Shown here: positions 1 through 64,000 of the stretch, piece by piece
How positions within the stretch are numbered: position 1 is the stretch's first letter
Layout of the letters: each line of letters starts with the position of its first letter
Source: Escherichia phage KEP2
DNA: 64,000 nucleotides
Sequence record: PP047752
Strand: one strand, 5' to 3'
Program-made: the position numbers and the translations under genes
Notes under the pieces: generated by a model
What the model was told of the DNA's origin: nothing
The model's input: the letters and a program-made list of their open reading frames with translations, nothing else
Database searches by the model: none

Positions 1-946
1 CCACAACATTCAGCGTTAAGGTCTCACCTTCAGTGATTTCTTGATTTGCTGGTTGCTGAGTGATAACTGGCAAAGCCTTCACCGTGATAGTTGCAGGGTT
101 AGAAGTAACAGAACCCCCAGCACCAGTCACAACGCATGTGTAAGAACCTGCATCTGCTGGAAGCGCACCAGATTTGCTATAGTTAGCATTTGTAGCTGAT
201 GGGATGTCAGAGCCATCTTTCTTCCATTGGTAGCCTGTTGCACCTGTTGCAGTGACTGATAAGTCAATGTTCCCACCTTCATTGATGGTCTGGCTAGAAG
301 GTTGTTTGGTAATCACTGGTAAGGCGTTCACAGTAACTGTTGCTGCATCTGAGGTGACACTTGTCCCACCCTCTCCAGATACAACGCAAGTGTATGAACC
401 AGCGTCAGAAGGCGCTACAGATTGTTTTGTATAGGTTGCAGATGTGGCACTGGAGATATTCTCACCATCCTTCTTCCATTGATACCCAGTGGCATTAGTT
501 GCGAGAACACTTAGGGTAAGTGCTCCACCTTCATTGACTGTTTGGTTTGTCGGTTGCTGAGTAATTACTGGTGGCTTAATGGCATCCTTCAACTTAGCAT
601 TCAACATTGAGAACGGCTTAACTCTTGCCAACCATTCACAATACACTGTGTCAACATCTTTACCATTGATAATTGCATATTGTAAATCCATGAAGAAGTC
701 AGAAGTTCTCATTTGAGCACCGACGCTGTAAAGCAAATCATCACTAAAAGGAACTTTGTAGTCTGGTTTGTAGTCAAACTTCTCAACTTCTGCGATATCA
801 GCTTCAGGCCAATATGAGCTATATGTTAGTGGTAAAATAGCCTCTTGATATGTTCTAAAATCATATCTCTTACCAGCCTTTACATTTGCGATGAAGCCCT
901 TCACAAATTCTTTGAAGTCTGGGTAAGTCTTTGCTTTAATCATTTC
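1..946 (-). CDS. Ig-like repeat protein, N-terminal part (3' end lies left of the window)
   Basis: Minus-strand frame open from ATG at 944-946 to window edge; absent from ORF track because no stop in window. Hand translation gives ~85-aa Ig-like repeats (…VNEGGALTLSVLATNATGYQWKKDG…) with ~255-bp DNA periodicity; N-terminal ~110 aa resemble the 940..1311 product. Confidence 0.55.
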
Positions 947-1311
947 TTTTTAGCCTCTAAACGTGCGTTTAATCTAAAATAGCCTTTATGTTGTGGAGAC
1001 ACATCACCAACAACGATACCTTCAACTTTATAACCTTTACCGATTACATACTGGATATCCATAAGAAATGTACCAAGTCCTACAATGTGGAACATTGGAT
1101 ATAATAACTTATCTGAATCTGGGAGATTAATATCTGGGTTGTAGGTAGGTTGTTTACTAGTAGGTGTAATATCTTCTTCAGGCCATTTACTTAGTCTCCA
1201 TGTCAAAGGTGTTGGGATAACATCATTAAGATTGTACCTCCCACCATTCTCCACGGAATGGATATAGGATTGTAGGAAGCAATAAAAGTCTTTTGCACTC
1301 TTAGCTTTCAT
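940..1311 (-). CDS. hypothetical protein, paralog of N-terminal domain of upstream Ig-repeat protein
   Basis: ORF track; shared motifs (MKAK…DF…, …F.MD.QY.I..G…) with 1..946 product. Confidence 0.5.
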   Translation of the reverse strand: MKAKSAKDFYCFLQSYIHSVENGGRYNLNDVIPTPLTWRLSKWPEEDITPTSKQPTYNPDINLPDSDKLLYPMFHIVGLGTFLMDIQYVIGKGYKVEGIVVGDVSPQHKGYFRLNARLEAKKK

Positions 1312-1358
1312 TAAATATCCTTATAAATAGATAAAGGGGCATTAGCCCCTGTTTATAC

Positions 1359-1949
1359 TTAAGCTTTGGTCTTAAGTAGGTTCTTAAGTTTTTTGAGATT
1401 CATGCTCTCGTCAAACTTAAAACCAAATCCATTGACATAATCAATGAACTCGGATTTCTTACTAAGTGATAGCGCGTAACTCATATCAAAGTTATTACTT
1501 GTTTCTGCGTCTGAACTAGAGTTCACATCAAATGAAATTTCTGTAGGCTCTTGCTTGCTACTTCTCATATTATCAATTAATAGGCATGTATAGTTCGCTG
1601 GATAGAAGTTTGCACTGCCATCAACATACCCATACTTATTGTTGTGAATAAGGTTTGAAAATACCTTAAGAAATGTTTCTGAGTCGTGGCATACAAGTTT
1701 GAATTGGCTGCATTCTCCAAGAGCCACTAAAGAATAAGGGCTTTCACTATCAATGTCGTAGTTTGGATTTGATGTTGTAACCGTCACACGCATCAAGTTA
1801 TTAGCAATAGTCTTCTGCTTGAAAGAATTTGGGACATAGTGAAGACCTCTATCACACTGATTAACTAACTCTTTAAGTAGGTCGTTTGCATATGGTGAAT
1901 TAATTGATACAGAGCCATCACTATTATAGTTAAAACTTACTGTTAACAT
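1359..1949 (-). CDS. hypothetical protein
   Basis: 196-aa ORF, tight spacing with neighbours. Confidence 0.5.
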   Translation of the reverse strand: MLTVSFNYNSDGSVSINSPYANDLLKELVNQCDRGLHYVPNSFKQKTIANNLMRVTVTTSNPNYDIDSESPYSLVALGECSQFKLVCHDSETFLKVFSNLIHNNKYGYVDGSANFYPANYTCLLIDNMRSSKQEPTEISFDVNSSSDAETSNNFDMSYALSLSKKSEFIDYVNGFGFKFDESMNLKKLKNLLKTKA

Positions 1950-2176
1950 TTTTCAGTTCTCCTGCGATTTATGATTTTGCTGCAATAGAGAAACGAAGTA
2001 AACTCACTGGAAGAAACCATTAAGTGTTGTTCACTAGATTGAGCCATTGCCCTGAAATACATTCCAGTCAAAGCATCGTAGTGACTATTCTTTCCAATTG
2101 AGGTTATATAGCCATGACTCTTTGCAGTTTTATATAAATCTATAATATCTGCGATTTCTAATTGGGAACTACACAT
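1943..2176 (-). CDS. hypothetical protein
   Basis: 77-aa ORF overlapping neighbours by a few nt (operon-like). Confidence 0.4.
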   Translation of the reverse strand: MCSSQLEIADIIDLYKTAKSHGYITSIGKNSHYDALTGMYFRAMAQSSEQHLMVSSSEFTSFLYCSKIINRRRTEKC

Positions 2177-2340
2177 AGATAATCCTCTTGTCTTCTGTAA
2201 TTTTGAAAGAACAGGTACAGACCAATTTCAGAGGATGAATAGTAGAGTAACTCTACCCTTTTTGATTCCTTACAGTGATTGGTATTTTTACCTTTCTTCG
2301 GGTTGTTTGATTTTCTCATTAAGTCTCCTTTGTAGAACAA
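2158..2340 (-). CDS. hypothetical small basic protein
   Basis: 60-aa ORF, K/R-rich. Confidence 0.3.
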   Translation of the reverse strand: MFYKGDLMRKSNNPKKGKNTNHCKESKRVELLYYSSSEIGLYLFFQNYRRQEDYLCVVPN

Positions 2341-2417
2341 GGCAGACCTACAGCTTTAAGTAAGATGGTACAGTAATCCATACAACAAGTCAAGAACTAT
2401 TGCAAGTTAAAAAAGTT

Positions 2418-2459
2418 GTTGACAAAGTACTTGACAAGGTGTAGGCTTATAAATACTTA
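2418..2459 (+). promoter_or_regulatory. tandem TTGACA boxes (GTTGACAAAGTACTTGACAAGGTGT), candidate promoter or regulator site in divergent intergenic region
   Basis: Two TTGACA hexamers 6 nt apart; nearly identical 25-mer recurs at 41868-41892. Confidence 0.4.
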
Positions 2460-2568
2460 GAAGATAACTTAAAAGGTTCCTCTAAAAAGGCTATTTAAAC
2501 AGATATCTTTCTGGATATCTATCTTTTATCTTAAAAGCCTTTTAAGAGGTCTTATAAGAGGCATACCA

Positions 2569-2940
2569 ATGAAAAACAGAACAAACAAAGGCCAGTTTAA
2601 AAAAGGCCAGTCTGGAAACCCATCTGGAAGACCAAAAGGCTCTCGTAACAAAAGCTCACTTGTAAAAGCTCAACTGACCATTGATAATTCTGCTGAGTTT
2701 GCTGCAAAGTTGTTTGAAGCGATTGTTACAAGGGACGCTGCTAAGCTTGCAGAGTTCGGGTTAAACACAGATGACGTAACCATCAAGAGCATGATTGAGG
2801 TCGGTAAAACTATCTTTACTCACTCAGCAGGTGAGATGAAAGCACTTGCAGCAGACACTAAGAAGACTCCTGATAATGGTGGTCAGTCACAGACAGATAA
2901 CAAACCAACGTTCTCTGCTGTAGCGACTCTCAAAAAATAA
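2569..2940 (+). CDS. hypothetical protein with Gly/Pro/Lys-rich N-terminus (GNPSGRPKGSRNK)
   Basis: 123-aa ORF downstream of promoter-like region. Confidence 0.5.
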   Translation: MKNRTNKGQFKKGQSGNPSGRPKGSRNKSSLVKAQLTIDNSAEFAAKLFEAIVTRDAAKLAEFGLNTDDVTIKSMIEVGKTIFTHSAGEMKALAADTKKTPDNGGQSQTDNKPTFSAVATLKK

Positions 2941-2952
2941 TTTTAAAAGGTG

Positions 2953-2988
2953 TTGACAGACTCTACAAAGTTACTCTAAAGTCTGTCA
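2953..2988 (+). promoter_or_regulatory. TTGACA box inside a 9-bp inverted repeat (GACAGACTC…AGTCTGTC), promoter/operator candidate upstream of 3022 gene
   Basis: TTGACA at 2953-2958; palindrome arms at about 2955-2963 and 2981-2988. Confidence 0.35.
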
Positions 2989-3021
2989 CATCAAACAACA
3001 AATGAGAGAAGAGAGTAAAAT

Positions 3022-4437
3022 ATGAGCGAATTATTTAAACATGCGCACCTTCATGCAGGTCGAACTGAAAATGGTGCTGTAAACCATACTTCATCAATGT
3101 CTGCTCTGGTAGACTTCTACAAAGCCGCTGGCTCAAGCCGTAGCAATGTAGAAATTTTACCAGACCTGTTCTACAAAGCTTTGCGTGAGGATGTTGATGT
3201 TGCAGTTCGTATTTTACTGCATATGCGAGATGTAAGAGAAGGTATGGGTGAGCGTAAAGCTTTCCGAACTGTTTTACTTCAAGCGATTGAAGATAAAGTT
3301 TTAGAACCTACACAGGTTCTTCGCATTATGGATAAGATTGCAGAGCTTGGTCGTTTTGATGACTTCAAAATCTTCGTAGGTACTCGTTTTGAGACAGATG
3401 CCTTCAAACATTTAGAAGCAGCATTACTAGACCCTGCAACAGCAGGTTTAGCAGCTAAGTGGTTACCACGAGTAAAACCACGCCACAAACAGTTTGTAAA
3501 ACGTTTCTGTAAGTTTGCAAACTTAAGTGAGAAGGAGTATCGCACACTGTTATCTGCACTGTCTGATACAGTTGAGCAAAAAATCTCTGCTAATGAGTTT
3601 GGTAAGATTGACTACAGCAAGATTCCTTCACTCGCTGCTGCACGTTACCAAAAGCTCTTTAACCGTAAAGATGGGGAACGTTACAAAGCTTACATTGAGT
3701 CCCTCTCAAAAGGTGAGGCTAAGATTAACGCTGGTGCTGTTTACCCATACGATGTGATTAAATCTATCAAGTATGGTAATGCAGATGTTGCTAATGAGCA
3801 GTGGAAAGCACTACCAAACTGGATGGCAGATGGTGAAAACATCTTGTGTATGACTGATGTTTCAAGCTCAATGTCTTGGGTGAATCTTGGTTCAATCACT
3901 GCCCTTGATATTGGTGTATCACTTGCCTTGTATGTAGCAGAACGCAATACAGGTTGCTTTAAGAATGAGTTAATGGTTTATTCAACAAACCCTCACTTCA
4001 TCGAACTGAGTGGTGATTTACGAAACCGTCATCGTCAGGTAATGCGTCATGTTGAATATGGCTCAACTAACTTACAAGCAGCTTTTGACCGCATTCTTGA
4101 GATAGGTAAGAGAAACAACTTGACTCAGAAAGATATGCCAAGTAAGCTTATCATCTTCTCTGATATGGAGTTTAATCAGGTTGATGGTGCAAATGGTCGT
4201 ACAAACTTTGAAGCAATTCAGAGTAAGTACAAAAAAGCTGGATACGAAATGCCACAACTAGTATTCTGGTACTTAGCAAACCGTAATGGTACTTGCGAAG
4301 TATCTGTTAAGGATAATGGTGTAGCAATGGTATCAGGGTTCTCTCCAGCCACTTTAAAAGCTCTGCTTGGTGGTGAGAAGTTTGACCCAATCAGCGTAAT
4401 GCTCAAAGCAGTAATGATTGACCGTTACATCTGGTAA
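3022..4437 (+). CDS. vWA-domain protein, candidate Ro60/Rsr-like (TROVE-vWA) RNA-binding protein
   Basis: 471 aa; MIDAS-type D-x-S-x-S (MTDVSSSMSW) and downstream LIIFSDMEF motif resemble the Ro60 vWA domain as I recall it; helical N-terminal ~270 aa; lies just upstream of tRNA/Y-RNA-like cluster. TROVE assignment is not verified. Confidence 0.45.
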   Translation: MSELFKHAHLHAGRTENGAVNHTSSMSALVDFYKAAGSSRSNVEILPDLFYKALREDVDVAVRILLHMRDVREGMGERKAFRTVLLQAIEDKVLEPTQVLRIMDKIAELGRFDDFKIFVGTRFETDAFKHLEAALLDPATAGLAAKWLPRVKPRHKQFVKRFCKFANLSEKEYRTLLSALSDTVEQKISANEFGKIDYSKIPSLAAARYQKLFNRKDGERYKAYIESLSKGEAKINAGAVYPYDVIKSIKYGNADVANEQWKALPNWMADGENILCMTDVSSSMSWVNLGSITALDIGVSLALYVAERNTGCFKNELMVYSTNPHFIELSGDLRNRHRQVMRHVEYGSTNLQAAFDRILEIGKRNNLTQKDMPSKLIIFSDMEFNQVDGANGRTNFEAIQSKYKKAGYEMPQLVFWYLANRNGTCEVSVKDNGVAMVSGFSPATLKALLGGEKFDPISVMLKAVMIDRYIW

Positions 4438-4455
4438 AAAGTTTTAAAAAGGGTA

Positions 4456-4484
4456 TTGACAATGTGTTTGATACCCTTTAATAT
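4456..4484 (+). promoter_or_regulatory. sigma70-like promoter (TTGACA-17-TAATAT) leading the tRNA array
   Basis: TTGACA 4456-4461, 17-nt spacer, TAATAT 4479-4484; flanked by GGGTAT/ATACCC inverted repeat. Confidence 0.55.
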
Positions 4485-4546
4485 GTTCTACATAGAAACG
4501 AAATGAGAGCTTTTCTAAGATACTGAAAAATATTTTAAAAAAGTTC

Positions 4547-4580
4547 TTGACAACCACTAAAAAATAATGTTAAAGTGGTT
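4547..4580 (+). promoter_or_regulatory. second TTGACA box with ACCACT/AGTGGT inverted repeat
   Basis: TTGACA 4547-4552; weak -10 candidates; palindrome arms 4553-4558 and 4575-4580. Confidence 0.35.
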
Positions 4581-4602
4581 ACATAGAGTTTGAAAAGTTT
4601 AT

Positions 4603-4679
4603 CTCTGTTTAGCTCAGCTTGGTAGAGCGTTCCGTTTGGGGCGGTAAGGCCGGAGGTTCAAGTCCTCCAACAGAGACCA
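4603..4679 (+). tRNA. tRNA-Pro (anticodon TGG)
   Basis: Acceptor complementarity, TAGCTCAG D-arm, anticodon loop TTTGGGG, T-arm GGAGG-TTCAAGT-CCTCC. Confidence 0.7.
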
Positions 4680-4686
4680 AATTAAT

Positions 4687-4764
4687 GTTCCAGTAGACAA
4701 AATGGTAAAGTCACCACTCTTTCAAAGTGGATATTTGAGGGTTCAAATCCCTTCTGGAACGCCA
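4687..4764 (+). tRNA. tRNA-Glu (anticodon TTC)
   Basis: Acceptor GTTCCAG/CTGGAAC, anticodon stem CCACT/AGTGG with loop CTTTCAA, T-loop TTCAAAT, CCA encoded. Confidence 0.7.
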
Positions 4765-4771
4765 GTTTTGA

Positions 4772-4844
4772 CAGAAGACCAATTACAGCAAACTTAATCT
4801 TATTCATCTGACACGAAATCGGACAAAGAAGAGGTTTGGTCTGG
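4772..4844 (+). repeat. hairpin module A of CAGAAGACC…GGTCTGG family
   Basis: 5' CAGAAGACCAA pairs with 3' TTGGTCTGG; CAGCAA box in loop. Confidence 0.5.
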
Positions 4845-4855
4845 TCATTAAGAAT

Positions 4856-4932
4856 TGCGGGTATAGAGAAAGGGCGTCTCACATGTCTCATTAGCATGGT
4901 ATCGGCAGGTTCGACTCCTGCACCCGCCTCCA
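4856..4932 (+). tRNA. tRNA with anticodon CAT (Met or Ile2)
   Basis: D-stem GAGA/TCTC, anticodon stem CATGT/GCATG with loop CTCATTA, T-arm GCAGG-TTCGACT-CCTGC, CCA encoded; one acceptor mismatch. Confidence 0.55.
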
Positions 4933-4938
4933 ATTTTG

Positions 4939-4998
4939 CAGAAGACCGTATTCAGCAACAAAATACTTTTTGCGGATAAAAGAAAAAACACGGTCTGG
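4939..4998 (+). repeat. hairpin module B of CAGAAGACC…GGTCTGG family
   Basis: 5' CAGAAGACCGT pairs with 3' ACGGTCTGG (compensatory change relative to A and C); CAGCAA box. Confidence 0.5.
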
Positions 4999-5009
4999 CA
5001 ATGTATTAA

Positions 5010-5086
5010 GGTTAGGAAGCACATAAGGTATGTGCGGTCGCCTGTTAAGCGAATGGCACAGGGTTCGAATCCCTGACTAACCGCCA
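5010..5086 (+). tRNA. tRNA-Asn (anticodon GTT)
   Basis: D-stem GCAC/GTGC, anticodon loop CTGTTAA, T-arm CAGGG-TTCGAAT-CCCTG, CCA encoded. Confidence 0.7.
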
Positions 5087-5173
5087 AATTATAATAAGTA
5101 TTTCAAGATGATGTTTTGAGAGGGCTATTTAGCCCCTCCCTTAAAGAGTTCTTACGAGTATTCTTTAAAGGAG

Positions 5174-5248
5174 CAGAAGACCAAATTCAGCAAGTACGTA
5201 TGATATTTTCAAGCCAATCAAATTTTGAAAAATTTAAACTTGGTCTGG
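5174..5248 (+). repeat. hairpin module C of CAGAAGACC…GGTCTGG family
   Basis: 5' CAGAAGACCAA pairs with 3' TTGGTCTGG; CAGCAA box. Confidence 0.5.
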
Positions 5249-5261
5249 CTCAACAAATTTA

Positions 5262-5393
5262 CAGAAGACCGTTTACAGCAAAACTTAAACAATCTATTTC
5301 TCCGGTAAAGAAAAGGTGAAGGTTCGATTCCTTCACTCGGCAGATGTCGAGTTGGTGTAATGGTAACACTTAAGATGATAAACAACGGTCTGG
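5262..5393 (+). ncRNA. candidate Y-RNA-like (YrlA-like) ncRNA with permuted tRNA-like core
   Basis: Terminal stem AGACCG(5266-5271)/CGGTCT(5386-5391); inside, T-arm GAAGG-TTCGATT-CCTTC (5318-5334), 7-bp acceptor-like stem ACTCGGC/GTCGAGT closed by AGAT loop (5335-5352), D-arm GTGT-AATGGTA-ACAC (5355-5369). Confidence 0.45.
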
Positions 5394-5542
5394 TAATTAT
5401 CTTTGTAGGTGAGCTATTAAGCTTACCTGTGAGTATGCGACCACAAAGGGTGAAAGGGTAAATTCTAGATTTAAACCCAACAAGGCACATCGCTACAGAC
5501 CTTAAGCAAGTCTGGGTAGCTTATCTACAAAGATAATTTAAT

Positions 5543-5618
5543 GGAAGTGTAGCAGAATGGTGATGCGGCAGACTTTTAATCTGACAGGCGATGGGTTCGA
5601 ATCCCTCCACTTCTACCA
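5543..5618 (+). tRNA. tRNA-Lys (anticodon TTT)
   Basis: Acceptor GGAAGTG/CACTTCT, anticodon loop CTTTTAA, T-loop TTCGAAT, CCA encoded. Confidence 0.6.
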
Positions 5619-5622
5619 ATAT

Positions 5623-5699
5623 GGTTCAGTCGCAGATAAGGTAATGCAGGGGTTTCATAAGCCCTTTGAATGTGGGTTAGATTCCCATCTGAACCTCCA
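5623..5699 (+). tRNA. tRNA with anticodon CAT (Met or Ile2)
   Basis: Acceptor GGTTCAG/CTGAACC, anticodon stem GGGGT/GCCCT with loop TTCATAA; T-loop atypical (TTAGATT). Confidence 0.5.
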
Positions 5700-5701
5700 A
5701 T

Positions 5702-5776
5702 TGTGGGTTAGCATAAATGGTAATGCAAACGGCTGATAACCGTTAGAAGAGGGTTCGATACCCTCACCTACAACCA
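5702..5776 (+). tRNA. tRNA-Ile (anticodon GAT)
   Basis: D-stem GCAT/ATGC, perfect anticodon stem AACGG/CCGTT with loop CTGATAA, T-arm GAGGG-TTCGATA-CCCTC, CCA encoded. Confidence 0.75.
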
Positions 5777-5791
5777 ATTTCAATAAAGTTG

Positions 5792-5820
5792 TTGACATTG
5801 AGATGTGACCACTTTATAGT
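5792..5820 (+). promoter_or_regulatory. sigma70-like promoter (TTGACA-17-TATAGT) inside the tRNA array
   Basis: TTGACA 5792-5797, 17-nt spacer, TATAGT 5815-5820. Confidence 0.55.
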
Positions 5821-6113
5821 AACTAAAATACTTCATAATATGTATAATTCAAACACCAATACATGAGCGTTAGACGTAACACAATGTGGGGAAATTTGTT
5901 GTACATATTCTGAATAGTTTTCGTTGCGTAGCGTCTATTTTGCAAATTTAAAATAAATGCAAACGACAATGTTTTTCTGGCAGTAGCTTGATAGGCTAAA
6001 CACCAGTGAGGTCTTCCAATCCCTCATCAAAGAATTTGGCGTACTCGCCCACGGTATGATTAATAAGGTGGGCATCTTTAAGGGCTTTCTAAGAGAGTCT
6101 TTAAAGATAATTA

Positions 6114-6195
6114 CGGGGCGTATCTCAGCGGTCTTCTAAACCGCCGTTAACCGAGTAAGTGGAGTATGCGGGTTCGAGTCCTGCCGCCTCGACCA
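6114..6195 (+). tRNA. atypical tRNA-like element (T-arm, acceptor and TCT anticodon-like loop; no recognisable D-arm)
   Basis: Acceptor CGGGGCG/CGCCTCG plus CCA, T-arm GCGGG-TTCGAGT-CCTGC, stem-loop GCGGT-CTTCTAA-ACCGC; 82 nt. Confidence 0.4.
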
Positions 6196-6209
6196 ATTTT
6201 GGAGAAATC

Positions 6210-6557
6210 ATGAAAACTTGTATTAGGTGCAAACTTAGCAAGGATGAAAATGATTTCTACATGAAAGATGGTAAGAGAACTCATTCATACTGTAAAAAGT
6301 GTGTTAATGAGCAAACCATAGAAAGACAAAGAGCACTTAAACTTTCAGCTATTGAGTACAAAGGTGGGGTTTGTCATGATTGTGGTAAAAGGTATCATCC
6401 AGCAGTGTATGACTTCCATCATTTGAATCCTTCAGAGAAAGATTTTAACATTGGTCATAGAAAAAGTCTGAAGTTCTCTCAAGAACTAAAAGATGAACTT
6501 GACAAATGTGTTTTGCTATGTTCAAATTGCCATAGGGTAAGACATGCAAAGTATTAG
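6210..6557 (+). CDS. HNH homing-endonuclease-like protein
   Basis: CxxC…CxxC zinc pairs and HH…N…CH motif (YDFHHLNP…CSNCHRVRH); start taken at ATG 6210 because track start 6159 overlaps the tRNA-like element. Confidence 0.7.
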   Translation: MKTCIRCKLSKDENDFYMKDGKRTHSYCKKCVNEQTIERQRALKLSAIEYKGGVCHDCGKRYHPAVYDFHHLNPSEKDFNIGHRKSLKFSQELKDELDKCVLLCSNCHRVRHAKY

Positions 6558-6694
6558 TTAGCAGATTGCTTAGACGACCTTATCGGGTCTCCGTGTAAGG
6601 AGGTGGTCTGTATCTCATGTTTTCCAGAACATGTAAATAATCTGAGAAGGGGCTTTACAGTGTTGCGAAAATACGGTAAGCTTCGAATTATAGT

Positions 6695-6776
6695 GTGGGA
6701 CGATGTTAAGACTCTAAGGCATGAGCAACGGCCTCCAAAACCGTTTCAAAGTGGTTCAACTCCTCCGTCCCATGCC
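6695..6776 (+). tRNA. tRNA-Trp-like (anticodon CCA), atypical length
   Basis: Acceptor GTGGGAC/GTCCCAT plus CCA, anticodon loop CTCCAAA; D-region too long for a canonical fold. Confidence 0.4.
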
Positions 6777-6790
6777 AAAGTCTTATTAGG

Positions 6791-6878
6791 GGTAGGTAGC
6801 GGCTAATGGTAGCCAAACTGTCTTGAAAACAGTTGCCACTGTAGAGATACGGTGAGGGTTCGACTCCTTTACTTACCG
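6791..6878 (+). tRNA. tRNA-Ser (anticodon TGA), long variable arm
   Basis: Acceptor GGTAGGT/ACTTACC, anticodon stem ACTGT/ACAGT with loop CTTGAAA, ~20-nt variable arm, T-loop TTCGACT. Confidence 0.6.
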
Positions 6879-7135
6879 CCTAATAAGATTTAAAGCCAAG
6901 CTTCATTCGGATGTTGCTTTGGTATCCCTCGTGTATTGTCGTACACACTGATAAAGCACCTAGTAGGTGTCACGGAGAAGAGATAATATCAAGCTCTCCA
7001 AAGGTTCTAGTCACCGGATTAAACAAGACTATGCAAAGACCAATTTAGGTCTTTTTAGAGGGCTTCTAAGGTTATTACAGCTTGTTGTGGAACCTTGTTG
7101 CTTAGGTTCTTAGAAGTTCTCTAAAAAGATTTAAT

Positions 7136-7212
7136 GCACCTATAGCCCAACTGGTAGAGGCAGCAGACTTAGAATCTGCTCAGTGTGAGTTCGAATCTCT
7201 CTAGGTGTACCA
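7136..7212 (+). tRNA. tRNA with anticodon TAG (Leu codon CUA) but short variable loop
   Basis: Acceptor GCACCTA/TAGGTGT plus CCA, 6-bp anticodon stem AGCAGA/TCTGCT with loop CTTAGAA, T-loop TTCGAAT. Confidence 0.5.
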
Positions 7213-7219
7213 AATTAAT

Positions 7220-7295
7220 GCAGGTGTAGCAAAATGGTTATGCGGCTGACTCTTAATCAGTAAGACGATGGGTTCAATTCCCTCCACCTGTACCA
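7220..7295 (+). tRNA. tRNA-Lys (anticodon CTT)
   Basis: Acceptor GCAGGTG/CACCTGT, anticodon loop CTCTTAA, T-loop TTCAATT, CCA encoded; paralogous to 5543-5618. Confidence 0.6.
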
Positions 7296-7301
7296 AACAT
7301 T

Positions 7302-7377
7302 GGGGATGTAGTTTACATGGTTAAAACATAAGTTTTGCAAACTTAAGTACAGGGTTCAATTCCCTGCTTCTCCACCA
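7302..7377 (+). tRNA. tRNA-Ala (anticodon TGC)
   Basis: D-stem GTTT/AAAC, perfect anticodon stem TAAGT/ACTTA with loop TTTGCAA, T-arm CAGGG-TTCAATT-CCCTG, CCA encoded. Confidence 0.7.
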
Positions 7378-7459
7378 ATTAGTGCATCCATAGTTTAAAT
7401 GGGAAAATTACAGTCTTCCAAACTGAGGTTGAGGGTTCGATTCCCTCTGGATGCTCCAA
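7372..7459 (+). repeat. 88-bp perfect direct repeat, copy 1 (contains tRNA-Gly)
   Basis: Identical to 7785-7872 by direct comparison. Confidence 0.85.
7384..7458 (+). tRNA. tRNA-Gly (anticodon TCC), copy 1
   Basis: Perfect acceptor GCATCCA/TGGATGC, anticodon loop CTTCCAA, T-arm GAGGG-TTCGATT-CCCTC, CCA encoded. Confidence 0.75.
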
Positions 7460-7465
7460 ATTAAT

Positions 7466-7541
7466 GCTCCTATCGTATAATTGGCTATTACGGTTGCCTT
7501 GTAAGCAACTTATCAGGGTTCGAATCCTTGTGGGAGCACCA
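7466..7541 (+). tRNA. tRNA-Thr (anticodon TGT)
   Basis: Acceptor GCTCCTA/TGGGAGC, perfect anticodon stem GTTGC/GCAAC with loop CTTGTAA, T-loop TTCGAAT, CCA encoded. Confidence 0.7.
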
Positions 7542-7543
7542 AT

Positions 7544-7632
7544 TCAGAGGTCAAGTGAAAGACCGCTGGTGTCAACTGAAGACCGTAACAAATTCCACGG
7601 AGTTGAGTTAGCGGCACAACTTCAGACCTCTT
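7544..7632 (+). ncRNA. structured spacer, candidate small RNA related to the AGACC hairpin family
   Basis: Outer stem CAGAGGTC/GACCTCT, inner pairings CTGAAG/CTTCAG and CCGCT/AGCGG; contains CTGAAGACCGTAACAAATT resembling the 5' box of modules A-D. Confidence 0.3.
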
Positions 7633-7636
7633 TCAT

Positions 7637-7711
7637 ACTCGCTTAGTTTATATGGTAAAACACCACCCTTACAAGATGAAGAAAAAGGTTCAAGTCCTTT
7701 AGTGAGTACCA
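7637..7711 (+). tRNA. tRNA-Val-like (anticodon TAC), weak anticodon stem
   Basis: Acceptor ACTCGCT/AGTGAGT plus CCA, D-stem GTTT/AAAC, T-arm AAAGG-TTCAAGT-CCTTT; only 3 of 5 anticodon-stem pairs. Confidence 0.45.
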
Positions 7712-7712
7712 T

Positions 7713-7790
7713 GTTCCAGTATCCCAATTGGCAGAGGATGCAAGCTCAAACCTTGTATTAGTGACGGTTCGAATCCGTCTTGGAACACCA
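7713..7790 (+). tRNA. tRNA with anticodon CAA (Leu codon UUG) but short variable loop
   Basis: Acceptor GTTCCAG/TTGGAAC plus CCA, anticodon stem GCAAG/CTTGT with loop CTCAAAC, T-arm GACGG-TTCGAAT-CCGTC. Confidence 0.5.
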
Positions 7791-7872
7791 ATTAGTGCAT
7801 CCATAGTTTAAATGGGAAAATTACAGTCTTCCAAACTGAGGTTGAGGGTTCGATTCCCTCTGGATGCTCCAA
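7785..7872 (+). repeat. 88-bp perfect direct repeat, copy 2 (contains tRNA-Gly)
   Basis: Identical to 7372-7459. Confidence 0.85.
7797..7871 (+). tRNA. tRNA-Gly (anticodon TCC), copy 2
   Basis: Sequence identical to 7384-7458. Confidence 0.75.
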
Positions 7873-7895
7873 GTTATTTTACTCTCTCTCAATTA

Positions 7896-7968
7896 AAATA
7901 ATAATAATGCCCTGCTATAAGTATTCTTCCTTTCGCTACCGAAGAGTATTTTTAGACAGGGCTTTTTT
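7896..7968 (+). terminator. compound hairpin plus T-run at end of tRNA array
   Basis: GCCCTG…CAGGGC arms followed by TTTTTT. Confidence 0.45.
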
Positions 7969-8033
7969 ACAGAGTTATACTTTATAAGAAGACTTATACA
8001 GTATGTCTCTGACGTACATTGTGGTTTCTCCTT

Positions 8034-8057
8034 GACGGTCTCTGTACCGTCTTTTTT
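8034..8057 (+). terminator. rho-independent terminator-like hairpin
   Basis: GACGGT-CTCTGT-ACCGTC followed by TTTTTT. Confidence 0.55.
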
Positions 8058-8093
8058 AAGGAGAAACATGGTTAATTATTTGGAGAAAACATA

Positions 8094-8294
8094 ATGAGCG
8101 AGACCGTTTATAAAGAACTTTATGAAGCTAATAAGAAGCTAGAATTTATGCAGAATACTATCATGGCAATTGCAGATAGATTGTCTGTAGCAACAGGTAT
8201 TGATATCAAAGAAGCCTCTATGGATGCACTCCTTGATGCTGTTGATGCAAAGTTCGAAGTTAAGAAAGAAGAGACTGCTACAGACTCTGAATAA
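8094..8294 (+). CDS. hypothetical protein (first gene of morphogenesis module)
   Basis: 66-aa ORF preceded by GGAGAAA RBS. Confidence 0.45.
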   Translation: MSETVYKELYEANKKLEFMQNTIMAIADRLSVATGIDIKEASMDALLDAVDAKFEVKKEETATDSE

Positions 8295-8315
8295 TTCTAT
8301 TTGCGGAGGTGCTTA

Positions 8316-9917
8316 ATGGACTTAAATGCTGTTAAGCAGAAGCGAGTGGAAGATGTTAGGAAAGTCCTAGCTGGAGAGTTGGGGCTTTCTGATGAAGTAA
8401 AAGAAATTATCAAATCATTCGGTAAAGACCCCTCTAAATTCCTTCCAACTCAAATTCTGACTTTATTAAGATACACACCAGACCAAGTTAGACTTATCTT
8501 CAAATTGATGACTGATAAGAACTATGTAGCCCCTCAGCCGGGTTCTCAAGAGGTCTTTTTAAATACTAATGCTGACTTGGTTCTCTATGGTGGTGCTGCT
8601 GGTGCTGGTAAAACTGCTGCATTGTTAATGGACTCTTTAAGGTTTATTGAAGACCCTAACTATAATGCTGTATATTTCCGTCGAAATACAACACAGTTAC
8701 AAGGTGGTTTATGGCCTGCTGCAAAGAAACTATTTGGTAAGTTTGGTGGGGTTCCTCACGAGCAGAAGATGACTATCACATTCCCTTCTGGGGCAACTAT
8801 CAAGTTCACCTACCTAGAACTTGAAAAGCACGCTGAAGGCCATCAGGGTATTGAATACTCAGCTATCTACTTTGACGAAGGTACACACTTCTCTGCTTCA
8901 CAGATTTCATACCTACAGACCCGTCTACGTTCTGGTGCTGAAGGTGACTCATACATGAAGATTTCTATGAACCCAGATAGAGACCACTTCATTTATGATT
9001 GGGTAGAACCCTTCTTAGATGAAGAGGGTTACCCAGACCCTGAGAAGTGCGGTCGTATTCGTTGGTATGTTATGAATGATGGTGTGATGGTTTCTGATTG
9101 GGAGAGAGACAAGATTCTTGAAATGTTCCCTCTTGAGATTCCCCAGACATACACCTTCATCTCTGGTACGATTGATGATAACCCAATTCTTGACTTCTTA
9201 GAACCTAAATACCGTGGTAAGTTGGAAAACAACACACCTGTAAACGTTGCAAGACTTCGTTTCGGTAACTGGAAGGCTCGTGCAGAAGGTTCAAACTATT
9301 GGCAAAGACAATGGTGTGAGATTGTTGATTCACTCCCAGAAGATGTGTTTGATGTCAGAGCATGGGACTTAGCAGCAACTTTACCATCTGAGATTAACCC
9401 TAATCCAGACTGGACAGCGGGTGTTAAGATGGGTAAATCTAAAAAAGACGGTTGCTATTATATCATTGATGTAGTAAGATTTAGAGATAGACCCTCTGGA
9501 GTCGAAACACAAATTAATTTGACTGCTGAAAGTGACGGTAAGCGAACTGGTATTTTTATCCCTCAAGACCCAGGCGCTGCTGGTAAATCCTATGCAACAT
9601 CCCTCATCAGGAAACTTGCCGAGAAAGGTTATCGCGCAAGAGCTAAACCAACAAATAAAGATAAAGTTACCCGCTTTGCGGGATTTTCTGCTGCTTCTGA
9701 AGCTGGACTTGTAAAAGTCTTGAGAGGTAGTTGGAACGAAGCTTATTTCCAAGAACTTGAAGGTTTTTGTGGTGATGGCAAAACTAAAGATGACCAAGTG
9801 GATGCTACCAGTGATGCTTTCAACAGTCTTAATGAAGTTAAATTATTCAAGCCACCATCAATGGGTGCTCACACAGACTTAGTGAGAGGAAACCCATATG
9901 AGGGGCTTAGACGTTGA
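8316..9917 (+). CDS. terL: terminase large subunit
   Basis: Walker A LYGGAAGAGKT; size and position ahead of portal; start moved to ATG 8316 (RBS GGAGG at 8305-8309). Confidence 0.85.
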   Translation: MDLNAVKQKRVEDVRKVLAGELGLSDEVKEIIKSFGKDPSKFLPTQILTLLRYTPDQVRLIFKLMTDKNYVAPQPGSQEVFLNTNADLVLYGGAAGAGKTAALLMDSLRFIEDPNYNAVYFRRNTTQLQGGLWPAAKKLFGKFGGVPHEQKMTITFPSGATIKFTYLELEKHAEGHQGIEYSAIYFDEGTHFSASQISYLQTRLRSGAEGDSYMKISMNPDRDHFIYDWVEPFLDEEGYPDPEKCGRIRWYVMNDGVMVSDWERDKILEMFPLEIPQTYTFISGTIDDNPILDFLEPKYRGKLENNTPVNVARLRFGNWKARAEGSNYWQRQWCEIVDSLPEDVFDVRAWDLAATLPSEINPNPDWTAGVKMGKSKKDGCYYIIDVVRFRDRPSGVETQINLTAESDGKRTGIFIPQDPGAAGKSYATSLIRKLAEKGYRARAKPTNKDKVTRFAGFSAASEAGLVKVLRGSWNEAYFQELEGFCGDGKTKDDQVDATSDAFNSLNEVKLFKPPSMGAHTDLVRGNPYEGLRR

Positions 9918-9924
9918 TAGCTAG

Positions 9925-11400
9925 GTGAGAAGAATGGCAGAAATTACAGAAACACAAGAAAGCTTACCACCATTTAGAATGGGTGAAGTAGGTTCTTTGG
10001 GTCTGAAGGTTAAGAATGGTAGAATCTATGAAGAACCTCGTCAGGCACTAAGGTTCCCTGAAAGTATTAAAACTTTCCAATTAATGATGCGTGACCCTGC
10101 TGTAGCAGCATCTGTAAATATTATTAAGATGTTTGTCAGAAAAGTCAACTGGAGATTCGTACCTCCAAAGGGAAAAGAGCAAGACCCTAAAATGCTTGAA
10201 AGAGCAGACTTCTTTAATTCTTTAATGGATGACATGGAGCATGATTGGGCAGATTTTATTAACTCTGTAATGTCATTCTGCACTTATGGGTTCTGTGTTA
10301 ACGAAAAGGTTTATAAGAAACGTCAGGGTAAAAAAGGAAAGTACCAGTCAAAATTTGATGATGGTCTAATTGGGTGGGCTAAATTACCAATCAGAAACCA
10401 GTCAACACTTGATAAGTGGTATTTTGACGAAGACTTTAGAAAAGTTACTGGTGTCAGACAAAATCTAAGAAATGTTTCACATATTGCTGGAGCAATTAAT
10501 CTTGGGGAAAGACCACTAACAAGAAAACTTCCACGAGCTAAATTCATGCTGTTTAAGTATGATGATGAGTATGGTAACCCAGAAGGTCGTTCACCATTAC
10601 TTAACGCTTATGTACCGTGGAAGTATAAAGTACAGATTGAAGAGTATGAAGCTGTTGGTGTTTCAAGAGACTTAGTAGGTATGCCAAAAATTGGTTTACC
10701 ACCAGACTATCTAGATGAAAATGCAGAACCTGAAAAGAAAGCTTTCGTACAATACTGCAAAACTGTTGTTAATGATATGATTGCTAACGATAGAGCAGGT
10801 TTAATCTGGCCTAGATATATCGACCCAGATACTAAAGAGGATATTTTTGAGTTCTCATTAGTTTCTAGACAGGGTGCTAAAGCATATGACACAGGCTCTA
10901 TCATTGACAGATATTCTAAGCAGATTATGATGGCATTTATGTCAGATGTTCTTGCTATGGGTCAGTCAAAGTACGGTTCATTCTCTCTTGCAGATTCTAA
11001 GACAAGTCTATTAGCAATGTCAGTAGATATTCTGCTGAAGCAAATTAAGAACGTAATTAACCGTGACTTAGTTGCACAGACTTATGCTCTTAATATGTGG
11101 GATGATGAAGAACATGTACAAATCACATATGATGATATCGAAACTCCAGACCTTGAAGCAATTGGTTCTTATATTCAGAAGACTGTTGCAGTAGGTGCTT
11201 TGGAAGTTGACAAAGAGCTATCTAATAAACTTAGAGAGCATATTGGTCTTCCTCCTGCTGATGAGTCTCAGCCAGTATCTGAAAAGCTTTCTCCAAATAG
11301 CCAAAGCCGTTCAGGGGATGGTTATAAGACCGCTGGAGAAGGTACTGCAAAGACACCTTCAGCGAAAGACCCAAGCACAGCAAATAAGGCAAATAAATAA
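9925..11400 (+). CDS. portal protein (by synteny)
   Basis: 491-aa ORF directly after terminase. Confidence 0.6.
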   Translation: MRRMAEITETQESLPPFRMGEVGSLGLKVKNGRIYEEPRQALRFPESIKTFQLMMRDPAVAASVNIIKMFVRKVNWRFVPPKGKEQDPKMLERADFFNSLMDDMEHDWADFINSVMSFCTYGFCVNEKVYKKRQGKKGKYQSKFDDGLIGWAKLPIRNQSTLDKWYFDEDFRKVTGVRQNLRNVSHIAGAINLGERPLTRKLPRAKFMLFKYDDEYGNPEGRSPLLNAYVPWKYKVQIEEYEAVGVSRDLVGMPKIGLPPDYLDENAEPEKKAFVQYCKTVVNDMIANDRAGLIWPRYIDPDTKEDIFEFSLVSRQGAKAYDTGSIIDRYSKQIMMAFMSDVLAMGQSKYGSFSLADSKTSLLAMSVDILLKQIKNVINRDLVAQTYALNMWDDEEHVQITYDDIETPDLEAIGSYIQKTVAVGALEVDKELSNKLREHIGLPPADESQPVSEKLSPNSQSRSGDGYKTAGEGTAKTPSAKDPSTANKANK

Positions 11401-11900
11401 TGGCTGAAGTTATCTCTATTTCAAATGCTACACGAGTGCATTCGTATAGAGGTGTCCTTATCATTACTGATAAGTTATCTGTAGAGGCTGGCTCAAGGGT
11501 CAGCCTTTCAGGTTATGTTAGTGATGGTGGAATCTCTGACGTTTTCACTATTTGCAGGTTACTTGATGCACCAATGAGTGGAAAACCGTTTATTTCAGGA
11601 AATTGTAGTGAAATTGTTAAAATTCCATTTGACAGTTCATGCCTTTTGGGTGTAAAGTTATATAACTGCGAGAATAAACGTATCAATGTTAATAGCATTG
11701 AAGCCGCTTTCATTACCCTCGACACTGCATTTCAATCTCCAATGACAGTTAATAAAGAAACAAACAGACTTGAATACATTTTTTCACAAAATGATTACAA
11801 AGTACTTGTCAAAGGTAAAGTATATGATATGATTGTAAATGTGGTAGATGAATCCGGTAACCATTCAACAGTCCTTAAACAAAAAGTAAGGTTTAATTAA
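11400..11900 (+). CDS. hypothetical head-module protein
   Basis: 166-aa ORF, start overlaps portal stop. Confidence 0.45.
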   Translation: MAEVISISNATRVHSYRGVLIITDKLSVEAGSRVSLSGYVSDGGISDVFTICRLLDAPMSGKPFISGNCSEIVKIPFDSSCLLGVKLYNCENKRINVNSIEAAFITLDTAFQSPMTVNKETNRLEYIFSQNDYKVLVKGKVYDMIVNVVDESGNHSTVLKQKVRFN

Positions 11901-12232
11901 TGGGAACATTAACTATTGATGGTAAGAATAAAATCCTCGCCACGCTAACCCCAACGACTATTATTTTACACAATGTAGACCCAACGGCAGACCCTACAGC
12001 AAATAAGGTTACTCAGCCAGTGGCTATTTATTTTTCTGAACCGGATAATGGCTTAATTGCCTCAGAAGACACAGTTAATATCACTGTTCCAGCTTCTGCA
12101 ACGGTCTCACACTATAGCTTGTGGGATGCTAACGATAAATGCGTGGCAACTGGTGCTCTTAGCAAACCTCAATTCTTTGCTGAAGAAGGTATCTATGTTA
12201 TCTCTTCAGTCTCTGTAGATTTAAACAAATAG
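11900..12232 (+). CDS. hypothetical head-module protein
   Basis: 110-aa ORF, overlapping stop/start. Confidence 0.45.
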   Translation: MGTLTIDGKNKILATLTPTTIILHNVDPTADPTANKVTQPVAIYFSEPDNGLIASEDTVNITVPASATVSHYSLWDANDKCVATGALSKPQFFAEEGIYVISSVSVDLNK

Positions 12233-12243
12233 GGTGAGTAAAA

Positions 12244-13590
12244 ATGAGTTCGAATATCTTCAGACTTGCTGATAGATTATTCAACCAACCTTTACTAGCC
12301 ACTGAATCCTTAGCTCACTCAGCAGCAACTTATGTGAATAACAGATTGCTGGGTGATGTCCAAGCAGCAGTAAACTTTGATAAACCCAAAGGTGAAGCAA
12401 GAAGTCTTTTAAAAGTAAAAGATGACATTGCTATTATCCCTATTATGGGTGGTTTAACTCATCGTATGACATTCATTGATGCAATGTGTACAGGTGGTTT
12501 AAGCTCTTATGAAGGTTTGCGCAGAGGCTTTGACGAAGCTTTAGCAGATGAGTCAATCAAGACTATTGTTCTGCATATTGATTCTGGTGGTGGTGAAGCT
12601 TCAGGTTGCTTTGAATTAGCACGTCACATCATGGCTTCAAGAGGCCAAAAGAAAATTATTGCTTATGTAGATGAGTTCGCTTGTTCCGCTGCATATGCTC
12701 TTGCATCTTCTGCTGAAGAAATTATTGCATCACCAGATGCAGATGTTGGTTCTATTGGTGTAATCATGGTTCATCAGGAATTAACTAAGGCATTTGAAAA
12801 GAATGGCGTAACAATTAACGTCATCAAAGCTGGTGAGTTTAAAGGTATGGGTTCACCATTCCAAGCACTTTCAGAAGAAAGCAAAGAAAGACTTCAAAAG
12901 AGAATTAATGATACCTACGCAACCTTTACAGGTTTTGTAGCTGAATCTCGCAATCTCTCTGAAGAAGCTGTAAAGAATACTGAGGCGAATGTTTATTCTG
13001 CTCAGGAAGCTCTTGAACTTGGTTTAATTAACTCAATCATGTCTCAAGATGATTTCTTAAATTACTTACAAGGTTCTGAAGAGGCTCCTGTAAGTTTAAA
13101 CGTTAACAATTCAGGTGAAGAAATGACTGAACAAGAAAAGCAAGAACTAGAAGCTTTGCGTCTTCAGGTTGCTCAAATGAAAGCTAAAGAACAGGAAGCT
13201 GCTTTGTCAGATTTGACTAATAAGATTTCTGCTTCTGCTGAAGCTTTTGGATTTGATGCAAAAGAAGCTGCAACGACTATTTTAGGTGCTGGTCTTGATA
13301 ACCCTCTGAGCGTTCTGTTTATGAATGCTATGGAAGGTGCTAACCAGAAACTTAATGAAACTATCGCGTCCCATGCTTCTGCAATGGAAGAAAAAGAATC
13401 AGAAATTACCAAGCTGAAAGAAACTGCTGGTGCTGTTCTTGAACATTCCAACGCTATGGAAGAAGTGGGTAATGACGGCGAAGCTGATTTGGTTGAAGAA
13501 GAAAAAGAACCAGCTAAGAATGCTTCCGAAGACACCGCTGAACAACGCAAACTGGCTCTCCAGAATGCTCTAAAATCTCTTATCAAATAA
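12244..13590 (+). CDS. prohead protease (S49/ClpP-like) with C-terminal scaffold-like coiled-coil region
   Basis: IPIMGGL…HIDSGGGEASG serine-peptidase-like N-half; E/K/A-rich C-terminal half. Confidence 0.6.
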   Translation: MSSNIFRLADRLFNQPLLATESLAHSAATYVNNRLLGDVQAAVNFDKPKGEARSLLKVKDDIAIIPIMGGLTHRMTFIDAMCTGGLSSYEGLRRGFDEALADESIKTIVLHIDSGGGEASGCFELARHIMASRGQKKIIAYVDEFACSAAYALASSAEEIIASPDADVGSIGVIMVHQELTKAFEKNGVTINVIKAGEFKGMGSPFQALSEESKERLQKRINDTYATFTGFVAESRNLSEEAVKNTEANVYSAQEALELGLINSIMSQDDFLNYLQGSEEAPVSLNVNNSGEEMTEQEKQELEALRLQVAQMKAKEQEAALSDLTNKISASAEAFGFDAKEAATTILGAGLDNPLSVLFMNAMEGANQKLNETIASHASAMEEKESEITKLKETAGAVLEHSNAMEEVGNDGEADLVEEEKEPAKNASEDTAEQRKLALQNALKSLIK

Positions 13591-13601
13591 GGAACACAAT
13601 A

Positions 13602-13979
13602 ATGGCATATCAAGGTTTTACTAAGTTAGGTAAAAGAGAACCTCTGAATGATATCATTCTTTGGGAACAGGTTACCCCAACAGGCCACTCTCGTAAAGAG
13701 TACACTCCAGTTGCTTCAACAGAATACCGTGTAGGTGAAGTTCTGAAAGCAGACGGTACTAAGGTACAAGCTGGAGAAGAAACTCAGGCTGATTCTGTAT
13801 GTATCGTTAACTTTTATGCAGACCTGCAACTGTCTTACCACGGTCAGTTGAAAGTTGTCGGTATTTACCGTGATGCAGAATTAAAAGACATGCTGACTCT
13901 TGAATCAAGCGTTGATGCTGATGCAGTCAAGAAAGCACTGGCTGCTAAAGGTATTGATTTCGTACCAACTGGCCTGTAA
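13602..13979 (+). CDS. hypothetical head protein (decoration?)
   Basis: 125-aa ORF between protease and capsid gene. Confidence 0.4.
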   Translation: MAYQGFTKLGKREPLNDIILWEQVTPTGHSRKEYTPVASTEYRVGEVLKADGTKVQAGEETQADSVCIVNFYADLQLSYHGQLKVVGIYRDAELKDMLTLESSVDADAVKKALAAKGIDFVPTGL

Positions 13980-14012
13980 TAACAATAATAAGACATTCTG
14001 GAGAATTTTACA

Positions 14013-15125
14013 ATGTTGACTAATTCTGAAAAAAGCAGATTTTTCCTTGCTGACCTGACTGGTGAAGTCCAGTCTATCCCAAATACTTATGGGTATATTT
14101 CCAACTTAGGTCTGTTCCGTTCAGCACCAATCACCCAAACTACTTTCCTTATGGACTTGACTGATTGGGATGTTAGCTTGCTTGATGCGGTAGACCGTGA
14201 TAGCCGTAAAGCAGAGACTAGCGCACCTGAGCGTGTTCGTCAAATCAGCTTCCCAATGATGTACTTCAAAGAAGTTGAAAGCATCACTCCTGATGAAATT
14301 CAGGGTGTACGTCAGCCAGGCACTGCAAACGAGCTTACTACTGAAGCTGTAGTACGTGCTAAGAAGCTGATGAAGATTCGTACCAAGTTCGATATTACTC
14401 GTGAGTTCCTGTTTATGCAAGCTCTGAAGGGTAAAGTTGTTGATGCTCGTGGTACTCTGTACGCTGACCTGTACAAGCAGTTCGACGTTGAGAAGAAGAC
14501 TATTCACTTCGACCTTGACAATCCTAATGCTGACATCGACGCTGCTATTGAAGAACTGCGTATGCACATGGAAGACGAAGCTAAGACTGGCACTGTAATC
14601 AACGGTGAAGAAATTCACGTAGTCGTTGACCGTGTATTCTTCAGCAAACTGGTTAAGCATCCTAAGATTCGTGACGCTTATCTTGCACAGCAGACTCCGC
14701 TGGCTTGGCAGCAGATTACTGGTTCTCTGAGAACTGGTGGTACTGACGGCGTTCAGGCTCATATGAATACTTTCTACTACGGTGGTGTTAAGTTTGTCCA
14801 GTACAACGGTAAGTTCAAAGACAAGCGCGGTAAGGTTCACACTCTGGTTAGCATTGATGGTGTTACTCAGGATGGAACTGTAGGTGTAGGTCATGCTTTC
14901 CCTAACGTTTCTATGCTGGGTGAAGCAAACAACATCTTCGAAGTGGCATATGGTCCATGTCCTAAGATGGGTTATGCAAATACACTTGGTCAGGAACTGT
15001 ACGTATTCGAATACGAAAAAGACCGTGACGAAGGTATCGACTTTGAAGCTCACTCTTACATGCTGCCATACTGTACTCGTCCTCAGTTGCTGGTAGATGT
15101 TCGTTCTGACGCTAAAGGTGGCTGA
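14013..15125 (+). CDS. major capsid protein (by synteny)
   Basis: 370-aa ORF after protease/scaffold; highly expressed-looking codon usage. Confidence 0.6.
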   Translation: MLTNSEKSRFFLADLTGEVQSIPNTYGYISNLGLFRSAPITQTTFLMDLTDWDVSLLDAVDRDSRKAETSAPERVRQISFPMMYFKEVESITPDEIQGVRQPGTANELTTEAVVRAKKLMKIRTKFDITREFLFMQALKGKVVDARGTLYADLYKQFDVEKKTIHFDLDNPNADIDAAIEELRMHMEDEAKTGTVINGEEIHVVVDRVFFSKLVKHPKIRDAYLAQQTPLAWQQITGSLRTGGTDGVQAHMNTFYYGGVKFVQYNGKFKDKRGKVHTLVSIDGVTQDGTVGVGHAFPNVSMLGEANNIFEVAYGPCPKMGYANTLGQELYVFEYEKDRDEGIDFEAHSYMLPYCTRPQLLVDVRSDAKGG

Positions 15126-15145
15126 TAAACTTAGGAGGGTTATGA

Positions 15146-15595
15146 ATGTGTTATACAGGCGACCCAGCCAATAACCCTCTTGATAGAGTAAGAATCCTCT
15201 GCACAGACACCAATAATGATGAAATTCTTATTGAGCAGTCTGTGCTAGAGTGGTTCTATCTAGAATCTGGAAAGGATGAAAAGAAAGCAGCCATCAAAGC
15301 TCTTAAATATTTACTCTTTCAAGTAGCCAAGATGGGAGATGAGAAGGTTGGTGGTGTTTATTTACGTAACTCTTCCAGATTCAAATCTCTGAAAGCTGTT
15401 TATGACGACCTTGTTAAAAGCTCTGTTTCAGGACTGCCCTATGCAGGTGGTATTAATCAGTGTGACATTGATATGCGTCGTCAGAATCCTTGCTCTGTCA
15501 AGAAATACACAGAATATGGTGATGCTGCCAGATACGAAGGCAGAGATTACTGCAACCGTGTTAATGGCGTATTTATTATCGAGCGAGATGAATAA
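15146..15595 (+). CDS. hypothetical head-tail joining protein
   Basis: 149-aa ORF. Confidence 0.4.
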   Translation: MCYTGDPANNPLDRVRILCTDTNNDEILIEQSVLEWFYLESGKDEKKAAIKALKYLLFQVAKMGDEKVGGVYLRNSSRFKSLKAVYDDLVKSSVSGLPYAGGINQCDIDMRRQNPCSVKKYTEYGDAARYEGRDYCNRVNGVFIIERDE

Positions 15596-16077
15596 TGGTT
15601 AAAAGGGTTATTCACCCCGCTAGAGCAAAATTAGTCGGGGCTATGAAGAACTTGCAAACGGCTAATGCTCAAGTTGGGTATTTTCAAGAACAAGGTCAAC
15701 ATAGCTCTGGTTTTTCTTATCCTGCTTTAATGTATTTACAAGAAGTCATTGGGGTTCCTTCAGCTTCTGGTAAAGTATATCGTAGGTTGTTTGAAATCAC
15801 TATGATGCTAAACAAACAGACCTTGTTAGAGCAGACTAAGAAGAATCTATATAAGCAACTTAGCAGTCTCAACACAGACCCTTCAAATACCTTAGAAGCA
15901 TTTGCAAAGAATGCTCAGAAGGCAATTAAAAGAGGTTTTGGTAATTCTGCTATCCTCCCTCCTAACGCACCTTCCACAGTCAAGAAAAAAGGCTTTAATG
16001 CACCTCTTGTTGAGACAGGTGACTTAAGGGAGAACCTTGCTTATAAAATTTCTACTAAGAAGGGTATTAAAAAATGA
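15595..16077 (+). CDS. hypothetical head-tail joining protein
   Basis: 160-aa ORF. Confidence 0.4.
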   Translation: MVKRVIHPARAKLVGAMKNLQTANAQVGYFQEQGQHSSGFSYPALMYLQEVIGVPSASGKVYRRLFEITMMLNKQTLLEQTKKNLYKQLSSLNTDPSNTLEAFAKNAQKAIKRGFGNSAILPPNAPSTVKKKGFNAPLVETGDLRENLAYKISTKKGIKK

Positions 16078-16475
16078 GACTCTTAAACAGACACAGCTTT
16101 GTAGTAAAGCGTAAAGTCTCTGAAGACGGTTATTATAATGATGATGGTAATTGGGTAGCTTCACAAGATATTGTAGAGGTTAACTGTAAAGGTAATATCC
16201 AGCCATATATCAAAGGTTCTGTAAAGAATGGTACACAGATTGCTTTACCGGAAGGTATTAGGCTTACCGATACAAGAATCCTGTATACCACATATAAACT
16301 TAGAACTTCAGATGATGTAGAGTGGAATGAGTCTGACATTGTTATGATTGATGGTCATGAGTATGAAGTATTCATGACTATGGATTGGTCACAGCAATTA
16401 GCCCATACATCCCATTATGAATATATCATTATTAGAAGGGATAAAATGAATGCAGTTAGAAACAGCAGAACTTGA
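16074..16475 (+). CDS. hypothetical head-tail joining protein
   Basis: 133-aa ORF. Confidence 0.4.
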   Translation: MRLLNRHSFVVKRKVSEDGYYNDDGNWVASQDIVEVNCKGNIQPYIKGSVKNGTQIALPEGIRLTDTRILYTTYKLRTSDDVEWNESDIVMIDGHEYEVFMTMDWSQQLAHTSHYEYIIIRRDKMNAVRNSRT

Positions 16476-17049
16476 AAAAGGTCTAGTTAGAACCTTAGTG
16501 GATGTTATTGGTCACAGACTAGCTCGTGATAAAAATAATAGACCAAATGTAATTAGAGCTTACCCTTCTGATAACTCAAATGACAAAGGTTTAAAACCTG
16601 ACCAGCCATTTATTACCGTATATTGTCAAGACGCTGCAACACCTTATGGTTGGGTTCTTGATAAGTTTGTTGAGGATGATGTAGTTTGCTACAGAATTGC
16701 TTTTCAGATTCCAGTATTAATTACGGTGAATGGTAAAGGTGCTCACAGTATTATGCTTGAGCTTAAACAACGATTAGAGATGAGTTCAGTCAGAGATTTA
16801 ATTCTTGAAGAGACAGGAGCTACAGTTTTAGACACTGGAGCTATCCCAAATGACTATACTTATCTTAATACAGATTTCGAAAATTCTGCACCTCTTGTTG
16901 TAACTCTTGTAAAAAATTCAGTCCTGAAAGATGAACGTGGAAGTATTATTGAACGTGTCATTGTTGATGGTGAATTAGTTTACGAAGAAGGACAAGAGCC
17001 ACCAGAATATACTATCCATCTAGATGTAGACTCCAAAGGGGTAAAATAA
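16450..17049 (+). CDS. hypothetical tail completion protein
   Basis: 199-aa ORF. Confidence 0.4.
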   Translation: MQLETAELEKGLVRTLVDVIGHRLARDKNNRPNVIRAYPSDNSNDKGLKPDQPFITVYCQDAATPYGWVLDKFVEDDVVCYRIAFQIPVLITVNGKGAHSIMLELKQRLEMSSVRDLILEETGATVLDTGAIPNDYTYLNTDFENSAPLVVTLVKNSVLKDERGSIIERVIVDGELVYEEGQEPPEYTIHLDVDSKGVK

Positions 17050-18402
17050 ATGTGGAATCCAATTGTTAATGTAGATATTACATTGAACACCGCAGGAACT
17101 ACAAGAGAAGGTTTTGGGCTACCACTATTTTTAGCTTCAACAGATAACTTTGAAGAAAGAGTCCGTGGTTACACTTCCTTAACTGAAGTTGCTGAAGATT
17201 TCGATGAAAATTCTGCTGCATATAAGGCTGCTAAACAACTTTGGAGTCAGACTCCTAAAGTAACTCAGCTTTATATTGGTAGACGTGCTATGCAGTACAC
17301 TGTATCAATTCCTGACTCTGTTACTGAAAGTACCGATTATTCTTTAACTGTAGCTGTTAGAGGTGGAGTTTCTCAACCATTCCAGTACACTTCACAGTCA
17401 GAAGATACTGCTGAGAAGGTGTTACAGCAGCTTAAAACACAGATTGAAGCAGAACCTTCTGTAAAAGACCTTGTTACTGTCAATGTAACTGGTACTGGTG
17501 GTTCAGCAACAATGGTAATCACCAAAGCTGGTGACAACGACTTCGTGAAGGTTACTACTACAGCACAAACAGTGTCAATTGCAAGTACAACTGCTGACAC
17601 AGCATCGACTGCTCTGGCAGCTATTGAAGCTTATTCAACTGACTGGTATTTCATTGCAGCAGAAGACAGAACTCAACAGTTCGTCTTAGCAATGGCTTCT
17701 GAGATTCAAGCTCGTAAGAAGATTTTCTTTACAGCTAACTCTGATGTAGCAGCACTGCAAGGTACAGAATTAGCCAGTGCAAATGATGTTCCAGCACAAC
17801 TTGCTAAGAATAAGTACACTCGTACAGTTTGCTTGTGGCATCACACAGCGGCAGAAGACTATCCAGAAATGGCATACATTGCTTATGGTGCTCCATATGA
17901 TGCAGGTTCAATTGCTTGGGGTAACGCACAGTTAACTGGCGTAGCTGCTTCTCTACAGCCATCTAATCAGAGACCTCTGACAAGTATTCAGAAGTCAGCT
18001 TTAGATGCACGTCACTGTAACTTTATTGACCTTGATGGTGGTGTTCCAGTGGTTCGTAGAGGAATTACTTCTGGTGGGGAATGGATTGATATCATCCGTG
18101 GTGTTGACTGGTTAGAATCAGACCTGAAAACTTCTCTGAGAGACTTGCTAATTAATCAGAAGGGTGGTAAGATTACTTATGATGATACTGGTATTACCCG
18201 TATTCGTCAAGTCATTGAAACCTCTCTACAAAGAGCAGTCAACAGAAACTTCCTGTCATCTTACACAGTTAATGTTCCTAAAGCCTCTCAAGTTGCTTTA
18301 GCAGACAAGAAAGCTCGTATCCTGAAAGATGTTACCTTCTCAGGTATCTTAGCAGGGGCTATCTTGGATGTTGACTTGAAAGGTACAGTGGCTTACGAAT
18401 AA
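17050..18402 (+). CDS. putative tail sheath protein (or major tail protein)
   Basis: 450 aa, followed by a 148-aa ORF, two small chaperone-like ORFs and the tape measure gene (myovirus-like order). Confidence 0.45.
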   Translation: MWNPIVNVDITLNTAGTTREGFGLPLFLASTDNFEERVRGYTSLTEVAEDFDENSAAYKAAKQLWSQTPKVTQLYIGRRAMQYTVSIPDSVTESTDYSLTVAVRGGVSQPFQYTSQSEDTAEKVLQQLKTQIEAEPSVKDLVTVNVTGTGGSATMVITKAGDNDFVKVTTTAQTVSIASTTADTASTALAAIEAYSTDWYFIAAEDRTQQFVLAMASEIQARKKIFFTANSDVAALQGTELASANDVPAQLAKNKYTRTVCLWHHTAAEDYPEMAYIAYGAPYDAGSIAWGNAQLTGVAASLQPSNQRPLTSIQKSALDARHCNFIDLDGGVPVVRRGITSGGEWIDIIRGVDWLESDLKTSLRDLLINQKGGKITYDDTGITRIRQVIETSLQRAVNRNFLSSYTVNVPKASQVALADKKARILKDVTFSGILAGAILDVDLKGTVAYE

Positions 18403-18417
18403 TAGAGGTAAATTGGA

Positions 18418-18864
18418 ATGGCTATGTATCAGCAATATTCCCCTAAAGACGTTGTGTGTAGCTGGAATGGTATTGCCATTGAAGGCTTTGCCCCAGACTC
18501 ATTCTTACGTCTACAGAGAACATCACCACTTGTGACACCAGTTGTAGGTGCAGGTGGTCAAGTTGCTCTGACAAGAAATGCAGACAAGACAGGTACTATT
18601 GAGATTGAGCTAATGCAGACTTCTCTCTCTAATCAGATGCTTTCTGCAATTCAAGCTAAACAAGACAATATGGAACTTGAAGAAGATATCTCTTCTAACT
18701 TCGTAATCTACGACCCATCAGGCTCTGTTCTGGCAACTGGTATTAATGCTTGGTTGCAGGAACTACCGCAGATTGAACTTGGTCGTGACCAGAACTCTAA
18801 GACTTGGATTTTTGGTTGTGAGAAGCTAGACTACACTTCTACAATTCCAGCGTCAAGTGTTTAA
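18418..18864 (+). CDS. putative tail tube protein
   Basis: 148-aa ORF after sheath candidate, followed by terminator. Confidence 0.45.
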   Translation: MAMYQQYSPKDVVCSWNGIAIEGFAPDSFLRLQRTSPLVTPVVGAGGQVALTRNADKTGTIEIELMQTSLSNQMLSAIQAKQDNMELEEDISSNFVIYDPSGSVLATGINAWLQELPQIELGRDQNSKTWIFGCEKLDYTSTIPASSV

Positions 18865-18876
18865 TAAATCCTATAA

Positions 18877-18910
18877 GGGGGAGACTTTAAAAGGTCTTCC
18901 CCTTTTTTTG
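18877..18910 (+). terminator. rho-independent terminator
   Basis: GGGGGAGAC…GGTCTTCCCC hairpin followed by TTTTTTT. Confidence 0.6.
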
Positions 18911-18938
18911 TTTCTTTTAAAAGTATTAAGGAATCACA

Positions 18939-19337
18939 ATGAAAACAGAAGCTAGAGTAATTAATGGTAAGAAAGTAAATATCGTTCTGCTTGGGGCAAG
19001 AGATGGTATTAAGATGTCTATGAAGTTGGGTAAAATTGTTGTTCCAACCTTTGCACAGATGCTGTCAAGTCTGACTGATAAAGATAAGAAAGAAGTTCCA
19101 ATGGTTCCATTTAAAGAACTTGTTGAGGCTTGTTTTGACAGAATTGAAGAAATTAACCTTGAAGAAATGGCTACCCTGCTATTTCAAGGGGCAACTGTCG
19201 ATGACTTCCCACTTAATATTGATACATACTTCCAAGCAAACTATGGCGAATTTATTGATTACTTAGCATTTGCGCTGGAGGCAAACTTCGGAAGTTTTTT
19301 CGAAGCAAGCATTTTCAAAAGCCTAACTTCTCAGTAA
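18939..19337 (+). CDS. tail assembly chaperone (upstream ORF)
   Basis: 132-aa ORF before tape measure; contains slippery site near 3' end. Confidence 0.5.
   Translation: MKTEARVINGKKVNIVLLGARDGIKMSMKLGKIVVPTFAQMLSSLTDKDKKEVPMVPFKELVEACFDRIEEINLEEMATLLFQGATVDDFPLNIDTYFQANYGEFIDYLAFALEANFGSFFEASIFKSLTSQ
19295..19301 (+). other. candidate -1 programmed ribosomal frameshift heptamer T_TTT_TTC
   Basis: X_XXY_YYZ in zero frame of 18939..19337; -1 frame is open from 19298 into ATG 19340 and through 19579. Confidence 0.5.
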
Positions 19338-19339
19338 AC

Positions 19340-19578
19340 ATGGGTAATACTCTACAGACACCACTAACTGATGCTGCTGTAGAGGCAACCTATGAAGAAG
19401 CAGACGAGATGAAATTTGTGCTTGCTATTTATGGTATGGAAGGGTGTAAAGAAACACTTGACCAACTCTTTGCTATGACATTCTCTGATTTATTATCATT
19501 GAGACAATTTCTTGAAATTCAGAGGTCGTATAAAGAGGAAATTGCTTACAACGAACTTAGAAGAGCAGGAAAAATGTA

Positions 19579-19579
<1 letters not shown>
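19340..19579 (+). CDS. tail assembly chaperone (downstream ORF, probably expressed as frameshift fusion)
   Basis: 79-aa ORF in -1 frame relative to 18939..19337. Confidence 0.45.
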
Positions 19580-24963
<5,384 letters not shown>

Positions 24964-24964
<1 letters not shown>

Positions 24965-26433
24965 TGGCAGGATTAACTACAACAGGATTACAAACTCTAA
25001 GATATCAGGAAATTTTTGATAATATCAAATCAAGACTTCTTAGAGATATTTCACCCAACCTTGACGTTTCTGAAGATAGCCAATTAGGACTCTTCCTAGC
25101 TTCAATTGCAAGGTCTTTAGCAGATACTCATGAGATTCTATCAGAAATCTACGATGGGGGTACAATTGATAAGGCTGAAGGCTTTAACCTTGATGATATC
25201 ACAGCTTTAAATGCGGTATACAGATATGTTGCTCAGGCAACAAGAGGCCAAGTTGAGTTTACTGGAACGACTGGTGCTACCATTCCTTCAACAACAAGAT
25301 TAAGAAGTACTGCCGGAAACATCTTTTACCCAGTTAATAATATTACCCTTACTCCATCATATTGTGTTGAAGCTATTCTTGAAGTTAACTCTTTACGAAC
25401 TGATGCAGATTATGTTATTATTATTGATAACGTCATTTTCTCATATAAACCAACCTCATCAGACACAATCACCACGCTTCTAACAAAATTATCAGAAGCT
25501 ATTAATGGTGGTATTGTAGCAAAAGCAGAAGTCATTAATGATGGAGCCGCACTAAGAGTCTATAAAGACGAGGGCGATATCATTGCAAGAACAAACCCTA
25601 TGGTTGTCACTGCAACAACGTTTCTGACCTTTACAAAAATTACAACTATTTCAGATGTAGTAGCTGAAGAGGTTGGTGCTACCCCTGCTTTGGCTGGTAC
25701 GCTTATTGAGATTGAGACAACTGTTGATGGTCTTGACAGTATTTATAACAGGTATGACTTAACAACTGGTAGAAACGAAGAAACTGACACAGAACTTAGA
25801 CAGAGATATTTAGAGTCCTTAGCAGTTACTGGTGTAGGGACTTTAGATGCAATTGTAGCTGCTGTTAAAAGAGTTCAAGGTGTCTCAGATGCTTCAGGTG
25901 TTGAGAATGATACTGAAGAGACAAGCTCAGAAGGTCTTCCACCAAAATCTTTTAAGATTGTTGTAGTTGGTGGTCAAAATGATAATGTTGCTCAAGCAAT
26001 CTGGGATACAAAACCTGCTGGTATTAGGGCTTATGGCTCAATTTTTGGTACAGCCCATGATTTAGGTGGTTTGGCACATAATATTTATTTTAGCAGACCA
26101 ACACCAAAATACGCATTTGTTAAAGTCTCTTACTCTTTATATGATGAAGAAAACTTGACAATCCCTGAAGAGGATATCAGAGACAGCATTGTACAAGGTA
26201 TTAATGCCTACGGAAGAACTCTTAAGGTTGGTAATGATGTTATTCCTAATAGAATCTATGGGTATATCTATGACGTAATTAAAGGTATTGAGATTAATGA
26301 GGTTAAAGTAGCCTTATCAAACAGCCAATCAGTTCCACCTAGTGATGGGCAGTATACTACAGCAAGAATTACTGTTGACGGTGACCAATATACTGTTTGG
26401 GAAAGCAGCCAGTATACTATCACTAAGGAGTAA
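24964..26433 (+). CDS. hypothetical baseplate protein (J-like size class)
   Basis: 489-aa ORF. Confidence 0.35.
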
Positions 26434-26435
26434 TA

Positions 26436-27290
26436 ATGTTTGAGAAGATTGATAGTGTTTATTACAAAACACTTGATGAAAGGACTGTAACACAGTTTAA
26501 AGATAAATTTATCTATACAAGTATCTTGAAAGCAATCACTGATGAATTACAAACTCTAGAGGATGTTTGCTGGCAGATGCACACGGAGAGAAATATCAGA
26601 ACGTCAGTAGGCCAACAACTTGATAATATTGGCTCACTGATTAAAGTTCCTAGACCTTTAGGTGCAGATGATGAAACATATAGGGCTATGCTTTATATTC
26701 AAATCTTCCTAAGACGCTCTGACACTACTCCAACATTCTTGCAAAAAGCAATTATGACACTATATGGTGCAACTTTCTCTCAGATTTTTGAGCATATTAC
26801 TCCTAAGACTGGTGGCATTGTTATCCGTATCAACACTAGAAAAAGCGTTCTAGATGCTGCATATACACTGTCAAAGATTTCTGCAACAACTACTGGTTCC
26901 GCTGTTATCTTAAGAGATGTTACTTTAAATGGAACCGCTTGGACACCTGTAGAGGTTGCTGATTCATCACTTGCTATTGTTGATGATAAAGAGAACTGGT
27001 TTGTAACTGATGCTAACAGAGGTCTTGTCACGAATAACACTGGTGGCTCTCTGGAGTCCAACTTAGTAGGTAGTCTTGCAGATGCTGGTGTTATTGATGG
27101 TTACTTTAGGGTTGACAGAACAGCAAACTCACAGAGTGATGATTATATGACTGTAGATAGGTCCAATAATAGTGGCTATTTCATCGTTGGTAAAGAAGCT
27201 ATTGCAGGTGGTGCATACGGAGTCATGGCTGAGGTTGCACAAATTGTCAAAGGCAGAAAAGATAAATCACAACAAGAAGGAAATTCCTAA
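26436..27290 (+). CDS. hypothetical baseplate/tail protein
   Basis: 284-aa ORF. Confidence 0.4.
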
Positions 27291-27592
27291 TGGCAGTTTT
27301 AAATTGGTCTACAAATGAGGTGGACACTGACGGTAATCAGTTAAAAGTCTTACCACCAACAGAAGTCCAAGAGACAGGTCTTTTAAAGGGTGAACCTATG
27401 GGTAGGCAATGGTTCAACTATATTATCAACTACCTACTGAATAAAGTAAACGGTACTGTTGGTGAAGTTCGCTCATATGCAACTCAGCAACCAGATTTAG
27501 TAGCCAATGGCTGGAAACTGATTAAGTCTGAGACAGGTACTGCAACAACAAGTACAAAGAACCTTTACACATATGAATATGTAGGAGCTTAA
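27290..27592 (+). CDS. hypothetical tail protein
   Basis: 100-aa ORF. Confidence 0.35.
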
Positions 27593-27594
27593 TA

Positions 27595-28770
27595 ATGGCA
27601 GTCGGTGAAATTCAAATTAGTGCCTTGCCACAAGCGGCCTTACCAGTTGATTTAAGTGATATCTTCCATCTTAAGCAAGGTGTTGAGGATAAAAGATGTA
27701 CGCTTGAACAGTTGTTAGCACCTCACGCATCTTTGAGGAATAATCCTCATGGTGTAACCAAATCGCAAGTGGGTCTTGATAATGTTATTAACTCTCTTCA
27801 ATTAGTTGCAGCTAATAACTTGTCAGACATTGTGAATGTTGCTGAGGCAAGAGCAAATCTACAAATTATGTCGTCAGAGGAAGTGAATAACTTAATTCAA
27901 CAACATATTGACGACAAAAGTAACCCACACAATACGACGAAAGCACAGGTCGGTTTAAGTAATGTTCAGAACTGGACAACATCTAATCTGTACAATGAAG
28001 ATGCTGATAAGTATGCTACCGCGAGAGCAGTGAATAATTTATACAAAGCTATCCAAGCATCATATCCAGTAGGGACTATTCATCTATCTGTTAATTCTGC
28101 TAACCCAGCCACTTACTTGCTTTGTGGAGGTACTTGGGAGTTAGTTTCTAGAGGTAGAGCACTAGTTGGTTATGATACAAATTCTAGACCTGTTGGTTCA
28201 ACGTTTGGTTCTCAGACTGTAGTATTAACAAATAACAATTTACCAGCACATACTCACTCTATCTATCTAACAGGTGGTGGTCATACACACTCTGCAAGTG
28301 TATCTATCTCTAGTTTTGATTATGGTTCAAAGAGTACATCAACTTTTGACTATGGTACGAAGGCAACTAACAGTGCTGGTGCTCACACTCACACGTTTAG
28401 CGGCACGACAAGTAATGATGGTAACCATAACCATAGAGTACCACTGAGGGGTAATGATAGAAGTGGGTCAAATGCTATTACTGCATCTGCTTATGCTGGG
28501 ATTGATAATAATATGTATACTGATTTAGCAGGTGCTCACACCCATAGCTTCTCAGGCACAACTGCATCATCTGGTGCTCATAGTCATACTGTTGCAATTG
28601 GTGCTCATAGCCACACTGTTAATATTGGTTCACACAGTCATACGGGTACTGTTACTGTCTCTAACTCTGAACATACACACTCAGGAACATCCGGTTCTGT
28701 TGGTGGTGGTCAAGCTTTCAGTGTTGAGCAGCCATCTTTTGTCGTATATGTATGGCAGAGAACAGCTTAA
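27595..28770 (+). CDS. tail fibre protein with HxH repeats
   Basis: Repeated GAHTHTFSGTT / GAHSHTV motifs; C-terminus AFSV…W.RTA shared with 28817..31366. Confidence 0.65.
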   Translation: MAVGEIQISALPQAALPVDLSDIFHLKQGVEDKRCTLEQLLAPHASLRNNPHGVTKSQVGLDNVINSLQLVAANNLSDIVNVAEARANLQIMSSEEVNNLIQQHIDDKSNPHNTTKAQVGLSNVQNWTTSNLYNEDADKYATARAVNNLYKAIQASYPVGTIHLSVNSANPATYLLCGGTWELVSRGRALVGYDTNSRPVGSTFGSQTVVLTNNNLPAHTHSIYLTGGGHTHSASVSISSFDYGSKSTSTFDYGTKATNSAGAHTHTFSGTTSNDGNHNHRVPLRGNDRSGSNAITASAYAGIDNNMYTDLAGAHTHSFSGTTASSGAHSHTVAIGAHSHTVNIGSHSHTGTVTVSNSEHTHSGTSGSVGGGQAFSVEQPSFVVYVWQRTA

Positions 28771-28778
28771 TTTCTTTA

Positions 28779-28801
28779 CAGGGGCTTTGTAGCCCCTTTT
28801 A
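28779..28801 (+). terminator. rho-independent terminator
   Basis: AGGGGCT-TTGT-AGCCCCT followed by TTTT. Confidence 0.55.
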
Positions 28802-28816
28802 AGAGGAAAATTTATA

Positions 28817-31366
28817 ATGGCAGATTACAAGTTGAGTCAATTAAACTCAATCGACACAATTCGTTCAGAAGACCTATTGCACATCAGAGTTAAGAAAAGA
28901 CCTGAAATGTTGGGTGACGAAGACCGTAGAATGACCTATCAAGACTTCTTAGCTTCCTTCAAACTAGAAAGGTTTGTTCAGATTGCTGGGAGCACTATGA
29001 CGGGGGATTTAGGTATTGTCAAGTTACTTTACGGTGGAAAGGCTGTATTTGACCCTACAGACTCTTCTGAGATTACTATTGGGGATATTTTAAAGACTTT
29101 TAAAATTAACTCAAATGGTCTTAAACTCACTATCGCAGATGCTTCAAGGTCAGCAACTGTTTATCATACTTTGAATAAACCAAGTCCTAATGAACTTGGC
29201 ATGAGAACTAATGAAGAGAATGATGCAAGATATGCAAGGCTTGCTGTTACAAACACATTCTCTGGGACTCAGAACATTCAAGGTGATGCTAACTTACTTC
29301 GTCTTAGAAACCAGAATGCAAATAATGCGCAATATATTGAGGGTGTGAACTTAGATGGTTCAGCTAGATGGTGGGTTGGTATTGGTAGTAATGGCTCTGA
29401 TGAAGTAAAACTGTACAATAACAAATACAACTCAGCTTTGGCTATTGCAAGCAATATCTCTGTTAATAAGTCTTTAGCAATCACTGGACAAGTTCAACCT
29501 TCAGATTTCTCTAACTTAGACGCTAGATACTTTACTCAGACAGTCGCTAATCAGAGATTTGCACAGTTAGCTGGCAATAACACCTTTACAGGTGCTAACA
29601 CATTTAGGACTATGAGTGTTATTTCAAATGCTGCTGCCATCACACTGCAATGTGCATCAGCAAACGAATCCCTGTATCTACTTGCAAAAGATTATGAAGG
29701 TGGAAACTTATGGTATCTTGGTAAAGGTAGTTCAGGTGCTGGTGTAACTATCTACAACTATACCACTAACACCTCTTTGGTCTTAGATGCTGCTGGAGTA
29801 TCAGCAAATAAAAATGTCAGAATCACTGGTCAAGTTCAACCTTCAGATTGGGCTAACATTGACTCTAGATATATTCCGGCAGCAACATTAAGTACAATTG
29901 CAAGAACTAATGCAAGGAATACTTTTAATGGTGTACAGACAGTTGTTACGGATAATGAAGGTCTGATTGTTAAAAACTCTACTCAGAATAGACCATTATA
30001 TATTCGTGGTGTGGACACTACTAATGTATCAAGATGGTGGATTGGTGTTGGTGGTGCTGATACGAATGATGTTACCCTAAATAACAGTTATTCTGGAACC
30101 CAATTGGTTCTCGGGAATACAACATCATACATTAACAAAACATTGACTATTGCTGGACAAGTTCAACCTTCAGATTTTTCTAACTTAGATGCTAGATACT
30201 TTACGCAAAGTGCTAGTGATAGCAGATACCTAAGAATCAGAAGCACTAGCTTCAATGTGGGAAACACTGAGAAGTGGGCTAAAATTGCCACTGTTGTGAT
30301 GCCACAATCAGCATCCACTGCTGTTATTGAGGTATTTGGTGGGTCAGGTTTTAATATTAATACACCACAACAAGCAGGTAAATGTGAAATTGTTCTGCGA
30401 ACTTCAAATAACAATCCAAAGGGCTTAAATGTTGTTGCTTGGAGAACATCAGATAACACCATTGTCAGGGATATTGGTTATGTGAATACTTCTGGAGACA
30501 CCTATGATATTTACTATCTTGCTGGTACGTATCAAAACAGCACAACGACAAGGGTTCAGTCTTCTAGTAATGCAAGTGTACAGTTGTTTGAAGTCCCACA
30601 GACATTTGATGATGCTCCACAAGGTATTGTGAAGGGTACAATTGCAAAATACTACACAAGTTTGCAAAAACCAACCCCTTCAGATATTGGTGCATACACT
30701 AAAGCAGAGACTGACCAGAAGATTGCAGAAGCAATTAGTGACTCTACAGACCTGAATAAAATCTATCCAGTGGGTATTGTGACATGGTTTAACAGTAATG
30801 TTAACCCTAATACAGCACTTCCTGGTCTAACTTGGACGTACCTGAATAATGGTGTTGGTAGAACTATTAGAATTGCAGCAGCAAATGGTTCAGATGTTGC
30901 TACAACTGGTGGTTCAGATTCTGTAACGCTATCTGTTGGTAACTTACCTTCACACACGCATAGTTTCTCTGCTACTACTTCATCATTTGATTATGGTACT
31001 AAGACGACAAATACGACTGGCAACCATGCTCACGATAGAGGTAACATGGAAATTTCTGGTGTGGTTGGTTGGTTCAGAAGTGATAACAGTGCATTCTACA
31101 CTGCGAGCGGTGCGTTTCAGATGGGTAGTTCTCAGGCTTCACATGGCTTCACAGGCTCTAACTTCACTTACGGTGCTGCTGTTGATTTCCACGCGTCAAG
31201 AACTTGGACAGGTGTAACCAACACAACTGGTAACCACGCGCACAGCGTTGGTATTGGTGCTCACAGCCACACAGTTAGCGGTAACACAGGTGGCACTGGT
31301 TCTGGTTCAGCATTTAGTGTTACTAACCAGTTCTACAAGTTAATGGCTTGGGTGAGAACTGCTTAA
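28817..31366 (+). CDS. long tail fibre protein with HxH repeats and internal triplicated segment
   Basis: 849 aa; C-terminal HTHSF / GNHAHS / GAHSHTV motifs; three copies of ITGQVQPSDFSNLDARYFTQ-type segment. Confidence 0.65.
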   Translation: MADYKLSQLNSIDTIRSEDLLHIRVKKRPEMLGDEDRRMTYQDFLASFKLERFVQIAGSTMTGDLGIVKLLYGGKAVFDPTDSSEITIGDILKTFKINSNGLKLTIADASRSATVYHTLNKPSPNELGMRTNEENDARYARLAVTNTFSGTQNIQGDANLLRLRNQNANNAQYIEGVNLDGSARWWVGIGSNGSDEVKLYNNKYNSALAIASNISVNKSLAITGQVQPSDFSNLDARYFTQTVANQRFAQLAGNNTFTGANTFRTMSVISNAAAITLQCASANESLYLLAKDYEGGNLWYLGKGSSGAGVTIYNYTTNTSLVLDAAGVSANKNVRITGQVQPSDWANIDSRYIPAATLSTIARTNARNTFNGVQTVVTDNEGLIVKNSTQNRPLYIRGVDTTNVSRWWIGVGGADTNDVTLNNSYSGTQLVLGNTTSYINKTLTIAGQVQPSDFSNLDARYFTQSASDSRYLRIRSTSFNVGNTEKWAKIATVVMPQSASTAVIEVFGGSGFNINTPQQAGKCEIVLRTSNNNPKGLNVVAWRTSDNTIVRDIGYVNTSGDTYDIYYLAGTYQNSTTTRVQSSSNASVQLFEVPQTFDDAPQGIVKGTIAKYYTSLQKPTPSDIGAYTKAETDQKIAEAISDSTDLNKIYPVGIVTWFNSNVNPNTALPGLTWTYLNNGVGRTIRIAAANGSDVATTGGSDSVTLSVGNLPSHTHSFSATTSSFDYGTKTTNTTGNHAHDRGNMEISGVVGWFRSDNSAFYTASGAFQMGSSQASHGFTGSNFTYGAAVDFHASRTWTGVTNTTGNHAHSVGIGAHSHTVSGNTGGTGSGSAFSVTNQFYKLMAWVRTA
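29460..30240 (+). repeat. three in-frame copies of a ~330-340-bp repeat unit inside the fibre gene
   Basis: CACTGGACAAGTTCAACCTTCAGAT… recurs at about 29482, 29824 and 30151. Confidence 0.6.
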
Positions 31367-31387
31367 TCACTTGTTGACTGATTGTTA

Positions 31388-31416
31388 AGATGGTGTTAAT
31401 ATTCTTTATGGGTATT
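31388..31416 (+). promoter_or_regulatory. sigma70-like promoter (TTGACT-17-TAATAT)
   Basis: TTGACT 31388-31393, TAATAT 31411-31416; overlaps 9-bp inverted repeat AAGATGGTG/CACCATCTT. Confidence 0.45.
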
Positions 31417-31445
31417 CTCACCATCTTGGCTGATGAGGTGATTAA

Positions 31446-31643
31446 ATGCCTACAATCCTAGCAATTCTTCTAAAAAATCTAGGTAGCTTCTTCTGGAAAC
31501 TCATTTTATCCCTTCTAAGTGAATACATGATTGAGAAAGTGTTCTTTAAGCTTGCAAGATACCTTGCGAGTAAGACAGACACACCTATTGATGATGAGTT
31601 CGTAGATAACTTAGAAAAAGCTTTTAAGGGGGAGAATAAATGA
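31446..31643 (+). CDS. small hydrophobic protein (holin-like?)
   Basis: 65 aa, hydrophobic N-terminus. Confidence 0.35.
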   Translation: MPTILAILLKNLGSFFWKLILSLLSEYMIEKVFFKLARYLASKTDTPIDDEFVDNLEKAFKGENK

Positions 31644-32011
31644 AGTGGCTAGAGGAAGCTTTTAAAAATAATATTGGTGCAATTGTAGTTGGTATTTTTA
31701 GTGTTATTGGGATGTATACCACCATGCAAGTTTCGGATGGTAAGCAAGAAGTGTCTGTCACAACAAAGTTACAGCAGCTAGATAATTATATCAAATCTAA
31801 TTACTCAGCTATTCGTGATTTACAGTCTGACATGAGACTGATTCAGCTAGGGATGGAGAACCAGAAAGTTCAGTTAGAGAATGTTAAGGGTGAGAACGCA
31901 AAACTTACTAAAACTCTGGATAAATTCTCTGACAGTGTGAACAATCTGGCTCAATCAGTATCAGCCTTGCAAGCTATTACTGAAAAGAACACAAAGAATA
32001 CTGAAAAATAA
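31640..32011 (+). CDS. membrane-anchored coiled-coil protein
   Basis: 123 aa, TM segment (IGAIVVGIFSVIGMY) then heptad-rich region. Confidence 0.4.
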   Translation: MKWLEEAFKNNIGAIVVGIFSVIGMYTTMQVSDGKQEVSVTTKLQQLDNYIKSNYSAIRDLQSDMRLIQLGMENQKVQLENVKGENAKLTKTLDKFSDSVNNLAQSVSALQAITEKNTKNTEK

Positions 32012-32017
32012 AATTTA

Positions 32018-32046
32018 AGGCTCCTTTTTACGGGAGCCTTTTTTGT
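32018..32046. terminator. bidirectional rho-independent terminator between convergent modules
   Basis: AGGCTCC…GGAGCCT hairpin flanked by T-run on plus strand and A-run upstream. Confidence 0.65.
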
Positions 32047-32047
32047 T

Positions 32048-32947
32048 TTACTTGCCTACTGACAGAGGTGCTTCAATCTTACCTGCATGTTGGTAGTTAT
32101 TAATCCCACCAATAAAATCACTTGCTGTAAGATGTTTTAAGTCACTTAAAGTGTTAAGTGGGATACCAATCTCAAAAGTTGGTGCATGGAACTCTTCATT
32201 GTTCATCAGTTCATAAACCTGCTTCATATGGTTCTGATAAATCTGAGTATCCCCAAAGACACCTATCAAGTACCGTGGAGCGTATCCAGTCATCTTGCAA
32301 AGAACTTCCAGAATAAAACCATAAGAGGCAATATTAAACGGAAGTCCTAAAAAGGTGTCTACAGAACGCTGATACCATTGTAAGTCAACTTCACCCTCAT
32401 TAGTGATATAAATCTGAAACAGAACATGACAAGGTGCTAAAGCCATTGAGTTTGCTGCAATATCTGCTGCATTCCAAGCATTAACCAGCATGTAACGGTC
32501 TGTGATATCACCCTTCATCTTTGTTACTAATGTCTCTAGTTGGTCTACAACACAACCATTATGACCTTCAAAGTTTCTCCACTGAACCCCATAGATTCTC
32601 CCACCTGCATCATCTAACCAATCTTGTTCAGAAGAATAATTAGAGCTTAACCAACGTTTAAAATCATCTGACCAGATTGTCCAACGTTCTCCGTCATTTT
32701 CACCCCAAGTACGGTAACGAAGTTCACCAAGCTTATTCTCTCCATTCAGGAACCATAAAGCTTCCCCAATAACTTGCCGTGTAAACACCTGTTTAGATGT
32801 TAAAAGTGGGAAACCAGTTCGCATATCAAAACGAAACTGAGGTGGAGCAAATGCAGAGATAACATCTCCAGTTCGTGTAGTACGCAGTTCACCAACTGAT
32901 AAAACATGGTTCAGAATATTTTTGTAACTTGTATCTGCTTGTGACAT
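32048..32947 (-). CDS. thyA: thymidylate synthase
   Basis: APCHVLFQIY active-site Cys region and DTFLGLPFNIASY motif. Confidence 0.9.
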   Translation of the reverse strand: MSQADTSYKNILNHVLSVGELRTTRTGDVISAFAPPQFRFDMRTGFPLLTSKQVFTRQVIGEALWFLNGENKLGELRYRTWGENDGERWTIWSDDFKRWLSSNYSSEQDWLDDAGGRIYGVQWRNFEGHNGCVVDQLETLVTKMKGDITDRYMLVNAWNAADIAANSMALAPCHVLFQIYITNEGEVDLQWYQRSVDTFLGLPFNIASYGFILEVLCKMTGYAPRYLIGVFGDTQIYQNHMKQVYELMNNEEFHAPTFEIGIPLNTLSDLKHLTASDFIGGINNYQHAGKIEAPLSVGK

Positions 32948-32948
32948 A

Positions 32949-33494
32949 TCAAAAGTGCCCTTTTACTTGTGGTGTATAGATATCAAAAGTTGCTTTTCCA
33001 TCTGCTGATGGTCTTGACTGAATCTTAGCGAAAATTTTACGGTCATGCAACTTGTCAAAGAAGTTCTCAAAAGGTAGATACACAGTTGCCTCTTCAGTCA
33101 CTTCATGGAAAACTGTATGAAACACTACATCAGCATACGGTAAAGCACTGACAAGAATACCTGCACCACCAATTACGAAAACATCTTCTTCAATATTACT
33201 ATCAAGATACTTTAAAAATGCTCCAAAAGAGTCTTGATGAGCTTTAGCAAACATAACATCATCTTTACTAAAATCTATACCGTAATAAGGCACGGAGTTT
33301 GTTAAGATAAGGTTTTCACGTTCAGGTAAAGGGTTACTTCCCAGAGTCTTGAAAGTCTCATTACCCATTACTACTAAGTTGTCTTTAGTGAGTCTCTTAA
33401 ACTCTTGCATATCCTCTTTATGTCGAGGCCACGGCATACCAGTTGGAGTACCAAACTCCCCATTTTCACCACTTGCAAAGATTAATTTAATCAT
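32949..33494 (-). CDS. folA: dihydrofolate reductase
   Basis: N-terminal IFA…GMPW…MGNETF DHFR signature; adjacent to thyA. Confidence 0.85.
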   Translation of the reverse strand: MIKLIFASGENGEFGTPTGMPWPRHKEDMQEFKRLTKDNLVVMGNETFKTLGSNPLPERENLILTNSVPYYGIDFSKDDVMFAKAHQDSFGAFLKYLDSNIEEDVFVIGGAGILVSALPYADVVFHTVFHEVTEEATVYLPFENFFDKLHDRKIFAKIQSRPSADGKATFDIYTPQVKGHF

Positions 33495-33751
33495 TTTGTA
33501 AATCCTTTCTTAATGAACCAGTTGATAACATTCTTCACAGCTTTATTGCTATGGTAGATTAAGTGTGGTGCAGGTTGGTATGAACCATAGGCCCAGAATG
33601 ATAGATGCTCACCACAACCAACACATGTAGTACTTTCTTCAGCTATATGACCATTAACAATCACATGAACTTCACCTTGTAAGTCTGTACACCCACAATG
33701 TGGACAACGTATAGGTGTTCCATCAGACTCATAGCAGTGTTCAATTTTCAT
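33491..33751 (-). CDS. zinc-ribbon protein
   Basis: CPHCGC…CVGCG cysteine pairs. Confidence 0.45.
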   Translation of the reverse strand: MKIEHCYESDGTPIRCPHCGCTDLQGEVHVIVNGHIAEESTTCVGCGEHLSFWAYGSYQPAPHLIYHSNKAVKNVINWFIKKGFTK

Positions 33752-34267
33752 TTATTTAACCTCAAAAACTGGTTCAAGAACCAATATAAAGTCTACACAG
33801 TCATCTTCTTCATCCAGAATACCATCAAAGTTCTTAGGAACGAAGTCGAAGAGGCTCATCACAAAGCAGTCAGAAGTAACCCTGATAGTTCCTCCCATAT
33901 TCTCTACAGTCAACACTGTACGGCTTTCTTTTACCTCTCTCAGAAGATTACTCACAAAGTCATCTAAGAAGTACTTCATCAGTGACTTAAAACCTTTAGG
34001 GTAATCTGTACCAGAGTATGTTTCAATCTGAGGTACAAGCTTAACATTTATACTAGTCTTTGTTAAGAATGTGTTAGAGAACATACTATCAGGTAACTTA
34101 CAAACAATCTTTCCAGTACCTTCATGTTCAATCTCAACAAAACCAGCTTCATCGCCACATGTGACTATTTTAAAAGATGCTTCATTCTCATGCTGTGAAG
34201 CCATAAACTTTTTAAGCATTTCCTTAAGGAAATCTGCATGAGCATCTTGTAAGTAGATATCAATCAT
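33752..34267 (-). CDS. hypothetical protein
   Basis: 171-aa ORF. Confidence 0.45.
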   Translation of the reverse strand: MIDIYLQDAHADFLKEMLKKFMASQHENEASFKIVTCGDEAGFVEIEHEGTGKIVCKLPDSMFSNTFLTKTSINVKLVPQIETYSGTDYPKGFKSLMKYFLDDFVSNLLREVKESRTVLTVENMGGTIRVTSDCFVMSLFDFVPKNFDGILDEEDDCVDFILVLEPVFEVK

Positions 34268-34280
34268 AGTTAATCACCTA

Positions 34281-34640
34281 TTATGGGAACAGACACTTGA
34301 TGTCATCGTTTTTAAAAACAAAACTTGTGTAGTTGTGACCGTCAACATCCAGCCAAACAGCCTGAACATCTACACCATCAAGATTTTGGTAAAGCTCTTT
34401 GATAAAGTGGTCTTTCACAATCTGGCTACTGGTTGTTTCCAGCTTAATGTTTGAGATTGCTGAACCTACAGCCATATAACCCATGACACGTTTCTTCTCA
34501 GTATGCTTAATCTTACCATCTTTGTAAGCCATAATGAGATTGGAAAGAATCTTCACACCATAATACTTTTCAAGGTGAGTCGGTACACCATAAAAGCCTA
34601 ATGCGAAGTTTTCAGAGTGGATAATATTTTCACGTTTCAT
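34281..34640 (-). CDS. hypothetical protein
   Basis: 119-aa ORF. Confidence 0.45.
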   Translation of the reverse strand: MKRENIIHSENFALGFYGVPTHLEKYYGVKILSNLIMAYKDGKIKHTEKKRVMGYMAVGSAISNIKLETTSSQIVKDHFIKELYQNLDGVDVQAVWLDVDGHNYTSFVFKNDDIKCLFP

Positions 34641-34641
34641 A

Positions 34642-34971
34642 TTAATCTGCCAACCTTAAATTAAAATTAACACCAAATTTTTCACATACTTCCAACATAT
34701 ACTCAAGGGAGACATTACCAGTGAGGTGGATTATGTTGGATACACGAGCCTGAGAGATACCACAAATTTTAGCAACTTGCTCTTGAGAAAGACCTCTGGA
34801 TTTAATCTCTCTCTTAAAACGATGTGCAACAAAATCTCTCATTTCGTCTACATCCATTGGACAAATATAACTCTCCATTTCAGCCTCTCTGTCAGCCTCC
34901 CAATCATCTTGTGGAGCATAAGGGTCAAAAACCTCATTCATCTTTCTTCTTCCGTTTGCGTGAAGTATCAA
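34642..34971 (-). CDS. helix-turn-helix protein (XRE-like)
   Basis: LSQEQVAKICGISQARVSNI HTH-like segment. Confidence 0.45.
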   Translation of the reverse strand: MILHANGRRKMNEVFDPYAPQDDWEADREAEMESYICPMDVDEMRDFVAHRFKREIKSRGLSQEQVAKICGISQARVSNIIHLTGNVSLEYMLEVCEKFGVNFNLRLAD

Positions 34972-35146
34972 TCAATGAATCTATGTTTGTAGCCCTAACC
35001 TTTTCACGTTCATCGTTAAGATAATCATCAAGAGCCTTTTCAATCTGTGAATCATCTTGACAGATAACTGTAAAGACTGTAAAGCCGTCTGTATCATCAA
35101 TTATCTTACCATAACCGCTTCTGGGATGTAACTTTTTAAGAGCCAT
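34934..35146 (-). CDS. hypothetical protein
   Basis: 70-aa ORF. Confidence 0.35.
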   Translation of the reverse strand: MALKKLHPRSGYGKIIDDTDGFTVFTVICQDDSQIEKALDDYLNDEREKVRATNIDSLIDTSRKRKKKDE

Positions 35147-35147
35147 A

Positions 35148-35531
35148 TCAAATACCTGTGCAGCTTCTGTTTTCTAAGAAATACTCAACACCATACATAG
35201 CTTTTTGCATCAAGTCTTCTTTAAACTGAATACGATGATTGAGCATAGCCTGTACATCAATATCATCAGGGTGCTTCTCTTTAATATTTGCAGATTGTAG
35301 GAAATACTCTGCAAGAACACGATACTGATAGTCAGTTACCTTATCAGTCATCTCTGTTAAAGACTCTTCAGAGATTGGTTTAAGTAGTTCACCATTAGCT
35401 AGAGCAACACCTTTTACAATCTGGCAAGTGTCTTCTGGAACACCTGATAAGTCCACATTGGGAAGTTCTGTTGCATTAACTGGTAAATTCATTGCCATAA
35501 CCATTGCAGCAGCTAATAAAATCTTTTTCAT
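35148..35531 (-). CDS. secreted/periplasmic protein with signal peptide
   Basis: N-terminus MKKILLAAAMVMAMNLPVNA. Confidence 0.5.
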   Translation of the reverse strand: MKKILLAAAMVMAMNLPVNATELPNVDLSGVPEDTCQIVKGVALANGELLKPISEESLTEMTDKVTDYQYRVLAEYFLQSANIKEKHPDDIDVQAMLNHRIQFKEDLMQKAMYGVEYFLENRSCTGI

Positions 35532-35963
35532 AATGACCTCAAAGTTATATTAAATTTTGTATTACATTGAGTATAAAAATAAGCTATAACACCTGACTTG
35601 TCAACAGATTTTATAGCTTATTTGGCAGATTTTTTATAAGGCTACTGCCATCCTTCCATACCAGACTACACCATGCCAGACCAGACTTCACATCACCTTA
35701 CCGTGCAATACATTACTTAAAAACCCTCTTAAAAGACTCTTAAGTGATGCTGGTGAGTACCCGTTGGTCTATACTGCTCAGTATACTCACCAAATTTTCT
35801 ATGTCAACAACTTTTATATAAAAGTACTGATAGCTATATGTGTTACAAAACAGAAGATTGTGAACAAGACACCCATTGCAAAGGATGTGTTCAAAAGCTT
35901 ACTTGTGATGTAAGACAACACAAAGATAACTAATGCAAATAGTATGATTATGCTTAGCATAGT

Positions 35964-37100
35964 TTACTCATAATCCCTAATAACGAGGCCAACAGGGAAC
36001 TGTAAAGAACCCTTACGAGTCATCTTCTGGAACTGAACAGTTAAAGGTTTCCCGATAAACTCTTCAGGATGTTCAGCAAGATACTGTTTCTTCTCGTGTG
36101 TAGTTTTCCATGAAACATCTACAAAGACGTTAGGAAGAGTCTCTACAACAAACTTGCCATGACCACGTTTGTCAGTTTTTACACCAGTCACTTTAAACTC
36201 TTCCGTGTGCATCTTCTTGTGCTTAATCAAGAAGTATGAACGGTGACAACACTCATAGAAGGAGTCTTCAGAGATTGAACGGTACATTGCACCTTCAAAC
36301 TTAGCTTCAACCCACTTATCATGAGCTTCATCAAACTCCTCCCAAGAGTTCACACGGATAGTCTGTACAGGAACCACTCTACAGGTATCACCAAGCTCAA
36401 TAATGGGTGAGTTATCAATAACTTCACGACGCTCAGGCCAAGTTTTTGAATTGTCACAGATATCATACCAGTAGAATTTAAGAAGGTGACGTTCTGGGTT
36501 GTCAGTATTCTTAATCATAGACACAATATCTTCTAAGTCCCAACCGTGAGCATAAATCTCACCATCAAAGTCTTCGACTTGTGGATGCAATTTAAGCAAC
36601 AAAAGCAAATCTGGGATTAGCTCTGCTGGTACGTTGTAAACAGTATTCTCACGAGAATAAGCCGTGAAACTAACTAAATCAGCATCTCTTGAAATTCTAC
36701 AACGGACACCATCAAGTTTCGGTTGAGCATCAGCAGGGAACTTCAGATACTTTGCATGACTAACCTTTGCAGCATCATGAGCAAGCTGCACACCTACCTT
36801 TTCAGTATTCTGTGCAGACTCTTTTGTATAAGCATAACCTTTGCGGTCAACTTGCTTTTTGTACTTAGCAGTAACTTCAAAGAGAGCTTGCTGTTCAGCA
36901 TTACGCTCATTCTTTTTACCGATGTTTTTAGGTTCTGCTGTATACTCTTCAAACATCATCTTGCCATTTTCTTTACCGTAGGTTGTAATGACTTTGTCAC
37001 CTACAGCAACGCATGACCAGACGTTAAAAGAACCATCTTTATTCTGTTTGTATAGTATTGTCATTTTATTCCTCTGAGTGATACCAAGTATTGCAAGCAT
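35964..37100 (-). CDS. ATP-dependent DNA ligase
   Basis: Adenylation motif PKLDGVRC (KxDG); 378 aa. Confidence 0.8.
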   Translation of the reverse strand: MLAILGITQRNKMTILYKQNKDGSFNVWSCVAVGDKVITTYGKENGKMMFEEYTAEPKNIGKKNERNAEQQALFEVTAKYKKQVDRKGYAYTKESAQNTEKVGVQLAHDAAKVSHAKYLKFPADAQPKLDGVRCRISRDADLVSFTAYSRENTVYNVPAELIPDLLLLLKLHPQVEDFDGEIYAHGWDLEDIVSMIKNTDNPERHLLKFYWYDICDNSKTWPERREVIDNSPIIELGDTCRVVPVQTIRVNSWEEFDEAHDKWVEAKFEGAMYRSISEDSFYECCHRSYFLIKHKKMHTEEFKVTGVKTDKRGHGKFVVETLPNVFVDVSWKTTHEKKQYLAEHPEEFIGKPLTVQFQKMTRKGSLQFPVGLVIRDYE

Positions 37101-37257
37101 TACATGCGTAAAGCTCTAAGTCATTTTTATCTGGTTTATGAAAACAGTTTGCTCCGCAGTGGCAACGAAATGGCTTTCCACCAACTGTAAGGATGAAGGA
37201 TTGAACCTTTCCATCAGGAGTTCGTACAGCATTTTTATGTTTATCTTCTTTGTTCAT
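37066..37257 (-). CDS. zinc-ribbon protein, paralog A
   Basis: FRCHCGANCFH…CNACN; paralog of 37582..37785. Confidence 0.45.
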   Translation of the reverse strand: MNKEDKHKNAVRTPDGKVQSFILTVGGKPFRCHCGANCFHKPDKNDLELYACNACNTWYHSEE

Positions 37258-37330
37258 TTTATCTCTTGCCTCACAAGCTATGCAACCTTTTGAGTAGAAG
37301 TAGTGCCAAGCACAACCATCAAAGCTCTCT

Positions 37331-37585
37331 TTAGTGATTAATTGAATTTACTAATTCCATGTGTTTTTCGTAGAAACATAAACATTTTTTATCTTGCTCA
37401 TTTATGTAGCTCTCATAAAATTCTGGTGATTCTGGTCTTTCACCAAATGAAATAACCTTTAGGTAGTACTTCCCATATGTGGAGCTATCTAACCAAGAGT
37501 CAAATAGTAATTTCTTAGTATTAGTCTTTGGAGGGATTACCAAACTTTTCTCATACAATTCCTTCATTTCTTGGGTTATCTTCAT
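37331..37585 (-). CDS. hypothetical protein
   Basis: 84-aa ORF. Confidence 0.4.
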   Translation of the reverse strand: MKITQEMKELYEKSLVIPPKTNTKKLLFDSWLDSSTYGKYYLKVISFGERPESPEFYESYINEQDKKCLCFYEKHMELVNSINH

Positions 37586-37785
37586 TGCATATCCTTAATC
37601 TTACCTAAGAACCTTACCCCACAGTTATTACACTCGTATGTGTCTAACTTTGTGTTATCAGGTTTGTGAAAACAGTTTGACCCACAACGACACCGGAATA
37701 GTTTACCATCAACACGAAGAATGAACGTCTCAAGCTCACCCTCTTCTGTAAGAACTGCGTTTTTCAATTTATCTCCTACAGTCAT
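37582..37785 (-). CDS. zinc-ribbon protein, paralog B
   Basis: FRCRCGSNCFH…CNNCG. Confidence 0.45.
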   Translation of the reverse strand: MTVGDKLKNAVLTEEGELETFILRVDGKLFRCRCGSNCFHKPDNTKLDTYECNNCGVRFLGKIKDMQ

Positions 37786-38087
37786 TTTCTTTTACCACCA
37801 ATCTCTACGTCGATAACTTGAACATCACCAGCAATATCAAACTTATGAATGATGCTTTCCACAGTATAAGTCCAACCCTCGATTCGAACCAACTCACCCT
37901 CTCGTGGGACGATTGGGTTACGTTGAGCTACGGTTGTAGTGGAGTGAACAACATCATAACAGTAGATATAGTTTACTAGGACTTCCATCGTGAAAACCTC
38001 ACTCAATAACCGTAGTATGTGATTGACCATTTTTGCCATAACTATAAGATGTTGTTGTTTGAGAGTTTGGACACCTGACAACAACAA
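37782..38087 (-). CDS. hypothetical protein
   Basis: 101-aa ORF. Confidence 0.4.
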   Translation of the reverse strand: MLLSGVQTLKQQHLIVMAKMVNHILRLLSEVFTMEVLVNYIYCYDVVHSTTTVAQRNPIVPREGELVRIEGWTYTVESIIHKFDIAGDVQVIDVEIGGKRK

Positions 38088-38235
38088 TATCTCTGCTTAT
38101 TGCATCCCCATTTAACTTATAGACTTTGCAATCTTGCATCTCTGGTGGGAGACTATAAGAAGCATTTTTGTCCTCGTAAGAGGGATTACAGCCAGATAGA
38201 AAGATAACACCAAGCACAATTACTGCTTTCCACAT
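37999..38235 (-). CDS. putative lipoprotein
   Basis: Signal peptide with lipobox MWKAVIVLGVIFLSGC; overlaps 37782..38087 in another frame so one of the two may be spurious. Confidence 0.35.
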   Translation of the reverse strand: MWKAVIVLGVIFLSGCNPSYEDKNASYSLPPEMQDCKVYKLNGDAISRDIVVVRCPNSQTTTSYSYGKNGQSHTTVIE

Positions 38236-38422
38236 AATACTCCTCCTATTTACTGTTCACGATGTTCTACTTCTCTGTACGTTCGTCGATAGTATATAAT
38301 AAGCTGTGCTAATTCGTTGCTTTTAACATCGGAGCGTAACAGTTGCCAATCAAAGCCTTTACCTACCCTACCATATAAACTAAACAACTTCACTTTGCGT
38401 TTCATTTTGGTATCCCCAATAC

Positions 38423-38650
38423 TCAGAGGTCAATACTAATACGTTCACCTTTAAGGACTCCTGTACGGTCCCTTGCAATCTTACCGTCAACAATAAGGAT
38501 ATGTGCAGACCTTAAAGATTCACTATTAAAACCTTTTAAGAACTTGCTAGGCATCACTACAATACACATCTCCTGAATCAACTCTGGAGTATAGCAGTTG
38601 TCGTGAAGTTGCTGAATAACGTCTGCAAGTGTCATTTTTGATGTCTCCAA
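38423..38650 (-). CDS. small protein, paralog pair member 1
   Basis: Shares …DGKIARDRTGVLKGERISID… motif with 38838..39047. Confidence 0.45.
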   Translation of the reverse strand: METSKMTLADVIQQLHDNCYTPELIQEMCIVVMPSKFLKGFNSESLRSAHILIVDGKIARDRTGVLKGERISIDL

Positions 38651-38841
38651 TACTCAATGTCAATAAGTTCTTGTGCAATGCTTTTCAGATTACCTTTCAA
38701 GAAAACCTTCTCAGAACCTGAAAGAGATGAATTGTCAATTAACCTGCTCATTCTCTCAAACAACTTCTGCTTACGGTTCTTGATAGTCTCATTTGAAGCA
38801 CCTTTCATCATCGCTGCATGGGTTCTTCCACGGTGACTCAT
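38632..38841 (-). CDS. small basic protein
   Basis: 69-aa ORF between the two paralogs. Confidence 0.4.
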   Translation of the reverse strand: MSHRGRTHAAMMKGASNETIKNRKQKLFERMSRLIDNSSLSGSEKVFLKGNLKSIAQELIDIEYWRHQK

Positions 38842-39047
38842 AGCAAATTCTCGATGTCTACACGTTCACCTTTTAAGTACCCTGTCTTGTCTTTTGCGAT
38901 TTTCCCTCCAGCAATAAAGATATCTGCTATACGCAGAGCTTCAGGGTTTACTCTATAACCACTGCAAATAACAATAAGCATGTCTTCAATCTCTTTTTGA
39001 GAATAACCTGCACATTGCAACTGAACTTCAATCTCTGAAAGCGTCAT
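38838..39047 (-). CDS. small protein, paralog pair member 2
   Basis: …GGKIAKDKTGYLKGERVDIE…. Confidence 0.45.
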   Translation of the reverse strand: MTLSEIEVQLQCAGYSQKEIEDMLIVICSGYRVNPEALRIADIFIAGGKIAKDKTGYLKGERVDIENLL

Positions 39048-39108
39048 GTGACCTCCTATACAAGATACAGTATAAGGTACTCTTCCATGAGCACCTTGTC
39101 AATACTAA

Positions 39109-41808
39109 TTAGTGTACTTCAAGCCAGCTTTTACCAACCTTACCAGTACCTGTTACAAGTGTTTCTTTCTTAAGACCTAAGTTCTTAGAAGCTTGTCCAT
39201 AATACCAGTCAGTAACTGCTTTCACTTCTGCCGTCATACTTTCTGGACATTCCCAGCTTGTTTCATCGTGATATGCGCAGAGCAAACGAGCACCAATAGC
39301 TGGTTTACGACCATTTAACTTCATCAAACCTTCGTCAATCATACGACGACAAGCAAGGTTAATTGCCTCATTTTGAATCTGAGCCTCTGAACCCATCAAA
39401 AGATAGTTCAACAGTTTGTGTGGAGATTTACACCACAACCAAGCTCCAGCAACCTTTACAAATCCCCCTTTAGAGATTGCAGCGGTCTTACCAAAAACCT
39501 CTTCAAGTGCCTTTTTAGTCGCTTTGTAGTCAGCTTCCAAGTCATCTAGCAACTTCTTAATTTTAGGCAAACGAATAAAGTAAGTCTGTTTAGTCAGTGC
39601 ACCTTCCTGAGTAGTTGCAGCTTTAATTGTCTTAGCAAACTTCTCATCACCTGCACCGAACAGCAGTGCATAGATACCATTCTTAGCTTTTTTACGACCC
39701 TTACTAATCTCATGGAGAAGATTCTCATCCTGAGTGGCTCGACAAGTCAAGATATCCTGCTCATCATTCAAGCTAAAGTAAATACTGTTCAGTGTGTGTG
39801 CATCAGTCCCTGAATAGACAACGTACAGGTCATTCTCAGAGTCATAGCGGAGGTACTTATCAATCTCTGGGTTGAGGTACTCATCAAAGTGTTTGCAGTA
39901 ATAGCGTCCATCTTCTTGACGAATAAACTCAATCTCTTCTTTACCTTGCGTTACCGCTTTGGTGAAGTCTTTGTCACCCATAAAGTTACAAAGGAGAACT
40001 AGCTGGGCTGAGTTCATGTCTACAGAGACAACATTAGTACCTTCTTCACAAATCCACACTGCCCTCATTGGTTCCCCATAGACAGCAGCACCAGACGGTA
40101 CGTTTACAATACCATATTGTGTCATACGTCCAGTTGAAGTACCAAATACCATTGCACCAGCACTAAGGCGACCATCTGGACGAATCTGGTTTAGCCAACC
40201 TTTTTCATCATCCTTTGAGTTCTCAATAGTTCTGCGTCTGTGCATCAAAGTATAGTACTTAGCAATCTTCTGTCCAAGCTCACCTTCAATCGTATCATAA
40301 GATGATTCAGTAAGTTTTGGTGAAGTACGGATTAAGCAAGGCTCAAGCAAATCTGTGTACTTCTTCACAGACCAGTTATGCTCGATGTACTGTACACCTT
40401 CATGTTCAACATAACTCAAACCACACCGCTCAACCATTTCCTGCCACTTAGGATGCTTTGTAATCATCTTTTTATTGTCTTTGAAACGACAAACTTTGAC
40501 AGGGCGACCGTCTGAATCTTTCTTGTAGTTCCAGTCATCTGGAATCCAACCAACTGATTTCAAGTAGTCTTTAACAACTGCTACCTGAGTCATACGAGAA
40601 ACTTCAAACTCAATTGGTGTATATGGTGCATCAATCAATCCTGTGTAGCGACTTGACTCAAGCTCAAAGTGGTTAACAACATGACTGTTATAGTACTTCA
40701 CAGTTTTAACTGTTTTTACTGGCTTCCAGTCTTTGCATTTCTTACCAATCTTTGCATTCAACTCATTGCAAATTGCACGAGCATCCTTCATTGCTACAAA
40801 ACCTTCCTTGTACTCTTCACCAGTTACAGAGTTGGTTGGTGTATAGCAATTTCTCTTTTCAATGTTAAAAATCTTTGTAGTTGGCTTACCAAATGGCTTG
40901 ATTTCATATGTCTGCATCTCACCGTTACGTACCTGCTGACGATACTTTGTCTTAGGGTACTTGGTAATTCTCTTCAGTCCATCTGCGTGACCAAATGCTT
41001 CAACATACTCATTCCAAGCTTTTGCAAACTCTTCTCCAGTGACTTTACCTTTGGTCTTGATAGTTGGTGGAAGGTGTGGTTCAACTTCTGAAGCAAGCTC
41101 ATTAGTCAGCTTGTCAAGTTCCTTTACATGGAACTCCATAAGCTCTTTATCAGCTTTCCAACCATTGATAGCCTGTTGACTCATCCAGAAAGATGTTTCT
41201 TTAGCTCGCATGTAGGTTTCATAAGTATCTATGCCACACTTCTTCAGCTTGAGATATTCATTATCCAGTGCGCGTTTAGTTTTGGCGTTAATACGGATAT
41301 CTTCCACAACACGAGTGAAGATTTCTGCATTCCACACACCCCAATGTTCAATCTCTGGTTTACGTACACCAACACGAGCACCCCATGCTGCCAAGCCATG
41401 AGCACCTTTATAACCTTTTGGAGTTGGTCTATCCATCCACTGAACACGAGACTGGATAAGAGAATCCTGAAAGAAATTACTCCACGGCTTACACTTTGGA
41501 TTATCAAAGTTCCACAAATCAGGTGCAATGTGATTGAAAACCCACCAGTCATACCCCAGACCATTATGGATGCAGAGTCGTTTTGCCTTTAACGCAAACT
41601 CAATGCCTTCACGTAAGCCACCCTTAATGTACTTGGTATACTTGTGACCGAGGATAGGTTCATCTGTAAAGACCCATACAGGCGGCTCTTCATCGTCAGA
41701 TTTATAGTCTGCGAAAGCCATTACGTGCACTTTAGTGAACTCAAGGAGTAAACCATCAGTTTCTGTATCACCAACTAAATGTAAGTTTTTAAAATCTACG
41801 TTTTCCAT
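39109..41808 (-). CDS. family-A DNA polymerase with 3'-5' exonuclease domain
   Basis: Exo motif VGDTETDGL; pol motifs KKAKNGIYALLFGAG and CAYHDE; start taken at second ATG (41808) which has GGGAG RBS; track start 41838. Confidence 0.9.
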   Translation of the reverse strand: MENVDFKNLHLVGDTETDGLLLEFTKVHVMAFADYKSDDEEPPVWVFTDEPILGHKYTKYIKGGLREGIEFALKAKRLCIHNGLGYDWWVFNHIAPDLWNFDNPKCKPWSNFFQDSLIQSRVQWMDRPTPKGYKGAHGLAAWGARVGVRKPEIEHWGVWNAEIFTRVVEDIRINAKTKRALDNEYLKLKKCGIDTYETYMRAKETSFWMSQQAINGWKADKELMEFHVKELDKLTNELASEVEPHLPPTIKTKGKVTGEEFAKAWNEYVEAFGHADGLKRITKYPKTKYRQQVRNGEMQTYEIKPFGKPTTKIFNIEKRNCYTPTNSVTGEEYKEGFVAMKDARAICNELNAKIGKKCKDWKPVKTVKTVKYYNSHVVNHFELESSRYTGLIDAPYTPIEFEVSRMTQVAVVKDYLKSVGWIPDDWNYKKDSDGRPVKVCRFKDNKKMITKHPKWQEMVERCGLSYVEHEGVQYIEHNWSVKKYTDLLEPCLIRTSPKLTESSYDTIEGELGQKIAKYYTLMHRRRTIENSKDDEKGWLNQIRPDGRLSAGAMVFGTSTGRMTQYGIVNVPSGAAVYGEPMRAVWICEEGTNVVSVDMNSAQLVLLCNFMGDKDFTKAVTQGKEEIEFIRQEDGRYYCKHFDEYLNPEIDKYLRYDSENDLYVVYSGTDAHTLNSIYFSLNDEQDILTCRATQDENLLHEISKGRKKAKNGIYALLFGAGDEKFAKTIKAATTQEGALTKQTYFIRLPKIKKLLDDLEADYKATKKALEEVFGKTAAISKGGFVKVAGAWLWCKSPHKLLNYLLMGSEAQIQNEAINLACRRMIDEGLMKLNGRKPAIGARLLCAYHDETSWECPESMTAEVKAVTDWYYGQASKNLGLKKETLVTGTGKVGKSWLEVH

Positions 41809-41867
41809 TTTTACTCCCTCTAAAATCATTAACCTCATACATTACTGCAAAAAATTATAAAAAGCAA

Positions 41868-41892
41868 GTTGACAATGTGCTTGACAAGGTGT
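41868..41892 (+). promoter_or_regulatory. tandem TTGACA boxes (GTTGACAATGTGCTTGACAAGGTGT) in divergent intergenic region
   Basis: 23 of 25 nt identical to 2418-2442. Confidence 0.4.
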
Positions 41893-42065
41893 TAATCTTT
41901 GCGAAGTGGGTTTTTACTTAAAAGGTTACTTAACAGTTTAACTATACAGATACTTTAAAACTCTTAAAAGATTATTTAATAGCTTTTAAAAAGCTTTAAA
42001 GTATAACGTATAGAATACGTTAAGATAAAAGATTAAAACTTAATAGTTACTTAAAAGAGGCTTAC

Positions 42066-42488
42066 ATGCAGAAAATGTTTGTTCACCCAGACATAGCTGA
42101 CTTTGTTAGAGCTTTGCAGAAGTTGGAAGAACTTGACATTGCTGCTCAACGGGAATATGCTCACCATCACAGGAGAATGGTTGATATACAACATGAAATA
42201 GAGTTGTCCGAAGACTATGAAGACGACTTAAAATGCTCTGTGTTTGAGCATATGAAAGATGTTGCTACAGCGAGACGTAAAGCTAAAGACACAGTTGCTT
42301 TACTAGATTCTCTTAAAAAGAGGTTGCAAAGTGGTACAGACCTGTGTAATCTAGCGTCACTGATTAACGATGTTGAAACTTCTTGGGATAGGCATTACTA
42401 TCCACGTTCTGAAAAGACACTTGACTTTTCTTCATCTGAAAACTTAAAATGTTCTAGAAAGAAACTTAACCAACTGAGAGAGAAATAA
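42066..42488 (+). CDS. hypothetical protein
   Basis: 140-aa ORF. Confidence 0.5.
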   Translation: MQKMFVHPDIADFVRALQKLEELDIAAQREYAHHHRRMVDIQHEIELSEDYEDDLKCSVFEHMKDVATARRKAKDTVALLDSLKKRLQSGTDLCNLASLINDVETSWDRHYYPRSEKTLDFSSSENLKCSRKKLNQLREK

Positions 42489-42489
42489 T

Positions 42490-43302
42490 ATGAATACTAC
42501 TGTAGACCAGATGCTTGAAGAAAAAGGTATTGACGAAGCATTCTTAATCAATGCCGTAGAAAGCATGGCTATGATTCTTCGTGGAAACAACTACACAGAA
42601 CAGTTTATGCCTGCAAGCTATAACTTGCCTAAAGACAAGTCTGATAACGGTGCTTTTGCAGAACAGGTTAATATGATGCTGTGTGATAAAACACTTGCTT
42701 TAGCATCTATCGTTGTAGGTGTTGATGCTCTTGCAGAGTTCATTTTCTATGAGATGCAGAAAAATGACTATATTGCCATGACCTCTGAAGAAAAAGACTC
42801 GCTACTGCTCTTAGGTCATGATGAGCTAGTTGACCTGTTAATTTCGTCAACAAGTGCTGTTATGGCTGCTCTTGAGAAGCGAATGGAAGAGAAGCTGTCA
42901 CGATATGAAAAACTTGATTGGGGTGTAGAAGAGTTAAACCCACGAATCAAAGAGATTATCCAGCAAACTAAAGACTCTTTAGCAGAAGCTGTGAAAGATG
43001 ATTCTGTAGCTGATGTAGAACCACTACAGGTTAAGGTTGCTCTGATGATTCCTGCTATCTCTACAATGATGAATATCGTTGCACTAATCCAACTTTCTCA
43101 GATGTTGGGTGTAACCATTGAGTTCGTTGAGGAGATGACTGGTGGTGTCAGTATGCAAGCAATCAATGATGTTTTGGTAAACATTGGCGCTTCAATCATT
43201 GAAGAAAAACTGCGCATTAACTTTGGTGACGATTTTGTGAAGCAAGTCTCAGCTATGGCTGAAAAAGAGCAATCACAGATTACTAGTGACCAACTGCACT
43301 AA
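42490..43302 (+). CDS. hypothetical protein
   Basis: 270-aa ORF. Confidence 0.5.
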   Translation: MNTTVDQMLEEKGIDEAFLINAVESMAMILRGNNYTEQFMPASYNLPKDKSDNGAFAEQVNMMLCDKTLALASIVVGVDALAEFIFYEMQKNDYIAMTSEEKDSLLLLGHDELVDLLISSTSAVMAALEKRMEEKLSRYEKLDWGVEELNPRIKEIIQQTKDSLAEAVKDDSVADVEPLQVKVALMIPAISTMMNIVALIQLSQMLGVTIEFVEEMTGGVSMQAINDVLVNIGASIIEEKLRINFGDDFVKQVSAMAEKEQSQITSDQLH

Positions 43303-43319
43303 GTCTTTATAAATCTTAC

Positions 43320-43345
43320 AAGCCTCCTTAGTTGGGGGCTTTTTA
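43320..43345 (+). terminator. rho-independent terminator
   Basis: AGCCTCC…GGGGGCT hairpin followed by TTTTT. Confidence 0.55.
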
Positions 43346-43363
43346 GTAATTAAGGGAGATAAA

Positions 43364-44107
43364 ATGAGTAATATTATTGCATTTACTGGAAAGGCACGTT
43401 CTGGAAAAGACACCTCATGTTCTATTGTTAAGAATATTTTAGAAGATGAGTATGGCTACAATGTTGCAGTAATGGCATATGCAGACAACCTTAAGCTATC
43501 TGCATCAAAGATATTTGACCTGACTTGGAATGACCTGTACGGTGAAACTAAAGAGACTCCACAGGTCTTTGATTTATCATACTCTGAACTTATGACTAAA
43601 GTTACGGAAGCTATGGAGTTCACCTTCAGAGATGAACGTTACCATATGGACTTTAAGCTTATGTCAGAGTTAACCGGACGACTAATCATGGAACTTAAGA
43701 AGGTTGCTAAACCGACTCTATTGACACGTCTGGGATTTAGCAAAAAGTATAAATTCTCATCAAGACAAATTCAACAGATTTGGGGCACTGAAGTAATCCG
43801 TAAAGTCATGGGTGACAAGTTCTGGTCTAAAGACCTTGAAAAAAGGATGGTAAACTTCTTTGACGTTTGCTCACTTAGGAATCAAGAAGGTGTTGTTTTA
43901 ATCAGTGACTTAAGGTTTGACTCTGAAGCTGAGTGGCTGAGTAGATTTGCACACCAAACTATTGAAGTAAAAAGAGACAATGTGGACAAGGTTTCATCAC
44001 ATGTTTCAGAAAATGGAATTTCTACCAAATATGCGCGTGACATTATCCATAATAATGGTACTCTTGAAGACCTTGAAAGCAAGCTAAGAGCTATCCTGAA
44101 AATTTAA
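43364..44107 (+). CDS. P-loop kinase, probable deoxynucleoside monophosphate kinase
   Basis: N-terminal Walker A IIAFTGKARSGKDT. Confidence 0.45.
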   Translation: MSNIIAFTGKARSGKDTSCSIVKNILEDEYGYNVAVMAYADNLKLSASKIFDLTWNDLYGETKETPQVFDLSYSELMTKVTEAMEFTFRDERYHMDFKLMSELTGRLIMELKKVAKPTLLTRLGFSKKYKFSSRQIQQIWGTEVIRKVMGDKFWSKDLEKRMVNFFDVCSLRNQEGVVLISDLRFDSEAEWLSRFAHQTIEVKRDNVDKVSSHVSENGISTKYARDIIHNNGTLEDLESKLRAILKI

Positions 44108-44115
44108 AAGAGAGA

Positions 44116-44316
44116 ATGAAGATGAGAGTAAAAGATAATTTTAAAGTTATTGACCATCGTTTAGTGGAACTCTCATCTCTTTCCGATGAGGTAATGATTG
44201 AACGTCTTAAGAGAGTTGAATCACGAAGGAAAGAGATTGCAGATGAAATTCATGAACTGGACAAGATTGAAAACGGATTGAAGGCAGAACTACAACGAAG
44301 AGGTGCTAATGTCTAA
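44116..44316 (+). CDS. hypothetical small coiled-coil protein
   Basis: 66-aa ORF. Confidence 0.35.
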   Translation: MKMRVKDNFKVIDHRLVELSSLSDEVMIERLKRVESRRKEIADEIHELDKIENGLKAELQRRGANV

Positions 44317-46294
44317 AGGTCGTAAATTGAAAGAGGCTGGTCAGTTTATTGGTCATTGTGCATGTCCACGTTGTGGTTCATCAGATGCTGGTTCAATCTA
44401 CCATCATGACGATGATTCTTATTCGATGACTTGCTTTAGCTGTAACAAAGGTTTCCCAGAGTGGGATTTTGATAAAGGACAAATCGTGAGCACTTATTCT
44501 ACTGGTTCAGATAATAAAAGCCGTACTTTCCGTGGAATGGATTTAGACGATGTAAAAGAAAACCTAGAAGCAATGGACTTGAAAGACAGGAAGATTCCTG
44601 CAAAAGTCCTTGAACGTTTAGGTATCAAGGTTGATATTGATAGCGACGGTGAAATTGATGCACATTTCTATCCAACTTACAAACGTAATGAAGATGGCAA
44701 GCTAGAACATGTTGGCTATCGTGTTCGTCACCGTTACCCAGAAGACCATCCAAAAGAACACCTACGTGGTAAACTAAAAGACTTTTCAGGTGGTGTTGGG
44801 GACATTAAAGGTGAACTGGCAATGTTCGGTTCATGGATTGCTCCAGAAGGTGGTAACCGTCTATTCATTTGGGAAGGTGAGATGGAATGTGCCACAGCAA
44901 TCTACATGACTTCTCTGGCGATTAAAGATAAGTCTCGTCGTAAGAATTACTGTCACGTATCTGTTCCATCAGGTGCAAACATTAAGTCTATCAAAGACAA
45001 CTATCAGTACATTACATCATTTGATGAGATTTACTTGTGCTTTGATAACGATGAAGCAGGTGCTAAAGCTACCAAAGAGGCTGCTGGCATCCTACCTATT
45101 GAGAAGGTTCGTTTATTCCAGTATCCAGAAGGTGTAAAAGACCTTAACGAATGGTGGACAAAGTTCTATAAAGAGAAAGACACAGTTCTGGAAGGATTTA
45201 AACAGCGTATCTACAACGCACCTCGTTACTGTCCTGCTGGTATCAAGAACTTCGCAGATGGTTTTGAGGCAATGAAGAATCGTGGTCAGATTCCTTTGAT
45301 TCCTTTCCCAGAATCTTTCGGTGATTTGAACAGGTTGACTTATGGTGGTTATGGTTTAGGTGAGATTACAACTCTGGCAGCACCATCTTCAGTAGGTAAA
45401 TCAGCGTACACCCGTGAAATGATTTACACTGCTTGGAAGGAAACCGATTATAATATTGGTGTAATTCCTGTAGAAGATACCTATGAAGAGTTGATGGAGA
45501 TGCTCTGTGCAATTCATCTAAGCAAGCAGATTTCTGAGATTCCTTATGACGAACGTGATTGGGATGAATTGAAGGAAGCACACGCAGAACTATCTAAAGG
45601 CCGTCGTATCCATATCGTTGACCATCAAGGGGCAATTGACCAAGATAACCTACTGGAATTTGTTGACTATCTTGTTAACAGCTTAGATTGCAAGATTATC
45701 ATTCTTGACCCTATCACGTTAGCTCTGTCACGTTCAGATACGGATGAAGAGGAAGTTTTGTCTGAGCTATTGCGTCGTTGCAAACGCTACCAGTATGCAC
45801 AGGTAAACGTATGTCACGTTCGTAAGAGTGCAGGTGGTCAAAAAGCTAACTCTGAAGGTGGAGATATCTCTGAAGAGGATATTAAGGGTTCTGGTGCATA
45901 CTTCCAGATTTCCATGAACAACATTCTGTTAATGCGTAACAAGGTTGACCCAGACCCAGTTAAGAAAAACTTGACAAAAATCAAGTTAACTAAGTGTCGT
46001 CGTCATGGTAAGTCAACAGGTATTGCTGGTCATACTTGGTACAATCCAGATACAGGACGTCTTATCAAAGCTTCTGGATGTGGTGTTGACATTGATGGTG
46101 CAGCAGAAAATATTCGTCAACAGTTTGGTATTGGTGAAGCTGAGGACCATTACGATGACTCTTTACCTCATTATGAGGATGAAGTGTTTGACCGTGAGAC
46201 TGGTGAAGTCTATACTGAAGAACAGCGTCAAAGTTCAACAATTCCACCTGTATTAAGCGAGGATGCCGATGACTGCCCGTTCGAAACTGAGTGA
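44303..46294 (+). CDS. DNA primase-helicase (zinc finger, toprim and DnaB-like helicase)
   Basis: CPRCGSSD…CFSCNKG zinc finger, CFDNDEAG toprim-like, Walker A AAPSSVGKSAYT. Confidence 0.8.
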   Translation: MLMSKGRKLKEAGQFIGHCACPRCGSSDAGSIYHHDDDSYSMTCFSCNKGFPEWDFDKGQIVSTYSTGSDNKSRTFRGMDLDDVKENLEAMDLKDRKIPAKVLERLGIKVDIDSDGEIDAHFYPTYKRNEDGKLEHVGYRVRHRYPEDHPKEHLRGKLKDFSGGVGDIKGELAMFGSWIAPEGGNRLFIWEGEMECATAIYMTSLAIKDKSRRKNYCHVSVPSGANIKSIKDNYQYITSFDEIYLCFDNDEAGAKATKEAAGILPIEKVRLFQYPEGVKDLNEWWTKFYKEKDTVLEGFKQRIYNAPRYCPAGIKNFADGFEAMKNRGQIPLIPFPESFGDLNRLTYGGYGLGEITTLAAPSSVGKSAYTREMIYTAWKETDYNIGVIPVEDTYEELMEMLCAIHLSKQISEIPYDERDWDELKEAHAELSKGRRIHIVDHQGAIDQDNLLEFVDYLVNSLDCKIIILDPITLALSRSDTDEEEVLSELLRRCKRYQYAQVNVCHVRKSAGGQKANSEGGDISEEDIKGSGAYFQISMNNILLMRNKVDPDPVKKNLTKIKLTKCRRHGKSTGIAGHTWYNPDTGRLIKASGCGVDIDGAAENIRQQFGIGEAEDHYDDSLPHYEDEVFDRETGEVYTEEQRQSSTIPPVLSEDADDCPFETE

Positions 46295-46550
46295 TAGTTA
46301 TAAAAGAGAGGGGTTTATACCCTTCTTTGAAGAAAAAAGTTTAAATGAATTTCAGGAAGAGTGTTTGACAAAGATTGATAGGTTCTATAGAATGCTCTAC
46401 ATGAAATGTGATGGAGGTGTTGAGGTAGAAGAAAAGTTCCATCACAGTATAATCACAGTCACCATTACTATACCTGAGCATAATATTGGCTGGCTCTTTG
46501 TAATAAAAGAAAATGTGTTTGAATATCAAGTATATCGGAGAATATCATGA
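46263..46550 (+). CDS. hypothetical protein
   Basis: 95-aa ORF overlapping helicase 3' end. Confidence 0.3.
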   Translation: MPMTARSKLSDSYKREGFIPFFEEKSLNEFQEECLTKIDRFYRMLYMKCDGGVEVEEKFHHSIITVTITIPEHNIGWLFVIKENVFEYQVYRRIS

Positions 46551-46703
46551 AACACTCTAAAGCATTTGAAAAAGTTTTTGGGGATTCCTTAAAAGCCACT
46601 GCTGGCAAACCAGCAAAATACTATGAAGAGAAGCGTGTAAGAACTGGAAAAACTGCACGTAAAGCAGCTTCTAAAGATAAGCACAACTTCCAGTAATTAA
46701 TGT

Positions 46704-46732
46704 TTGACAATAGAGTATCAACAAATTAGAAT
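46704..46732 (+). promoter_or_regulatory. sigma70-like promoter (TTGACA-17-TAGAAT)
   Basis: TTGACA 46704-46709, TAGAAT 46727-46732. Confidence 0.5.
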
Positions 46733-46768
46733 TGGTACTCTTCATAAATTGAGATAGAGGTTTAAATA

Positions 46769-47626
46769 ATGTCTAAAGTTGTTAAAATGAAAGCTCCGGT
46801 AGAGAAGTACAATGGTACTGAACGTCAAACTCTGCGTTACCTTCTGAAAGATGTTTGGTTTTATTACCTGAACACTTCACCACGTCCGGGAAAAGGTAAA
46901 TCCATTGATAAGAAATTCCCAGGAAAAGACTGCAACTATAGTGTTTCAATTCTGGCAGAAGATGGTAACAAGCTGTTTAAAGAGTTCACTAAGTCTAAGA
47001 AAAACCCAGAAGGTTGGGATAAAGTTACTACTGAAGCTGTTGATGCAGATGACTTCGAAGAGAAGTTTGGTTGCAAACCACCTTTTGAAGCAGACACTTA
47101 CTATATCTTGAAAGTAAGTCGTGCAGCAGCTTATAAAGATGGTGCTGTGTGGACAGCTAAACAGTCATTCCCTGTAATGCTGATTGAAGAAGTAAATGGT
47201 AAGCGTGTAGCTGTTAAACAGCCGATGAAGAAAATCAAAGCTCAAGCATCTGATAAGCATGAAGATGACAAGAACTATGATGTAATTCATCCAGATATTG
47301 CAGTTGGTAACGGTTCTTTTGGTAGTGTGATTCTTTCTACTCACTTCTACACCTTTGAGAACAATGTTCTGACAAAACCTATTCAGGAACAGTTTATCAT
47401 TGATACTCTTGTACCTTACACTGGTGGTAACGGTGCTAATGGCGAACCTGAACTGGATGAAGACGAACTGGCTATGCTTGGTCTTGATGGTGTTGAAGAT
47501 AACGGTGAAATCACTGAAGAAGATGCAAAAGACCACAAACCTTCGAATGATTCTGATGATGGTGACGATGAAGACTTGCCAGACCCAGATGACGAAGAAG
47601 ATGAAGACTTCGATACAGAAGACTAA
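46769..47626 (+). CDS. acidic-tailed protein, candidate single-stranded DNA-binding protein
   Basis: C-terminal DDGDDEDLPDPDDEEDEDFDTED tail; replication-module context. Confidence 0.35.
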   Translation: MSKVVKMKAPVEKYNGTERQTLRYLLKDVWFYYLNTSPRPGKGKSIDKKFPGKDCNYSVSILAEDGNKLFKEFTKSKKNPEGWDKVTTEAVDADDFEEKFGCKPPFEADTYYILKVSRAAAYKDGAVWTAKQSFPVMLIEEVNGKRVAVKQPMKKIKAQASDKHEDDKNYDVIHPDIAVGNGSFGSVILSTHFYTFENNVLTKPIQEQFIIDTLVPYTGGNGANGEPELDEDELAMLGLDGVEDNGEITEEDAKDHKPSNDSDDGDDEDLPDPDDEEDEDFDTED

Positions 47627-47687
47627 TCTCTAAAAGTTACTTTAAAGCCCTGTACTTAGTATGGGGCTTTTCATATGGAGAGTCACA

Positions 47688-48728
47688 ATGGAGAAGTATA
47701 CGCTAACAAAACTTCCCGATTCAGTTACACATGTCTTTATTGACTCTGATAGTATTGCCTATAAAGGTGCTTGTGTAGTTGAGAAAGCAAAATATAAATA
47801 TGTCAATAAACTCACAGCAGAAGAATCTGAACCATTTGATAATGCAAAAGATGCTGCAAGATGGTTAGCAGACCAGAGAATCCTTGTAGAAGAGCTTGGC
47901 CTAGCATTTGATGAAGATGAATGGGAAAGACAGACTTGGAAAGAAACTAAGAGTGAAAAAGAAGCTATAATGGCGACTCAGCAGGTTCTTCAGGAATGGC
48001 TTAAGGTTGTTGGTAAAGAAAGAACTTGGGTAGGTTACTTAACAGAGAAGGGTGTACATAAACATAAAGACATTAAAGGTCTTGAGCACCAATATCAAGG
48101 TAACCGTAAAGAGGCTATCACACCAACACACTTAGTTGCTTGTCGTGAATATCTTTTATCCAGACCAGAGTTCAAGCTCTTAAAGGGAGGCTTCGAAGCC
48201 GATTCCATCGTAATTGCTAAAGCTGAAAAGATGGGTAAGAAGGCTGCTCTTATGAGTATTGACAAAGACCTTCGACAAGCTGAAGGGACTTATTGTATTG
48301 ATATGACTTATGAAAAGTCACCACTAATTTTTATTGCTGATAATAATGTTGGTGATATCTGGGATTGTCCTATCAAATCAAAACCAAAAGCTGCAAAAAC
48401 AGTTGGTGTAGGTTTTAAATTCTTGTGTTATCAGGCTGTTGCTGGAGATAATGCAGATAACTACTTCGGCCTCAAAGGTGCTGGCAAAGTAGCTGTGATG
48501 AAGGCTTTAGATGGTAAAGAGACCTATAAAGAGTGCCTTGATGCTATCTATGAACTCTATGCTAAAAAAGAGTCTTATACCTATGTATCGTGGGATGGAC
48601 AGACTGTTACCAAAACACCATTAGAGTTAATGGAACAGCATTTCTGGATAGCATATCAAGAGAGAAATCCAAAAGATAATTTCTCTTTTAAGAAATATAA
48701 TTGGGAGCCGTGTATGAATGAAGATTAA
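47688..48728 (+). CDS. flap endonuclease / 5'-3' exonuclease
   Basis: H3TH-like AGDNADNYFGLKGAGKVA and N-terminal VFIDSDS acidic cluster; start moved to ATG 47688 with RBS. Confidence 0.6.
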   Translation: MEKYTLTKLPDSVTHVFIDSDSIAYKGACVVEKAKYKYVNKLTAEESEPFDNAKDAARWLADQRILVEELGLAFDEDEWERQTWKETKSEKEAIMATQQVLQEWLKVVGKERTWVGYLTEKGVHKHKDIKGLEHQYQGNRKEAITPTHLVACREYLLSRPEFKLLKGGFEADSIVIAKAEKMGKKAALMSIDKDLRQAEGTYCIDMTYEKSPLIFIADNNVGDIWDCPIKSKPKAAKTVGVGFKFLCYQAVAGDNADNYFGLKGAGKVAVMKALDGKETYKECLDAIYELYAKKESYTYVSWDGQTVTKTPLELMEQHFWIAYQERNPKDNFSFKKYNWEPCMNED

Positions 48729-49215
48729 AGGATTTGGCAATTGTCCTACCTATGGTCATTGGGTATCTTTATGTGGGGAAGTTGACCCCACTAAACATTT
48801 TGGTTTTGTCTATTTAGTACACTGTAAGAAGACCGGACAATATTATATTGGAAAGAAACAGCTTAATAGTGTGACCAAAAGAAAAGTTGCTGGCAAGACT
48901 CGGAAGAAGGTAGTCACTAAGGAGAGTGATTGGATGACTTATGAGACTTCTTCTGAGTATATTAAAAAAGATATTGAGAGCTTTGGAAAAGAATTTTTTG
49001 ACTTTTACATTATCCAAACCTACTACACGAAAGGTGGTCTAGTTTATGGTGAAGCAAACCTCCAACATAAATTCGATGTAATGACAAAAAGGATTGACTC
49101 TAAGCTCAGACTCTTCTACAATGCCAATATTGCAGCAATTAAGTTTATCACTAAAGAAACTTATGAAGATGCTGAAAAAAGAATCCATAAGGTAATGAAA
49201 GCAAATTGTGCTTGA
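48718..49215 (+). CDS. GIY-YIG-like nuclease
   Basis: FGFVYLVHCKKTGQYYIGKK resembles GIY-(10-11)-YIG motif. Confidence 0.4.
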   Translation: MKIKGFGNCPTYGHWVSLCGEVDPTKHFGFVYLVHCKKTGQYYIGKKQLNSVTKRKVAGKTRKKVVTKESDWMTYETSSEYIKKDIESFGKEFFDFYIIQTYYTKGGLVYGEANLQHKFDVMTKRIDSKLRLFYNANIAAIKFITKETYEDAEKRIHKVMKANCA

Positions 49216-49221
49216 TAACTA

Positions 49222-49467
49222 TTGAGAGAGAATAAAATGTTTAACAAAAGTAAAGCTGTGAGTCATGTAGCAAAGGTTGACAGCAAGACTGAAGAACTTG
49301 AGCGCATTCTTGCAAATGCCAGAGAGTCAATAATTAAAGAAGTTGAAGCCGTTGAATCTCAAATGCAGCACCTAATGCTTAAACGTCAAGAGTTACGTGA
49401 GCATCTGGAATATATTGAAACACGAGAGCTAAAAGTTAACAGATTTTTAAGGAGTCCGAATGTTTAA
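49222..49467 (+). CDS. hypothetical coiled-coil protein
   Basis: 81-aa ORF. Confidence 0.4.
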   Translation: MRENKMFNKSKAVSHVAKVDSKTEELERILANARESIIKEVEAVESQMQHLMLKRQELREHLEYIETRELKVNRFLRSPNV

Positions 49468-50215
49468 CTCAAGAGAATCAGTAAAAAACTGGAATCTTCG
49501 TTGCGGAAACACCCAAAAGCAACCTTACAGTGATGAGTATTGGGAATCTTTGAAATCCCAGTCTCTGTGTATGCTTGAAGAAGCGAAAGAGCTTGTAAAA
49601 GCAATTGAAGAGAAAGACCCCATTGAGACATTGGATGCTCAGGCAGATTTGCAATATGTTCTTGATGGTCTAATTTATCTGTCACAACATGACCACAATG
49701 GTGCTATGGAAGCTGTTTGCCATAATAATGACCTGAAGTACACAGATGACTATGAAGAAGCTTTAAAACGTCTTGCAGATATTGAGAAGCGTACTAGTCA
49801 AGAGTGTATTATCAGAATGTCAGTGGTTGATGGTAAAGAGTGGTATGCGATTGTCCGTGCAGCAGATGGGAAGATTATGAAGCAATCAAATCTCCCTAAA
49901 GTACAGCTTGGTGAATACATTGTAGAGCTTGAAAGCCAAGAACTTTTTGTGGTAGTATCTGAGACATGCGTTATCTGCAAAGGTATTGTAGGTAGCTTAA
50001 AGGATTTGGGTGTAGATGGTTTTGTAGAAGTTAATCCAATTACCTCTAAAGCAGATAAAGATTTCTGTAAAGAGAATGGACTATGGATTGCAGATATTGT
50101 CTACTACGATGGTGAGCAGTTCCATGTAACCTCATACCCGAAACTGAATTATGATGCTAATAACCTGAAGTGCTGGTTAAAAGGGGTTGGTTATAATGGA
50201 TTCACAGAACATTAA
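49460..50215 (+). CDS. hypothetical protein, possible MazG-like N-terminal domain
   Basis: 251 aa; helical acidic N-terminal region. Confidence 0.3.
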   Translation: MFNSRESVKNWNLRCGNTQKQPYSDEYWESLKSQSLCMLEEAKELVKAIEEKDPIETLDAQADLQYVLDGLIYLSQHDHNGAMEAVCHNNDLKYTDDYEEALKRLADIEKRTSQECIIRMSVVDGKEWYAIVRAADGKIMKQSNLPKVQLGEYIVELESQELFVVVSETCVICKGIVGSLKDLGVDGFVEVNPITSKADKDFCKENGLWIADIVYYDGEQFHVTSYPKLNYDANNLKCWLKGVGYNGFTEH

Positions 50216-50519
50216 TAAAGAAGGTGTGGCTCAGAAGAGCCACTTCTCAAACTACAATATTTCTATGACGGTGTTTATGTATGACCCGTTACTTGAGAAG
50301 TATGGTGAGACTCCAGATACACTTCTGGATAATGAACAAGTTTTAAAAGCAGTCCTGTACAAATATGGGATTGATATTGAGAAAGAGTATTCCTTTGAAA
50401 TCTGCCAACACAGAAATACTTTTGGTAAAGTTGTGATGGCTCCACTCTTCATGGGTGTAGAAAGAACTGACTATGGTTGGTTATATCTAAAAAGAAACTT
50501 GGAGAAATACCGTGTCTAA
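50187..50519 (+). CDS. hypothetical protein
   Basis: 110-aa ORF. Confidence 0.4.
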   Translation: MVIMDSQNINKEGVAQKSHFSNYNISMTVFMYDPLLEKYGETPDTLLDNEQVLKAVLYKYGIDIEKEYSFEICQHRNTFGKVVMAPLFMGVERTDYGWLYLKRNLEKYRV

Positions 50520-50853
50520 AGCAAAAAAGTTATCTTATGATGACATTATCTCAGGTGCTAAGTTAGGTGTTGACAGTATCGGACAAGACGTTAAGCACGG
50601 AGACACAGTTATGTACTGTGATGACCGAAGAGGGAGAAGTGCAATCTTGTTTGGAAGAATTGTTTGCAAGATGCGAGGTAATTACGTTGTTGCAGACATG
50701 GATGTGAACGTTACACAAAAACTTGAAACACTTATGGATGATAATACATCATCATCATGGTTCTTCCTGAATTGTATGCACACTTCTTCAGTCACAAAAG
50801 TAAGTGATAAGTTTTACGATATGTGGCAGAATGAGCAAATTTTCAAGATTTAA
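50512..50853 (+). CDS. hypothetical protein
   Basis: 113-aa ORF. Confidence 0.4.
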   Translation: MSKAKKLSYDDIISGAKLGVDSIGQDVKHGDTVMYCDDRRGRSAILFGRIVCKMRGNYVVADMDVNVTQKLETLMDDNTSSSWFFLNCMHTSSVTKVSDKFYDMWQNEQIFKI

Positions 50854-50858
50854 ACTAG

Positions 50859-50881
50859 GGAGCCTCTTCGGAGGCTCTTTT
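50859..50881 (+). terminator. rho-independent terminator
   Basis: GAGCCTC-TTCG-GAGGCTC followed by TTTT. Confidence 0.6.
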
Positions 50882-50899
50882 CATCTGTAGGATTCAAAA

Positions 50900-53134
50900 A
50901 TGATTAAGACAATTAAAAAATCAAACGGTACAGTAGTAAACTTTGACCCAGAAAGACTGAATAAGTGGGCATCATGGGCAGATAAGCGTGGTATTATCTG
51001 GTCAGAAGTCACTATGGAAGCCATGAAACGTGTCTATGAAGGTTGCACTACAAAAGAGATGCACCAAGCCATGATTGATGTTTGTGTTGATAAACAAACT
51101 CAAGAGTACTCAGATATGGCTGGACGGCTACTTCTAGGGATTATCTACAAAGAAGCCTTTGGAGGCTTTACTAAGGTTCCTACGCTGGTTACCTTCGTTA
51201 AAAATATGGAGAGAGCAGGACTTTGGGAGAAGATGGACTATTCTCAGGAAGAGCTTGAATACCTGCAAGGGTACATTGTGCACTCAAAAGATATCTCTTA
51301 CGGTTATGCAGTCCTGAAACAGTTCAGAGATAAGTATGGTATCCGTGATATTAAAACGGGAAAACTTTTTGAGTCACCGCAGTTTATGTTTATGGGTATG
51401 GCTATGAAAGCCTTCGAGAAGCAACCAAAGCACCGTAGACTGCAAGATGTTATCAAGCTGTACACTTACCTATCTGACCTGAAGATTAATGCTCCTACAC
51501 CTTATCTGAATGGTTTAAGAGCTACTAAATCAGGTTACGCGTCATGCTGTTTGATTAAGGCAAATGATACTGCTGAATCACTTGGTATTGCTGCAAAGGT
51601 TGCTTATGATATGACTACAAAGCAAGCTGGTATTGGGATGCTGATGGAGACTCGTACTATTGGTGATGGTATCCGTCAAAATACTATTGAGCACATGGGT
51701 AAACTACCTTATTACAAGCTTGTACGTTCATCTGTAGAGGCAAACAAACAAAAGAGCCGTGGTGGTTCAGCTAACAACTTCTACACCGCTCTAGACCCGC
51801 AGATTGAAGATTTACTGCGTTTGAAGCACCCTACAACGGTTCCTTCGAAACGTATTAACGAGATGGACTACTCATTTGGTACAAATGATTATTTCTGGCA
51901 GTGTGTTCAATATGATACAGACTGGTTGCTATTCTCTTACAAGGATGCACCAAAACTCTATGACATGTTCTACACAGCATCTGCTGATGAGTTTGCTATG
52001 GCAGTTGGTCACGCAGTACATTCAGGTGTTAAGCACAGACGGGTGAAGGCTCGTGAAATTGCTAAACTGTTTATCCAGCAGCGTTATGCAACAGGCCGTG
52101 TGTACCCATTCTTCACGAATAATGCAAACACACATACACCATTTAAAGAGCCTTTGAAGATGTCAAATCTTTGTATGGAAATTGTGTTGCCAGTGTACGG
52201 CTTTGAGAAAGAGACAGACCTTTACAGAGATGATGCTGTGAAAGAGGATGGTGAGGTAGCTCTTTGCTTCCTAGCTAGTTTGGTTGCAGGGAGAATTTCA
52301 GAAGATGAATACGCTGACGTTGCTTATTATGCTCTTGCAATGGTTGACTCCGTTATTGACCTTATGGATTATCCGTATCCGTCGATGCGTAACCATGTTC
52401 AGAAGCGTCGTTCTGTTGGTATTGGCCTTACAAATGTGGCTCATTACCTTGCAAAAAATTACGTGAACTACTCTTCAAGAGCAGGTAAGACGAAGCTTCA
52501 TGAGCTTGCTGAAATGCACTCTTACTACTTGCACGAAGCTTCTTTAAGACTTGCTAAAGAACGTGGTGTGCCTGAGTATATGCAGTTCACTAAGTATCCT
52601 GAAGGTTGGGTTCCTCCGAAGACAGCTAACAGGAAGATTGATGAGAAGCATGATGCAAAACTTCGTTATGATTGGGATGACTTAGCACAACGTATTAAAG
52701 AAAATGGTGGAATCCGTAACTCTGTATTAGAAGCTTACATGCCTAATGAGAGTTCTTCACTGGCAACTAATACGACAAACGGATTGTATCCAATTCGTGA
52801 CTTTATTTTAACTAAAAAGTCTGCAACTGGTAACGTACTGTTTATTGTTCCAGACTACGAAGAGTTGAAGTATGTCTATGAAATTGCTTGGGATATTGAC
52901 ACCTTTGACCTGATTGATTGCTATGCAATTGTTCAAAAGTTCACTGGTCAAGCTATCTCTTCAGATTTCTATGTTGACTACGCAAAAGCTAAGAAGGTAT
53001 CATTGGCTCAAGCTTTGAAGTACATGATTTATGCAAACTCAGTAGGTATGAAAACCATGTACTACCTTAACAGTCGCATCGGTGTAGGTAAATCTGCACT
53101 GCAAGATGCTTATTGCGAGGGTTGTGGTGTTTAG
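50900..53134 (+). CDS. nrdA: ribonucleotide reductase class Ia large subunit
   Basis: 744 aa; active-site region NLCMEIVLP; N-terminal ATP-cone-like segment. Confidence 0.9.
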   Translation: MIKTIKKSNGTVVNFDPERLNKWASWADKRGIIWSEVTMEAMKRVYEGCTTKEMHQAMIDVCVDKQTQEYSDMAGRLLLGIIYKEAFGGFTKVPTLVTFVKNMERAGLWEKMDYSQEELEYLQGYIVHSKDISYGYAVLKQFRDKYGIRDIKTGKLFESPQFMFMGMAMKAFEKQPKHRRLQDVIKLYTYLSDLKINAPTPYLNGLRATKSGYASCCLIKANDTAESLGIAAKVAYDMTTKQAGIGMLMETRTIGDGIRQNTIEHMGKLPYYKLVRSSVEANKQKSRGGSANNFYTALDPQIEDLLRLKHPTTVPSKRINEMDYSFGTNDYFWQCVQYDTDWLLFSYKDAPKLYDMFYTASADEFAMAVGHAVHSGVKHRRVKAREIAKLFIQQRYATGRVYPFFTNNANTHTPFKEPLKMSNLCMEIVLPVYGFEKETDLYRDDAVKEDGEVALCFLASLVAGRISEDEYADVAYYALAMVDSVIDLMDYPYPSMRNHVQKRRSVGIGLTNVAHYLAKNYVNYSSRAGKTKLHELAEMHSYYLHEASLRLAKERGVPEYMQFTKYPEGWVPPKTANRKIDEKHDAKLRYDWDDLAQRIKENGGIRNSVLEAYMPNESSSLATNTTNGLYPIRDFILTKKSATGNVLFIVPDYEELKYVYEIAWDIDTFDLIDCYAIVQKFTGQAISSDFYVDYAKAKKVSLAQALKYMIYANSVGMKTMYYLNSRIGVGKSALQDAYCEGCGV

Positions 53135-53189
53135 TTTTAATAACTATGAGGGTCGTAAAAGACCCTCTAAAATTAACTTTGGAGAAACT

Positions 53190-53447
53190 ATGAAAGACCT
53201 AATAGAAAAACATGAGAGGCCAATATACTTATTCTACAAACCCCGCAAAACATTATACTACGTGAGCAGCACAGGCATCATGATAAAGCAGAATGATGAC
53301 TTATGGGTCACTGGAGCCTCTTACATCTCTACAGCAGATGGTAAAATCTACGCAAGACCTTATGAGATGTTCAATGAAGAAAATTGGGAAGTTTTAGACA
53401 GAAAACAAGCCTTAGAGATGATAAAGAAAGGAGAAATCACGCTATGA
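53190..53447 (+). CDS. hypothetical small protein between nrdA and nrdB
   Basis: Internal ATG with RBS (GGAGAAACT) within track ORF 53106..53447. Confidence 0.35.
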   Translation: MKDLIEKHERPIYLFYKPRKTLYYVSSTGIMIKQNDDLWVTGASYISTADGKIYARPYEMFNEENWEVLDRKQALEMIKKGEITL

Positions 53448-54517
53448 TTAACCAACACCCAATCTTTTTAGGTGGTGAGAGAAAAACATTCGACTCACTT
53501 AATAAGCACTACCCAAAAATCTTTGAGCTATATAAACAACAAAAAGCACAAGACTGGTCAGAAGATGAGTTCCCTTTTGAACAATCACGCCTTGATTTTG
53601 AGAGTGTACCAGCATCAATGTCAGGTGTAATGCTTGAGATTCTTAAGTGGCAGTGGGAAGCAGATACCCAAGTTGCTAAGAGCTTAGCGTTTGCCTTTGC
53701 GCCATTCATCTCTGATGACATTTATGCAACTGCAATTATGAAGCAGTCTGAGATTGAAAACCTACATGCTCTTACTTACTCGGAGATTGTAAGACAATGT
53801 ATTAAAAATCCTGAAACAATCTTAGATGAGATTAACCAGAACATTGCTGTACAAGACCGATTAAAAACTGTGAATCGTGTTCTTGAAGAATTACTAGATG
53901 AAGGTATAAACTATCGTCTGAGTTATGTCCGTGACTCACTTCTGGACAAAGACCCTTTACACTTCCATAAAGTGATTCTAAAAGGTCTATTTGCAGTGAC
54001 TGCACTTGAAGGTATTTCTTTTATGGCATCCTTTGCATGTACTTTTGCACTTGATGCTCAAGATAAATTTCAAGGTATTGCTCAAGCTGTCCAGAAAATT
54101 ATGCTTGACGAAATCCTTCACACTAAAATTGATATTGAAGTTTTAAAAGAAACTTTAAGAGATGATGAGTGGCAAAAAGCTTTCCAACAAATTCTTCCAG
54201 AGATTAAAGTAATCTTAGATGAAGTAGTTGAAAGTGAAGAGAAATGGTCGTATTATATCTTCTCCGAAGGACGTGCTGTAGTTGGGTTAAATACAAAGCT
54301 TCTTCATGAGTGGGTTTACTACAATGCTGCCCCACTGTATGATATGTTTGGCATTCCCAGAGATTTTGTAGCTCCTAAAGAACCACCTTTGAAGTATATG
54401 ATTAAGAAGATGGAAATTGATAAAGAGCAGAATGCTAATCAGGAGCAACAGAACGGTGCGTACTTATTGAATACTGTTGTAGATGATTTGAATAGTGGAT
54501 TTTTAGAGGTTCCTTAA
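53444..54517 (+). CDS. nrdB: ribonucleotide reductase class Ia small subunit
   Basis: Follows nrdA; start moved to ATG 53444 (MINQHP…) with RBS AAAGGAGAAA. Confidence 0.8.
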   Translation: MINQHPIFLGGERKTFDSLNKHYPKIFELYKQQKAQDWSEDEFPFEQSRLDFESVPASMSGVMLEILKWQWEADTQVAKSLAFAFAPFISDDIYATAIMKQSEIENLHALTYSEIVRQCIKNPETILDEINQNIAVQDRLKTVNRVLEELLDEGINYRLSYVRDSLLDKDPLHFHKVILKGLFAVTALEGISFMASFACTFALDAQDKFQGIAQAVQKIMLDEILHTKIDIEVLKETLRDDEWQKAFQQILPEIKVILDEVVESEEKWSYYIFSEGRAVVGLNTKLLHEWVYYNAAPLYDMFGIPRDFVAPKEPPLKYMIKKMEIDKEQNANQEQQNGAYLLNTVVDDLNSGFLEVP

Positions 54518-54759
54518 TGACTTATGTAATTTACTCCAAAACTGGATGCCCTCAGTGTGAGACTGCAAAGAATTTTGCGAAAGCTCGTGGTATTGACCAT
54601 GTTGTGAGAATGTTAGGGCAGGATTATGAACTGTCAGACCTGATGGATATTGCACAGATGCCAGTTCGTCAGATGCCATTCATCATGAAAACTGACGGTC
54701 AAAACCTAAAACCTGTTGGAACGCTACAGAACTTCATGGCAGAGGTGAATAATGCTTAA
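54517..54759 (+). CDS. nrdH: glutaredoxin-like protein (NrdH-type)
   Basis: CPQC redox motif near N-terminus; 80 aa; follows nrdB. Confidence 0.6.
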   Translation: MTYVIYSKTGCPQCETAKNFAKARGIDHVVRMLGQDYELSDLMDIAQMPVRQMPFIMKTDGQNLKPVGTLQNFMAEVNNA

Positions 54760-54958
54760 ACGCCTTTGGGAAGGTTTGGTTGTTGATGCACCAGCTATTG
54801 TGATTGGTATGCTTGTTGTTAACCTATTTACTGATTTTGAACAAGGTTCATTGTTTGGAGCCATGTTACTATGGGTTATCTTTGAAATATTAGAAATACA
54901 GTTATGTATCACTGAAAAACTAAGAGAACTCTTTTCGAAGTTTTCTAAAAAGATTTAA
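54752..54958 (+). CDS. small membrane protein
   Basis: 68 aa, hydrophobic. Confidence 0.35.
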   Translation: MLKRLWEGLVVDAPAIVIGMLVVNLFTDFEQGSLFGAMLLWVIFEILEIQLCITEKLRELFSKFSKKI

Positions 54959-54964
54959 AATGAA

Positions 54965-54987
54965 AGGGTCTCTTCGGAGACCTTTTT
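54965..54987 (+). terminator. rho-independent terminator
   Basis: GGGTCTC-TTCG-GAGACC followed by TTTTT. Confidence 0.6.
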
Positions 54988-55006
54988 AGCATGTAAAGGG
55001 GCAATA

Positions 55007-57151
55007 ATGAACAAAGTACAAATTATTAAAAAGAATGGCTCACTTGAAGAACCGGATATCAAAAAAGTTTTAGCAGCAGTAACTAAGTCAGCTAACAGAG
55101 TTGGGTATAAAGAACTTCCACCAGATGTTACCCAAGCTCTTGAGTCAGCATTTATGAGGATTCTAGTAAAGTCCACTAAGCAGAATAACTTACTTATCTC
55201 GGTAAATGATATCCACAGTATCGTTGAAGGTGCTTTGGCAGAAGTCAATCACGAGATTTATGAGTCTTACTCAACATACAGAAATTACCGTAAAGAGGTT
55301 GCTCAAAATTGGGATGAGCTTTACCAAAAGACCAGAGACACACTCTTCTTAGGTGACCGTGAAAATGCTAACTTTGACAGTAGTTTAATTTCTACAAAAG
55401 GTTCAATTATTCGTGGTTATCTGACTAAAGAAATCTTTAAACAGTACCATTTAACACCAGAGGAACTTGAATCCATTGAAAAAGGGTTTATCTATATCCA
55501 CGATTTAAGAGACCTGATTTTTTGTGGTATTAACTGTTGCTTGTTTGACATTGGTAAAGTACTGGAAGGTGGCTTTGAAATGTCTGGCATCGAATACTGT
55601 GAACCAAAGTCTGTACTGTCAGCCTTACAAGTTATCGGTGATGTAGTTCTTTCAGCAACTGCACAGCAATTTGGTGGATTTACTTTAGCAGAGATTGACA
55701 AGGTGCTTGTACCGTATGCTAAGAAGTCTCTACGCTATCATGCTGAGAAAGCAGCATCTTACGGTATTCCTAAAGAACATTACCATAACTATGTCATGGA
55801 GCAGCTACAGATTGAATTAACTCAAGGCTTCCAGTCACTAGAGATGAAACTAAATACTGTACCTTGCAGCCGTGGTGATTTTGCATTCACAACTTTAACA
55901 TTTGGTTTACTTGACTCAGATATGTCTAATGAAGACAACCGGCTACAATACATGATTGCAAACACCATTCTTGATGTTCGCATGAATGGACAAGGTAAGA
56001 GTAAGAAGCCTGTTGTATTCCCTAAACTGGTTTATATTCATGACCAGAAGAGACACGATGAGAATATCTGTCAAGGCCAACTGTACAGTAAAGCTATTGA
56101 GTGTTGCTCTAAAGCAATGTATCCAGATTTCTTAAGCGTATCTGGTCATGGTGCTGTAGCAGAGGCTTTTGAGCGTTCTGGCAAGGTAATTTCACCGATG
56201 GGTTGCAGAGCTTTCTTATCCCCATATCTTAACGAGAATGGAGAAGAGTTCTACGTTGGACGTGCTAACATTGGTGCTGTATCTTTGAACTTGCCAATGA
56301 TTTACCAGTATTCTAAAGAGAATGGTTTAGATTTCTGGAAAGAGCTTGATAAGTACCTAGAGATGATTCGCAGCTTCCACAAGAAACGCTACGAAATGAT
56401 TGCTAATATGCCAGCAAGTTCTAACCCTCTTGCATTCACACAAGGTGGTCTGTACAAAGGGACTAAGAAACCTACTGACAAGGTTGGTTGGGATATCGTG
56501 AAGTCCTTCACAGCTTCTTTTGGGGTTACTGCGCTTGATGAGCTGTCTGTTCTTGCTGAAGGTAAACGACTCCATGAAGTTGGAAGCTACAGTTTTGCAT
56601 ACGATGTTCTGGCATACATTAACATGAAAACTGAAGAGTTTAAGAATGAAGATGGCTTCTTATATGCTGTCTATGGTACTCCAGCAGAATCACTTTGCGG
56701 AACTCAGCTAAAACAGTTCAGAGATATGTTTGGCGTTATCAAAGGTGTTTCTGATAAGGAATACTTTACAAACAGTTTCCATATGAATGTTGCAGCAGAC
56801 ATCTCACCATTTGAGAAGCAGGACTTAGAAGAGCCATTCTTCCATATCTGTAGAGGTGGTAGAATCCAGTATGTCAGAGTAGCTAACCCAGAAAACTTAC
56901 CAGCACTTAAAAGTTGTATTACCAGAGGGATGTTGAAGGGTTTTTATCAGGGACTTAACTTTGACTTAGCAATCTGTGAGCATTGCGGTAACAGACCAAA
57001 GGCTGATGTTGAAGAATGTGAGGTTTGCCATTCACATGATATCTCTGTGATTAACAGGGTGTGTGGTTATCTTGGATGGACTAAGATTAAAGGTGAATCC
57101 CGAATGAACGATGCAAAAATCGCTGAGATTCGTGACAGGATTTCTATGTAA
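55007..57151 (+). CDS. nrdD: anaerobic ribonucleoside-triphosphate reductase
   Basis: C-terminal glycyl-radical motif RVCGYLG and CxxC zinc site (CEHCG…CEVC). Confidence 0.85.
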   Translation: MNKVQIIKKNGSLEEPDIKKVLAAVTKSANRVGYKELPPDVTQALESAFMRILVKSTKQNNLLISVNDIHSIVEGALAEVNHEIYESYSTYRNYRKEVAQNWDELYQKTRDTLFLGDRENANFDSSLISTKGSIIRGYLTKEIFKQYHLTPEELESIEKGFIYIHDLRDLIFCGINCCLFDIGKVLEGGFEMSGIEYCEPKSVLSALQVIGDVVLSATAQQFGGFTLAEIDKVLVPYAKKSLRYHAEKAASYGIPKEHYHNYVMEQLQIELTQGFQSLEMKLNTVPCSRGDFAFTTLTFGLLDSDMSNEDNRLQYMIANTILDVRMNGQGKSKKPVVFPKLVYIHDQKRHDENICQGQLYSKAIECCSKAMYPDFLSVSGHGAVAEAFERSGKVISPMGCRAFLSPYLNENGEEFYVGRANIGAVSLNLPMIYQYSKENGLDFWKELDKYLEMIRSFHKKRYEMIANMPASSNPLAFTQGGLYKGTKKPTDKVGWDIVKSFTASFGVTALDELSVLAEGKRLHEVGSYSFAYDVLAYINMKTEEFKNEDGFLYAVYGTPAESLCGTQLKQFRDMFGVIKGVSDKEYFTNSFHMNVAADISPFEKQDLEEPFFHICRGGRIQYVRVANPENLPALKSCITRGMLKGFYQGLNFDLAICEHCGNRPKADVEECEVCHSHDISVINRVCGYLGWTKIKGESRMNDAKIAEIRDRISM

Positions 57152-57153
57152 AA

Positions 57154-57165
57154 CTTGACAAGGTG
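57154..57165 (+). promoter_or_regulatory. third copy of CTTGACAAGGTG motif
   Basis: Same 12-mer as at 2430-2441 and 41880-41891. Confidence 0.35.
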
Positions 57166-57549
57166 GTGTGGGTCTTGATAGGCTTACATCACCTTTTTAT
57201 TTGGAGTTGCATCATGGACTTGTGGCTTTATGTAGCAGTTTGTGGGATTGTATGTCTGATAATCTTATTTATTCTTGGAATAATGAGATTTAGAGACATC
57301 ATACAGTCAGATTTTTTGCCTGAGTTTGCCATGATAGTTGGGGTTATTACACTTTGTGTCTTGGCGGTGTTCTATTCATACAAAACTGTGATATGGATGG
57401 AGGCAAACAATTGTGTAAAAACTCATCAACATCGTGAAGTTACTTATTTTGTGAGTGTACTTAGTGGGAACACCACTATACTTGTCCCACAAACTTCTGT
57501 AGAGTATCTTTACACATGTGATAATGGTAAAACTATATGGTGGAATTAA
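57163..57549 (+). CDS. membrane protein (true start probably downstream)
   Basis: Hydrophobic segments; track start overlaps the conserved motif. Confidence 0.35.
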   Translation: MVWVLIGLHHLFIWSCIMDLWLYVAVCGIVCLIILFILGIMRFRDIIQSDFLPEFAMIVGVITLCVLAVFYSYKTVIWMEANNCVKTHQHREVTYFVSVLSGNTTILVPQTSVEYLYTCDNGKTIWWN

Positions 57550-57752
57550 CAATGACAACACTCTTAAGGGTATTAGCACCCATACTACACATAGCAATCT
57601 TCTTCTTTGGAGTTAGTGTTATGGTATGGGGTTTTTCAGACCCACAATGGAGTTTCGCATATCATGGTCAGATGGATTTATGGTCATGCTTCAAACCATT
57701 TTTAGGGTTAGCTATAGCATTTAGTGCATTACCAACTAAGGTGAAATTATGA
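57537..57752 (+). CDS. small membrane protein
   Basis: 71 aa, two hydrophobic stretches. Confidence 0.35.
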   Translation: MVELTMTTLLRVLAPILHIAIFFFGVSVMVWGFSDPQWSFAYHGQMDLWSCFKPFLGLAIAFSALPTKVKL

Positions 57753-58144
57753 TTAAGTTGAGCAAAAAACAGTTAGAGTGGATTAAAGATTACGCCTCAG
57801 AGTGTGGCTCTTGCGAAAAGAATCACGTAAGATACTCAACATTCCATACAACCTTCACATTGTATGTTGGCGACAACGTTCTAAGTGATTCCGTAGAAGA
57901 TGGTGTAGCGTTGCCTAATGAATTGCTTGACAAATTAGCTGTAGTCACTGGAACTTGGTCTGAAGAAGACGGTCATGAATTATCTGACGATGTTGTCTTC
58001 TACAGTCTTGAAAATATTATGAATCCAGAGTACATTATGCTAATGACTTGTGCACAAGACTGTGTACCATTACAAAACTTCATTAAAGAGCACTGTGAAG
58101 AGTTTATTACTAAACAGGTTCCTTGTGAGGTGGTGTTTGAATGA
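57749..58144 (+). CDS. hypothetical protein
   Basis: 131-aa ORF. Confidence 0.45.
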   Translation: MIKLSKKQLEWIKDYASECGSCEKNHVRYSTFHTTFTLYVGDNVLSDSVEDGVALPNELLDKLAVVTGTWSEEDGHELSDDVVFYSLENIMNPEYIMLMTCAQDCVPLQNFIKEHCEEFITKQVPCEVVFE

Positions 58145-58440
58145 GTAAAACAATTCGAAGAAAAGGTTTAAAGAACGTTCATGGACTCTATGAGTGGAGA
58201 AATGAGGTACGTAACAGAGAAAATGCTTCAGATGTCTACTTCCATTCTGATATGATGTCCAGAAAAGGTGGCTATTATGACTTTACAAGTCAGCCTTGTA
58301 GAGAGATTAAGAAGGCTACTAAACGTCTTACAAGAACACAAATAAGGCAGCTTTCTAAGACATCCTTCTTAGATGAAGACTTTGACATTGATAGCAAGTC
58401 TCCAAAGAAAGCCGCTAATAGCACTTATATGTATTGGTGA
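58141..58440 (+). CDS. hypothetical basic protein
   Basis: 99-aa ORF. Confidence 0.4.
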   Translation: MSKTIRRKGLKNVHGLYEWRNEVRNRENASDVYFHSDMMSRKGGYYDFTSQPCREIKKATKRLTRTQIRQLSKTSFLDEDFDIDSKSPKKAANSTYMYW

Positions 58441-58449
58441 GGTAACTAG

Positions 58450-58935
58450 ATGAATTACATGGAGATTCGACCATTTGACACAGCTAATGGTGAAGGGGTT
58501 CGTGTAAGCCTCTTCGTAGCTGGCTGTAAACATCACTGTGAAGGCTGCTTTAACAGGGAGTCTTGGAAGTTTAATGCTGGTAAAGAGTTTACTTATGCAA
58601 ACCTCTACGGCATCATTAAGTTAATGGATGATAATGCTATCAGTGGGCTGTCAATACTTGGTGGGGAGCCTCTGGATGACAGAAACATTCAAGAGGTCAC
58701 TAACATATGCAAGCGTATTAAAACTGTTTATCCAGAAAAGTCTATATGGCTTTGGACAGGTTTTCAACTGCACGAAAAAATCCACCTAGATGTGATGAAA
58801 TATGTTGACGTGGTGATTGATGGTAAGTATGATTCATCTAAACCAACAGTTAAACCATATCGTGGTTCTGATAACCAAAACCTCTGGAGAAAAGAGTATG
58901 GGTGGCAAGGCGATTGTCAATGGCGAGCAGAATGA
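58450..58935 (+). CDS. nrdG: anaerobic RNR activating protein (radical SAM)
   Basis: CxxxCxxC cluster motif GCKHHCEGC; 161 aa; near nrdD. Confidence 0.75.
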   Translation: MNYMEIRPFDTANGEGVRVSLFVAGCKHHCEGCFNRESWKFNAGKEFTYANLYGIIKLMDDNAISGLSILGGEPLDDRNIQEVTNICKRIKTVYPEKSIWLWTGFQLHEKIHLDVMKYVDVVIDGKYDSSKPTVKPYRGSDNQNLWRKEYGWQGDCQWRAE

Positions 58936-59173
58936 TTATTCTGGTAAGTGGACTTATGACATCAACAAGTTAGATGCCTGGATTATTTATACAAGAGAAA
59001 AATTTGGTGCACATTCATTATGTGCTCTTGCAACGATTGTAAAGAATGTCACCTTTGTCATACATGAGTCAGATAAATTTGGAGACTTCTACAGGATTCA
59101 AAACATCAGAGAAGGTGTAACTCCAATAGGAATCACTGAAGAAGAACTTCATAAGTTTTGTATTAAACTTTAA
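58897..59173 (+). CDS. hypothetical protein
   Basis: Internal ATG of track ORF 58817..59173, avoiding overlap with nrdG. Confidence 0.3.
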
Positions 59174-59188
59174 TGAGAGAGACTAAAA

Positions 59189-59455
59189 ATGGGAATTTTA
59201 GGTAATATGAAGGCTGGCTTCTTGAAGGCACTGGCAAAAGCAGCAGCAATCATTTCTATGACTGGAAAGCAGGTTGGTGTAGATGCTTCAGCAGTTGCAC
59301 AAGTTCTTGCAAGCCAAATTGAACAGCAGCCTTACATCTACGTAGGACGTGGAAAAGGTGGTAAAAAACAAGCACATCGACCAACTGGTGCAGCAGCAAT
59401 TAAACGTGCAGCTAAGAAATCTCGTAACCGTAAACGTAACAAGAAGGCTAAATAA
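59189..59455 (+). CDS. small protein with highly basic C-terminus
   Basis: C-terminal KRAAKKSRNRKRNKKAK. Confidence 0.4.
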   Translation: MGILGNMKAGFLKALAKAAAIISMTGKQVGVDASAVAQVLASQIEQQPYIYVGRGKGGKKQAHRPTGAAAIKRAAKKSRNRKRNKKAK

Positions 59456-59457
59456 TC

Positions 59458-59778
59458 ATGAGCAAAGTTTATAACACTCGTAAATTACAGATTTTCGTAC
59501 TGTGCCAGTTTATGGCTAAAGAGTATAACTACTACTATTGTGGTACAGGGTTCATTAGTGATAATGACGGTTCATATCTACCATTCAAAGAGGCTGTAAA
59601 ACTCTTCAATGAAGAGAAAAGCTCTAAGAAAGATATTGAAAAGGTTAAGCTAACCTACAGCAAGAAAGATAAGAAGATTATCTGCCTAGATAACTTTGTA
59701 AAAGTTACTGGAGAAGCAAAAGAGTTTATGGATGAGAGTGAGATTTCATTCACAAGCATCTTGAAAGTAGCTCAGTAA
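59458..59778 (+). CDS. hypothetical protein
   Basis: 106-aa ORF followed by terminator-like hairpin. Confidence 0.45.
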   Translation: MSKVYNTRKLQIFVLCQFMAKEYNYYYCGTGFISDNDGSYLPFKEAVKLFNEEKSSKKDIEKVKLTYSKKDKKIICLDNFVKVTGEAKEFMDESEISFTSILKVAQ

Positions 59779-59829
59779 ACAGATACTATAAGGGGACTGT
59801 AAAGGTTCCCTTTTTATTTTGGAGATAAA

Positions 59830-60345
59830 ATGTATCTGTCAAACCTGAAACGTTCGGCTGCAATGTCAGTTCTAAGACTCAGCTTTGAGGAACGTCAAGA
59901 GTTCATTGACTCCCACCAATACGACCCTTCTAACTCAAATCACATGATTCTCTGGAATCGTGAGAGTACTCGTGAAAGAGCACTATTCCGCTATTATCCA
60001 CACTACACTATAGATAACCTGTATGAATGTTTTGTTGTGAAGAACACCATTACAGTTCTCAATAAACTTTGCAGATACACAGGTAGTCAATCCTTCACAT
60101 TAGGTCACCACAAGCCTGTTACAAAAGGTGGTGAACATCACTGCGCAAACTGGTTTATCCAAACTAAAGCTGATAACCAGAAGCAAGGAGATAGCCTTCT
60201 AAGCACTCCTAAGATGACCTATGAAGAGCAAGAGAGATATATCAAAAATAATATGCCAGATGTGCTTGACAACAACTATACAGATTTGGCAATATCTCTC
60301 CTGTTGAAGTTTGAGACAGTTTATAGGGCAACTTACAATGGCTAA
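59830..60345 (+). CDS. HNH-motif nuclease-like protein
   Basis: LGHHKPVTKGGEHHCANWFIQTKADNQK (HH…GG…N…N..K pattern). Confidence 0.4.
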   Translation: MYLSNLKRSAAMSVLRLSFEERQEFIDSHQYDPSNSNHMILWNRESTRERALFRYYPHYTIDNLYECFVVKNTITVLNKLCRYTGSQSFTLGHHKPVTKGGEHHCANWFIQTKADNQKQGDSLLSTPKMTYEEQERYIKNNMPDVLDNNYTDLAISLLLKFETVYRATYNG

Positions 60346-60616
60346 AGAGAAGTGGGAGATTCTACCATTAGTGAGTGAAGGTGGTAACGGCTGTGAGATG
60401 TACATGATACGTGGTCATGTCCCAGAACCAATTGCACTTGAGATGGTAAACAATTTTACAGATGGCTCTTACAAAGATTTAGGAGAGCCAACTATAAAGC
60501 ATCAATGGGTCAAACCTGTACCAGACAGCACAGGTAACTGTAGTGTACTTTATCACGTTGTAGACCCTGCAAAATGCAAATCTGCAATGGCAGTAACAAA
60601 CATAACCTTTGATTGA
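60338..60616 (+). CDS. hypothetical protein
   Basis: Internal ATG (MAKEKWEIL…) of track ORF 60311..60616. Confidence 0.35.
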   Translation: MAKEKWEILPLVSEGGNGCEMYMIRGHVPEPIALEMVNNFTDGSYKDLGEPTIKHQWVKPVPDSTGNCSVLYHVVDPAKCKSAMAVTNITFD

Positions 60617-60629
60617 GAGAGAGAAAACT

Positions 60630-61511
60630 ATGAAAACTGTTATTGAAGTCGTTGTCACCGCACAAGAGAAATTCTTCCACACAGAAAAATTTAATATCAT
60701 CCAATTCCCATCTGGAGAAATTGGTGGAAACTTCTCTGAAGATTTTGTTAAGTTTACTGAGCGTAATGCTGGTAAGATTGACAATGTTATACTTACTGTG
60801 CAGGGATATGATAAAGATACACTGTTTGCATTAGCTTTGGCTAAGGATGCCATTGACAGCCTTGTTCCATATAAATCAGCGATGAAAACCGTTGTTTTCG
60901 GGTTCTTACCGAATGCTCGATATGACCGCCATATGTTCAAAGGCGATTCAGCAGCACTAAAAGCTTTTGCCAACCTCGTTAATGCAATGGGCTTTGATGC
61001 AGTATGTGCTCTTGACCCTCACAGTAATGTTGCAGAAAACTTATTTAAGTGCTTCCAAAGCATGAAGCAAAAAGATGTGGCAGTACACTTTGCAAGTGAC
61101 CCACGCATTGATTTCTTGGTAGCCCCAGATGCAGGTGCAGCTAAGAAGACTGAAGAGACTGCTAAAGAGGTGGATAAACCATACATCACAATGTCTAAAG
61201 TACGTAACCTTAAGACTGGTGAAATTACTGGTATGCGAATCCTTGATGATGTTGATTTGACCGATAAAACTGTCATGATTCTCGATGATATCTGTGATGG
61301 TGGTCGAACCTTCATAGAAGCAGCTAAACATCTTCGTGAAGCAGGTGCAAAACGTGTGGAACTCTATGTAACTCATGGCATTTTCTCTAAAGGTGTTGAA
61401 AACTTACTTGACAATGGTATTGACCATATCTACACTACAAACTCTTTAGGGGAAGCTAAAGACCGTGGCTTAACACATTATGCCCAAGTTACTGTAATTA
61501 CCATTGATTGA
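60630..61511 (+). CDS. ribose-phosphate pyrophosphokinase-like protein (Prs family; possibly ADPR-pyrophosphate synthetase)
   Basis: PRTase-type PRPP loop VMILDDICDGGRT; ~295 aa; directly upstream of NAMPT-like gene. Confidence 0.55.
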   Translation: MKTVIEVVVTAQEKFFHTEKFNIIQFPSGEIGGNFSEDFVKFTERNAGKIDNVILTVQGYDKDTLFALALAKDAIDSLVPYKSAMKTVVFGFLPNARYDRHMFKGDSAALKAFANLVNAMGFDAVCALDPHSNVAENLFKCFQSMKQKDVAVHFASDPRIDFLVAPDAGAAKKTEETAKEVDKPYITMSKVRNLKTGEITGMRILDDVDLTDKTVMILDDICDGGRTFIEAAKHLREAGAKRVELYVTHGIFSKGVENLLDNGIDHIYTTNSLGEAKDRGLTHYAQVTVITID

Positions 61512-61519
61512 AACTTTAT

Positions 61520-61542
61520 AGGGGGCTTCAAAGCCCCATTTT
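61520..61542 (+). terminator. hairpin with T-run between Prs-like and NAMPT-like genes
   Basis: GGGGGCT-TCAA-AGCCCC followed by ATTTT. Confidence 0.45.
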
Positions 61543-61558
61543 GAGAGAGATTAAAAAG

Positions 61559-63340
61559 ATGACTAAATCACTTTATGCAGTACCAGCAGGTTTAAACGCG
61601 GATGCTTACAAATCTGGCCATATTTATCAGTATCCTAGTGCAACAGAGTACCTAATGTTCAACCTGACACCACGTAGTGATAAATGGTTTAACAGCCCTT
61701 TAGCAATTGACGGTGTAGTTGCTTTTGGTATTCAACGTTTTGTTAAAGATTACCTGATAGACCACTGGAACGCCACCTTCTTCGAACGTGACAAAAAAGA
61801 AGCAATTGATGAAATCTTAGAAGTCATGAACGGCGTTCTGGGTAAAGATGCTATTGGTCGAGAACATTGGGAAGCACTCCACGACTTAGGTTATCTACCA
61901 GTTGAAGTCTACGCTGTAGAAGAAGGTACAGTTGTCCCTATGCGTGTGCCAATGATTGTCTTCCAGAACACTGTTTCAGGTTTCCATTGGGTAGCGGGGT
62001 ATCTGGAAGATGCTTTCTCTGCTGAGATTTGGAAGGCTTGTACCATTGCAACTATTGCATTGCACTACAAACGTATCTGTAAGAAGTGGGCTGACCTTAC
62101 TTGTGACAACGACTTGCATTTACCTTATCAGTGCCATGACTTTGCTATGCGTGGTATGTCTGGCTTTACTGATGACGCATTTAACGCTGTAGGTCACTTA
62201 ACCAGCTTTAAAGGAACTGACAGCTTCCCTGCTGTGTATACAGCTAAACGCATCTATGGACAGTCCTACCCAATCTCTGATATTGGTAGTTCTGTGCCAG
62301 CCACTGAACACTCTGTAATGTGTGCAAACATTGCTTGGGAAGGTGGTAATGAGTTAATTGAAGATGAAAGACGTTTTAAAGGTGAGTTACAAACCTTCCG
62401 TCGTTTCTTAACAGAAACTTACCCAACTGGTATTGCAAGTGTTGTTTCAGACACTTATAACTTCTGGAGAACTGTATCAGTCATATTACCAGAACTCCGT
62501 AAAGAGATTATGGAACGTAATGGCAAACTAGTAATTCGTCCTGACTCTGGAGACCCTGTACATATTGTCACAGGCTATAAAGCAATCCACTTAGAGTGTG
62601 CTAAAAAGGCTTATTACGAACACCTAAGCAAGCTGGAAGCCAGCGACACAATGTTGAATGCTGTTCTGAACATGAAGCTTGAAAACATCAATTATGGTAT
62701 TGCTGGATGGCTATTGTCAGAAGGCTACGAAATAGTTGTTGACAGAGAAGACTTTGAAGTTGCTGATACAGTGCTGTTGAAAAATGCTTATATGGTTGGT
62801 TCTGCAAACGTTGTAACACGTCCTGTAGCGGAGATTGATGGAGCTATCAAGACACTGTATAACATCTTTGGAGGAACTATCAACGCTAAAGGTTTTAAAG
62901 TACTGGATGAGCATATCGGACTTATTTATGGTGACTCTATCACGTTGGAACGTGCAAACGAAATACTGAAGCGTTTGTATGAAATGGGTTTTGCAAGCTC
63001 TAACGTAGTGTTTGGTGTAGGTTCTTATACTTACCAGTACATGACTCGTGACACCTTTGCATTTGCTGTCAAAGCAACTCTTGCAAGCATTGGTGGTAAA
63101 GAGATTATGCTTGCAAAAGACCCTAAAACAGATAGCGGTGTTAAGAAGTCTGCTTTTGGTGGTGTAGCGCCCATGTGGGATGGTGATAAGCTGAAAGCTG
63201 TAGATGGCTATGGATTCCAGAGCTTTGCAGATGTGCTTGAACATCCAGCTTGTGCTTTACGTTTAGTCTTTAGTGACTCTGAGCAGTTCGGTTACACAAC
63301 TCTTGGCGATATTCGAAATAATATTGACAAGCAGCTTTAA
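61559..63340 (+). CDS. nicotinamide phosphoribosyltransferase family protein (NAMPT/NadV-like; possibly Namat)
   Basis: N-terminal DAYKSGHIYQYP resembles NAMPT DSYKVTHYKQYP; start set at ATG 61559 (track start 61508 is TTG inside hairpin). Confidence 0.7.
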   Translation: MTKSLYAVPAGLNADAYKSGHIYQYPSATEYLMFNLTPRSDKWFNSPLAIDGVVAFGIQRFVKDYLIDHWNATFFERDKKEAIDEILEVMNGVLGKDAIGREHWEALHDLGYLPVEVYAVEEGTVVPMRVPMIVFQNTVSGFHWVAGYLEDAFSAEIWKACTIATIALHYKRICKKWADLTCDNDLHLPYQCHDFAMRGMSGFTDDAFNAVGHLTSFKGTDSFPAVYTAKRIYGQSYPISDIGSSVPATEHSVMCANIAWEGGNELIEDERRFKGELQTFRRFLTETYPTGIASVVSDTYNFWRTVSVILPELRKEIMERNGKLVIRPDSGDPVHIVTGYKAIHLECAKKAYYEHLSKLEASDTMLNAVLNMKLENINYGIAGWLLSEGYEIVVDREDFEVADTVLLKNAYMVGSANVVTRPVAEIDGAIKTLYNIFGGTINAKGFKVLDEHIGLIYGDSITLERANEILKRLYEMGFASSNVVFGVGSYTYQYMTRDTFAFAVKATLASIGGKEIMLAKDPKTDSGVKKSAFGGVAPMWDGDKLKAVDGYGFQSFADVLEHPACALRLVFSDSEQFGYTTLGDIRNNIDKQL

Positions 63341-63353
63341 AAGTATATGATAA

Positions 63354-63377
63354 GAGGCTCCTACGGGAGCCTTTTTA
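63354..63377 (+). terminator. rho-independent terminator
   Basis: AGGCTCC-TACG-GGAGCCT followed by TTTTT. Confidence 0.6.
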
Positions 63378-63393
63378 ATTTCTGGAGAAGATT

Positions 63394-63729
63394 ATGAAAA
63401 TCAAAGAAATGAACATCAACATTGTCTTAGAAGAACGCTGGGAGAACATCAAGAAGCCTGAAAATGGTCATAAGTTCCTCAACAAAATCTTAGTAGCAGC
63501 TAAAGAAGAGCTGACTGGCAAGGTTGCAGCAGCAATCACAATAAAGGTGTGTGTAAAGGGTCTTCCAGACAATCACCAATTTGCACTTGACGAGTTTAAA
63601 GAAAGCTTCTACAATCCAAACAAACAGATGCTTGAAAGTAACTTTGCAGTGTCTACAAGTATCGTCCATGACAGAAGCTTTATCCTTTACAAGAATATGA
63701 GAGGTGAGTCATGCAAGCATATTGGATAG
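63394..63729 (+). CDS. hypothetical protein
   Basis: 111-aa ORF. Confidence 0.45.
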   Translation: MKIKEMNINIVLEERWENIKKPENGHKFLNKILVAAKEELTGKVAAAITIKVCVKGLPDNHQFALDEFKESFYNPNKQMLESNFAVSTSIVHDRSFILYKNMRGESCKHIG

Positions 63730-63887
63730 AAATTTTACTGTCACTTGGTAGTGTAGCAGTGCTTGTTTACCTTCTTTGTAAGTACTTTGCAGAGAACAAA
63801 AAATGTGAATACTGCAACGGAGAGGGGTACATAAGGGCAGGTTGTTGCCCTATGTGTGGTGGTTCTGGTAAAATGTTTAATAAGTGA
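63711..63887 (+). CDS. small membrane zinc-ribbon protein
   Basis: 58-aa ORF below track cutoff, found by hand; RBS GAGGTGAG; hydrophobic N-terminus and CEYCNG…CPMCGG. Confidence 0.3.
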   Translation: MQAYWIEILLSLGSVAVLVYLLCKYFAENKKCEYCNGEGYIRAGCCPMCGGSGKMFNK

Positions 63888-64000
63888 TTTAAAAGAAAAC
63901 TAAGAGGAAAGTATTATGCGCATGGTAAACGACCACGCAGAAGTGATTAAGAGTTCAACTTCTTTAGAGACGTCTCAAGCACAGATTACAATGACGCCTG

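What the first reader, a model, noticed from the sequence alone, without database searches (positions are those of the whole stretch)
7136..7790. tRNAs with leucine anticodons (TAG, CAA) but class-I architecture, plus weakly folded tRNA-like genes
Two genes fold with clean anticodon stem-loops reading TAG and CAA but have 5-6-nt variable loops instead of the long arm of bacterial tRNA-Leu. 7637-7711 has a good acceptor, D-arm and T-arm but only 3 of 5 anticodon-stem pairs, and 6695-6776 has a Trp-type loop with an over-long D-region. These could be non-canonical decoders, identity-switched tRNAs, or decaying pseudogenes.
Basis: seen in the sequence. Interest (0 to 1): 0.4.

Follow-up and report, generated by a model that had tools for sequence, protein, structure and literature searches.

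The report
Phage tRNAs with non-standard architectures
A Felix O1-type phage carries real leucine tRNAs that lack the long extra arm bacterial leucine tRNAs normally have, next to two unannotated, oddly built tRNA-like genes (Trp and Arg anticodons) that evolution has clearly preserved, so phages seem to use tRNA shapes that textbooks say the bacterial cytoplasm does not contain.

Summary
ARAGORN and Rfam call tRNA-Leu(UAG) at 7136-7212 and tRNA-Leu(CAA) at 7713-7790, with 5- and 6-nt variable loops. They are not identity-switched tRNAs or pseudogenes. Both carry the complete E. coli LeuRS identity core, which occurs only in Leu tRNAs in a 74-tRNA panel. Published tRNAscan-SE isotype scores for the identical or near-identical Sf14 genes rank Leu first. 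Leu(CAA) is 100% conserved across three phage genera.

Short-arm tRNA-Leu is a known but rare kind (Streptomyces, animal mitochondria). It proved common in phages: about 27% of Leu tRNAs in viral arrays, while Ser and Tyr keep their arms.

tRNA-Val's 30:40 mismatch is a family trait. Its 27:43 mismatch is private to this phage.

The "Trp-type" element (6695-6777) is a strongly covarying, never-annotated tRNA-Trp candidate with an invariant 10-nt acceptor-to-D connector.

Outside the finding, 6114-6195 belongs to a phage-wide class of tRNA-like genes whose D-arm is rearranged around the anticodon arm. It has anticodon UCU and fills the slot where relatives have a normal tRNA-Arg.

Expression and charging are untested.

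The parts
7136..7212 (+). tRNA-Leu(UAG), short variable loop UCAGU (type I), encoded CCA
   Evidence: ARAGORN. Rfam 57.3 bits. Carries A73, U8:A14, A15, U48 and the 17-nt D arm GCCC-AA-CU-GG-U-AGA-GGC, as in E. coli tRNA-Leu. Identical in SP22; 95-99% identical in Sf14, Sf17, Moogle and EcSzw2.
7713..7790 (+). tRNA-Leu(CAA), short variable loop AUUAGU (type I), encoded CCA
   Evidence: ARAGORN. Rfam 44.0 bits. Same Leu identity signature. 78/78 identical in Alf5, Moogle, Sf14, Sf17 and EcSzw2, while a nearby spacer is 79-85% identical.
7637..7711 (+). tRNA-Val(UAC) with two anticodon-stem mismatches
   Evidence: ARAGORN and Rfam, 55.8 bits. The 30:40 mismatch (C.A or U.U) occurs in all nine Ounavirinae-type copies. 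Pair 27:43 is U-A in Alf5/SP22 and C-G in Moogle-type phages; the window has the one-sided C.A. The T stem also covaries.
6695..6777 (+). Unannotated noncanonical tRNA-Trp candidate: acceptor(7) - invariant 10-nt connector GAUGUUAAGA - 3-bp D stem - anticodon helix with loop CUCCAAA (CCA) - T arm - G73 - CCA
   Evidence: Alignment A2 of 8 phages: 96.7% of cells paired; 6 pairs change on both sides against 0 in slid controls; 0/500 shuffles reach the covariation score. Present in 235 phage records and never annotated as a tRNA. No ARAGORN tRNA-Trp in any of the 9 Ounavirinae-type arrays.
6114..6195 (+). Rearranged-D-arm tRNA-Arg(UCU) candidate: acceptor-U8-A9-U-[CUC]-A-[anticodon arm, loop CUUCUAA]-CGUUAACC-[GAG]-UAAGUGGAGUAU-T arm-A73-CCA
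   Evidence: Rfam tRNA 31.7 bits, with the D arm absent and a 20-nt insert. A3: 100% paired, 10 compensatory pairs. A4 (13 sequences): 18 of 20 pairs compensatory, including all 3 pairs of the helix that encloses the anticodon arm. Mutually exclusive with canonical Arg(TCT) in the same slot.
4603..7871 (+). The tRNA array that holds these genes (16 ARAGORN-called tRNAs plus the two uncalled elements)
   Evidence: Same gene order as Felix O1, Alf5, SP22, Moogle and Sf14.
6210..6557 (+). HNH homing-endonuclease-like ORF directly downstream of the rearranged tRNA
   Evidence: Weak Pfam HNH match, E = 0.0085, below the curated cut-off. Annotated as HNH endonuclease in Alf5. An HNH gene also follows the homologous element in Klebsiella phage Roth49.

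Best explanation
The window is the tRNA array of a Felix O1-like myovirus (Felixounavirus) of E. coli/Salmonella. The genes at 7136-7212 and 7713-7790 are genuine, selectively maintained leucine tRNAs of the short-variable-loop ('type I') kind. They have lost the long extra arm but keep everything E. coli leucyl-tRNA synthetase is known to read: discriminator A73, the U8:A14 pair, the A15:U48 Levitt pair, a 3-bp D stem with an unpaired 13:22, G18G19 placed four bases after position 13, A20a, and the T-loop partners U54, U55, C56 and A58.

Inferred mechanism: host RNase P and 3' processing release them from the array transcript with their encoded CCA. Host LeuRS, which reads neither the anticodon nor the long arm, charges them with leucine. 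They then decode CUA (UAG anticodon, probably also CUG) and UUG (CAA anticodon), which helps an AT-rich phage whose Leu codon usage differs strongly from the host's.

The 'weakly folded' neighbours are also maintained genes. tRNA-Val has a family-wide 30:40 mismatch. 6695-6777 is most likely the array's missing tRNA-Trp, with an extra invariant 8 nt between the acceptor and D stems. 6114-6195 is most likely an AGA-reading tRNA-Arg whose D-stem 5' strand and D loop lie after the anticodon arm instead of before it.

Shown: sequences, structures, conservation, covariation, distribution and codon usage. Inferred: transcription, processing, charging and use on the ribosome.
For: Genome identity and synteny.

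Leu identity signature: 10 of 74 unique tRNAs have it. These are all 6 E. coli Leu and 4 phage short Leu; 0 of 63 non-Leu have it (Fisher p = 1.5e-11).

In viral arrays, using members not selected by the search pattern: 32/68 short-arm Leu and 34/63 long-arm Leu carry the signature, against 4/1285 non-Leu class I tRNAs (p = 3e-41; short versus long not significant). A73 in 67/68 and U48 in 65/68.

The E. coli identity set, and the dispensability of the long arm and anticodon, are stated in PMC9976931.

tRNAscan-SE 2.0 isotype scores for Sf14 put Leu top for TAG (67.4), CAA (49.1) and TAA (60.2) (PMC12482277). Sf14 Leu(CAA) is identical to the window's, and Leu(TAG) differs by 1 nt.

Purifying selection: Leu(CAA) is 100% identical and Leu(TAG) 95-99% identical across genera, against 79-85% for spacer 6881-7135.

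Codon usage: CUA is 12.0% and UUA 27.1% of Leu codons, against 3.3% and 8.9% in an E. coli sample. CUG is 15% against 55%.

S. coelicolor type I tRNA-Leu(CAA) is leucylated in vitro, and needs a variable loop of at least 5 nt (PMC6614811).

Val. Trp-like. Arg-like. AGA is 41.8% of Arg codons against 2.6% in the host sample.
Against: There are no expression, processing or aminoacylation data for any of these RNAs.

Fan et al. (PMC6614811) found that E. coli LeuRS could not charge the S. coelicolor type I tRNA-Leu(CAA), and they describe EcLeuRS as charging only type II. That tRNA has C48, so it lacks the A15:U48 element the phage tRNAs have. Even so, the negative result shows that a short arm can matter.

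Leu(UAG) has a U50.U64 mismatch in its T stem, and A37 where the host isoacceptor has G37. UUG is not used more by the phage than by the host, so codon supply does not explain Leu(CAA).

This phage has lost about 10 tRNAs that relatives keep, including the third short Leu(UAA), so individual tRNAs are dispensable.

Minimum-free-energy folds are no better than shuffles; this is usual for tRNAs but gives no support. For the Trp and Arg candidates, no known tRNA has these layouts and standard detectors reject them.
Confidence: 0.72

Rival explanations
1. Identity-switched or recoding tRNAs: a class-I tRNA of another isotype acquired a Leu anticodon and inserts a different amino acid at CUA or UUG.
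For: Class-I body with Leu anticodons. Half of Sf14's tRNAs show anticodon/isotype-model inconsistency in tRNAscan-SE (PMC12482277), so mismatches do occur in this group. The acceptor 5' strand of Leu(CAA) is identical to that of the phage tRNA-Glu.
Against: The Leu-specific core signature is present and is absent from all 63 non-Leu tRNAs in the panel and from 1281/1285 in viral arrays. The isotype models rank Leu first for exactly these genes, which the paper marks 'Consistent'. CUA and UUG together make up 24% of the Leu codons in the phage's own genes, so misreading them would damage its whole proteome.
Confidence: 0.04
2. Decaying pseudogenes: relics of an eroding tRNA array, no longer functional.
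For: The window's array has lost Tyr and Asp, plus a ~2-kb block with 8 tRNAs, compared with SP22. It also carries private weakening changes: Val U27>C, a Met(CAT) T-loop C>A, and Trp-like G51>U. The Felix O1 paper labelled two other array members as pseudo-tRNAs.
Against: Leu(CAA) is 100% identical and Leu(TAG) at least 95% identical across three genera, with all changes in loops or G.U-compatible, while a neighbouring spacer is 79-85% identical. There are compensatory substitutions in Val, the Trp-like element and the Arg-like element. The short-arm form is shared by 158 distinct viral sequences, all with A73.
Confidence: 0.04
3. The primary role is counter-defence rather than codon supply. 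On this reading, unusual shapes (no long arm, a long connector, a rearranged D arm) are kept because they escape host or rival-phage tRNA nucleases, or act as decoys, while still serving in translation or even without doing so.
For: Phage tRNAs are known to rescue infection from tRNA-cleaving defences such as PARIS, retron Eco7 and PrrC (titles and abstracts; PMC10264068). The anticodon loops of the phage Leu tRNAs differ from the host's at positions 32, 37 and 38. UUG usage gives no codon-supply reason for Leu(CAA). Arm loss is specific to Leu and recurs in many phage lineages. An RNA-binding-protein gene sits directly upstream of the array.
Against: No nuclease that recognises the long arm of bacterial tRNA-Leu is known, and the bacterial Schlafen paper reports no such specificity. 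The anticodons present match codons the phage over-uses: CUA, UUA and AGA. A pure decoy would not need the full synthetase identity set.
Confidence: 0.15

Closest known systems
Type I tRNA-Leu(CAA) of Streptomyces coelicolor (Fan et al. 2019, PMC6614811)
   Same: A bacterial-type tRNA with a Leu anticodon and a 5-nt variable loop, coexisting with long-arm tRNA-Leu in one cytoplasm and leucylated by one LeuRS. U8:A14 is important, and at least 5 variable-loop nucleotides are needed.
   Different: The Streptomyces tRNA has C48 (loop ACAGC) and does not depend on A73 or on the D/T elbow. E. coli LeuRS does not charge it. The phage tRNAs have A15:U48, A73 and the full E. coli-type D loop, and must work with an enterobacterial LeuRS that lacks the Streptomyces-type leucine-specific domain.
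Animal mitochondrial tRNA-Leu(UUR)
   Same: A short variable loop; identity set by A73 and A14 (PMC9976931).
   Different: It is an organellar tRNA with its own dedicated LeuRS and a loose structure, and no homology is implied.
Minimalist E. coli tRNA-Leu lacking the variable and anticodon arms (Larkin et al. 2002, as summarised in PMC9976931)
   Same: This shows that E. coli LeuRS can charge arm-less substrates provided A73 and the D/T tertiary contacts are intact, which is exactly what the phage tRNAs retain.
   Different: These are laboratory constructs. The phage genes are natural and keep a normal anticodon arm.
D-armless mitochondrial tRNA-Ser(AGY/UCU) and the synthetic 'mini HisT' used by E. 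coli (PMC11551756)
   Same: For 6114-6195: there is no D hairpin between the acceptor and anticodon stems, only a 4-5-nt connector. E. coli's translation machinery has been shown to accept a D-armless tRNA.
   Different: The phage element is not armless. A 3-bp helix encloses the anticodon arm, and a conserved UAAYUGGA segment with the GG dinucleotide follows it. A D-loop/T-loop elbow may therefore still form. It looks like a rearrangement rather than a loss.
8/4 tRNA-Ser and tRNA-His of alphaproteobacterial phages and allo-tRNAs (Mukai et al. 2017, PMC5389517)
   Same: A precedent for structurally non-standard tRNAs encoded in phage tRNA clusters.
   Different: Those differ in the lengths of the acceptor and T stems. 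None has a short-arm Leu, a 10-nt acceptor-D connector or a rearranged D arm.

Membership tests
tRNA (Rfam RF00005 / cloverleaf) - the two Leu genes and Val | Score above the curated threshold, and a four-arm cloverleaf with a 7-nt anticodon loop, U33 and a purine at 37 | tested here: met
   57.3, 44.0 and 55.8 bits against a threshold of 29. ARAGORN cloverleaves.
Substrate of E. coli-type LeuRS (leucine identity set) | Discriminator A73 | tested here: met
   A73 in both genes. Also in 181/181 and 67/68 viral short-arm Leu tRNAs.
Substrate of E. coli-type LeuRS (leucine identity set) | U8:A14 and the A15:U48 trans-Levitt pair | tested here: met
   U8, A14 and A15 are present, and U is the last variable-loop base in both genes. 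Most tRNAs of other isotypes in the panel have G15/C48.
Substrate of E. coli-type LeuRS (leucine identity set) | D-loop geometry: 3-bp D stem, 13:22 unpaired, G18G19 four bases after position 13, and A20a | tested here: met
   The D arms GCCC-AACUGGUAGA-GGC and UCCC-AAUUGGCAGA-GGA match the E. coli pattern NNNN-AAYYGGYAGA-NNN. No non-Leu tRNA in the 74-tRNA panel matches it.
Substrate of E. coli-type LeuRS (leucine identity set) | T-loop partners U54:A58, U55 and C56 | tested here: met
   The T loop is UUCGAAU in both genes.
Substrate of E. coli-type LeuRS (leucine identity set) | Actual leucylation by E. coli or Salmonella LeuRS | not testable with these tools
   This needs an in vitro charging assay or charge-seq. 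The only related experiment, EcLeuRS on the Streptomyces type I tRNA with C48, was negative.
Canonical bacterial (type II) tRNA-Leu | Long variable arm (over 10 nt, with a stem) | tested here: not met
   The variable loops are 5 and 6 nt, against 13-15 nt in the five E. coli isoacceptors. The genes are therefore not filed as type II tRNA-Leu.
Type I tRNA-Leu (Streptomyces / mitochondrial kind) | A Leu anticodon on a tRNA whose variable loop is at least 5 nt but has no stem | tested here: met
   Fan et al. give 5 nt as the minimum for charging.
tRNAscan-SE bacterial Leu isotype model | Leu is the top-scoring isotype model | tested here: inconclusive
   tRNAscan-SE was not run on the window because it is not available here. 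Published scores for Sf14 rank Leu first. Sf14's CAA gene is identical to the window's, and its TAG gene differs by 1 nt.
tRNA-Trp (for 6695-6777) | CCA anticodon, G73, and A1-U72 as in E. coli tRNA-Trp | tested here: met
   CCA and G73 are invariant in 8 phages. Position 1:72 is A1-U72 in six Felix/Moogle-type relatives, G1.U72 in the window and G1-C72 in the Yersinia and Pectobacterium phages. The Trp identity elements are from PMC9976931 and my own knowledge.
tRNA-Trp (for 6695-6777) | Standard cloverleaf with a 2-nt connector between the acceptor and D stems, and detection by tRNA models | tested here: not met
   The connector is 10 nt. Pairs 31:39 and 49:65 are always mismatched. ARAGORN makes no call, and RF00005 gives no match up to E = 10. 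It is therefore described as a tRNA-Trp-like candidate and not filed as a tRNA-Trp.
D-armless tRNAs (for 6114-6195) | No D stem-loop, and no D-loop/T-loop contact | tested here: inconclusive
   There is no D hairpin between the acceptor and anticodon arms. However, a covarying 3-bp helix plus a conserved GG-containing segment follow the anticodon arm. Whether an elbow forms cannot be tested here.

The most novel reading that the evidence does not exclude
Phage tRNA arrays contain natural tRNAs with non-cloverleaf or otherwise non-standard architectures that are charged and used in the bacterial cytoplasm. Three examples sit in this one array. The first is arm-less tRNA-Leu, about a quarter of phage-array Leu tRNAs. 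The second is a tRNA-Trp with an invariant 10-nt acceptor-D connector, which would be the unrecognised 20th specificity of Felix O1-group phages. The third is a class of tRNAs (Arg UCU/UCG/ACG, Ile GAU/UAU) in which the D-stem 5' strand and D loop are transposed to the 3' side of the anticodon arm. If these are real decoders, the statements that all tRNAs used in bacteria are cloverleaves and that E. coli LeuRS serves only long-arm tRNA-Leu would both need revising. Standard tRNA finders would also be systematically undercounting phage tRNAs.
Probability: 0.4. Interest if true: 0.85.

Novelty: new variant of a known kind. Interest (0 to 1): 0.6.

Why it matters
Reviews state that tRNA-Leu carries a long arm everywhere except animal mitochondria. 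The one biochemical study of a bacterial short-arm tRNA-Leu concluded that E. coli LeuRS serves only the long-arm type.

Coliphage short-arm Leu tRNAs that keep the full E. coli identity core make this directly testable with one charging assay. They would also give a compact natural scaffold for leucine-based or suppressor tRNA engineering.

The two unannotated elements matter more if they are real. They would show that tRNA finders miss functional phage tRNAs. The Felix O1 group would then cover all 20 amino acids and the heavily used AGA codon. The bacterial translation apparatus would be shown to accept natural tRNAs with a rearranged core. This bears on how phages escape tRNA-targeting defences and on the design of orthogonal tRNAs.

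Tried and rejected
1. Ranking the phage tRNAs by overall similarity to 33 E. coli tRNAs, with anticodon and variable region excluded. This was uninformative. In the control, most uncontroversial phage tRNAs did not rank their own isotype first, so the test was dropped in favour of identity-element signatures.

2. Minimum-free-energy folding against shuffles. The z-scores ran from +0.06 to -1.78, giving no discrimination, as is usual for tRNAs.

3. Promoter and terminator consensus scan of the array. Counts were no higher than in shuffles. It found only a terminator-like hairpin at 8034-8051; by eye there is also a long hairpin plus T-run at 7908-7966.

4. Scanning IMG/VR with the invariant 14-mer of the Trp-like connector. 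Nearly all 120 hits were chance. Only five Felix-like contigs scored with model R1. R1 found no long-connector homologue in 200 other viral tRNA-array loci.

5. The idea that bacterial Schlafen nucleases target long-arm tRNAs, as human SLFN11 does. The paper reports no such specificity, so this remains speculation.

6. The idea that the odd tRNA-like elements are Y-RNA partners of a Ro60-like protein encoded upstream. The upstream protein is DUF2828/DUF7788/vWA with no sequence match in the PDB. Both elements have normal acceptor ends with CCA and real anticodon arms, and no Rfam Y-RNA family matched. I did not pursue this further.

7. Pairing of CUC with the second GAG (in UGGAGU) of the Arg-like element. 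I rejected it because covariation in A4 supports the triplet immediately before UAAYUGG.
Full report
**What the window is.** The 3-kb region around the finding matches 321 phage records. Nearly all are Felix O1-like myoviruses of E. coli, Salmonella, Shigella and Citrobacter (subfamily Ounavirinae), at 95-97% identity over the full length. The finding lies in the phage's tRNA array (4603-7871), just upstream of the terminase gene. ARAGORN finds 16 tRNAs there and Rfam finds 16 hits above threshold.

**Checking the observation.** Rfam's tRNA model scores them 57.3, 44.0 and 55.8 bits.
- Cloverleaf parsing gives variable loops UCAGU and AUUAGU, against 13-15 nt for the five E. coli Leu isoacceptors fetched from K-12.
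- The Val anticodon stem has two mismatches.
- 6695-6777 has the described Trp-type loop and an over-long region before the D stem. ARAGORN and RF00005 do not call it.

**Are the Leu genes really Leu?**
- Relatives annotate three short Leu tRNAs (TAG, CAA, TAA; 75-79 nt), so the short arm is a family trait. The 2010 Felix O1 genome paper already lists the first two, without comment on their shape.
- A review of tRNA identity gives the E. coli leucine identity set as A73, the A15:U48 Levitt pair, G18G19 and A20a in the D loop, and the D/T-loop tertiary pairs. It states that the anticodon and long arm are dispensable (PMC9976931). Fan et al. add U8:A14.
- I assembled 74 unique tRNAs: 33 from E. 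coli K-12 covering all 20 isotypes, plus the phage tRNAs of the window, Alf5 and SP22.
- I scored each tRNA for A73 + U8:A14 + A15 + U48 + the 17-nt D arm NNNN-AAYYGGYAGA-NNN. Ten carry the full signature: all six distinct E. coli Leu sequences and four phage short-arm Leu. None of the 63 non-Leu tRNAs does (p = 1.5e-11).
tRNAscan-SE 2.0 isotype models rank Leu first for all three Leu tRNAs of phage Sf14 (PMC12482277). Sf14's CAA gene is identical to the window's and its TAG gene differs at one D-loop base. That paper never uses the word "variable".
- Overall similarity ranking was uninformative and was discarded.

**Are they maintained?** Leu(CAA) is 78/78 identical in Felixounavirus, Mooglevirus and Suspvirus genomes. 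Leu(TAG) is 95-99% identical, with changes only in loops or to a G.U pair. The spacer 6881-7135 is 79-85% identical in the same genomes.

**Codon usage.** The phage's Leu codon usage differs sharply from the host's:

| Codon | Window (% of Leu) | E. coli sample (% of Leu) |
|---|---|---|
| CUA | 12.0 | 3.3 |
| UUA | 27.1 | 8.9 |
| UUG | 12.3 | 12.8 |
| CUG | 15.2 | 54.9 |

Codon supply therefore explains the UAG (and UAA) anticodons, but not CAA.

**How common is the short-arm form?**
- BLAST with the 77-nt Leu(TAG) gene finds full-length, arm-less, annotated tRNA-Leu genes in Mycobacterium, Streptomyces, Gordonia, Pseudomonas, Klebsiella/Cronobacter and Enterococcus phages, a cyanophage and a crAss-like phage.
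- A pattern scan of IMG/VR hit its 120-locus limit. ARAGORN found 181 short-arm Leu tRNAs there (158 unique). All have A73 and 180 have U48, and neither position was in the pattern. Ser (111/112) and Tyr (48/48) kept long arms.
- In a control set of viral loci chosen with a non-Leu tRNA pattern, arrays of at least 5 tRNAs held 12 short and 32 long Leu, against 0/32 short Ser and 0/10 short Tyr (p = 2e-4).
- Among short-arm Leu not selected by my pattern, 32/68 carry the full core signature. The figures are 34/63 for long-arm phage Leu and 4/1285 for non-Leu class I tRNAs.
- The same pattern also hit its limit in bacterial genomes. Those hits were mostly single chromosomal genes of Actinomycetota.

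**What is known.** Fan et al. 2019 showed that S. coelicolor has a type I tRNA-Leu(CAA) charged by its LeuRS. E. coli LeuRS could not charge it, and the authors state that EcLeuRS charges only type II. That tRNA has C48, so it lacks the A15:U48 element. The coliphage tRNAs have it, so the negative result need not carry over. It remains the main caveat. I found no paper that links type I tRNA-Leu to phages. A review of non-canonical tRNAs does not mention phages at all.

**tRNA-Val.** All nine Ounavirinae-type copies have a mismatch at 30:40 (C.A or U.U). Pair 27:43 is U-A in Alf5/SP22 and C-G in Moogle-type phages; the window has the one-sided intermediate C.A. The T stem also covaries between the groups. 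This is a working tRNA with a family-specific weak stem and one private change.

**The Trp-type element (6695-6777).**
- It occurs in 235 phage records and is never annotated as a tRNA.
- None of the nine Ounavirinae-type arrays examined has a callable tRNA-Trp. Sf14 is described as covering 19 amino acids. In other large viral arrays Trp is usually present (18/27 and 5/5).
- An 8-phage alignment reaching 75% identity shows 96.7% of cells paired and six pairs with changes on both sides, against none in slid controls. No shuffle out of 500 reaches the covariation score.
- The CCA anticodon, G73, the CCA end and the 10-nt connector GAUGUUAAGA are invariant. Relatives have A1-U72, as in E. coli tRNA-Trp.
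- The element is confined to this phage group in my samples.
- It is best read as a constrained, non-standard tRNA-Trp. The role of the extra 8 nt is unexplained.

**Outside the finding: 6114-6195.**
- Rfam aligns this stretch to the tRNA model with an acceptor stem, a UCU anticodon arm, a T arm and A73-CCA. There is almost no D arm, and there is a 20-nt insert.
- Full-length homologues at 83-90% identity exist in 272 phage records from unrelated groups: Justusliebigvirus, jumbo Asteriusvirus, Straboviridae, and Klebsiella, Erwinia and Serratia phages.
- Across five families every helix covaries (100% paired, 10 compensatory pairs). The loop CUUCUAA, UAUCUCA and CGUUAAYCGAGUAANUGGAGUAU stay fixed.
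- A covariance model found eight further members in unrelated viral arrays, none called by ARAGORN, with anticodons UCU, UCG, ACG, GAU and UAU.
- In the 13-sequence alignment, 18 of 20 pairs are compensatory. These include all three pairs of a helix (CUC:GAG, CCC:GGG, CGG:CCG) that encloses the anticodon arm. That alignment is model-fitted, which favours pairing, but the pair types speak for themselves.
- The layout amounts to moving the D-stem 5' strand and D loop (with GG, then A) to the 3' side of the anticodon arm.
- In the Ounavirinae the element and a canonical tRNA-Arg(TCT) are mutually exclusive in the same slot (3 genomes against 6).
- AGA is 41.8% of the phage's Arg codons, against 2.6% in the host sample. 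The Felix O1 paper remarked that a tRNA for AGA might have been expected.
- Edelmann et al. 2024 state that all known bacterial tRNAs are cloverleaves and that natural armless tRNAs exist only in mitochondria. They also show that E. coli's machinery can use a synthetic D-armless tRNA.

**Verdict.** The finding is real. The two Leu genes are ordinary in function and unusual in form: new members of the rare type I tRNA-Leu kind, which is frequent in phages. The array also holds two unannotated, strongly constrained tRNA-like genes with architectures I could not find described. Transcription, processing, charging and ribosomal use are all inferred, and simple experiments would settle them.

Noticed in passing
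window 6114-6195 (homologues: L502 1501-1582, L503 1501-1581, L504 1501-1584, L505 1501-1568; L059 4792-4886, L343 5482-5573, L271 6403-6494, L030 2684-2778, L075 10334-10429, L088 3839-3932, L289 4008-4101, L255 3823-3916): An unannotated tRNA-like gene with a UCU anticodon. A covarying 3-bp helix encloses the anticodon arm, and a conserved UAAYUGGA segment follows it (a rearranged D arm). It is a member of a class found in several unrelated phage families, with Arg and Ile anticodons. In Ounavirinae it is mutually exclusive with the canonical tRNA-Arg(TCT).
   Followed up: yes
window 3022-4437 (+): A 471-aa protein with DUF2828 + DUF7788/vWA domains (PHROG 850, 'RNA-binding protein'). It is encoded directly upstream of the tRNA array and conserved in that position in Alf5, Moogle, Sf14 and Yersinia phage P778. 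It has no sequence match in the PDB. Whether it is Ro60/TROVE-like and binds any of the odd tRNA-like RNAs was not tested.
   Followed up: partly
window 7797-7871 versus 7384-7458; window 5087 and 7872 junctions: tRNA-Gly(TCC) is present twice as identical copies, including the 7 nt upstream. Compared with SP22, the window lacks Tyr and Asp, plus a ~2-kb block (Arg-ACG, an ORF, Gln, Leu-TAA, Gln, His, Phe, an ORF, Ser-GCT, Cys). This looks like deletion by recombination between tRNA genes.
   Followed up: partly
L001 3637-3714 (Alf5), also Arno18 L379 4050-4127: Alf5 carries a different, non-orthologous short-arm tRNA-Leu(TAG) in the same array slot (GGGAGAU..., with an extra base after the acceptor stem and D loop AAUUGGUAAA). 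Ile, Ala and Thr also exist as alternative alleles among close relatives, so array slots are swapped in mosaic fashion.
   Followed up: partly
window 5623-5699: One tRNA-Met(CAT)-type gene has the T loop UUAGAUU where relatives have UUCGAUU. The C at the position that pairs with G19 is changed to A. This change is private to the window and should weaken the elbow.
   Followed up: no
window 4687-4764 and 7713-7790: tRNA-Glu(TTC) and tRNA-Leu(CAA) share the identical acceptor 5' strand GUUCCAG, and nearly the same 3' strand. This hints at duplication or recombination between array members of different isotype.
   Followed up: no
window 6210-6557; L502 1591-2100: An HNH endonuclease gene follows the rearranged tRNA both here and in the unrelated Klebsiella phage Roth49. 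This suggests the element may travel with a homing endonuclease.
   Followed up: no
window 7168-7174 and 7745-7751 (anticodon loops): Leu(UAG) has the loop CUUAGAA, with A37 where the host isoacceptor has G37 (the m1G37 site). Leu(CAA) has C38, which breaks the A36-A37-A38 motif used for i6A37. The phage tRNAs may therefore bypass host anticodon-loop modifications.
   Followed up: no
Genome-contig loci L135-L254: Short-arm tRNA-Leu with the same core signature is widespread as single chromosomal genes in Actinomycetota (Nocardia, Mycobacterium, Gordonia, Rhodococcus, Corynebacterium, Arthrobacter, Bifidobacterium). Most have anticodons UAA or CAA. This is far beyond the one Streptomyces species studied biochemically.
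   Followed up: partly
L375 2886-3634 (Moogle): ARAGORN reports a 749-nt 'permuted tmRNA' that spans three ordinary tRNA genes. It is almost certainly a false positive assembled from tRNA-like pieces. Weak Rfam tmRNA hits occur at window 5719-6195.
   Followed up: no

Follow-up and report, generated by a model that had tools for sequence, protein, structure and literature searches.

The tRNA array of Escherichia phage KEP2 has most probably been remodelled through recombination between look-alike tRNA 3′ ends, with loss of its distal block and insertion of an 81-nt copy of the tRNA-Gly gene in place of that block. The analysis was performed on a stretch of 64,000 nucleotides of the sequence record PP047752, hereafter called the window. 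Since the block which in related phages separates tRNA-Leu(CAA) from the trailer of tRNA-Cys is missing, the second tRNA-Gly copy was not simply added to a complete array but replaces about 2.26 kb, corresponding to 8 tRNAs and 3 ORFs.

The window belongs to a Felix O1-like myovirus (Ounavirinae, Felixounavirus). It matches 312 phage records, nearly all of them Felixounavirus, and shows 95–98% identity over 10 kb with phages JN01, Felix O1 and others, the closest relative being Escherichia phage JN01 (97.6% identity over 10 kb). The array is flanked by a 471-aa DUF2828/DUF7788/VWA ORF (3022–4437) and by the large terminase (8301–9917). For the upstream ORF, neither a match to a PDB entry at the sequence level nor a meaningful NCBIfam match was obtained, and its resemblance to Ro60 is taken from the literature. 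ARAGORN detected 16 tRNA genes (15 species) in the window, versus 25 in the corresponding region of JN01, and the gene order from Pro to Leu(CAA) is the same as in the arrays of the relatives. The array also carries its own HNH ORF (6159–6557), which matches phrog_2255 with E = 6e-42.

The preliminary description of this region reported a perfect direct repeat of 88 bp (7372–7459 and 7785–7872) containing two identical tRNA-Gly copies. The repeat is perfect, but it is 87 bp long (7373–7459 and 7786–7872) because position 7372 is a C and position 7785 an A (Table 1). As the second-longest exact direct repeat of the 64-kb window measures only 25 bp, a repeat of 87 bp by chance is excluded. A looser similarity extends around it (7353–7463 versus 7766–7876, 111 nt, 91%), because the T-arms of the two preceding tRNAs resemble each other. 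In each repeat copy, the motif CACCA corresponds to the discriminator and the CCA of the preceding tRNA. The identity of the two tRNA-Gly genes was borne out, both being called by ARAGORN and by the Rfam tRNA model (RF00005, gathering threshold 29 bits). Each gene is 75 nt long, has the anticodon tcc at position 34 and encodes its 3′ CCA, the end reading ...GCTCCA in both copies. The set of enclosed genes initially listed (Thr, a spacer, Val and a tRNA with anticodon CAA) was also found, except that the gene then named Val-like is a normal tRNA-Val according to its Rfam score.

Table 1. Features of the tRNA array of the window discussed in the text (positions are those of the window).
Feature	Position	Strand	Remarks
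Second array scar, TAACCGCCAAATT	5078–5090	+	13-nt identity of Asn and Asp 3′ ends; tRNA-Tyr and tRNA-Asp deleted across it
tRNA-Ala(UGC)	7302–7377	+	3′ end and spacer = CACCAATT partner of junction J1
Repeat copy 1 (donor)	7373–7459	+	Last 5 nt of tRNA-Ala (CACCA), spacer ATTAGT, tRNA-Gly(TCC), one A
tRNA-Gly(UCC), copy 1	7384–7458	+	ARAGORN; Rfam tRNA model, 59.6 bits
tRNA-Thr(UGU), between the repeats	7466–7541	+	ARAGORN, Rfam
Conserved Thr-Val spacer, 95 nt, between the repeats	7542–7636	+	Predicted long hairpin, 5′ and 3′ ends paired
tRNA-Val(UAC), between the repeats	7637–7711	+	ARAGORN; Rfam, 55.8 bits
tRNA-Leu(CAA), between the repeats	7713–7790	+	ARAGORN
Repeat copy 2 (derived)	7786–7872	+	Last 5 nt of tRNA-Leu(CAA), spacer ATTAGT, tRNA-Gly(TCC), one A
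Junction J1, 8-nt microhomology CACCAATT	7786–7793	+	Common to Leu(CAA) 3′ end and spacer and to Ala 3′ end and spacer; comparison with JN01 and radambza
tRNA-Gly(UCC), copy 2, now last tRNA of the array	7797–7871	+	ARAGORN; Rfam tRNA model, 59.6 bits
Junction J2, CTCCAA	7867–7872	+	Common to Gly and Cys 3′ ends; end of a stretch of about 38 nt, 28/38 identical
Terminator-like long hairpin (7909–7962), then run of six T	7909–7968	+	Fold −27.8 kcal/mol, z = −5.0

The spacer between tRNA-Thr and tRNA-Val is conserved as well. Its predicted fold reached −30.7 kcal/mol (z = −3.2), and its sequence was 92–100% conserved across 259 phage records. One clear compensatory pair was found by comparison with phage TH18, in which the 5′ end of the spacer was misaligned by MAFFT; with only two sequence types, covariation is thin. 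A search of Rfam at E-values up to 10 gave no match between the spacer and known RNA families, Y RNA included, and its interpretation as a tRNA remnant was rejected since the T-loop is absent.

For comparison, 34 arrays of relatives were read: ten from the phages JN01, radambza, FG1m, IME338, HY02, PHB11, GE_vB_BS, EcF-vB, Sf17 and Moogle, and 24 from IMG/VR loci annotated with ARAGORN. Sf17 and Moogle are members of Mooglevirus and provide outgroup support for the ancestral order. The common order is ...Leu(TAG)-Lys(CTT)-Ala-Gly(TCC)-Thr-spacer-Val-Leu(CAA), from which the metagenomic relative IMGVR_UViG_3300045988_004931 (hereafter L031) deviates. Downstream, the distal block of the relatives comprises Arg(ACG), one or two small ORFs (phrog_14202 and DUF7338), Gln(TTG), Leu(TAA), Gln(CTG), His, Phe, a 244-aa DUF7217 ORF, which is a membrane-protein ORF, then Ser(GCT) and Cys(GCA). 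Next to Cys(GCA) come the trailer (GTTATTTTACTCTC...), which is fixed, then the long hairpin resembling a terminator, and finally the terminase. This canonical distal array, which follows Leu(CAA) and ends in Ser(GCT)-Cys(GCA), is lacking in the window and present in 33 of the 34 arrays, that is, in all examined relatives except L031. The gene next to Leu(CAA) in the relatives is tRNA-Arg(ACG) or an ORF, never Gly, and Gly(TCC) is a single-copy gene in all 34 arrays. Copy 1 is syntenic with the sole Gly gene of all relatives; copy 2 occupies the place of the distal block, where no relative has a Gly gene. The segment bracketed by the repeats (Thr-spacer-Val-Leu(CAA)), whose presence or absence in related genomes had been proposed as a check, is thus general in the arrays read and lost in L031, and a second Gly occurs in none of them. 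The two-Gly layout is derived, as both Mooglevirus and the examined Felixounavirus arrays keep the single-Gly order.

The alignment with JN01 delimits the replaced block. Positions 5060–7815 of the window align to 2740–5526 of JN01, positions 7786–7876 align to the Gly gene of JN01, and positions 7845–12500 align to 7732–12389. The window is therefore collinear with JN01 up to the end of Leu(CAA), then presents the Gly copy, and then resumes at the last nucleotides of tRNA-Cys, so that 2256 nt of JN01 (5503–7758, locus L004) have no counterpart. Neither the DNA of the lost block nor its three proteins were found by blastn and tblastn in the 64-kb window of the roughly 86-kb genome.

Both novel joints coincide with sequence common to two tRNA genes of the ancestral array. 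At J1, the sequence is ...GGAACACCAATT/TTGCAGG in the relatives (Leu(CAA) followed by Arg), ...TCTCCACCAATT/AGTGCATCC at the donor boundary between Ala and Gly, and ...GGAACACCAATT/AGTGCATCC in the window, which places the joint within the microhomology of 8 nt. At J2, the Gly gene reads ...GGGTTCGATTCCCTCTGGATGCTCCAA/ATTAATGC, the Cys gene ...GGGTTCGAGTCCCTTCGGATTCTCCAA/GTTATTTT and the window ...GGATGCTCCAA/GTTATTTT; the joint thus lies within CTCCAA, in the similar T-arm/acceptor halves of Gly and Cys. From position 7873 onward, the window has the normal tRNA-Cys trailer. The terminator-like hairpin which follows the last tRNA here is found, with identical sequence, after Cys in IME338, FG1m and L031.

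This arrangement was searched for in wider collections. The stretch Leu(CAA)-Gly-downstream was contiguous in none of the 309 matching records (megablast and blastn, 50,697 phage records), and the exact patterns of J1 (23 nt) and J2 (23 nt in IMG/VR, 21 nt elsewhere) were not found in IMG/VR, in metagenome contigs or in 185,579 prokaryotic genomes. The 87-mer of the Gly repeat occurred at 265 places in 262 records, with three surplus places, and three surplus places appeared again in each of two spacer searches. Two records with more than one place were identified, GE_vB_BS and EcF-vB, and were rejected as two-Gly relatives: more than 7 kb separate their additional copy from the first, and both are oversize records labelled UNVERIFIED. 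No local second Gly copy was seen in about 260 GenBank relatives or in 27 IMG/VR relatives. An intact duplicated tRNA serving as filler at a deletion joint was seen in no other genome searched.

The age and the donor of the second copy can be approached from its sequence. It had been proposed that perfect identity implies a recent duplication. As tRNA-Gly is 95–100% conserved across the genus, a perfect match between the copies is by itself a weak argument for a recent origin; the recency itself is upheld by the lack of a local second copy in the relatives, by the novel junctions and by a rare allele. Both Gly copies of the window carry a minority T allele (AAATGGG), which 13 of 262 records and, among the loci, 2 of 32 share; JN01 and L031 carry C at this site. 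Taken together, the shared minority allele and the unique junctions show that copy 2 was derived recently from copy 1, within the same genome.

We propose that the ancestral order ...Ala-Gly-Thr-spacer-Val-Leu(CAA)-distal block-terminator-terminase, which is retained throughout Felixounavirus and Mooglevirus, lost the distal block (2256 nt in JN01) and received at this place the 81-nt segment "ATTAGT + tRNA-Gly(UCC)" of the same genome. J1 joins the 3′ end of Leu(CAA) to the Ala/Gly spacer via CACCAATT, and J2 joins the 3′ end of Gly to the tRNA-Cys trailer. The process was probably a break-induced repair, either as one synthesis-dependent repair with Gly as a templated insertion, or as two successive unequal exchanges. 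According to the first route, a broken end with homology to the Cys side would prime synthesis on a sister genome, at its Gly gene, copy leftwards through the spacer and re-anneal at CACCAATT. According to the second, a Gly x Cys deletion and an exchange between the Ala end and the Leu(CAA) end would take place in either order. The unambiguous stretch of Gly donor is only 73 nt long (7794–7866), copied from 413 bp upstream, and its anatomy, bounded by identities of 8 and 6 nt, fits a templated insertion; two unequal exchanges give the same product.

Free-standing homing endonucleases are present in phage tRNA regions, such as SegB of T4 and the F-Tfl enzymes of T5, and such enzymes cut endonuclease-free alleles and provoke repair. 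In the arrays of L012 and PHB11, a 137-aa HNH ORF (annotated as "HNH endonuclease" in PHB11) lies exactly in the 7-nt Gly/Thr spacer, and is 35% identical to the HNH ORF located elsewhere in the array of the window. No HNH gene is present at the Gly/Thr position of the window. By analogy, the Gly/Thr junction of the window could plausibly be the expected target allele of such HNH enzymes, and on circumstantial grounds a homing endonuclease of this spacer may have provoked the break. Like SegB and the F-Tfl genes, the HNH ORFs of Felixounavirus (that of the window and those of L012 and PHB11) are in intergenic spacers of the array; unlike for those enzymes, their link to rearrangement is one that we only infer. 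A wider hypothesis can be put forward tentatively, and we consider it rather doubtful: a single endonuclease cut at Gly/Thr in a mixed infection would have led to the copying of Gly as a templated insertion flanked by two microhomologies of tRNA 3′ ends, and such repair involving look-alike 3′ halves would be the main engine of tRNA deletion, fusion and duplication in Ounavirinae arrays. If true, endonuclease-driven repair would account for the Gly/Cys hybrid of L031, for the Leu hybrids of the Si3-type phages and for the loss of Tyr and Asp in the window.

These three rearrangements offer a comparison for J1 and J2. In the window, no tRNA-Tyr or tRNA-Asp follows tRNA-Asn, and a second scar is visible at this place (Table 1). 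The array of L031 ends with Ala-Gly*-trailer, where Gly* is a chimera of a Gly 5′ part and a Cys 3′ part with a crossover in GGGTTCGA (T-arm), the chimeric tRNA having two acceptor-stem mismatches. L031 also lacks Thr, the spacer, Val and Leu(CAA), has no duplication, and retains the Tyr, Asp and Arg(TCT) genes which are absent from the window. The Si3-type phages (Si3, FG1m, IME338) present Leu(CAA)/Leu(TAA) fusions with differing crossover points. When all 300 tRNA pairs of JN01 were ranked by their identity in the 3′-terminal 32 nt together with 6 nt of trailer, the pairs found at these natural scars came 2nd (Asn-Asp, the Tyr-Asp loss of the window), 5th (Gly-Cys, L031) and 6th (Leu(CAA)-Leu(TAA), Si3-type phages). 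The joints of these natural deletions are in the most similar tRNA 3′ halves. The Ala-Leu(CAA) pair ranked only 149th of 300 and J1 offers only 8 nt, hence part of the event was not driven by homology.

The event in L031 resembles that of the window in that the 3′ halves of Gly and Cys were the partners, the distal array was lost, and the trailer, the terminator and the terminase are the same. It differs in that the crossover of the window is at the Gly 3′ end with a duplication, whereas that of L031 is in the T-arm, gave a chimeric tRNA and duplicated nothing. The Gly x Cys deletion of L031 is an independent, parallel event at a different point. L031 as a precursor or a product of the window layout was rejected on its T-arm crossover and C allele. 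The Si3-type Leu fusions are likewise deletions within one array, the partners being two similar tRNA genes; they differ in that nothing beyond the interval from one Leu gene to the other was deleted, without duplication, and in that they are fixed in a recognised species and not peculiar to a single genome.

Other explanations of the layout were considered. The one which survives best is a recombination between co-infecting phages, in which a deletion variant of the type Ala-Gly-downstream would have recombined with a phage having the full array. L031 demonstrates that a deletion variant of this general type exists, and Felixounavirus genomes are mosaic. The rare T allele is nevertheless common to both Gly copies, together with an identical spacer, and L031 was not the partner, given its crossover in GGGTTCGA and its C allele. 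We hold this course of events to be unlikely; moreover, it is a sub-variant of the remodelling between tRNA 3′ ends proposed here, not a true alternative.

An assembly or library artefact, by a chimeric join or by the collapse of genome variants into one consensus, could be suspected from a layout which is unique among the collections searched, especially as repeats abound in tRNA arrays and deletion variants can occur in phage lysates. This is very improbable in view of the joints themselves. Exact identity between the joined sequences does not exceed 8 nt at J1 and 6 nt at J2, far below the k-mer and overlap lengths of assemblers, and therefore reads containing both junctions must exist. The joints are located precisely at tRNA 3′ ends and leave tRNA, spacer and terminator intact, like the scars of L031 and of the Si3-type phages. 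Also, an untrimmed circular overlap would have placed the two copies adjacent to each other, not 413 bp apart.

We give equally little credit to the idea that the second tRNA-Gly(UCC) was selected, whether to increase the supply of the decoder of GGA and GGG, to replace a host tRNA-Gly attacked by a defence nuclease, or to provide a processable tRNA at the 3′ end of the array transcript. In favour of this idea, copy 2 is intact and has kept its spacer and terminator context. Against this, GGA and GGG together account for 14.9 per 1000 codons, versus 45.6 for GGT (49 ORFs of the window), a local second Gly copy exists in none of about 260 relatives, and eight other tRNAs were discarded in the same event, which points to an accident over tuning. 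Copy 2 is most likely a neutral by-product. It is probably expressed and processed like copy 1, because its 5′ spacer is identical to that of copy 1 and because the tRNA-Cys trailer and the terminator-like hairpin follow it.

Finally, the recent duplication around three tRNAs of the preliminary description, taken as a plain segmental duplication of tRNA-Gly in which no sequence was lost, is scarcely tenable: the repeats do bracket the three tRNAs, the 87-bp copies are perfect and in direct orientation, and a tandem duplication of a 413-bp unit could be the first of two steps, but a plain duplication would retain Arg(ACG)...Cys, which is contradicted by the alignment with JN01 and by about 30 other arrays, whereas the right flank of copy 2 is the tRNA-Cys trailer, 2256 nt of the JN01 sequence are lacking between Leu(CAA) and this trailer, and both junctions of the replaced block of about 2.26 kb are at tRNA 3′ ends.

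The remodelling of the array through its tRNA 3′ ends has a precedent. In the 1980s, McClain and co-workers reportedly described hybrid tRNA genes and deletions of the tRNA region in phage T4, arising by unequal recombination between tRNA genes. Our literature search on hybrid tRNA genes in phages found nothing relevant. As in T4, recombination of partly homologous tRNA genes within one cluster removed the genes between them, with a joint in or at a tRNA end. Unlike in T4, the joint of the window leaves an unaltered tRNA-Gly and no hybrid, a duplicate gene was made, and the second joint is a microhomology of 8 nt; also, T4 belongs to the Tevenvirinae and the phage of the window to the Ounavirinae. 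The event is a unique instance of a known process, the deletion and hybrid formation in phage tRNA clusters by recombination of tRNA genes, and reveals no new kind of system.

The loss of tRNA genes is evidently tolerated. The tRNA genes of the Felixounavirus Bas63 are mostly non-essential on four strains of E. coli (PMC11482910). For the genus, tRNA counts of 17 to 23 (PMC8300805) and of 17 to 22 (bioRxiv 10.1101/2020.01.19.911818) have been published, and the 16 tRNA genes of the window, for 15 species, fall just below these ranges. For annotation, this is a warning, as a count of 16 tRNAs conceals 15 species and a loss of 2.3 kb. The phage is without ten tRNA genes and three conserved ORFs of its relatives, and might perform worse on hosts with tRNA-targeting defences. 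Also, through recombination of the 87-bp repeats, the 413 bp which they enclose are predicted to be easily deleted or amplified; for use in therapy or biocontrol, they predict a detectable subpopulation without Thr, Val and Leu(CAA). The array of the window constitutes a clean and datable case of the shrinkage and reshuffling of phage tRNA arrays, whose encoded CCA ends and conserved T-arms serve as recombination sites built into the genes.

Scars of recombination between tRNA genes of the array were also detected elsewhere. After tRNA-Asn, the window is without tRNA-Tyr(GTA) and tRNA-Asp(GTC), both of which are carried by its closest relative, JN01, and this place corresponds to a second deletion scar. 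In an IMG/VR locus (L031, IMGVR_UViG_3300045988_004931), the region from Thr through Cys is deleted and a natural chimeric tRNA is found, whose 5' part derives from Gly(TCC) and whose 3' part derives from Cys. As two mismatches are present in its acceptor stem, this tRNA may be crippled. Similar tRNA genes have also recombined in Si3-type Felixounaviruses, which carry Leu(CAA)/Leu(TAA) fusion genes as scars. Their crossover points differ: the fusion of FG1m retained the anticodon CAA and took its 3' end from Leu(TAA), and those of IME338 and Si3 have the anticodon TAA. The coordinates of all these features are collected in the table.

Features of the tRNA array and its surroundings in the window and in related loci (L-numbers)
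Feature	Coordinates	Strand	Remarks
Second deletion scar	window 5078-5090		joint in the 13-nt identity TAACCGCCAAATT of the Asn and Asp 3' ends
Chimeric Gly/Cys tRNA	L031 5497-5571		parts joined at GGGTTCGA
Leu(CAA)/Leu(TAA) fusion genes	L002 2015-2092; L003 4015-4093; L026 4297-4375		Si3-type Felixounaviruses
Free-standing HNH endonuclease ORF	window 6159-6557	+	spacer between Ile and Ser(TGA)
HNH ORFs of relatives	L012 2813-3226; L046 974-1387		array spacers
Odd RNA calls	window 5719-6195; L006 1493-2241; L015 1811-1881		Ile-Ser(TGA) gap of the array
Inverted repeat	window 7045-7134		26-nt arms, 85% complementary, 38-nt loop; between tRNA-Ser(TGA) and tRNA-Leu(TAG)
25-bp exact direct repeat	window 29484-29508 and 30153-30177		inside 849-aa ORF 28817-31366
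58-aa ORF	window 7893-8069	-	hypothetical in the FG1m annotation; antisense to, and overlapping, the terminator-like hairpin
471-aa ORF	window 3022-4437	+	DUF2828, DUF7788 and VWA domains; immediately 5' of the array
Thr-Val spacer, 95 nt	window 7542-7636; L007 3497-3592		conservation and fold

The spacers of the array, in the window and in relatives, also contain HNH endonuclease ORFs of the free-standing type. Some relatives have, exactly within the Gly|Thr spacer, an HNH paralogue which is 35% identical to the HNH ORF of the window. Several RNA calls, weak or unusual, in the part of the array between Ile and Ser(TGA) were probably false positives or tRNA remnants, namely the sub-threshold tmRNA matches (Rfam) in the window, a "permuted tmRNA" overlapping three tRNAs in the Mooglevirus Moogle (ARAGORN), and a 71-nt "tRNA-Trp(CCA)" called by ARAGORN in two related loci (L015, L035). 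The sole Rfam match of the inverted repeat, to a plant microRNA, was sub-threshold and spurious. Besides the 87-bp repeat, only one exact direct repeat of at least 25 bp was detected in the window, and it is probably an internal repeat of the encoded protein. The 58-aa ORF, which matched nothing in Pfam or PHROG, is probably not a gene.

The 471-aa ORF matches phrog_850, "RNA-binding protein", and found no sequence match in the PDB. It occupies the same position as gp130 in the Felixounavirus Bas63, and from this position we infer that the two are equivalent. Bas63 gp130 is reported to be structurally Ro60-like and to counter the Ppl defence, with Y-RNA-like genes in the array as its possible partners (PMC11482910). 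The Thr-Val spacer was conserved at 92-100% across 259 phage records, and it is predicted to fold into a long hairpin (z = -3.2), which is closed by pairing between the 5' and 3' ends of the spacer. No Rfam family was matched by this spacer. In TH18, a phage labelled Vequintavirinae, a version about 81-86% identical is located after tRNA-Gly(TCC), and its outer stem shows a compensatory change from GAGGTC/GACCTC to GATGTC/GACATC. The spacer may be a small stable RNA freed by tRNA processing; a further possibility is that it serves as the Y-RNA-like partner proposed for the Ro60-like protein encoded nearby.

What the first reader, a model, noticed from the sequence alone, without database searches (positions are those of the whole stretch)
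18939..19579. Programmed -1 frameshift site joining the two tail chaperone ORFs
The heptamer T_TTT_TTC (19295-19301) is in X_XXY_YYZ register in the upstream ORF. The -1 frame is open from 19298 through the downstream ATG at 19340 to 19579, so slippage would give a fusion protein. This is the conserved arrangement of tail assembly chaperone genes immediately upstream of the tape measure gene.
Basis: partly seen in the sequence, partly recalled or inferred. Interest (0 to 1): 0.45.

Follow-up and report, generated by a model that had tools for sequence, protein, structure and literature searches.

The report
Tail chaperone -1 frameshift site, confirmed
The slippery T_TTT_TTC site is real and is conserved across a wide family of phage tail chaperone genes, so it almost certainly makes a fused chaperone by ribosomal -1 frameshifting, but this is the standard, already-described arrangement and not a new discovery.

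Summary
The window is a Felix O1-like E. coli myophage (genus Felixounavirus, 98% identical to phage JN01). ORF1 (18939-19337) matches Pfam Phage_TAC_15. T_TTT_TTC (19295-19301) sits in X_XXY_YYZ register (AGT TTT TTC). The -1 frame is open from 19259 to the stop at 19577-19579, which overlaps the tape-measure start. Slippage would give a 213-aa fusion.

One heptamer alone is weak evidence, since about 0.09 is expected by chance in the overlap. The comparison with relatives is decisive. 67 of 68 loci carry T6/T7 at the same site, in 14 clusters below 60% aa identity. These include Erwinia, Yersinia, Pectobacterium and rV5-like phages and GC-rich metagenomic phages. In 66 of them the -1 frame runs on for 83-124 codons. 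The ORF2 ATG is not conserved: Erwinia/Hafnia phages lack it, and one Felixounavirus contig has ATA. Nucleotide identity peaks at the heptamer and is lowest around that ATG.

An SD-like GGAGG lies 13 nt upstream, and a comparable motif occurs in 16 of 21 lineages. No downstream structure was found.

The orthologous site in Citrobacter phages Michonne and Mijalis is already annotated or published as a -1 frameshift. The finding is correct but already known, and no experiment yet confirms it.

The parts
18939..19337 (+). Upstream chaperone ORF (gpG-like, 132 aa), the product of standard decoding
   Evidence: Pfam Phage_TAC_15 2.3e-18. phrog_1613 tail assembly chaperone 6.9e-48.
19277..19281 (+). 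Internal Shine-Dalgarno-like GGAGG, 13 nt upstream of the heptamer; a candidate dnaX-type frameshift stimulator (inferred)
   Evidence: -9.3 kcal/mol against the anti-SD, in the top 0.3% of 12-mers in the locus. An SD-like 4-mer lies 11-14 nt upstream in 16 of 21 lineage representatives, against about 6% background. In L042, L049 and L058 it is built from different codons (AAG GAG, CGG GAG, AGG GAG).
19295..19301 (+). Slippery heptamer T_TTT_TTC in X_XXY_YYZ register
   Evidence: Conserved as T6 or T7 in 67 of 68 loci and in 14 clusters below 60% aa identity. U_UU.U_UU.C is among the efficient -1 motifs in E. coli (PMC4066793).
19259..19337 (+). Overlap in which both the 0 frame and the -1 frame are open
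   Evidence: TGA at 19256-19258 in the -1 frame; TAA at 19335-19337 in the 0 frame.
19276..19325 (+). Island of nucleotide conservation around and just downstream of the heptamer, a dual-coding signature
   Evidence: 83-87% identity to four distant Ounavirinae lineages here, against 26-66% elsewhere in the gene pair; in Erwinia phages blastn aligns only query 385-425, which is window 19284-19324.
19301..19579 (+). -1 frame extension (T part, 92 aa) of the fusion; it contains the ORF2 usually annotated separately (19340-19579)
   Evidence: phrog_4963, 2.8e-55. Residues R122, K128 and P129, which lie upstream of the ORF2 ATG, are invariant in five lineages.
19340..19342 (+). ATG usually annotated as the ORF2 start; no SD in front of it and not conserved
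   Evidence: no start codon for 57 codons in Erwinia and Hafnia phages; only a TTG in Yersinia P778. ATA in the Felixounavirus contig L025; the conservation trough (26-30%) falls here.
19579..21807 (+). Tape measure gene; its ATG overlaps the stop of the -1 frame (TAATG)
   Evidence: Pfam TMP_3 2.4e-17. phrog_4036.
18418..18864 (+). Tail tube gene immediately upstream (context)
   Evidence: Pfam KPP10_Orf10; phrog_280.

Best explanation
This is a programmed -1 ribosomal frameshift of the lambda G/GT type in the tail assembly chaperone gene of a Felix O1-like myophage.

Most ribosomes translate ORF1 to its stop and make the 132-aa chaperone. A minority slip one base back when the two tRNA-Phe occupy UUU (P site) and UUC (A site). 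They re-pair with UUU UUU and continue from CGA at 19301 in the -1 frame. This yields a 213-aa fusion whose C-terminal 92 residues form the T part.

The two products would be made in a fixed ratio and would act on the tape measure protein during tail assembly.

Shown here: the site, its register, the open frame, the family membership, and deep conservation of the site but not of the ORF2 start.

Inferred: that slippage is ribosomal; that the GGAGG 13 nt upstream acts as a dnaX-type stimulator by pairing with 16S rRNA; and that the fusion has the lambda gpGT role. No downstream RNA structure appears to take part in this lineage.
For: The site and frames are confirmed. The gene order sheath-tube-TAC-TAC'-TMP and the Phage_TAC_15 hit are confirmed.

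The same heptamer, in the same register and with an open -1 frame, occurs in Mooglevirus, Kolesnikvirus, Yersinia P778 and Pectobacterium Wc4-1. It also occurs in 53 IMG/VR loci and in the rV5-like phages CR8 and Av-05.

Tally: 67 of 68 loci have T6/T7, and 66 have a -1 extension of 83-124 codons. The preceding codon varies (AGT, ACT, GAT, TGT) but always ends in T. The first Phe codon is always TTT, even at 57-65% GC. The rough joint synonymous probability over 14 clusters is about 1e-10.

The ORF2 ATG is absent in other lineages, is ATA in L025, and has no SD. Nucleotide identity peaks at 19276-19325 and is lowest at the ATG. -1 frame residues upstream of the ATG are invariant.

An SD-like motif is conserved 11-14 nt upstream, within the 6-17 nt range used for stimulatory SDs in PMC4066793. 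U_UU.U_UU.C is an efficient E. coli shift motif.

The ortholog in Michonne is annotated as 'ribosomal slippage' and is described in PMC4591319 and PMC5543628.
Against: No protein or reporter data exist for this phage or, as far as the searches showed, for any Felix O1-like phage. No significant downstream stimulatory structure was found (-3.2 kcal/mol, z +0.74). The SD-like motif is missing in Kolesnikvirus, L039, L052 and CR8, so it is not essential to the family. In this genus an ATG lies 2 nt after the ORF1 stop, so some independent ORF2 translation is possible. Inserting one U by RNA polymerase would give the identical protein.
Confidence: 0.85

Rival explanations
1. Transcriptional slippage. 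RNA polymerase adds one extra U at the T6 run, possibly helped by the weak nascent hairpin at 19275-19291, which together with the T-run looks like an intrinsic terminator. Standard translation of the U7 mRNA then gives the same fusion.
For: The terminator-like scan reports the hairpin 19275-19291 followed by AAGTTTTTTC. The hairpin is -6.5 kcal/mol and falls in the 3rd percentile of the locus background. Some lineages have T7. Context-dependent slippage driven by a 5'-adjacent stem-loop is known (Penno 2015, as cited in PMC5009743). The protein product would be identical.
Against: Efficient bacterial slippage is reported for runs of 9 A or T. Shorter motifs needed a strong GC stem directly adjacent to the run (PMC5009743). 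Here the stem has two G-U pairs, lies 3 nt away, and is not conserved (median percentile 0.22; absent in L049, L053, L060 and L061). Runs never exceed T7 in 67 loci. The better-conserved upstream element is an SD-like motif, which is a ribosome-specific signal.
Confidence: 0.07
2. No recoding. ORF1 and ORF2 are two separate proteins. ORF2 is started at ATG 19340 by termination-reinitiation after the ORF1 stop (TAA AC ATG), and the heptamer is just the codons for Ser-Phe-Phe.
For: An ATG lies 2 nt after the ORF1 stop. Every Felixounavirus GenBank record inspected that carries T6 annotates two CDSs and no slippage; CL1, which has T7, annotates one fused CDS. A single heptamer in the overlap has roughly a 9% chance expectation.
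Against: There is no SD before the ATG. The ATG is ATA in L025. Erwinia and Hafnia phages have no start codon for 57 codons, and Pectobacterium has none at the homologous place. Conservation is lowest around the ATG and highest at the heptamer. The -1 frame peptide RSKHFQKP upstream of the ATG is conserved. Synonymous positions of the heptamer are fixed in 14 deep clusters.
Confidence: 0.05
3. Both routes operate in this genus. The fusion is made by frameshifting, and a free 79-aa T protein is also made from ATG 19340, giving three products.
For: The ATG is present in most Felixounavirus loci and lies 2 nt after the ORF1 stop. Mooglevirus has an ATG with GGAAGG 12 nt upstream.
Against: The ATG position is not conserved between genera and is dispensable in L025. 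A predicted hairpin at 19339-19394 would pair the ATG. In lambda only G and GT are made (PMC5009743).
Confidence: 0.15

Closest known systems
Tape-measure chaperone frameshift of Citrobacter phages Michonne and Mijalis (Ounavirinae, Mooglevirus; GenBank KT001916, CDS AKU44019.1 'ribosomal slippage')
   Same: It is orthologous. The heptamer AGTTTTTTCGA is identical and in the same register. The upstream GGAGG is the same. The region is about 80% identical at the DNA level and the fusion protein 76% identical, and it occupies the same position between the tube and tape measure genes.
   Different: The 0-frame tail is 3 codons longer and the first ATG in the -1 frame lies elsewhere. In genus Felixounavirus none of the records inspected annotates slippage; those with T6 show two CDSs and CL1, with T7, one fused CDS.
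Phage lambda G / GT (Levin 1993; Xu, Hendrix & Duda 2004, 2013, 2014)
   Same: [quoted passage not shown]
   Different: Lambda is a siphophage and uses G_GGA_AAG (from my own knowledge). No sequence similarity to gpG was detected or tested here. The function and product ratio are inferred by analogy only.
Myophage equivalents P2 E/E+E' and Mu (Xu et al. 2004; from my own knowledge)
   Same: These are contractile-tail phages with a chaperone pair between tube and tape measure. P2 also shifts on a T-run.
   Different: They belong to a different protein family; no Pfam overlap was seen.
E. coli dnaX -1 frameshift signal
   Same: A slippery heptamer with an internal SD-like sequence upstream. dnaX has a 10-nt spacer (Larsen 1994, cited from my own knowledge). 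PMC4066793 searches for stimulatory SDs 6-17 nt upstream.
   Different: dnaX uses A_AAA_AAG and also a strong downstream hairpin. No such hairpin is present here.

Membership tests
Conserved -1 frameshift of tail assembly chaperone genes (lambda G/GT type, Xu et al. 2004) | Two overlapping ORFs located between the major tail/tube gene and the tape measure gene | tested here: met
   Tube 18418-18864, ORF1 18939-19337, -1 frame 19259-19579, TMP 19579-21807.
Conserved -1 frameshift of tail assembly chaperone genes (lambda G/GT type, Xu et al. 2004) | [quoted passage not shown] | tested here: met
   T_TTT_TTC at 19295-19301, with its last codon (TTC, 19299-19301) 11 codons before the ORF1 stop.
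Conserved -1 frameshift of tail assembly chaperone genes (lambda G/GT type, Xu et al. 2004) | Slip site and -1 extension conserved among relatives | tested here: met
   67 of 68 loci in 14 clusters below 60% aa identity; -1 extension of 83-124 codons in 66.
Conserved -1 frameshift of tail assembly chaperone genes (lambda G/GT type, Xu et al. 2004) | Downstream segment lacks its own conserved translation start | tested here: met
   No SD before ATG 19340. The ATG is absent in Kolesnikvirus, has no counterpart at the homologous place in Pectobacterium Wc4-1, and is ATA in L025. In this window an ATG does exist, so independent initiation is not excluded for this genus.
Conserved -1 frameshift of tail assembly chaperone genes (lambda G/GT type, Xu et al. 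2004) | Fusion protein actually made, at a low fixed ratio, and required for tail assembly | not testable with these tools
   This needs mass spectrometry or western blotting, a reporter assay and genetics. No such data were found for Felix O1-like phages.
Pfam PF21822 Phage_TAC_15 | Score above the curated gathering threshold (22 bits) | tested here: met
   67.4 bits, E 2.3e-18, residues 9-123 of the fusion.
dnaX-type stimulated -1 frameshift (upstream SD plus downstream hairpin) | SD-like sequence at a stimulatory distance upstream of the heptamer | tested here: met
   GGAGG at 19277-19281 with a 13-nt spacer; conserved in 16 of 21 lineage representatives. Its function was not tested.
dnaX-type stimulated -1 frameshift (upstream SD plus downstream hairpin) | Stable RNA structure starting a few nt downstream of the heptamer | tested here: not met
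   -3.2 kcal/mol and z +0.74 for 19302-19350. No significant fold in any Ounavirinae representative, although L042, L049 and L053 do have hairpins.
Stem-loop-mediated transcriptional slippage (Penno et al. 2015) | Strong, conserved nascent-RNA hairpin directly 5' of the slippery run | tested here: inconclusive
   A weak hairpin at 19275-19291 (-6.5 kcal/mol, two G-U pairs, 3 nt from the T-run). It is not conserved across lineages (median percentile 0.22).

The most novel reading that the evidence does not exclude
The fusion might be produced partly or wholly by RNA polymerase slippage at the T6 run, promoted by the terminator-like upstream hairpin (19275-19291), rather than by the ribosome. 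Sequence alone cannot separate the two routes, because they give the same protein.
Probability: 0.07. Interest if true: 0.45.

Novelty: already known. Interest (0 to 1): 0.15.

Why it matters
The main value is for annotation. None of the Felixounavirus records inspected, the Felix O1 and wV8 RefSeq entries among them, annotates a slippage join. Kolesnikvirus and rV5-like records leave the T part unannotated or call it 'hypothetical'.

The comparison also gives a family-wide rule. Phage_TAC_15 chaperones shift at a T_TTT_TTY that sits in the motif (F)ALEANFxSFF, often with an SD-like element 11-14 nt upstream. That rule could be used to annotate these genes automatically. It also offers a compact signal with no evident downstream structure, with natural variants, for frameshifting studies.

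It does not change the understanding of tail assembly or of recoding.

Tried and rejected
Downstream stimulatory structure. Folding 19302-19350 and 19302-19400, and 60 nt downstream in 18 lineage representatives, gave nothing significant next to the heptamer in Ounavirinae. The hairpin at 19339-19394 lies 37 nt away and its arms are not kept in Michonne (seen by eye).

Rfam scan of 18800-19700 at E<=1. It returned only two sub-threshold chance hits on the upstream terminator.

Upstream hairpin as a conserved element. It is not supported across lineages.

PDB sequence search with the fusion protein. No meaningful hit; the best E-value was 0.62.

Literature search for 'Felixounavirus' + 'frameshift' + 'tail assembly chaperone'. 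Zero papers. The Felix O1 search gave only incidental mentions.

A phage-encoded tRNA-Phe that might modulate shifting. None is among the 16 tRNAs in the window.

Not run, because they would not discriminate between the hypotheses: structure prediction, the large protein database searches, and the metagenome and genome contig scans.

Full report
IDENTITY OF THE WINDOW. Region 17000-22000 is 97-98% identical to Felix O1-like E. coli myophages such as JN01, ZX4221, SME50 and wV8. 297 phage records match, nearly all of them Ounavirinae. The local gene order is:
- neck/tail terminator, 16450-17049
- sheath, 17050-18402 (DUF3383; phrog_205)
- tube, 18418-18864 (KPP10_Orf10; phrog_280)
- ORF1, 18939-19337 (Pfam Phage_TAC_15, 2.3e-18; phrog_1613)
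- ORF2, 19340-19579 (phrog_4963, 'tail assembly chaperone')
- tape measure, 19579-21807 (TMP_3; phrog_4036)
- a Dit-like baseplate protein, 21807-22604

THE OBSERVATION. The sequence at 19293-19304 is AGT TTT TTC GAA in the ORF1 frame, so T_TTT_TTC (19295-19301) is in X_XXY_YYZ register. The -1 frame is open from 19259 to the TAA at 19577-19579, and that stop shares its last A with the tape-measure ATG (TAATG). A tandem slip would give ORF1 residues 1-121 followed by RSKHFQKPNFSVNMGNTLQ..., 213 aa in all. The coordinates and the description are exact.

IS IT MORE THAN CHANCE? Within the window alone the evidence is only moderate. In-register XXXYYYZ heptamers occupy 0.36% of codon positions (69 of 18,925), so about 0.09 is expected in the 25-codon overlap. 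Only two of the 69 open into a long -1 frame, and the other one (22589) is the ribosome-binding site of the next gene.

The comparison with relatives settles the matter.

(i) The same heptamer, in the same register and followed by an open -1 frame ending at the tape-measure start, occurs in four other lineages. These are Mooglevirus (Michonne), Kolesnikvirus (Erwinia phiEa21-4, Hafnia SPARTY), Yersinia P778 and Pectobacterium Wc4-1. Their fusion proteins are only 35-76% identical to the window's.

(ii) A scan of IMG/VR with the fusion alignment gave 53 loci, down to 26% identity. The rV5-like phages CR8 and Av-05 were fetched separately.

(iii) Across all 68 loci, 67 have T6 (61 loci) or T7 (6 loci) at the homologous place in the motif (F)ALEANFxSFF. 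In 66 of them the -1 frame continues for 83-124 codons.

(iv) The residue before Phe-Phe varies (Ser, Thr, Asp, Cys), yet its codon always ends in T (AGT, ACT, GAT, TGT). The first Phe codon is always TTT, even in contigs of 57-65% GC. Given local codon usage, the joint chance over 14 clusters (below 60% aa identity) is about 1e-10. This figure is rough and is not a formal p-value, because the clusters share ancestry.

(v) Nucleotide identity of four distant Ounavirinae lineages to the window is 26-66% along the gene pair. It rises to 83-87% at 19276-19325. In Erwinia phages this stretch is the only part that blastn can align (query 385-425, 92.7% identity). This pattern is what two overlapping translated frames would produce.

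ORF2 IS NOT A CONSERVED INDEPENDENT GENE.
- There is no SD in front of ATG 19340.
- The start codon is not positionally conserved between genera.
- Erwinia and Hafnia phages have no ATG, GTG or TTG in the -1 frame for 57 codons after the heptamer. Their GenBank records simply leave a gap of about 236 nt.
- One 87-kb Felixounavirus contig (L025) has ATA in place of the ATG while keeping the heptamer.
- Conservation is lowest (26-30%) exactly around the ATG.
- The -1 frame residues R122, K128 and P129, which lie upstream of the ATG, are invariant in five lineages.

MECHANISM. The most likely mechanism is tandem -1 slippage of two tRNA-Phe, from UUU-UUC onto UUU-UUU. U_UU.U_UU.C belongs to the efficient class H_HH.U_UU.Y in E. 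coli. It was among the motifs selected there for showing more than 0.1% frameshifting without stimulators, and it is used by IS elements (PMC4066793). None of the 16 tRNA genes in the window is a tRNA-Phe, so decoding presumably falls to the host tRNA-Phe.

No stable structure follows the heptamer in the Felix O1 group (-3.2 kcal/mol, z +0.74). Some distant lineages (L042, L049, L053) do have hairpins starting 1-4 nt downstream.

Upstream, GGAGG (19277-19281, 13-nt spacer) pairs with the anti-SD at -9.3 kcal/mol, which is in the top 0.3% of 12-mers in the locus. An SD-like 4-mer lies 11-14 nt upstream in 16 of 21 lineage representatives, against about 6% background. In three lineages it is built from different amino-acid codons (Lys/Arg-Glu rather than Glu-Ala). 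This fits the 6-17 nt range used for stimulatory SDs (PMC4066793) and the dnaX precedent. It is an inference, and the motif is absent in Kolesnikvirus, L039, L052 and CR8.

The roles of the two products are taken from lambda by analogy (PMC5009743). There, G binds the tape measure and the T part of GT recruits the tube subunit.

RIVAL EXPLANATIONS.
- Transcriptional slippage would give the same protein. A weak hairpin (19275-19291, -6.5 kcal/mol) followed by the T-run was flagged as terminator-like. However, efficient bacterial slippage needs about 9 T, or else a strong adjacent GC stem (PMC5009743). The hairpin is not conserved, and the runs never exceed T7.
- Independent translation of ORF2 as the only route is contradicted by the start-codon data above. 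As an additional route in this genus it remains possible.

WHAT IS ALREADY KNOWN. Its site is identical, AGTTTTTTCGA. [quoted passage not shown] None of the Felixounavirus records inspected annotates slippage: Felix O1 RefSeq, HMD-P10, Shy, ekra, BPS15Q2 and Pr103Blw list two CDSs, and CL1 lists one fused CDS. I found no experimental demonstration for this phage group.

VERDICT. The feature is an already-known kind, and its ortholog is already published. The only modest additions are two. One is the breadth of T_TTT_TTY conservation across the Phage_TAC_15 family, including Vequintavirinae and GC-rich uncultured phages. The other is the recurrent upstream SD-like element. Interest is low.

Noticed in passing
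L007 (Escherichia phage CL1, OK040806.1) 957-964: This Felixounavirus record has T7 instead of T6 at the slip site, so the two chaperone frames are fused in the DNA and annotated as one 213-aa 'tape measure chaperone'. It is either a homopolymer sequencing error or a genuine variant that makes only the fusion.
   Followed up: partly
L025 (IMGVR_UViG_3300045988_004167) 1901-1903: A near-identical 87-kb Felixounavirus contig carries ATA where the window has the ORF2 ATG (19340), and it keeps the heptamer. This is a natural test showing that the ORF2 start codon is dispensable.
   Followed up: yes
L064 (Cronobacter phage CR8) about 1848 and L065 (Escherichia phage Av-05) about 1773: The rV5-like (Vequintavirinae) chaperone genes carry the same T_TTT_TTC in register (motif VNYGCFF), with -1 extensions of 123-124 codons reaching the tape measure gene. 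The RefSeq records annotate only a short 'hypothetical protein' there and no slippage.
   Followed up: partly
L005 (Erwinia phiEa21-4) 2070-2305; L009 (Hafnia SPARTY) 1012-1247; L010 (Pectobacterium Wc4-1) 1624-1858: These records leave a gap of about 236 nt unannotated between the chaperone and the tape measure genes. The gap is the -1 frame T part, which has no start codon of its own.
   Followed up: yes
L059 (IMGVR_UViG_3300035050_000006) about 1560-1600: This is the only relative without the T-run; its motif reads VNFGDLFT. A homologous T part is still open in the -1 frame, so this lineage may shift at another site. An in-register C_CCT_TTC lies 57 codons before the stop.
   Followed up: no
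window 22589-22595: A_AAG_GGG sits in register 3 codons before the stop of the Dit-like gene (21807-22604), with the next gene (22604-22945) in the -1 frame. It is most simply the AAGGGG ribosome-binding site of that next gene (TAATG overlap), although the motif is listed as shift-prone in E. coli (PMC4066793).
   Followed up: partly
window 18875-18910: A strong intrinsic-terminator-like hairpin (13 pairs followed by a T-run) lies between the tube gene and the chaperone gene. It is conserved in position in relatives and is annotated as a terminator in Michonne, wV8 and AYO145A. It may lower chaperone and tape-measure transcription relative to sheath and tube.
   Followed up: partly
window 19339-19394: A predicted hairpin (part of a -24.5 kcal/mol fold, z -2.44) pairs the ORF2 ATG (CAUGGGU with ACCUAUG). 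It is too far from the heptamer (37 nt) to be a classical stimulator, and its arms are not kept in Michonne.
   Followed up: partly
H109, GU169904.1 'Staphylococcus phage SA1' 74360-74997: A 147-kb record labelled as a Staphylococcus phage contains a Felix O1-like chaperone region that is 95.9% identical at the protein level. This suggests a chimeric or contaminated assembly.
   Followed up: no
window 4603-7871: A cluster of 16 tRNA genes lies on the + strand, with none for Phe. This is typical of Felix O1-like phages.
   Followed up: no

Follow-up and report, generated by a model that had tools for sequence, protein, structure and literature searches.

The closest described relatives of the locus analysed here are the tail fibre genes of Escherichia phage JohannRWettstein (Bas63; gp26 and gp27), of phage Sf14 (gp52 and gp53) and of Felix O1 (gp76 and gp77). 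Cryo-EM places both a short tail fibre (STF) and a long tail fibre (LTF) on the Bas63 virion (PMC12609058), and both fibres are likewise present on the virion of Sf14 (PMC11821841). In Bas63, the D2 domain of wedge protein 2 is the STF binding site, and the LTF platform protein is the attachment point of the LTF (PMC12609058). The genus Felixounavirus is widely used in the biocontrol of Salmonella and E. coli O157, and its receptor is LPS. The presence of gp37-like tips with HxH motifs and of a repeated beta-helix rod in Felixounavirus fibres is already known and was structurally described in 2025; what is new here is only the cassette-like swapping of LTF variable modules between related phages.

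The 64-kb window (the whole stretch of DNA that was analysed) belongs to a Felixounavirus with a DNA identity of 96% to phage ZX4221 and 94% to wV8, and its gene order is the same as that of Bas63 (MZ501086), i.e., wedge protein 2, wedge protein 1, LTF platform protein, STF, LTF, a 65-aa ORF, a 123-aa ORF and td. Since the three genes upstream match the Bas63 baseplate structure 9NDY (Table 1), and with the gene order in agreement, we identify the two fibre ORFs from their sequence as the short and long tail fibres of Felixounavirus, the STF gene being the counterpart of Bas63 gp26, Sf14 gp52 and Felix O1 gp76, and the LTF gene that of Bas63 gp27, Sf14 gp53 and Felix O1 gp77. Both genes are complete and stand in tandem on the same strand. 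The hairpin between them failed the 5-T rule of the terminator scanner; the annotation of wV8 has a Rho-independent terminator at the same place. Taken jointly, the explanation that we regard as very probable is an STF/LTF pair with gp37-type tips, an ancient triplication in the LTF and allele swapping at the LTF linkers.

Table 1. Baseplate and fibre genes of the locus, with the predicted domains of the two fibres.
Feature	Coordinates	Strand	Evidence and remarks
Baseplate wedge protein 2	24964..26433	+	489 aa, Baseplate_J; PDB 9NDY 'Wedge protein 2 (gp023)' E 0; Pfam PF04865
Baseplate wedge protein 1	26436..27290	+	284 aa; PDB 9NDY 'Wedge protein 1 (gp024)' E 7e-158
LTF platform protein	27290..27592	+	100 aa; PDB 9NDY chain S 'LTF platform protein (gp025)' E 2.6e-56
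STF gene	27595..28770	+	391-aa ORF; PHROG 2097 tail fiber E 1e-137
STF N-terminal part, aa 1-153: baseplate-binding segment, then helix-and-turn motifs NPHGVTKSQVGLDNV and NPHNTTKAQVGLSNV	27595..28053	+	conservation, model
STF collar, Gp10_C-like, aa 154-218	28054..28248	+	Pfam PF21939 E 1.6e-18
STF needle, ascending strands: HxH at H219, H230, H264, H278 and duplicated FDYGxK motif	28249..28434	+	motif scan; repeat family D5
STF head, distal tip, aa 281-314, hypervariable	28435..28536	+	position matches 2XGF head domain
STF needle, descending strands: HxH at H315, H329, H338, H347, H360, then C-terminal strand AFSVEQPSFVVYVWQRTA	28537..28767	+	
Hairpin GGGGCT-TTGT-AGCCCC, then TTTTAA, between the STF and LTF genes	28781..28802	+	sequence
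LTF gene	28817..31366	+	849-aa ORF; PHROG 4277 E 0; 98% identical to ZX4221_51
LTF N-terminal baseplate-binding domain and first beta module, aa 1-143	28817..29245	+	94% identical to Bas63
LTF repeat unit 1, aa 144-257: gp37_trimer / T7-gp17-pyramid-like beta module and linker ITGQVQPSDFSNLDARYFTQ	29246..29587	+	13 allele clusters
LTF repeat unit 2, aa 258-366; divergent cassette core 29602-29836	29588..29914	+	18 allele clusters
LTF repeat unit 3, aa 367-472	29915..30232	+	22 allele clusters
LTF knob (K) module, aa 473-625, all-beta	30233..30691	+	PHROGs 3299, 21552, 22609; 12 allele clusters
LTF collar, Gp10_C-like, aa 626-712	30692..30952	+	Pfam PF21939 25 bits, slightly below 27-bit cut-off
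LTF needle, ascending: HxH at H713, H737 and FDYGTK motif	30953..31033	+	
LTF head, aa 740-806, hypervariable cassette; divergent DNA block about 31006-31246	31034..31234	+	22 allele clusters
LTF needle, descending: HxH at H807, H816, then C-terminal strand AFSVTNQFYKLMAWVRTA	31235..31363	+	

Tip homology and domain plan of the two fibres

The initial annotation had noticed two ORFs sharing an HxH-rich C-terminus, which we confirm for both products. The His motifs it quoted are all present: GAHTHTF at STF aa 262-268, GAHSHTV twice in the STF (aa 327-333 and 336-342) and once in the LTF (aa 814-820), and GNHAHSV at LTF aa 805-811, and both C-termini carry the common AFSV...W.RTA tail (full strands in Table 1). 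The STF contains 9 HxH motifs vs 1.5 predicted from composition, the LTF 4 vs 0.17, and no other window ORF of at least 100 aa contains three or more of them. The C-terminal regions of the two fibres share 31% identity over 228 aa (E 3e-12). That such a domain is typical of fibre tips agrees with the homology of both proteins to the T4 gp37 tip (2XGF), where STF aa 145-361 align with residues 17-229 (E 4.9e-28) and LTF aa 707-828 align at E 1.1e-8. The HxH motifs lie on both needle strands (STF four ascending and five descending, LTF two and two), and among 52 sequences the STF HxH histidines are invariant or nearly so, with all eight LTF needle histidines invariant. This homology indicates that both fibres end in a receptor-binding tip of the T4 gp37 type, with collar, needle and head.

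The AlphaFold2 monomer models have little confidence in the tips (mean pLDDT of the STF 64.8; LTF residues 614-849 below 50), and Foldseek with the low-confidence STF model gave no match at E <=0.001, the best being the T4 gp10 C-terminal domain (E 0.18); the tip fold is therefore assigned from sequence homology. By analogy with T4, the chain would leave the collar, ascend a slender beta-barrel needle, form a small head at the distal end and descend along the needle again, so that its last strand (AFSV...W.RTA) would end near the collar. The HxH motifs would face the needle interior; in T4, each HxH motif, contributed by three chains, binds one iron ion, and by this rule there may be up to 9 metal sites in the STF and up to 4 in the LTF.

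Of the remaining STF, the N-terminal part is 81-94% identical to the window among 48 relatives, with model helices at residues 37-46, 66-78, 82-88, 94-106 and 143-156, and its role in baseplate binding is taken from the description of Bas63 (PMC12609058). The STF collar can be aligned both to its 2XGF counterpart and to structures of the T4 gp10 C-terminus, and it is the best-predicted region of the STF model (pLDDT 78-90). At aa 281-320, identity to the window falls to 15-40% and entropy rises up to 2.9 bits in the same 48 relatives, and the STF head is presumed, by analogy, to be the region of receptor contact. The LTF head, with an identity of 52-54% and entropy of about 1.7 bits at aa 751-800, is likewise the presumed receptor-contacting part.

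The LTF rod is predicted to consist of five beta modules between conserved helix-and-turn linkers, of which modules 2-4 form the triplicated segment. Its N-terminal module, where the model shows beta strands at aa 85-117 with low confidence, has one allele (every pair at least 80% identical among 118 relatives), and the collar is also a single allele with more than 90% identity in all pairs of these 118. The knob, with pLDDT mostly 64-86 and a single dip at aa 510-516, is common to some T-even gp37 proteins and P1-like fibres, with 31-46% identity by tblastn to T-even distal fibre subunits and phage SJ46; its alleles include an unrelated, shorter type in LTFs of 788-790 aa.

Exchange and age of the LTF modules

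Among the 118 LTF proteins, each variable module falls into 12-22 allele clusters, whereas N-terminus and collar have a single cluster apiece, and 81 module-allele combinations occur; for several module pairs, all four allele pairings are found. The per-module identities form discrete classes, the pairwise identity distributions are bimodal, and how similar two proteins are in one shaft, knob or head module says almost nothing about their similarity in another (r -0.10 to 0.31). When the window is compared with wV8, DNA identity is 93-100% except in two sharp blocks, the unit-2 core (29602-29836; 48-66%) and the head (about 31006-31246; 60-78%). These data show that homologous recombination at conserved linkers and at HxH-coding DNA is the main source of LTF diversity among relatives, and they support the recombination that had been suggested from the sequence, as the module alleles are discrete, reshuffled at conserved linkers, and set off from wV8 in sharp identity blocks. 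Such recombination swaps discrete, approximately 50%-divergent alleles of each LTF module and of the head; copy number hardly ever changes.

What the exchanged alleles do can be read in two ways. It is possible, although doubtful, that shaft-module divergence is selectively neutral, the linkers permitting recombination and the beta cores tolerating many sequences with no consequence for host range, which is the first possibility considered by the Bas63 authors (PMC12609058). In the literature searched, no experiment ties the shaft modules to receptor binding, in T4 the receptor-binding role is assigned to the head, and the allele combinations are near random, as neutral reassortment would give. 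Against neutrality, discrete alleles that diverge by about 50% lie within flanks that are 93-100% identical, and the alleles therefore represent old lineages that were maintained and not modules drifting in place. In addition, a challenge experiment with a Felixounavirus on Salmonella Infantis saw variants at two LTF positions, aa 497 and 534, gain in frequency (PMC6669636); if the numbering corresponds, both positions lie in the knob module.

The second reading, which we put forward tentatively and hold to be rather unlikely, is that the three shaft modules and the knob, instead of being passive spacers, are functional cassettes that can be exchanged independently of each other and that bind glycans laterally or are targeted by a host defence. 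If true, the fibre would be a combinatorial multi-site adhesin with five sites, each drawing on 12-22 maintained alleles. The Bas63 authors called the shaft variability unexpected and left it unexplained (PMC12609058), and we found no established link between LTF variation and host range in the literature searched. The pattern of discrete alleles with free reassortment fits maintained functional alleles and neutral reassortment equally well. Outside the unit-2 core and the LTF head, the fibre loci of the window phage and wV8 hardly differ, so that nature provides a near-isogenic pair in which the module that determines host range could be sought. The cassette map, i.e., conserved crossover sites and allele counts by module, could guide fibre engineering; the practical value is limited.

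The three copies of about 110 aa seen in the 849-aa fibre are real, with DNA repeats at 29463, 29805 and 30132 (spacing 342 and 327 nt). The positions given for their starts (near 29482, 29824 and 30151) are indeed repeated, but they mark ITGQVQPSD, the most conserved motif of the units, which lies near the end of each unit and not at its start; HMM placement puts the units at aa 144-257, 260-366 and 367-480. Pfam PF20744 (gp37_trimer) matches the LTF in three stretches (E 3.4e-77, 255 bits vs a cut-off of 21.7), the unit profile matches the T7 gp17 pyramid domain (4A0U, E 8.8e-7), and Foldseek with the low-confidence LTF monomer model finds 4A0T (E 2e-4) and T4 gp34 (4UXG, E 3e-3). Pairwise identity between the copies is 36-40%, and their DNA similarity is limited to a 76-nt linker (71-84%). 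The triplication, of a T7-gp17-pyramid or gp37_trimer-type unit, is ancient and part of the five-module rod, so its interpretation as a recent or labile expansion has to be given up.

It is accordingly very unlikely that the segment is a labile repeat array in which gain and loss of copies tune fibre length and host range. Besides the divergence of the copies, exactly three units were found by HMM in 119 of 120 close relatives, these being the closest cluster representatives and thus a non-random sample, and the Bas63 paper saw a constant repeat number among 18 species (PMC12609058). Variation that would suit a labile array does occur: among distant metagenomic relatives, P0241 (1015 aa) has five units and P0242 (901 aa) four, both keeping the LTF N-terminus and the ...MAWVRTA end, phage DaR-2019a has its units displaced by one position, and one close relative, P0076 (740 aa), has two units. 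The last sits at the end of a metagenome contig of 6.7x coverage and may be an assembly collapse. As to invariance among relatives, on which the initial annotation had made its reading depend, the copy number is nearly invariant and the sequence varies strongly.

Inferred placement on the virion

T4 gp37 requires the chaperone gp38, which is encoded adjacent to it, and the dependence of a gp37-type tip on such a partner would suit the explanation that a single member of the pair is a virion fibre, the other being an assembly chaperone or unpackaged. In the mass spectrometry of Felix O1, gp77 was a major band and gp76, the STF homologue, was found at 9% coverage in the shotgun proteome, below the threshold of the authors (PMC3185647). 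However, the gp37-type tip is complete in both proteins and its histidines are conserved, neither the STF nor the LTF matched a tail-fibre assembly or chaperone family when scanned against Pfam and PHROG, and density for both fibres is seen on the virions of Bas63 (PMC12609058) and Sf14 (PMC11821841). We consider the chaperone explanation highly improbable; two tail fibres, both of them virion components in Bas63, Sf14 and Felix O1, are the better description.

The suggestion of alternative receptor specificities does not stand in its original form, as six STF and six LTF share one virion in the Bas63 and Sf14 relatives and are thus not alternatives. An origin of tip diversity within the phage, be it a diversity-generating retroelement or a segment that inverts as in Mu or P1, can practically be dismissed, although the Sf14 authors liken the two fibres to the alternative fibres of Mu (PMC11821841): no inverted repeats flank the fibre genes, neither head region has a further, template-like copy in the 64-kb window, and both genes are complete, in tandem and on the same strand.

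For the STF/LTF pair, homology to Bas63 and Sf14 together with gene order suggests that each protein would form a homotrimer, with six trimers of each per virion. The STF N-terminus would attach to wedge protein 2, and the LTF to the LTF platform protein encoded directly upstream of the fibre pair. For the window phage, the place on the virion, the trimeric state, the metals bound and the receptor are all inferred from its relatives.

Comparison with known systems

The domain plan and gene order are the same as in gp26/gp27 of Bas63 and gp52/gp53 of Sf14. The Bas63 STF (bas63_0026) is 74% identical to that of the window, and the Bas63 LTF, which also has three HMM repeat units, is 94% identical at the N-terminus, 95% in the collar and 90% at the C-end. 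The variable modules of the Bas63 LTF are all different alleles (R1 54%, R2 60%, R3 40%, an unrelated knob at 14%, head 26%), and the LTF is 849 aa long in the window vs 784 aa in Bas63. The tips also differ in their HxH counts (STF 9 vs 7, LTF 4 vs 6) besides head and knob, and therefore details of needle length and head shape may differ.

Collar, HxH needle and head follow in the same order as in the T4 gp37 tip (2XGF), the FDYGTK motif and GxHxH boxes occur in both, and the C-terminal strand is predicted to return to the collar as in T4. Unlike gp37, which belongs to a four-protein kinked fibre, the tips here would belong to fibres made of one protein each that attach straight to the baseplate, and the fibre genes of the window have no adjoining gp38 homologue. 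T4 gp37 has 7 HxH motifs vs 9 in the STF and 4 in the LTF, and the LTF head of about 66 aa differs from T4 in taking the place of part of the needle.

The 110-aa LTF unit matches residues 373-439 of T7 gp17 (E 9e-7), in the pyramid (PDB 4A0T, 4A0U, 7BOZ), which is present there as one copy, whereas in the LTF three units follow in tandem, every one of them carrying a conserved helix-and-turn linker. For the rod, the Foldseek match of the LTF model to 4UXG points to T4 gp34 (4UXG, 5NXH), with which the Bas63 authors also compare the LTF rod (PMC12609058); the TM-scores to 4A0T and 4UXG are low because of the low-confidence monomer model.

The mode of exchange resembles that of the T-even distal tail-fibre locus, where conserved motifs, including His-box-coding DNA, flank divergent adhesin segments and are crossover points. 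Recombination at conserved motifs in that locus was reportedly described by Tetart, Desplats and Krisch in 1998 (J Mol Biol). Compared with the T-even locus, exchange in the LTF also covers three shaft modules and the knob, with 12-22 alleles each, within a single gene.

Identity of the two fibre genes and their probable place on the virion

The short tail fibre (STF) and long tail fibre (LTF) genes, together with the other features of the window, are listed in the table. Across the fibre region, the DNA identity of the window is 96% to the related phage ZX4221, 95% to vB_EcoM_H12 and 94% to wV8, and its sequence places the window in Felixounavirus. The genes upstream match three chains of the baseplate of the related phage Bas63 (9NDY), namely wedge protein 2 (E 0), wedge protein 1 (E 7e-158) and the LTF platform protein (E 2.6e-56), and the gene order in the Bas63 genome (MZ501086) is that of the window. 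By these upstream matches and the common gene order, the two ORFs are the counterparts of Bas63 gp26 (STF) and gp27 (LTF). The STF is 74% identical to that of Bas63, while for the LTF the identity is 94% at the N-terminus, 95% in the collar and 90% at the C-end.

Coordinates of the fibre genes and of other features in the window
Feature	Coordinates	Strand	Description
Hex-Dec gene	1-~950	-	Hoc-like hexamer decoration protein; cut by the window start
35-nt motif	2408-2442, 4445-4479, 4524-4558, 41858-41892		two TTGACA-like boxes (TAAAAA..GTTGACAA.GT.CTTGACAAGGTGT)
tRNA array	4603-7871	+	16 tRNA genes
111-nt duplication	7353-7463 / 7766-7876		in the tRNA array; 91% identical; yields two tRNA-Gly(tcc) copies
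STF gene	27595-28770	+	ORF, 391 aa; tandem with LTF gene
Gap hairpin	28781-28802		GC-rich, GGGGCT-TTGT-AGCCCC, then TTTTAA; in the 46-nt STF-LTF gap, directly before the LTF Shine-Dalgarno sequence
LTF gene	28817-31366	+	ORF, 849 aa; tandem with STF gene
LTF DNA repeats	starts 29463, 29805, 30132		spacings 342 and 327 nt
wV8 block 1	29602-29836		unit-2 core; 48-66% DNA identity to wV8
wV8 block 2	about 31006-31246		head; 60-78% DNA identity to wV8; HxH-coding DNA at its bounds
Promoter-like site with inverted repeat	31374-31427		TTGACT, 17 nt, TAATAT, then the inverted repeat; both intergenic, from LTF stop codon to 65-aa ORF
9-bp inverted repeat	31387-31395 and 31419-31427		AAGATGGTG / CACCATCTT; after the promoter-like site
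65-aa protein gene	31446-31643	+	hydrophobic N-terminus; PHROG 402; directly after the LTF gene
123-aa protein gene	31640-32011	+	one transmembrane segment (predicted) and a coiled coil; last gene of the late operon
Hairpin	32017-32040		two-way, terminator-like; after the 123-aa protein gene

In cryo-EM of Bas63, a 430-A STF and a 630-A LTF are seen on one baseplate, with wedge 2 holding the STF and the LTF platform holding the LTF (PMC12609058). Both have collar, HxH needle and head; at the head the fibre chain turns back so that the C-terminus is again at the collar, and the LTF has in addition five beta-helix modules with triple-helix-and-turn motifs between them (PMC12609058). By analogy, the STF and LTF of the window would be attached to the baseplate in the same way and share the collar-needle-head plan. 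The same fibre pair, of 391 and 792 aa, is present in the related phage Sf14 (PMC11821841), and in virion proteomics of Felix O1 the LTF is a major 82-kDa band, with the STF detected at low coverage (PMC3185647). Receptors in the genus are LPS structures (PMC8594841). The initial annotation had taken the two fibres for alternatives, against which speaks their joint presence on the virion in cryo-EM of relatives; the tip homology and the same cryo-EM contradict a chaperone role for either protein, which it had named as a possible refutation.

Hex-Dec matches chain S of Bas63 9NCF (E 2e-246) and also Sf14 9C2D. Its capsid-binding domain is N-terminal, and after it come at least three Ig-like repeats, their period being 249-252 nt; the number of Ig domains differs between species (PMC12609058).

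Repeat units of the LTF rod and their number

Three stretches of the LTF are matched by Pfam gp37_trimer (E 3.4e-77), and an HMM sets the units at aa 144-257, 260-366 and 367-480. The three units of about 110 aa are thus as initially described, but the DNA positions taken for their starts mark the ITGQVQPSD motif, which lies near the end of the unit. Since the copies share only 36-40% pairwise identity, the triplication is old.

With a profile of the three units, a match of about E 1e-6 was obtained to residues 373-439 of the T7 fibre gp17, its pyramid domain (4A0U, 4A0T, 7BOZ). Structures were modelled as AlphaFold2 monomers with a mean pLDDT of 64.8 (STF) and 54.3 (LTF), and their tips are unreliable; in the LTF monomer model, poor overall, the unit cores and the knob (the beta module after unit 3) are all-beta modules of pLDDT 70-90 with short helices between them. 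For the LTF model, Foldseek gave only weak local matches (4A0T, E 2e-4; T4 gp34, E 3e-3), and for the STF monomer model no significant match; among PDB sequences, the knob domain by itself had no match better than E 0.4. The profile match, the modelled beta modules and the Foldseek matches equate the triplicated segment with modules 2-4 of the LTF rod, which has five.

Of the 120 cluster representatives closest to the LTF, 119 have three units; P0076 (740 aa, L003 3001-5223) is a two-unit form, but from the end of the metagenome contig ERZ1505402 NODE_674, of low (6.7x) coverage. In the LTF of Salmonella phage DaR-2019a, the three units are displaced by one position, in the order alternative unit, unit-1 type, unit-2 type. 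Among 1.84 billion representatives, the unit is present in 208 clusters, including metagenomic LTF-like proteins of five units (P0241, 1015 aa) or four (P0242, 901 aa) whose N-terminus and ...MAWVRTA end are those of the LTF; no deposited phage more than 50% identical to either was found. Four- and five-unit forms occur only in distant relatives. Within the genus, the copy number is thus constant, and it changes only at deep divergence, with which the statement on repeat number in the Bas63 paper (18 species) agrees (PMC12609058). Invariance of the repeats, proposed initially as a refutation, is seen in number among close relatives, whereas their sequence varies strongly.

Neighbouring features

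At the site of the gap hairpin, a Rho-independent terminator is annotated in wV8. The hairpin could lower expression of the LTF relative to the STF, and it is of interest given that LTF occupancy on Bas63 virions is partial (PMC12609058). In Krischvirus Ec_Makalu_001, a 50%-identical homologue of the 65-aa protein is flanked by gp37 and holin t. The 65-aa ORF was considered as a fibre chaperone and rejected, because elsewhere its family adjoins head, tail or lysozyme genes without a gp37-like fibre. In many relatives, the 123-aa protein bears the annotation "putative holin" or "holin", although no holin-lysin cassette was reported in the genome paper on Felix O1 (PMC3185647). The 35-nt motif, which has one of its copies where the strands switch near 42 kb, is a possible promoter or regulatory site of the phage.

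Module exchange and the fibre tips

Among the 120 relatives, conserved parts of the LTF are its N-terminus, collar and C-end and the linkers that follow units 1 and 2, with less conservation in the one that follows unit 3, and the unit cores, knob and head are variable. The variable part of the STF is its head region (aa 281-320). Module identities to the window form discrete classes and not a gradient: about 97% or 55% for unit 1, about 100%, 59% or 48% for unit 2, about 98%, 85%, 70% or 15% for the knob, and about 93%, 63% or 15% for the head. With alleles defined as clusters at 85% identity, there are 13 for unit 1, 18 for unit 2, 22 for unit 3, 12 for the knob and 22 for the head, and a single one each for the N-terminus and the collar. 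The 118 full-length LTF proteins display 81 distinct allele combinations, several module pairs show all four allele pairings, pairwise module identities are bimodally distributed, and those of shaft, knob and head are almost uncorrelated between modules (r -0.10 to 0.31). The DNA of wV8 is 93-100% identical to the window outside the two blocks in the table. The pattern of LTF variation is one of cassettes exchanged through homologous recombination at the conserved linkers, and the importance initially given to recombination is borne out by the discrete alleles, their 81 combinations and the wV8 blocks. A Mu-type invertible segment or DGR was rejected, as the window has no inverted or template repeats that would indicate one. 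By inspection of the module identities of named relatives, there is no simple relation between host genus and head allele.

Regarding the tips, all HxH motifs quoted initially are present in the translations, the STF having 9 (1.5 expected from composition) and the LTF 4 (0.17 expected); no further long ORF of the window has three or more. The C-terminal regions are 31% identical over 228 aa (E 3e-12) and end alike in AFSV...W.RTA, which upholds the view of STF and LTF as distant paralogues. The T4 gp37 receptor-binding tip 2XGF is homologous to the C-terminus of both the STF (E 4.9e-28) and the LTF (E 1.1e-8), and this, with the Bas63 counterparts, confirms both as fibres with fibre-tip C-termini. 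Pfam Gp10_C matches both collars, that of the LTF at 25 bits, slightly below the 27-bit cut-off. All eight LTF needle histidines are invariant among 52 sequences, and across relatives those of the STF are invariant or nearly so. Nine motifs are present in 43 of 48 STF relatives, and LTF relatives have four (80) or six (37). In T4, HxH motifs coordinate iron along the needle (PMC12609058); by analogy, there would be up to nine metal sites in the STF and up to four in the LTF.

The Bas63 authors found the shaft variability unexpected and offered three untested reasons (PMC12609058), alongside which we found no discussion of recombination in that paper. The cassette map is useful, although incremental, and so is the near-isogenic pair that wV8 forms with the window. 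Exchange of the same kind, by recombination at conserved motifs, has reportedly been described at the distal fibre locus of T-even phages; our literature search found no paper on gp37 His boxes with recombination. The observation is correct but low in novelty. Compared with Bas63, the window has 9 instead of 7 HxH motifs in the STF and 4 instead of 6 in the LTF; its tips are allelic variants of those already studied, and the window carries a system that is known and characterised structurally, in an allele combination that is new.
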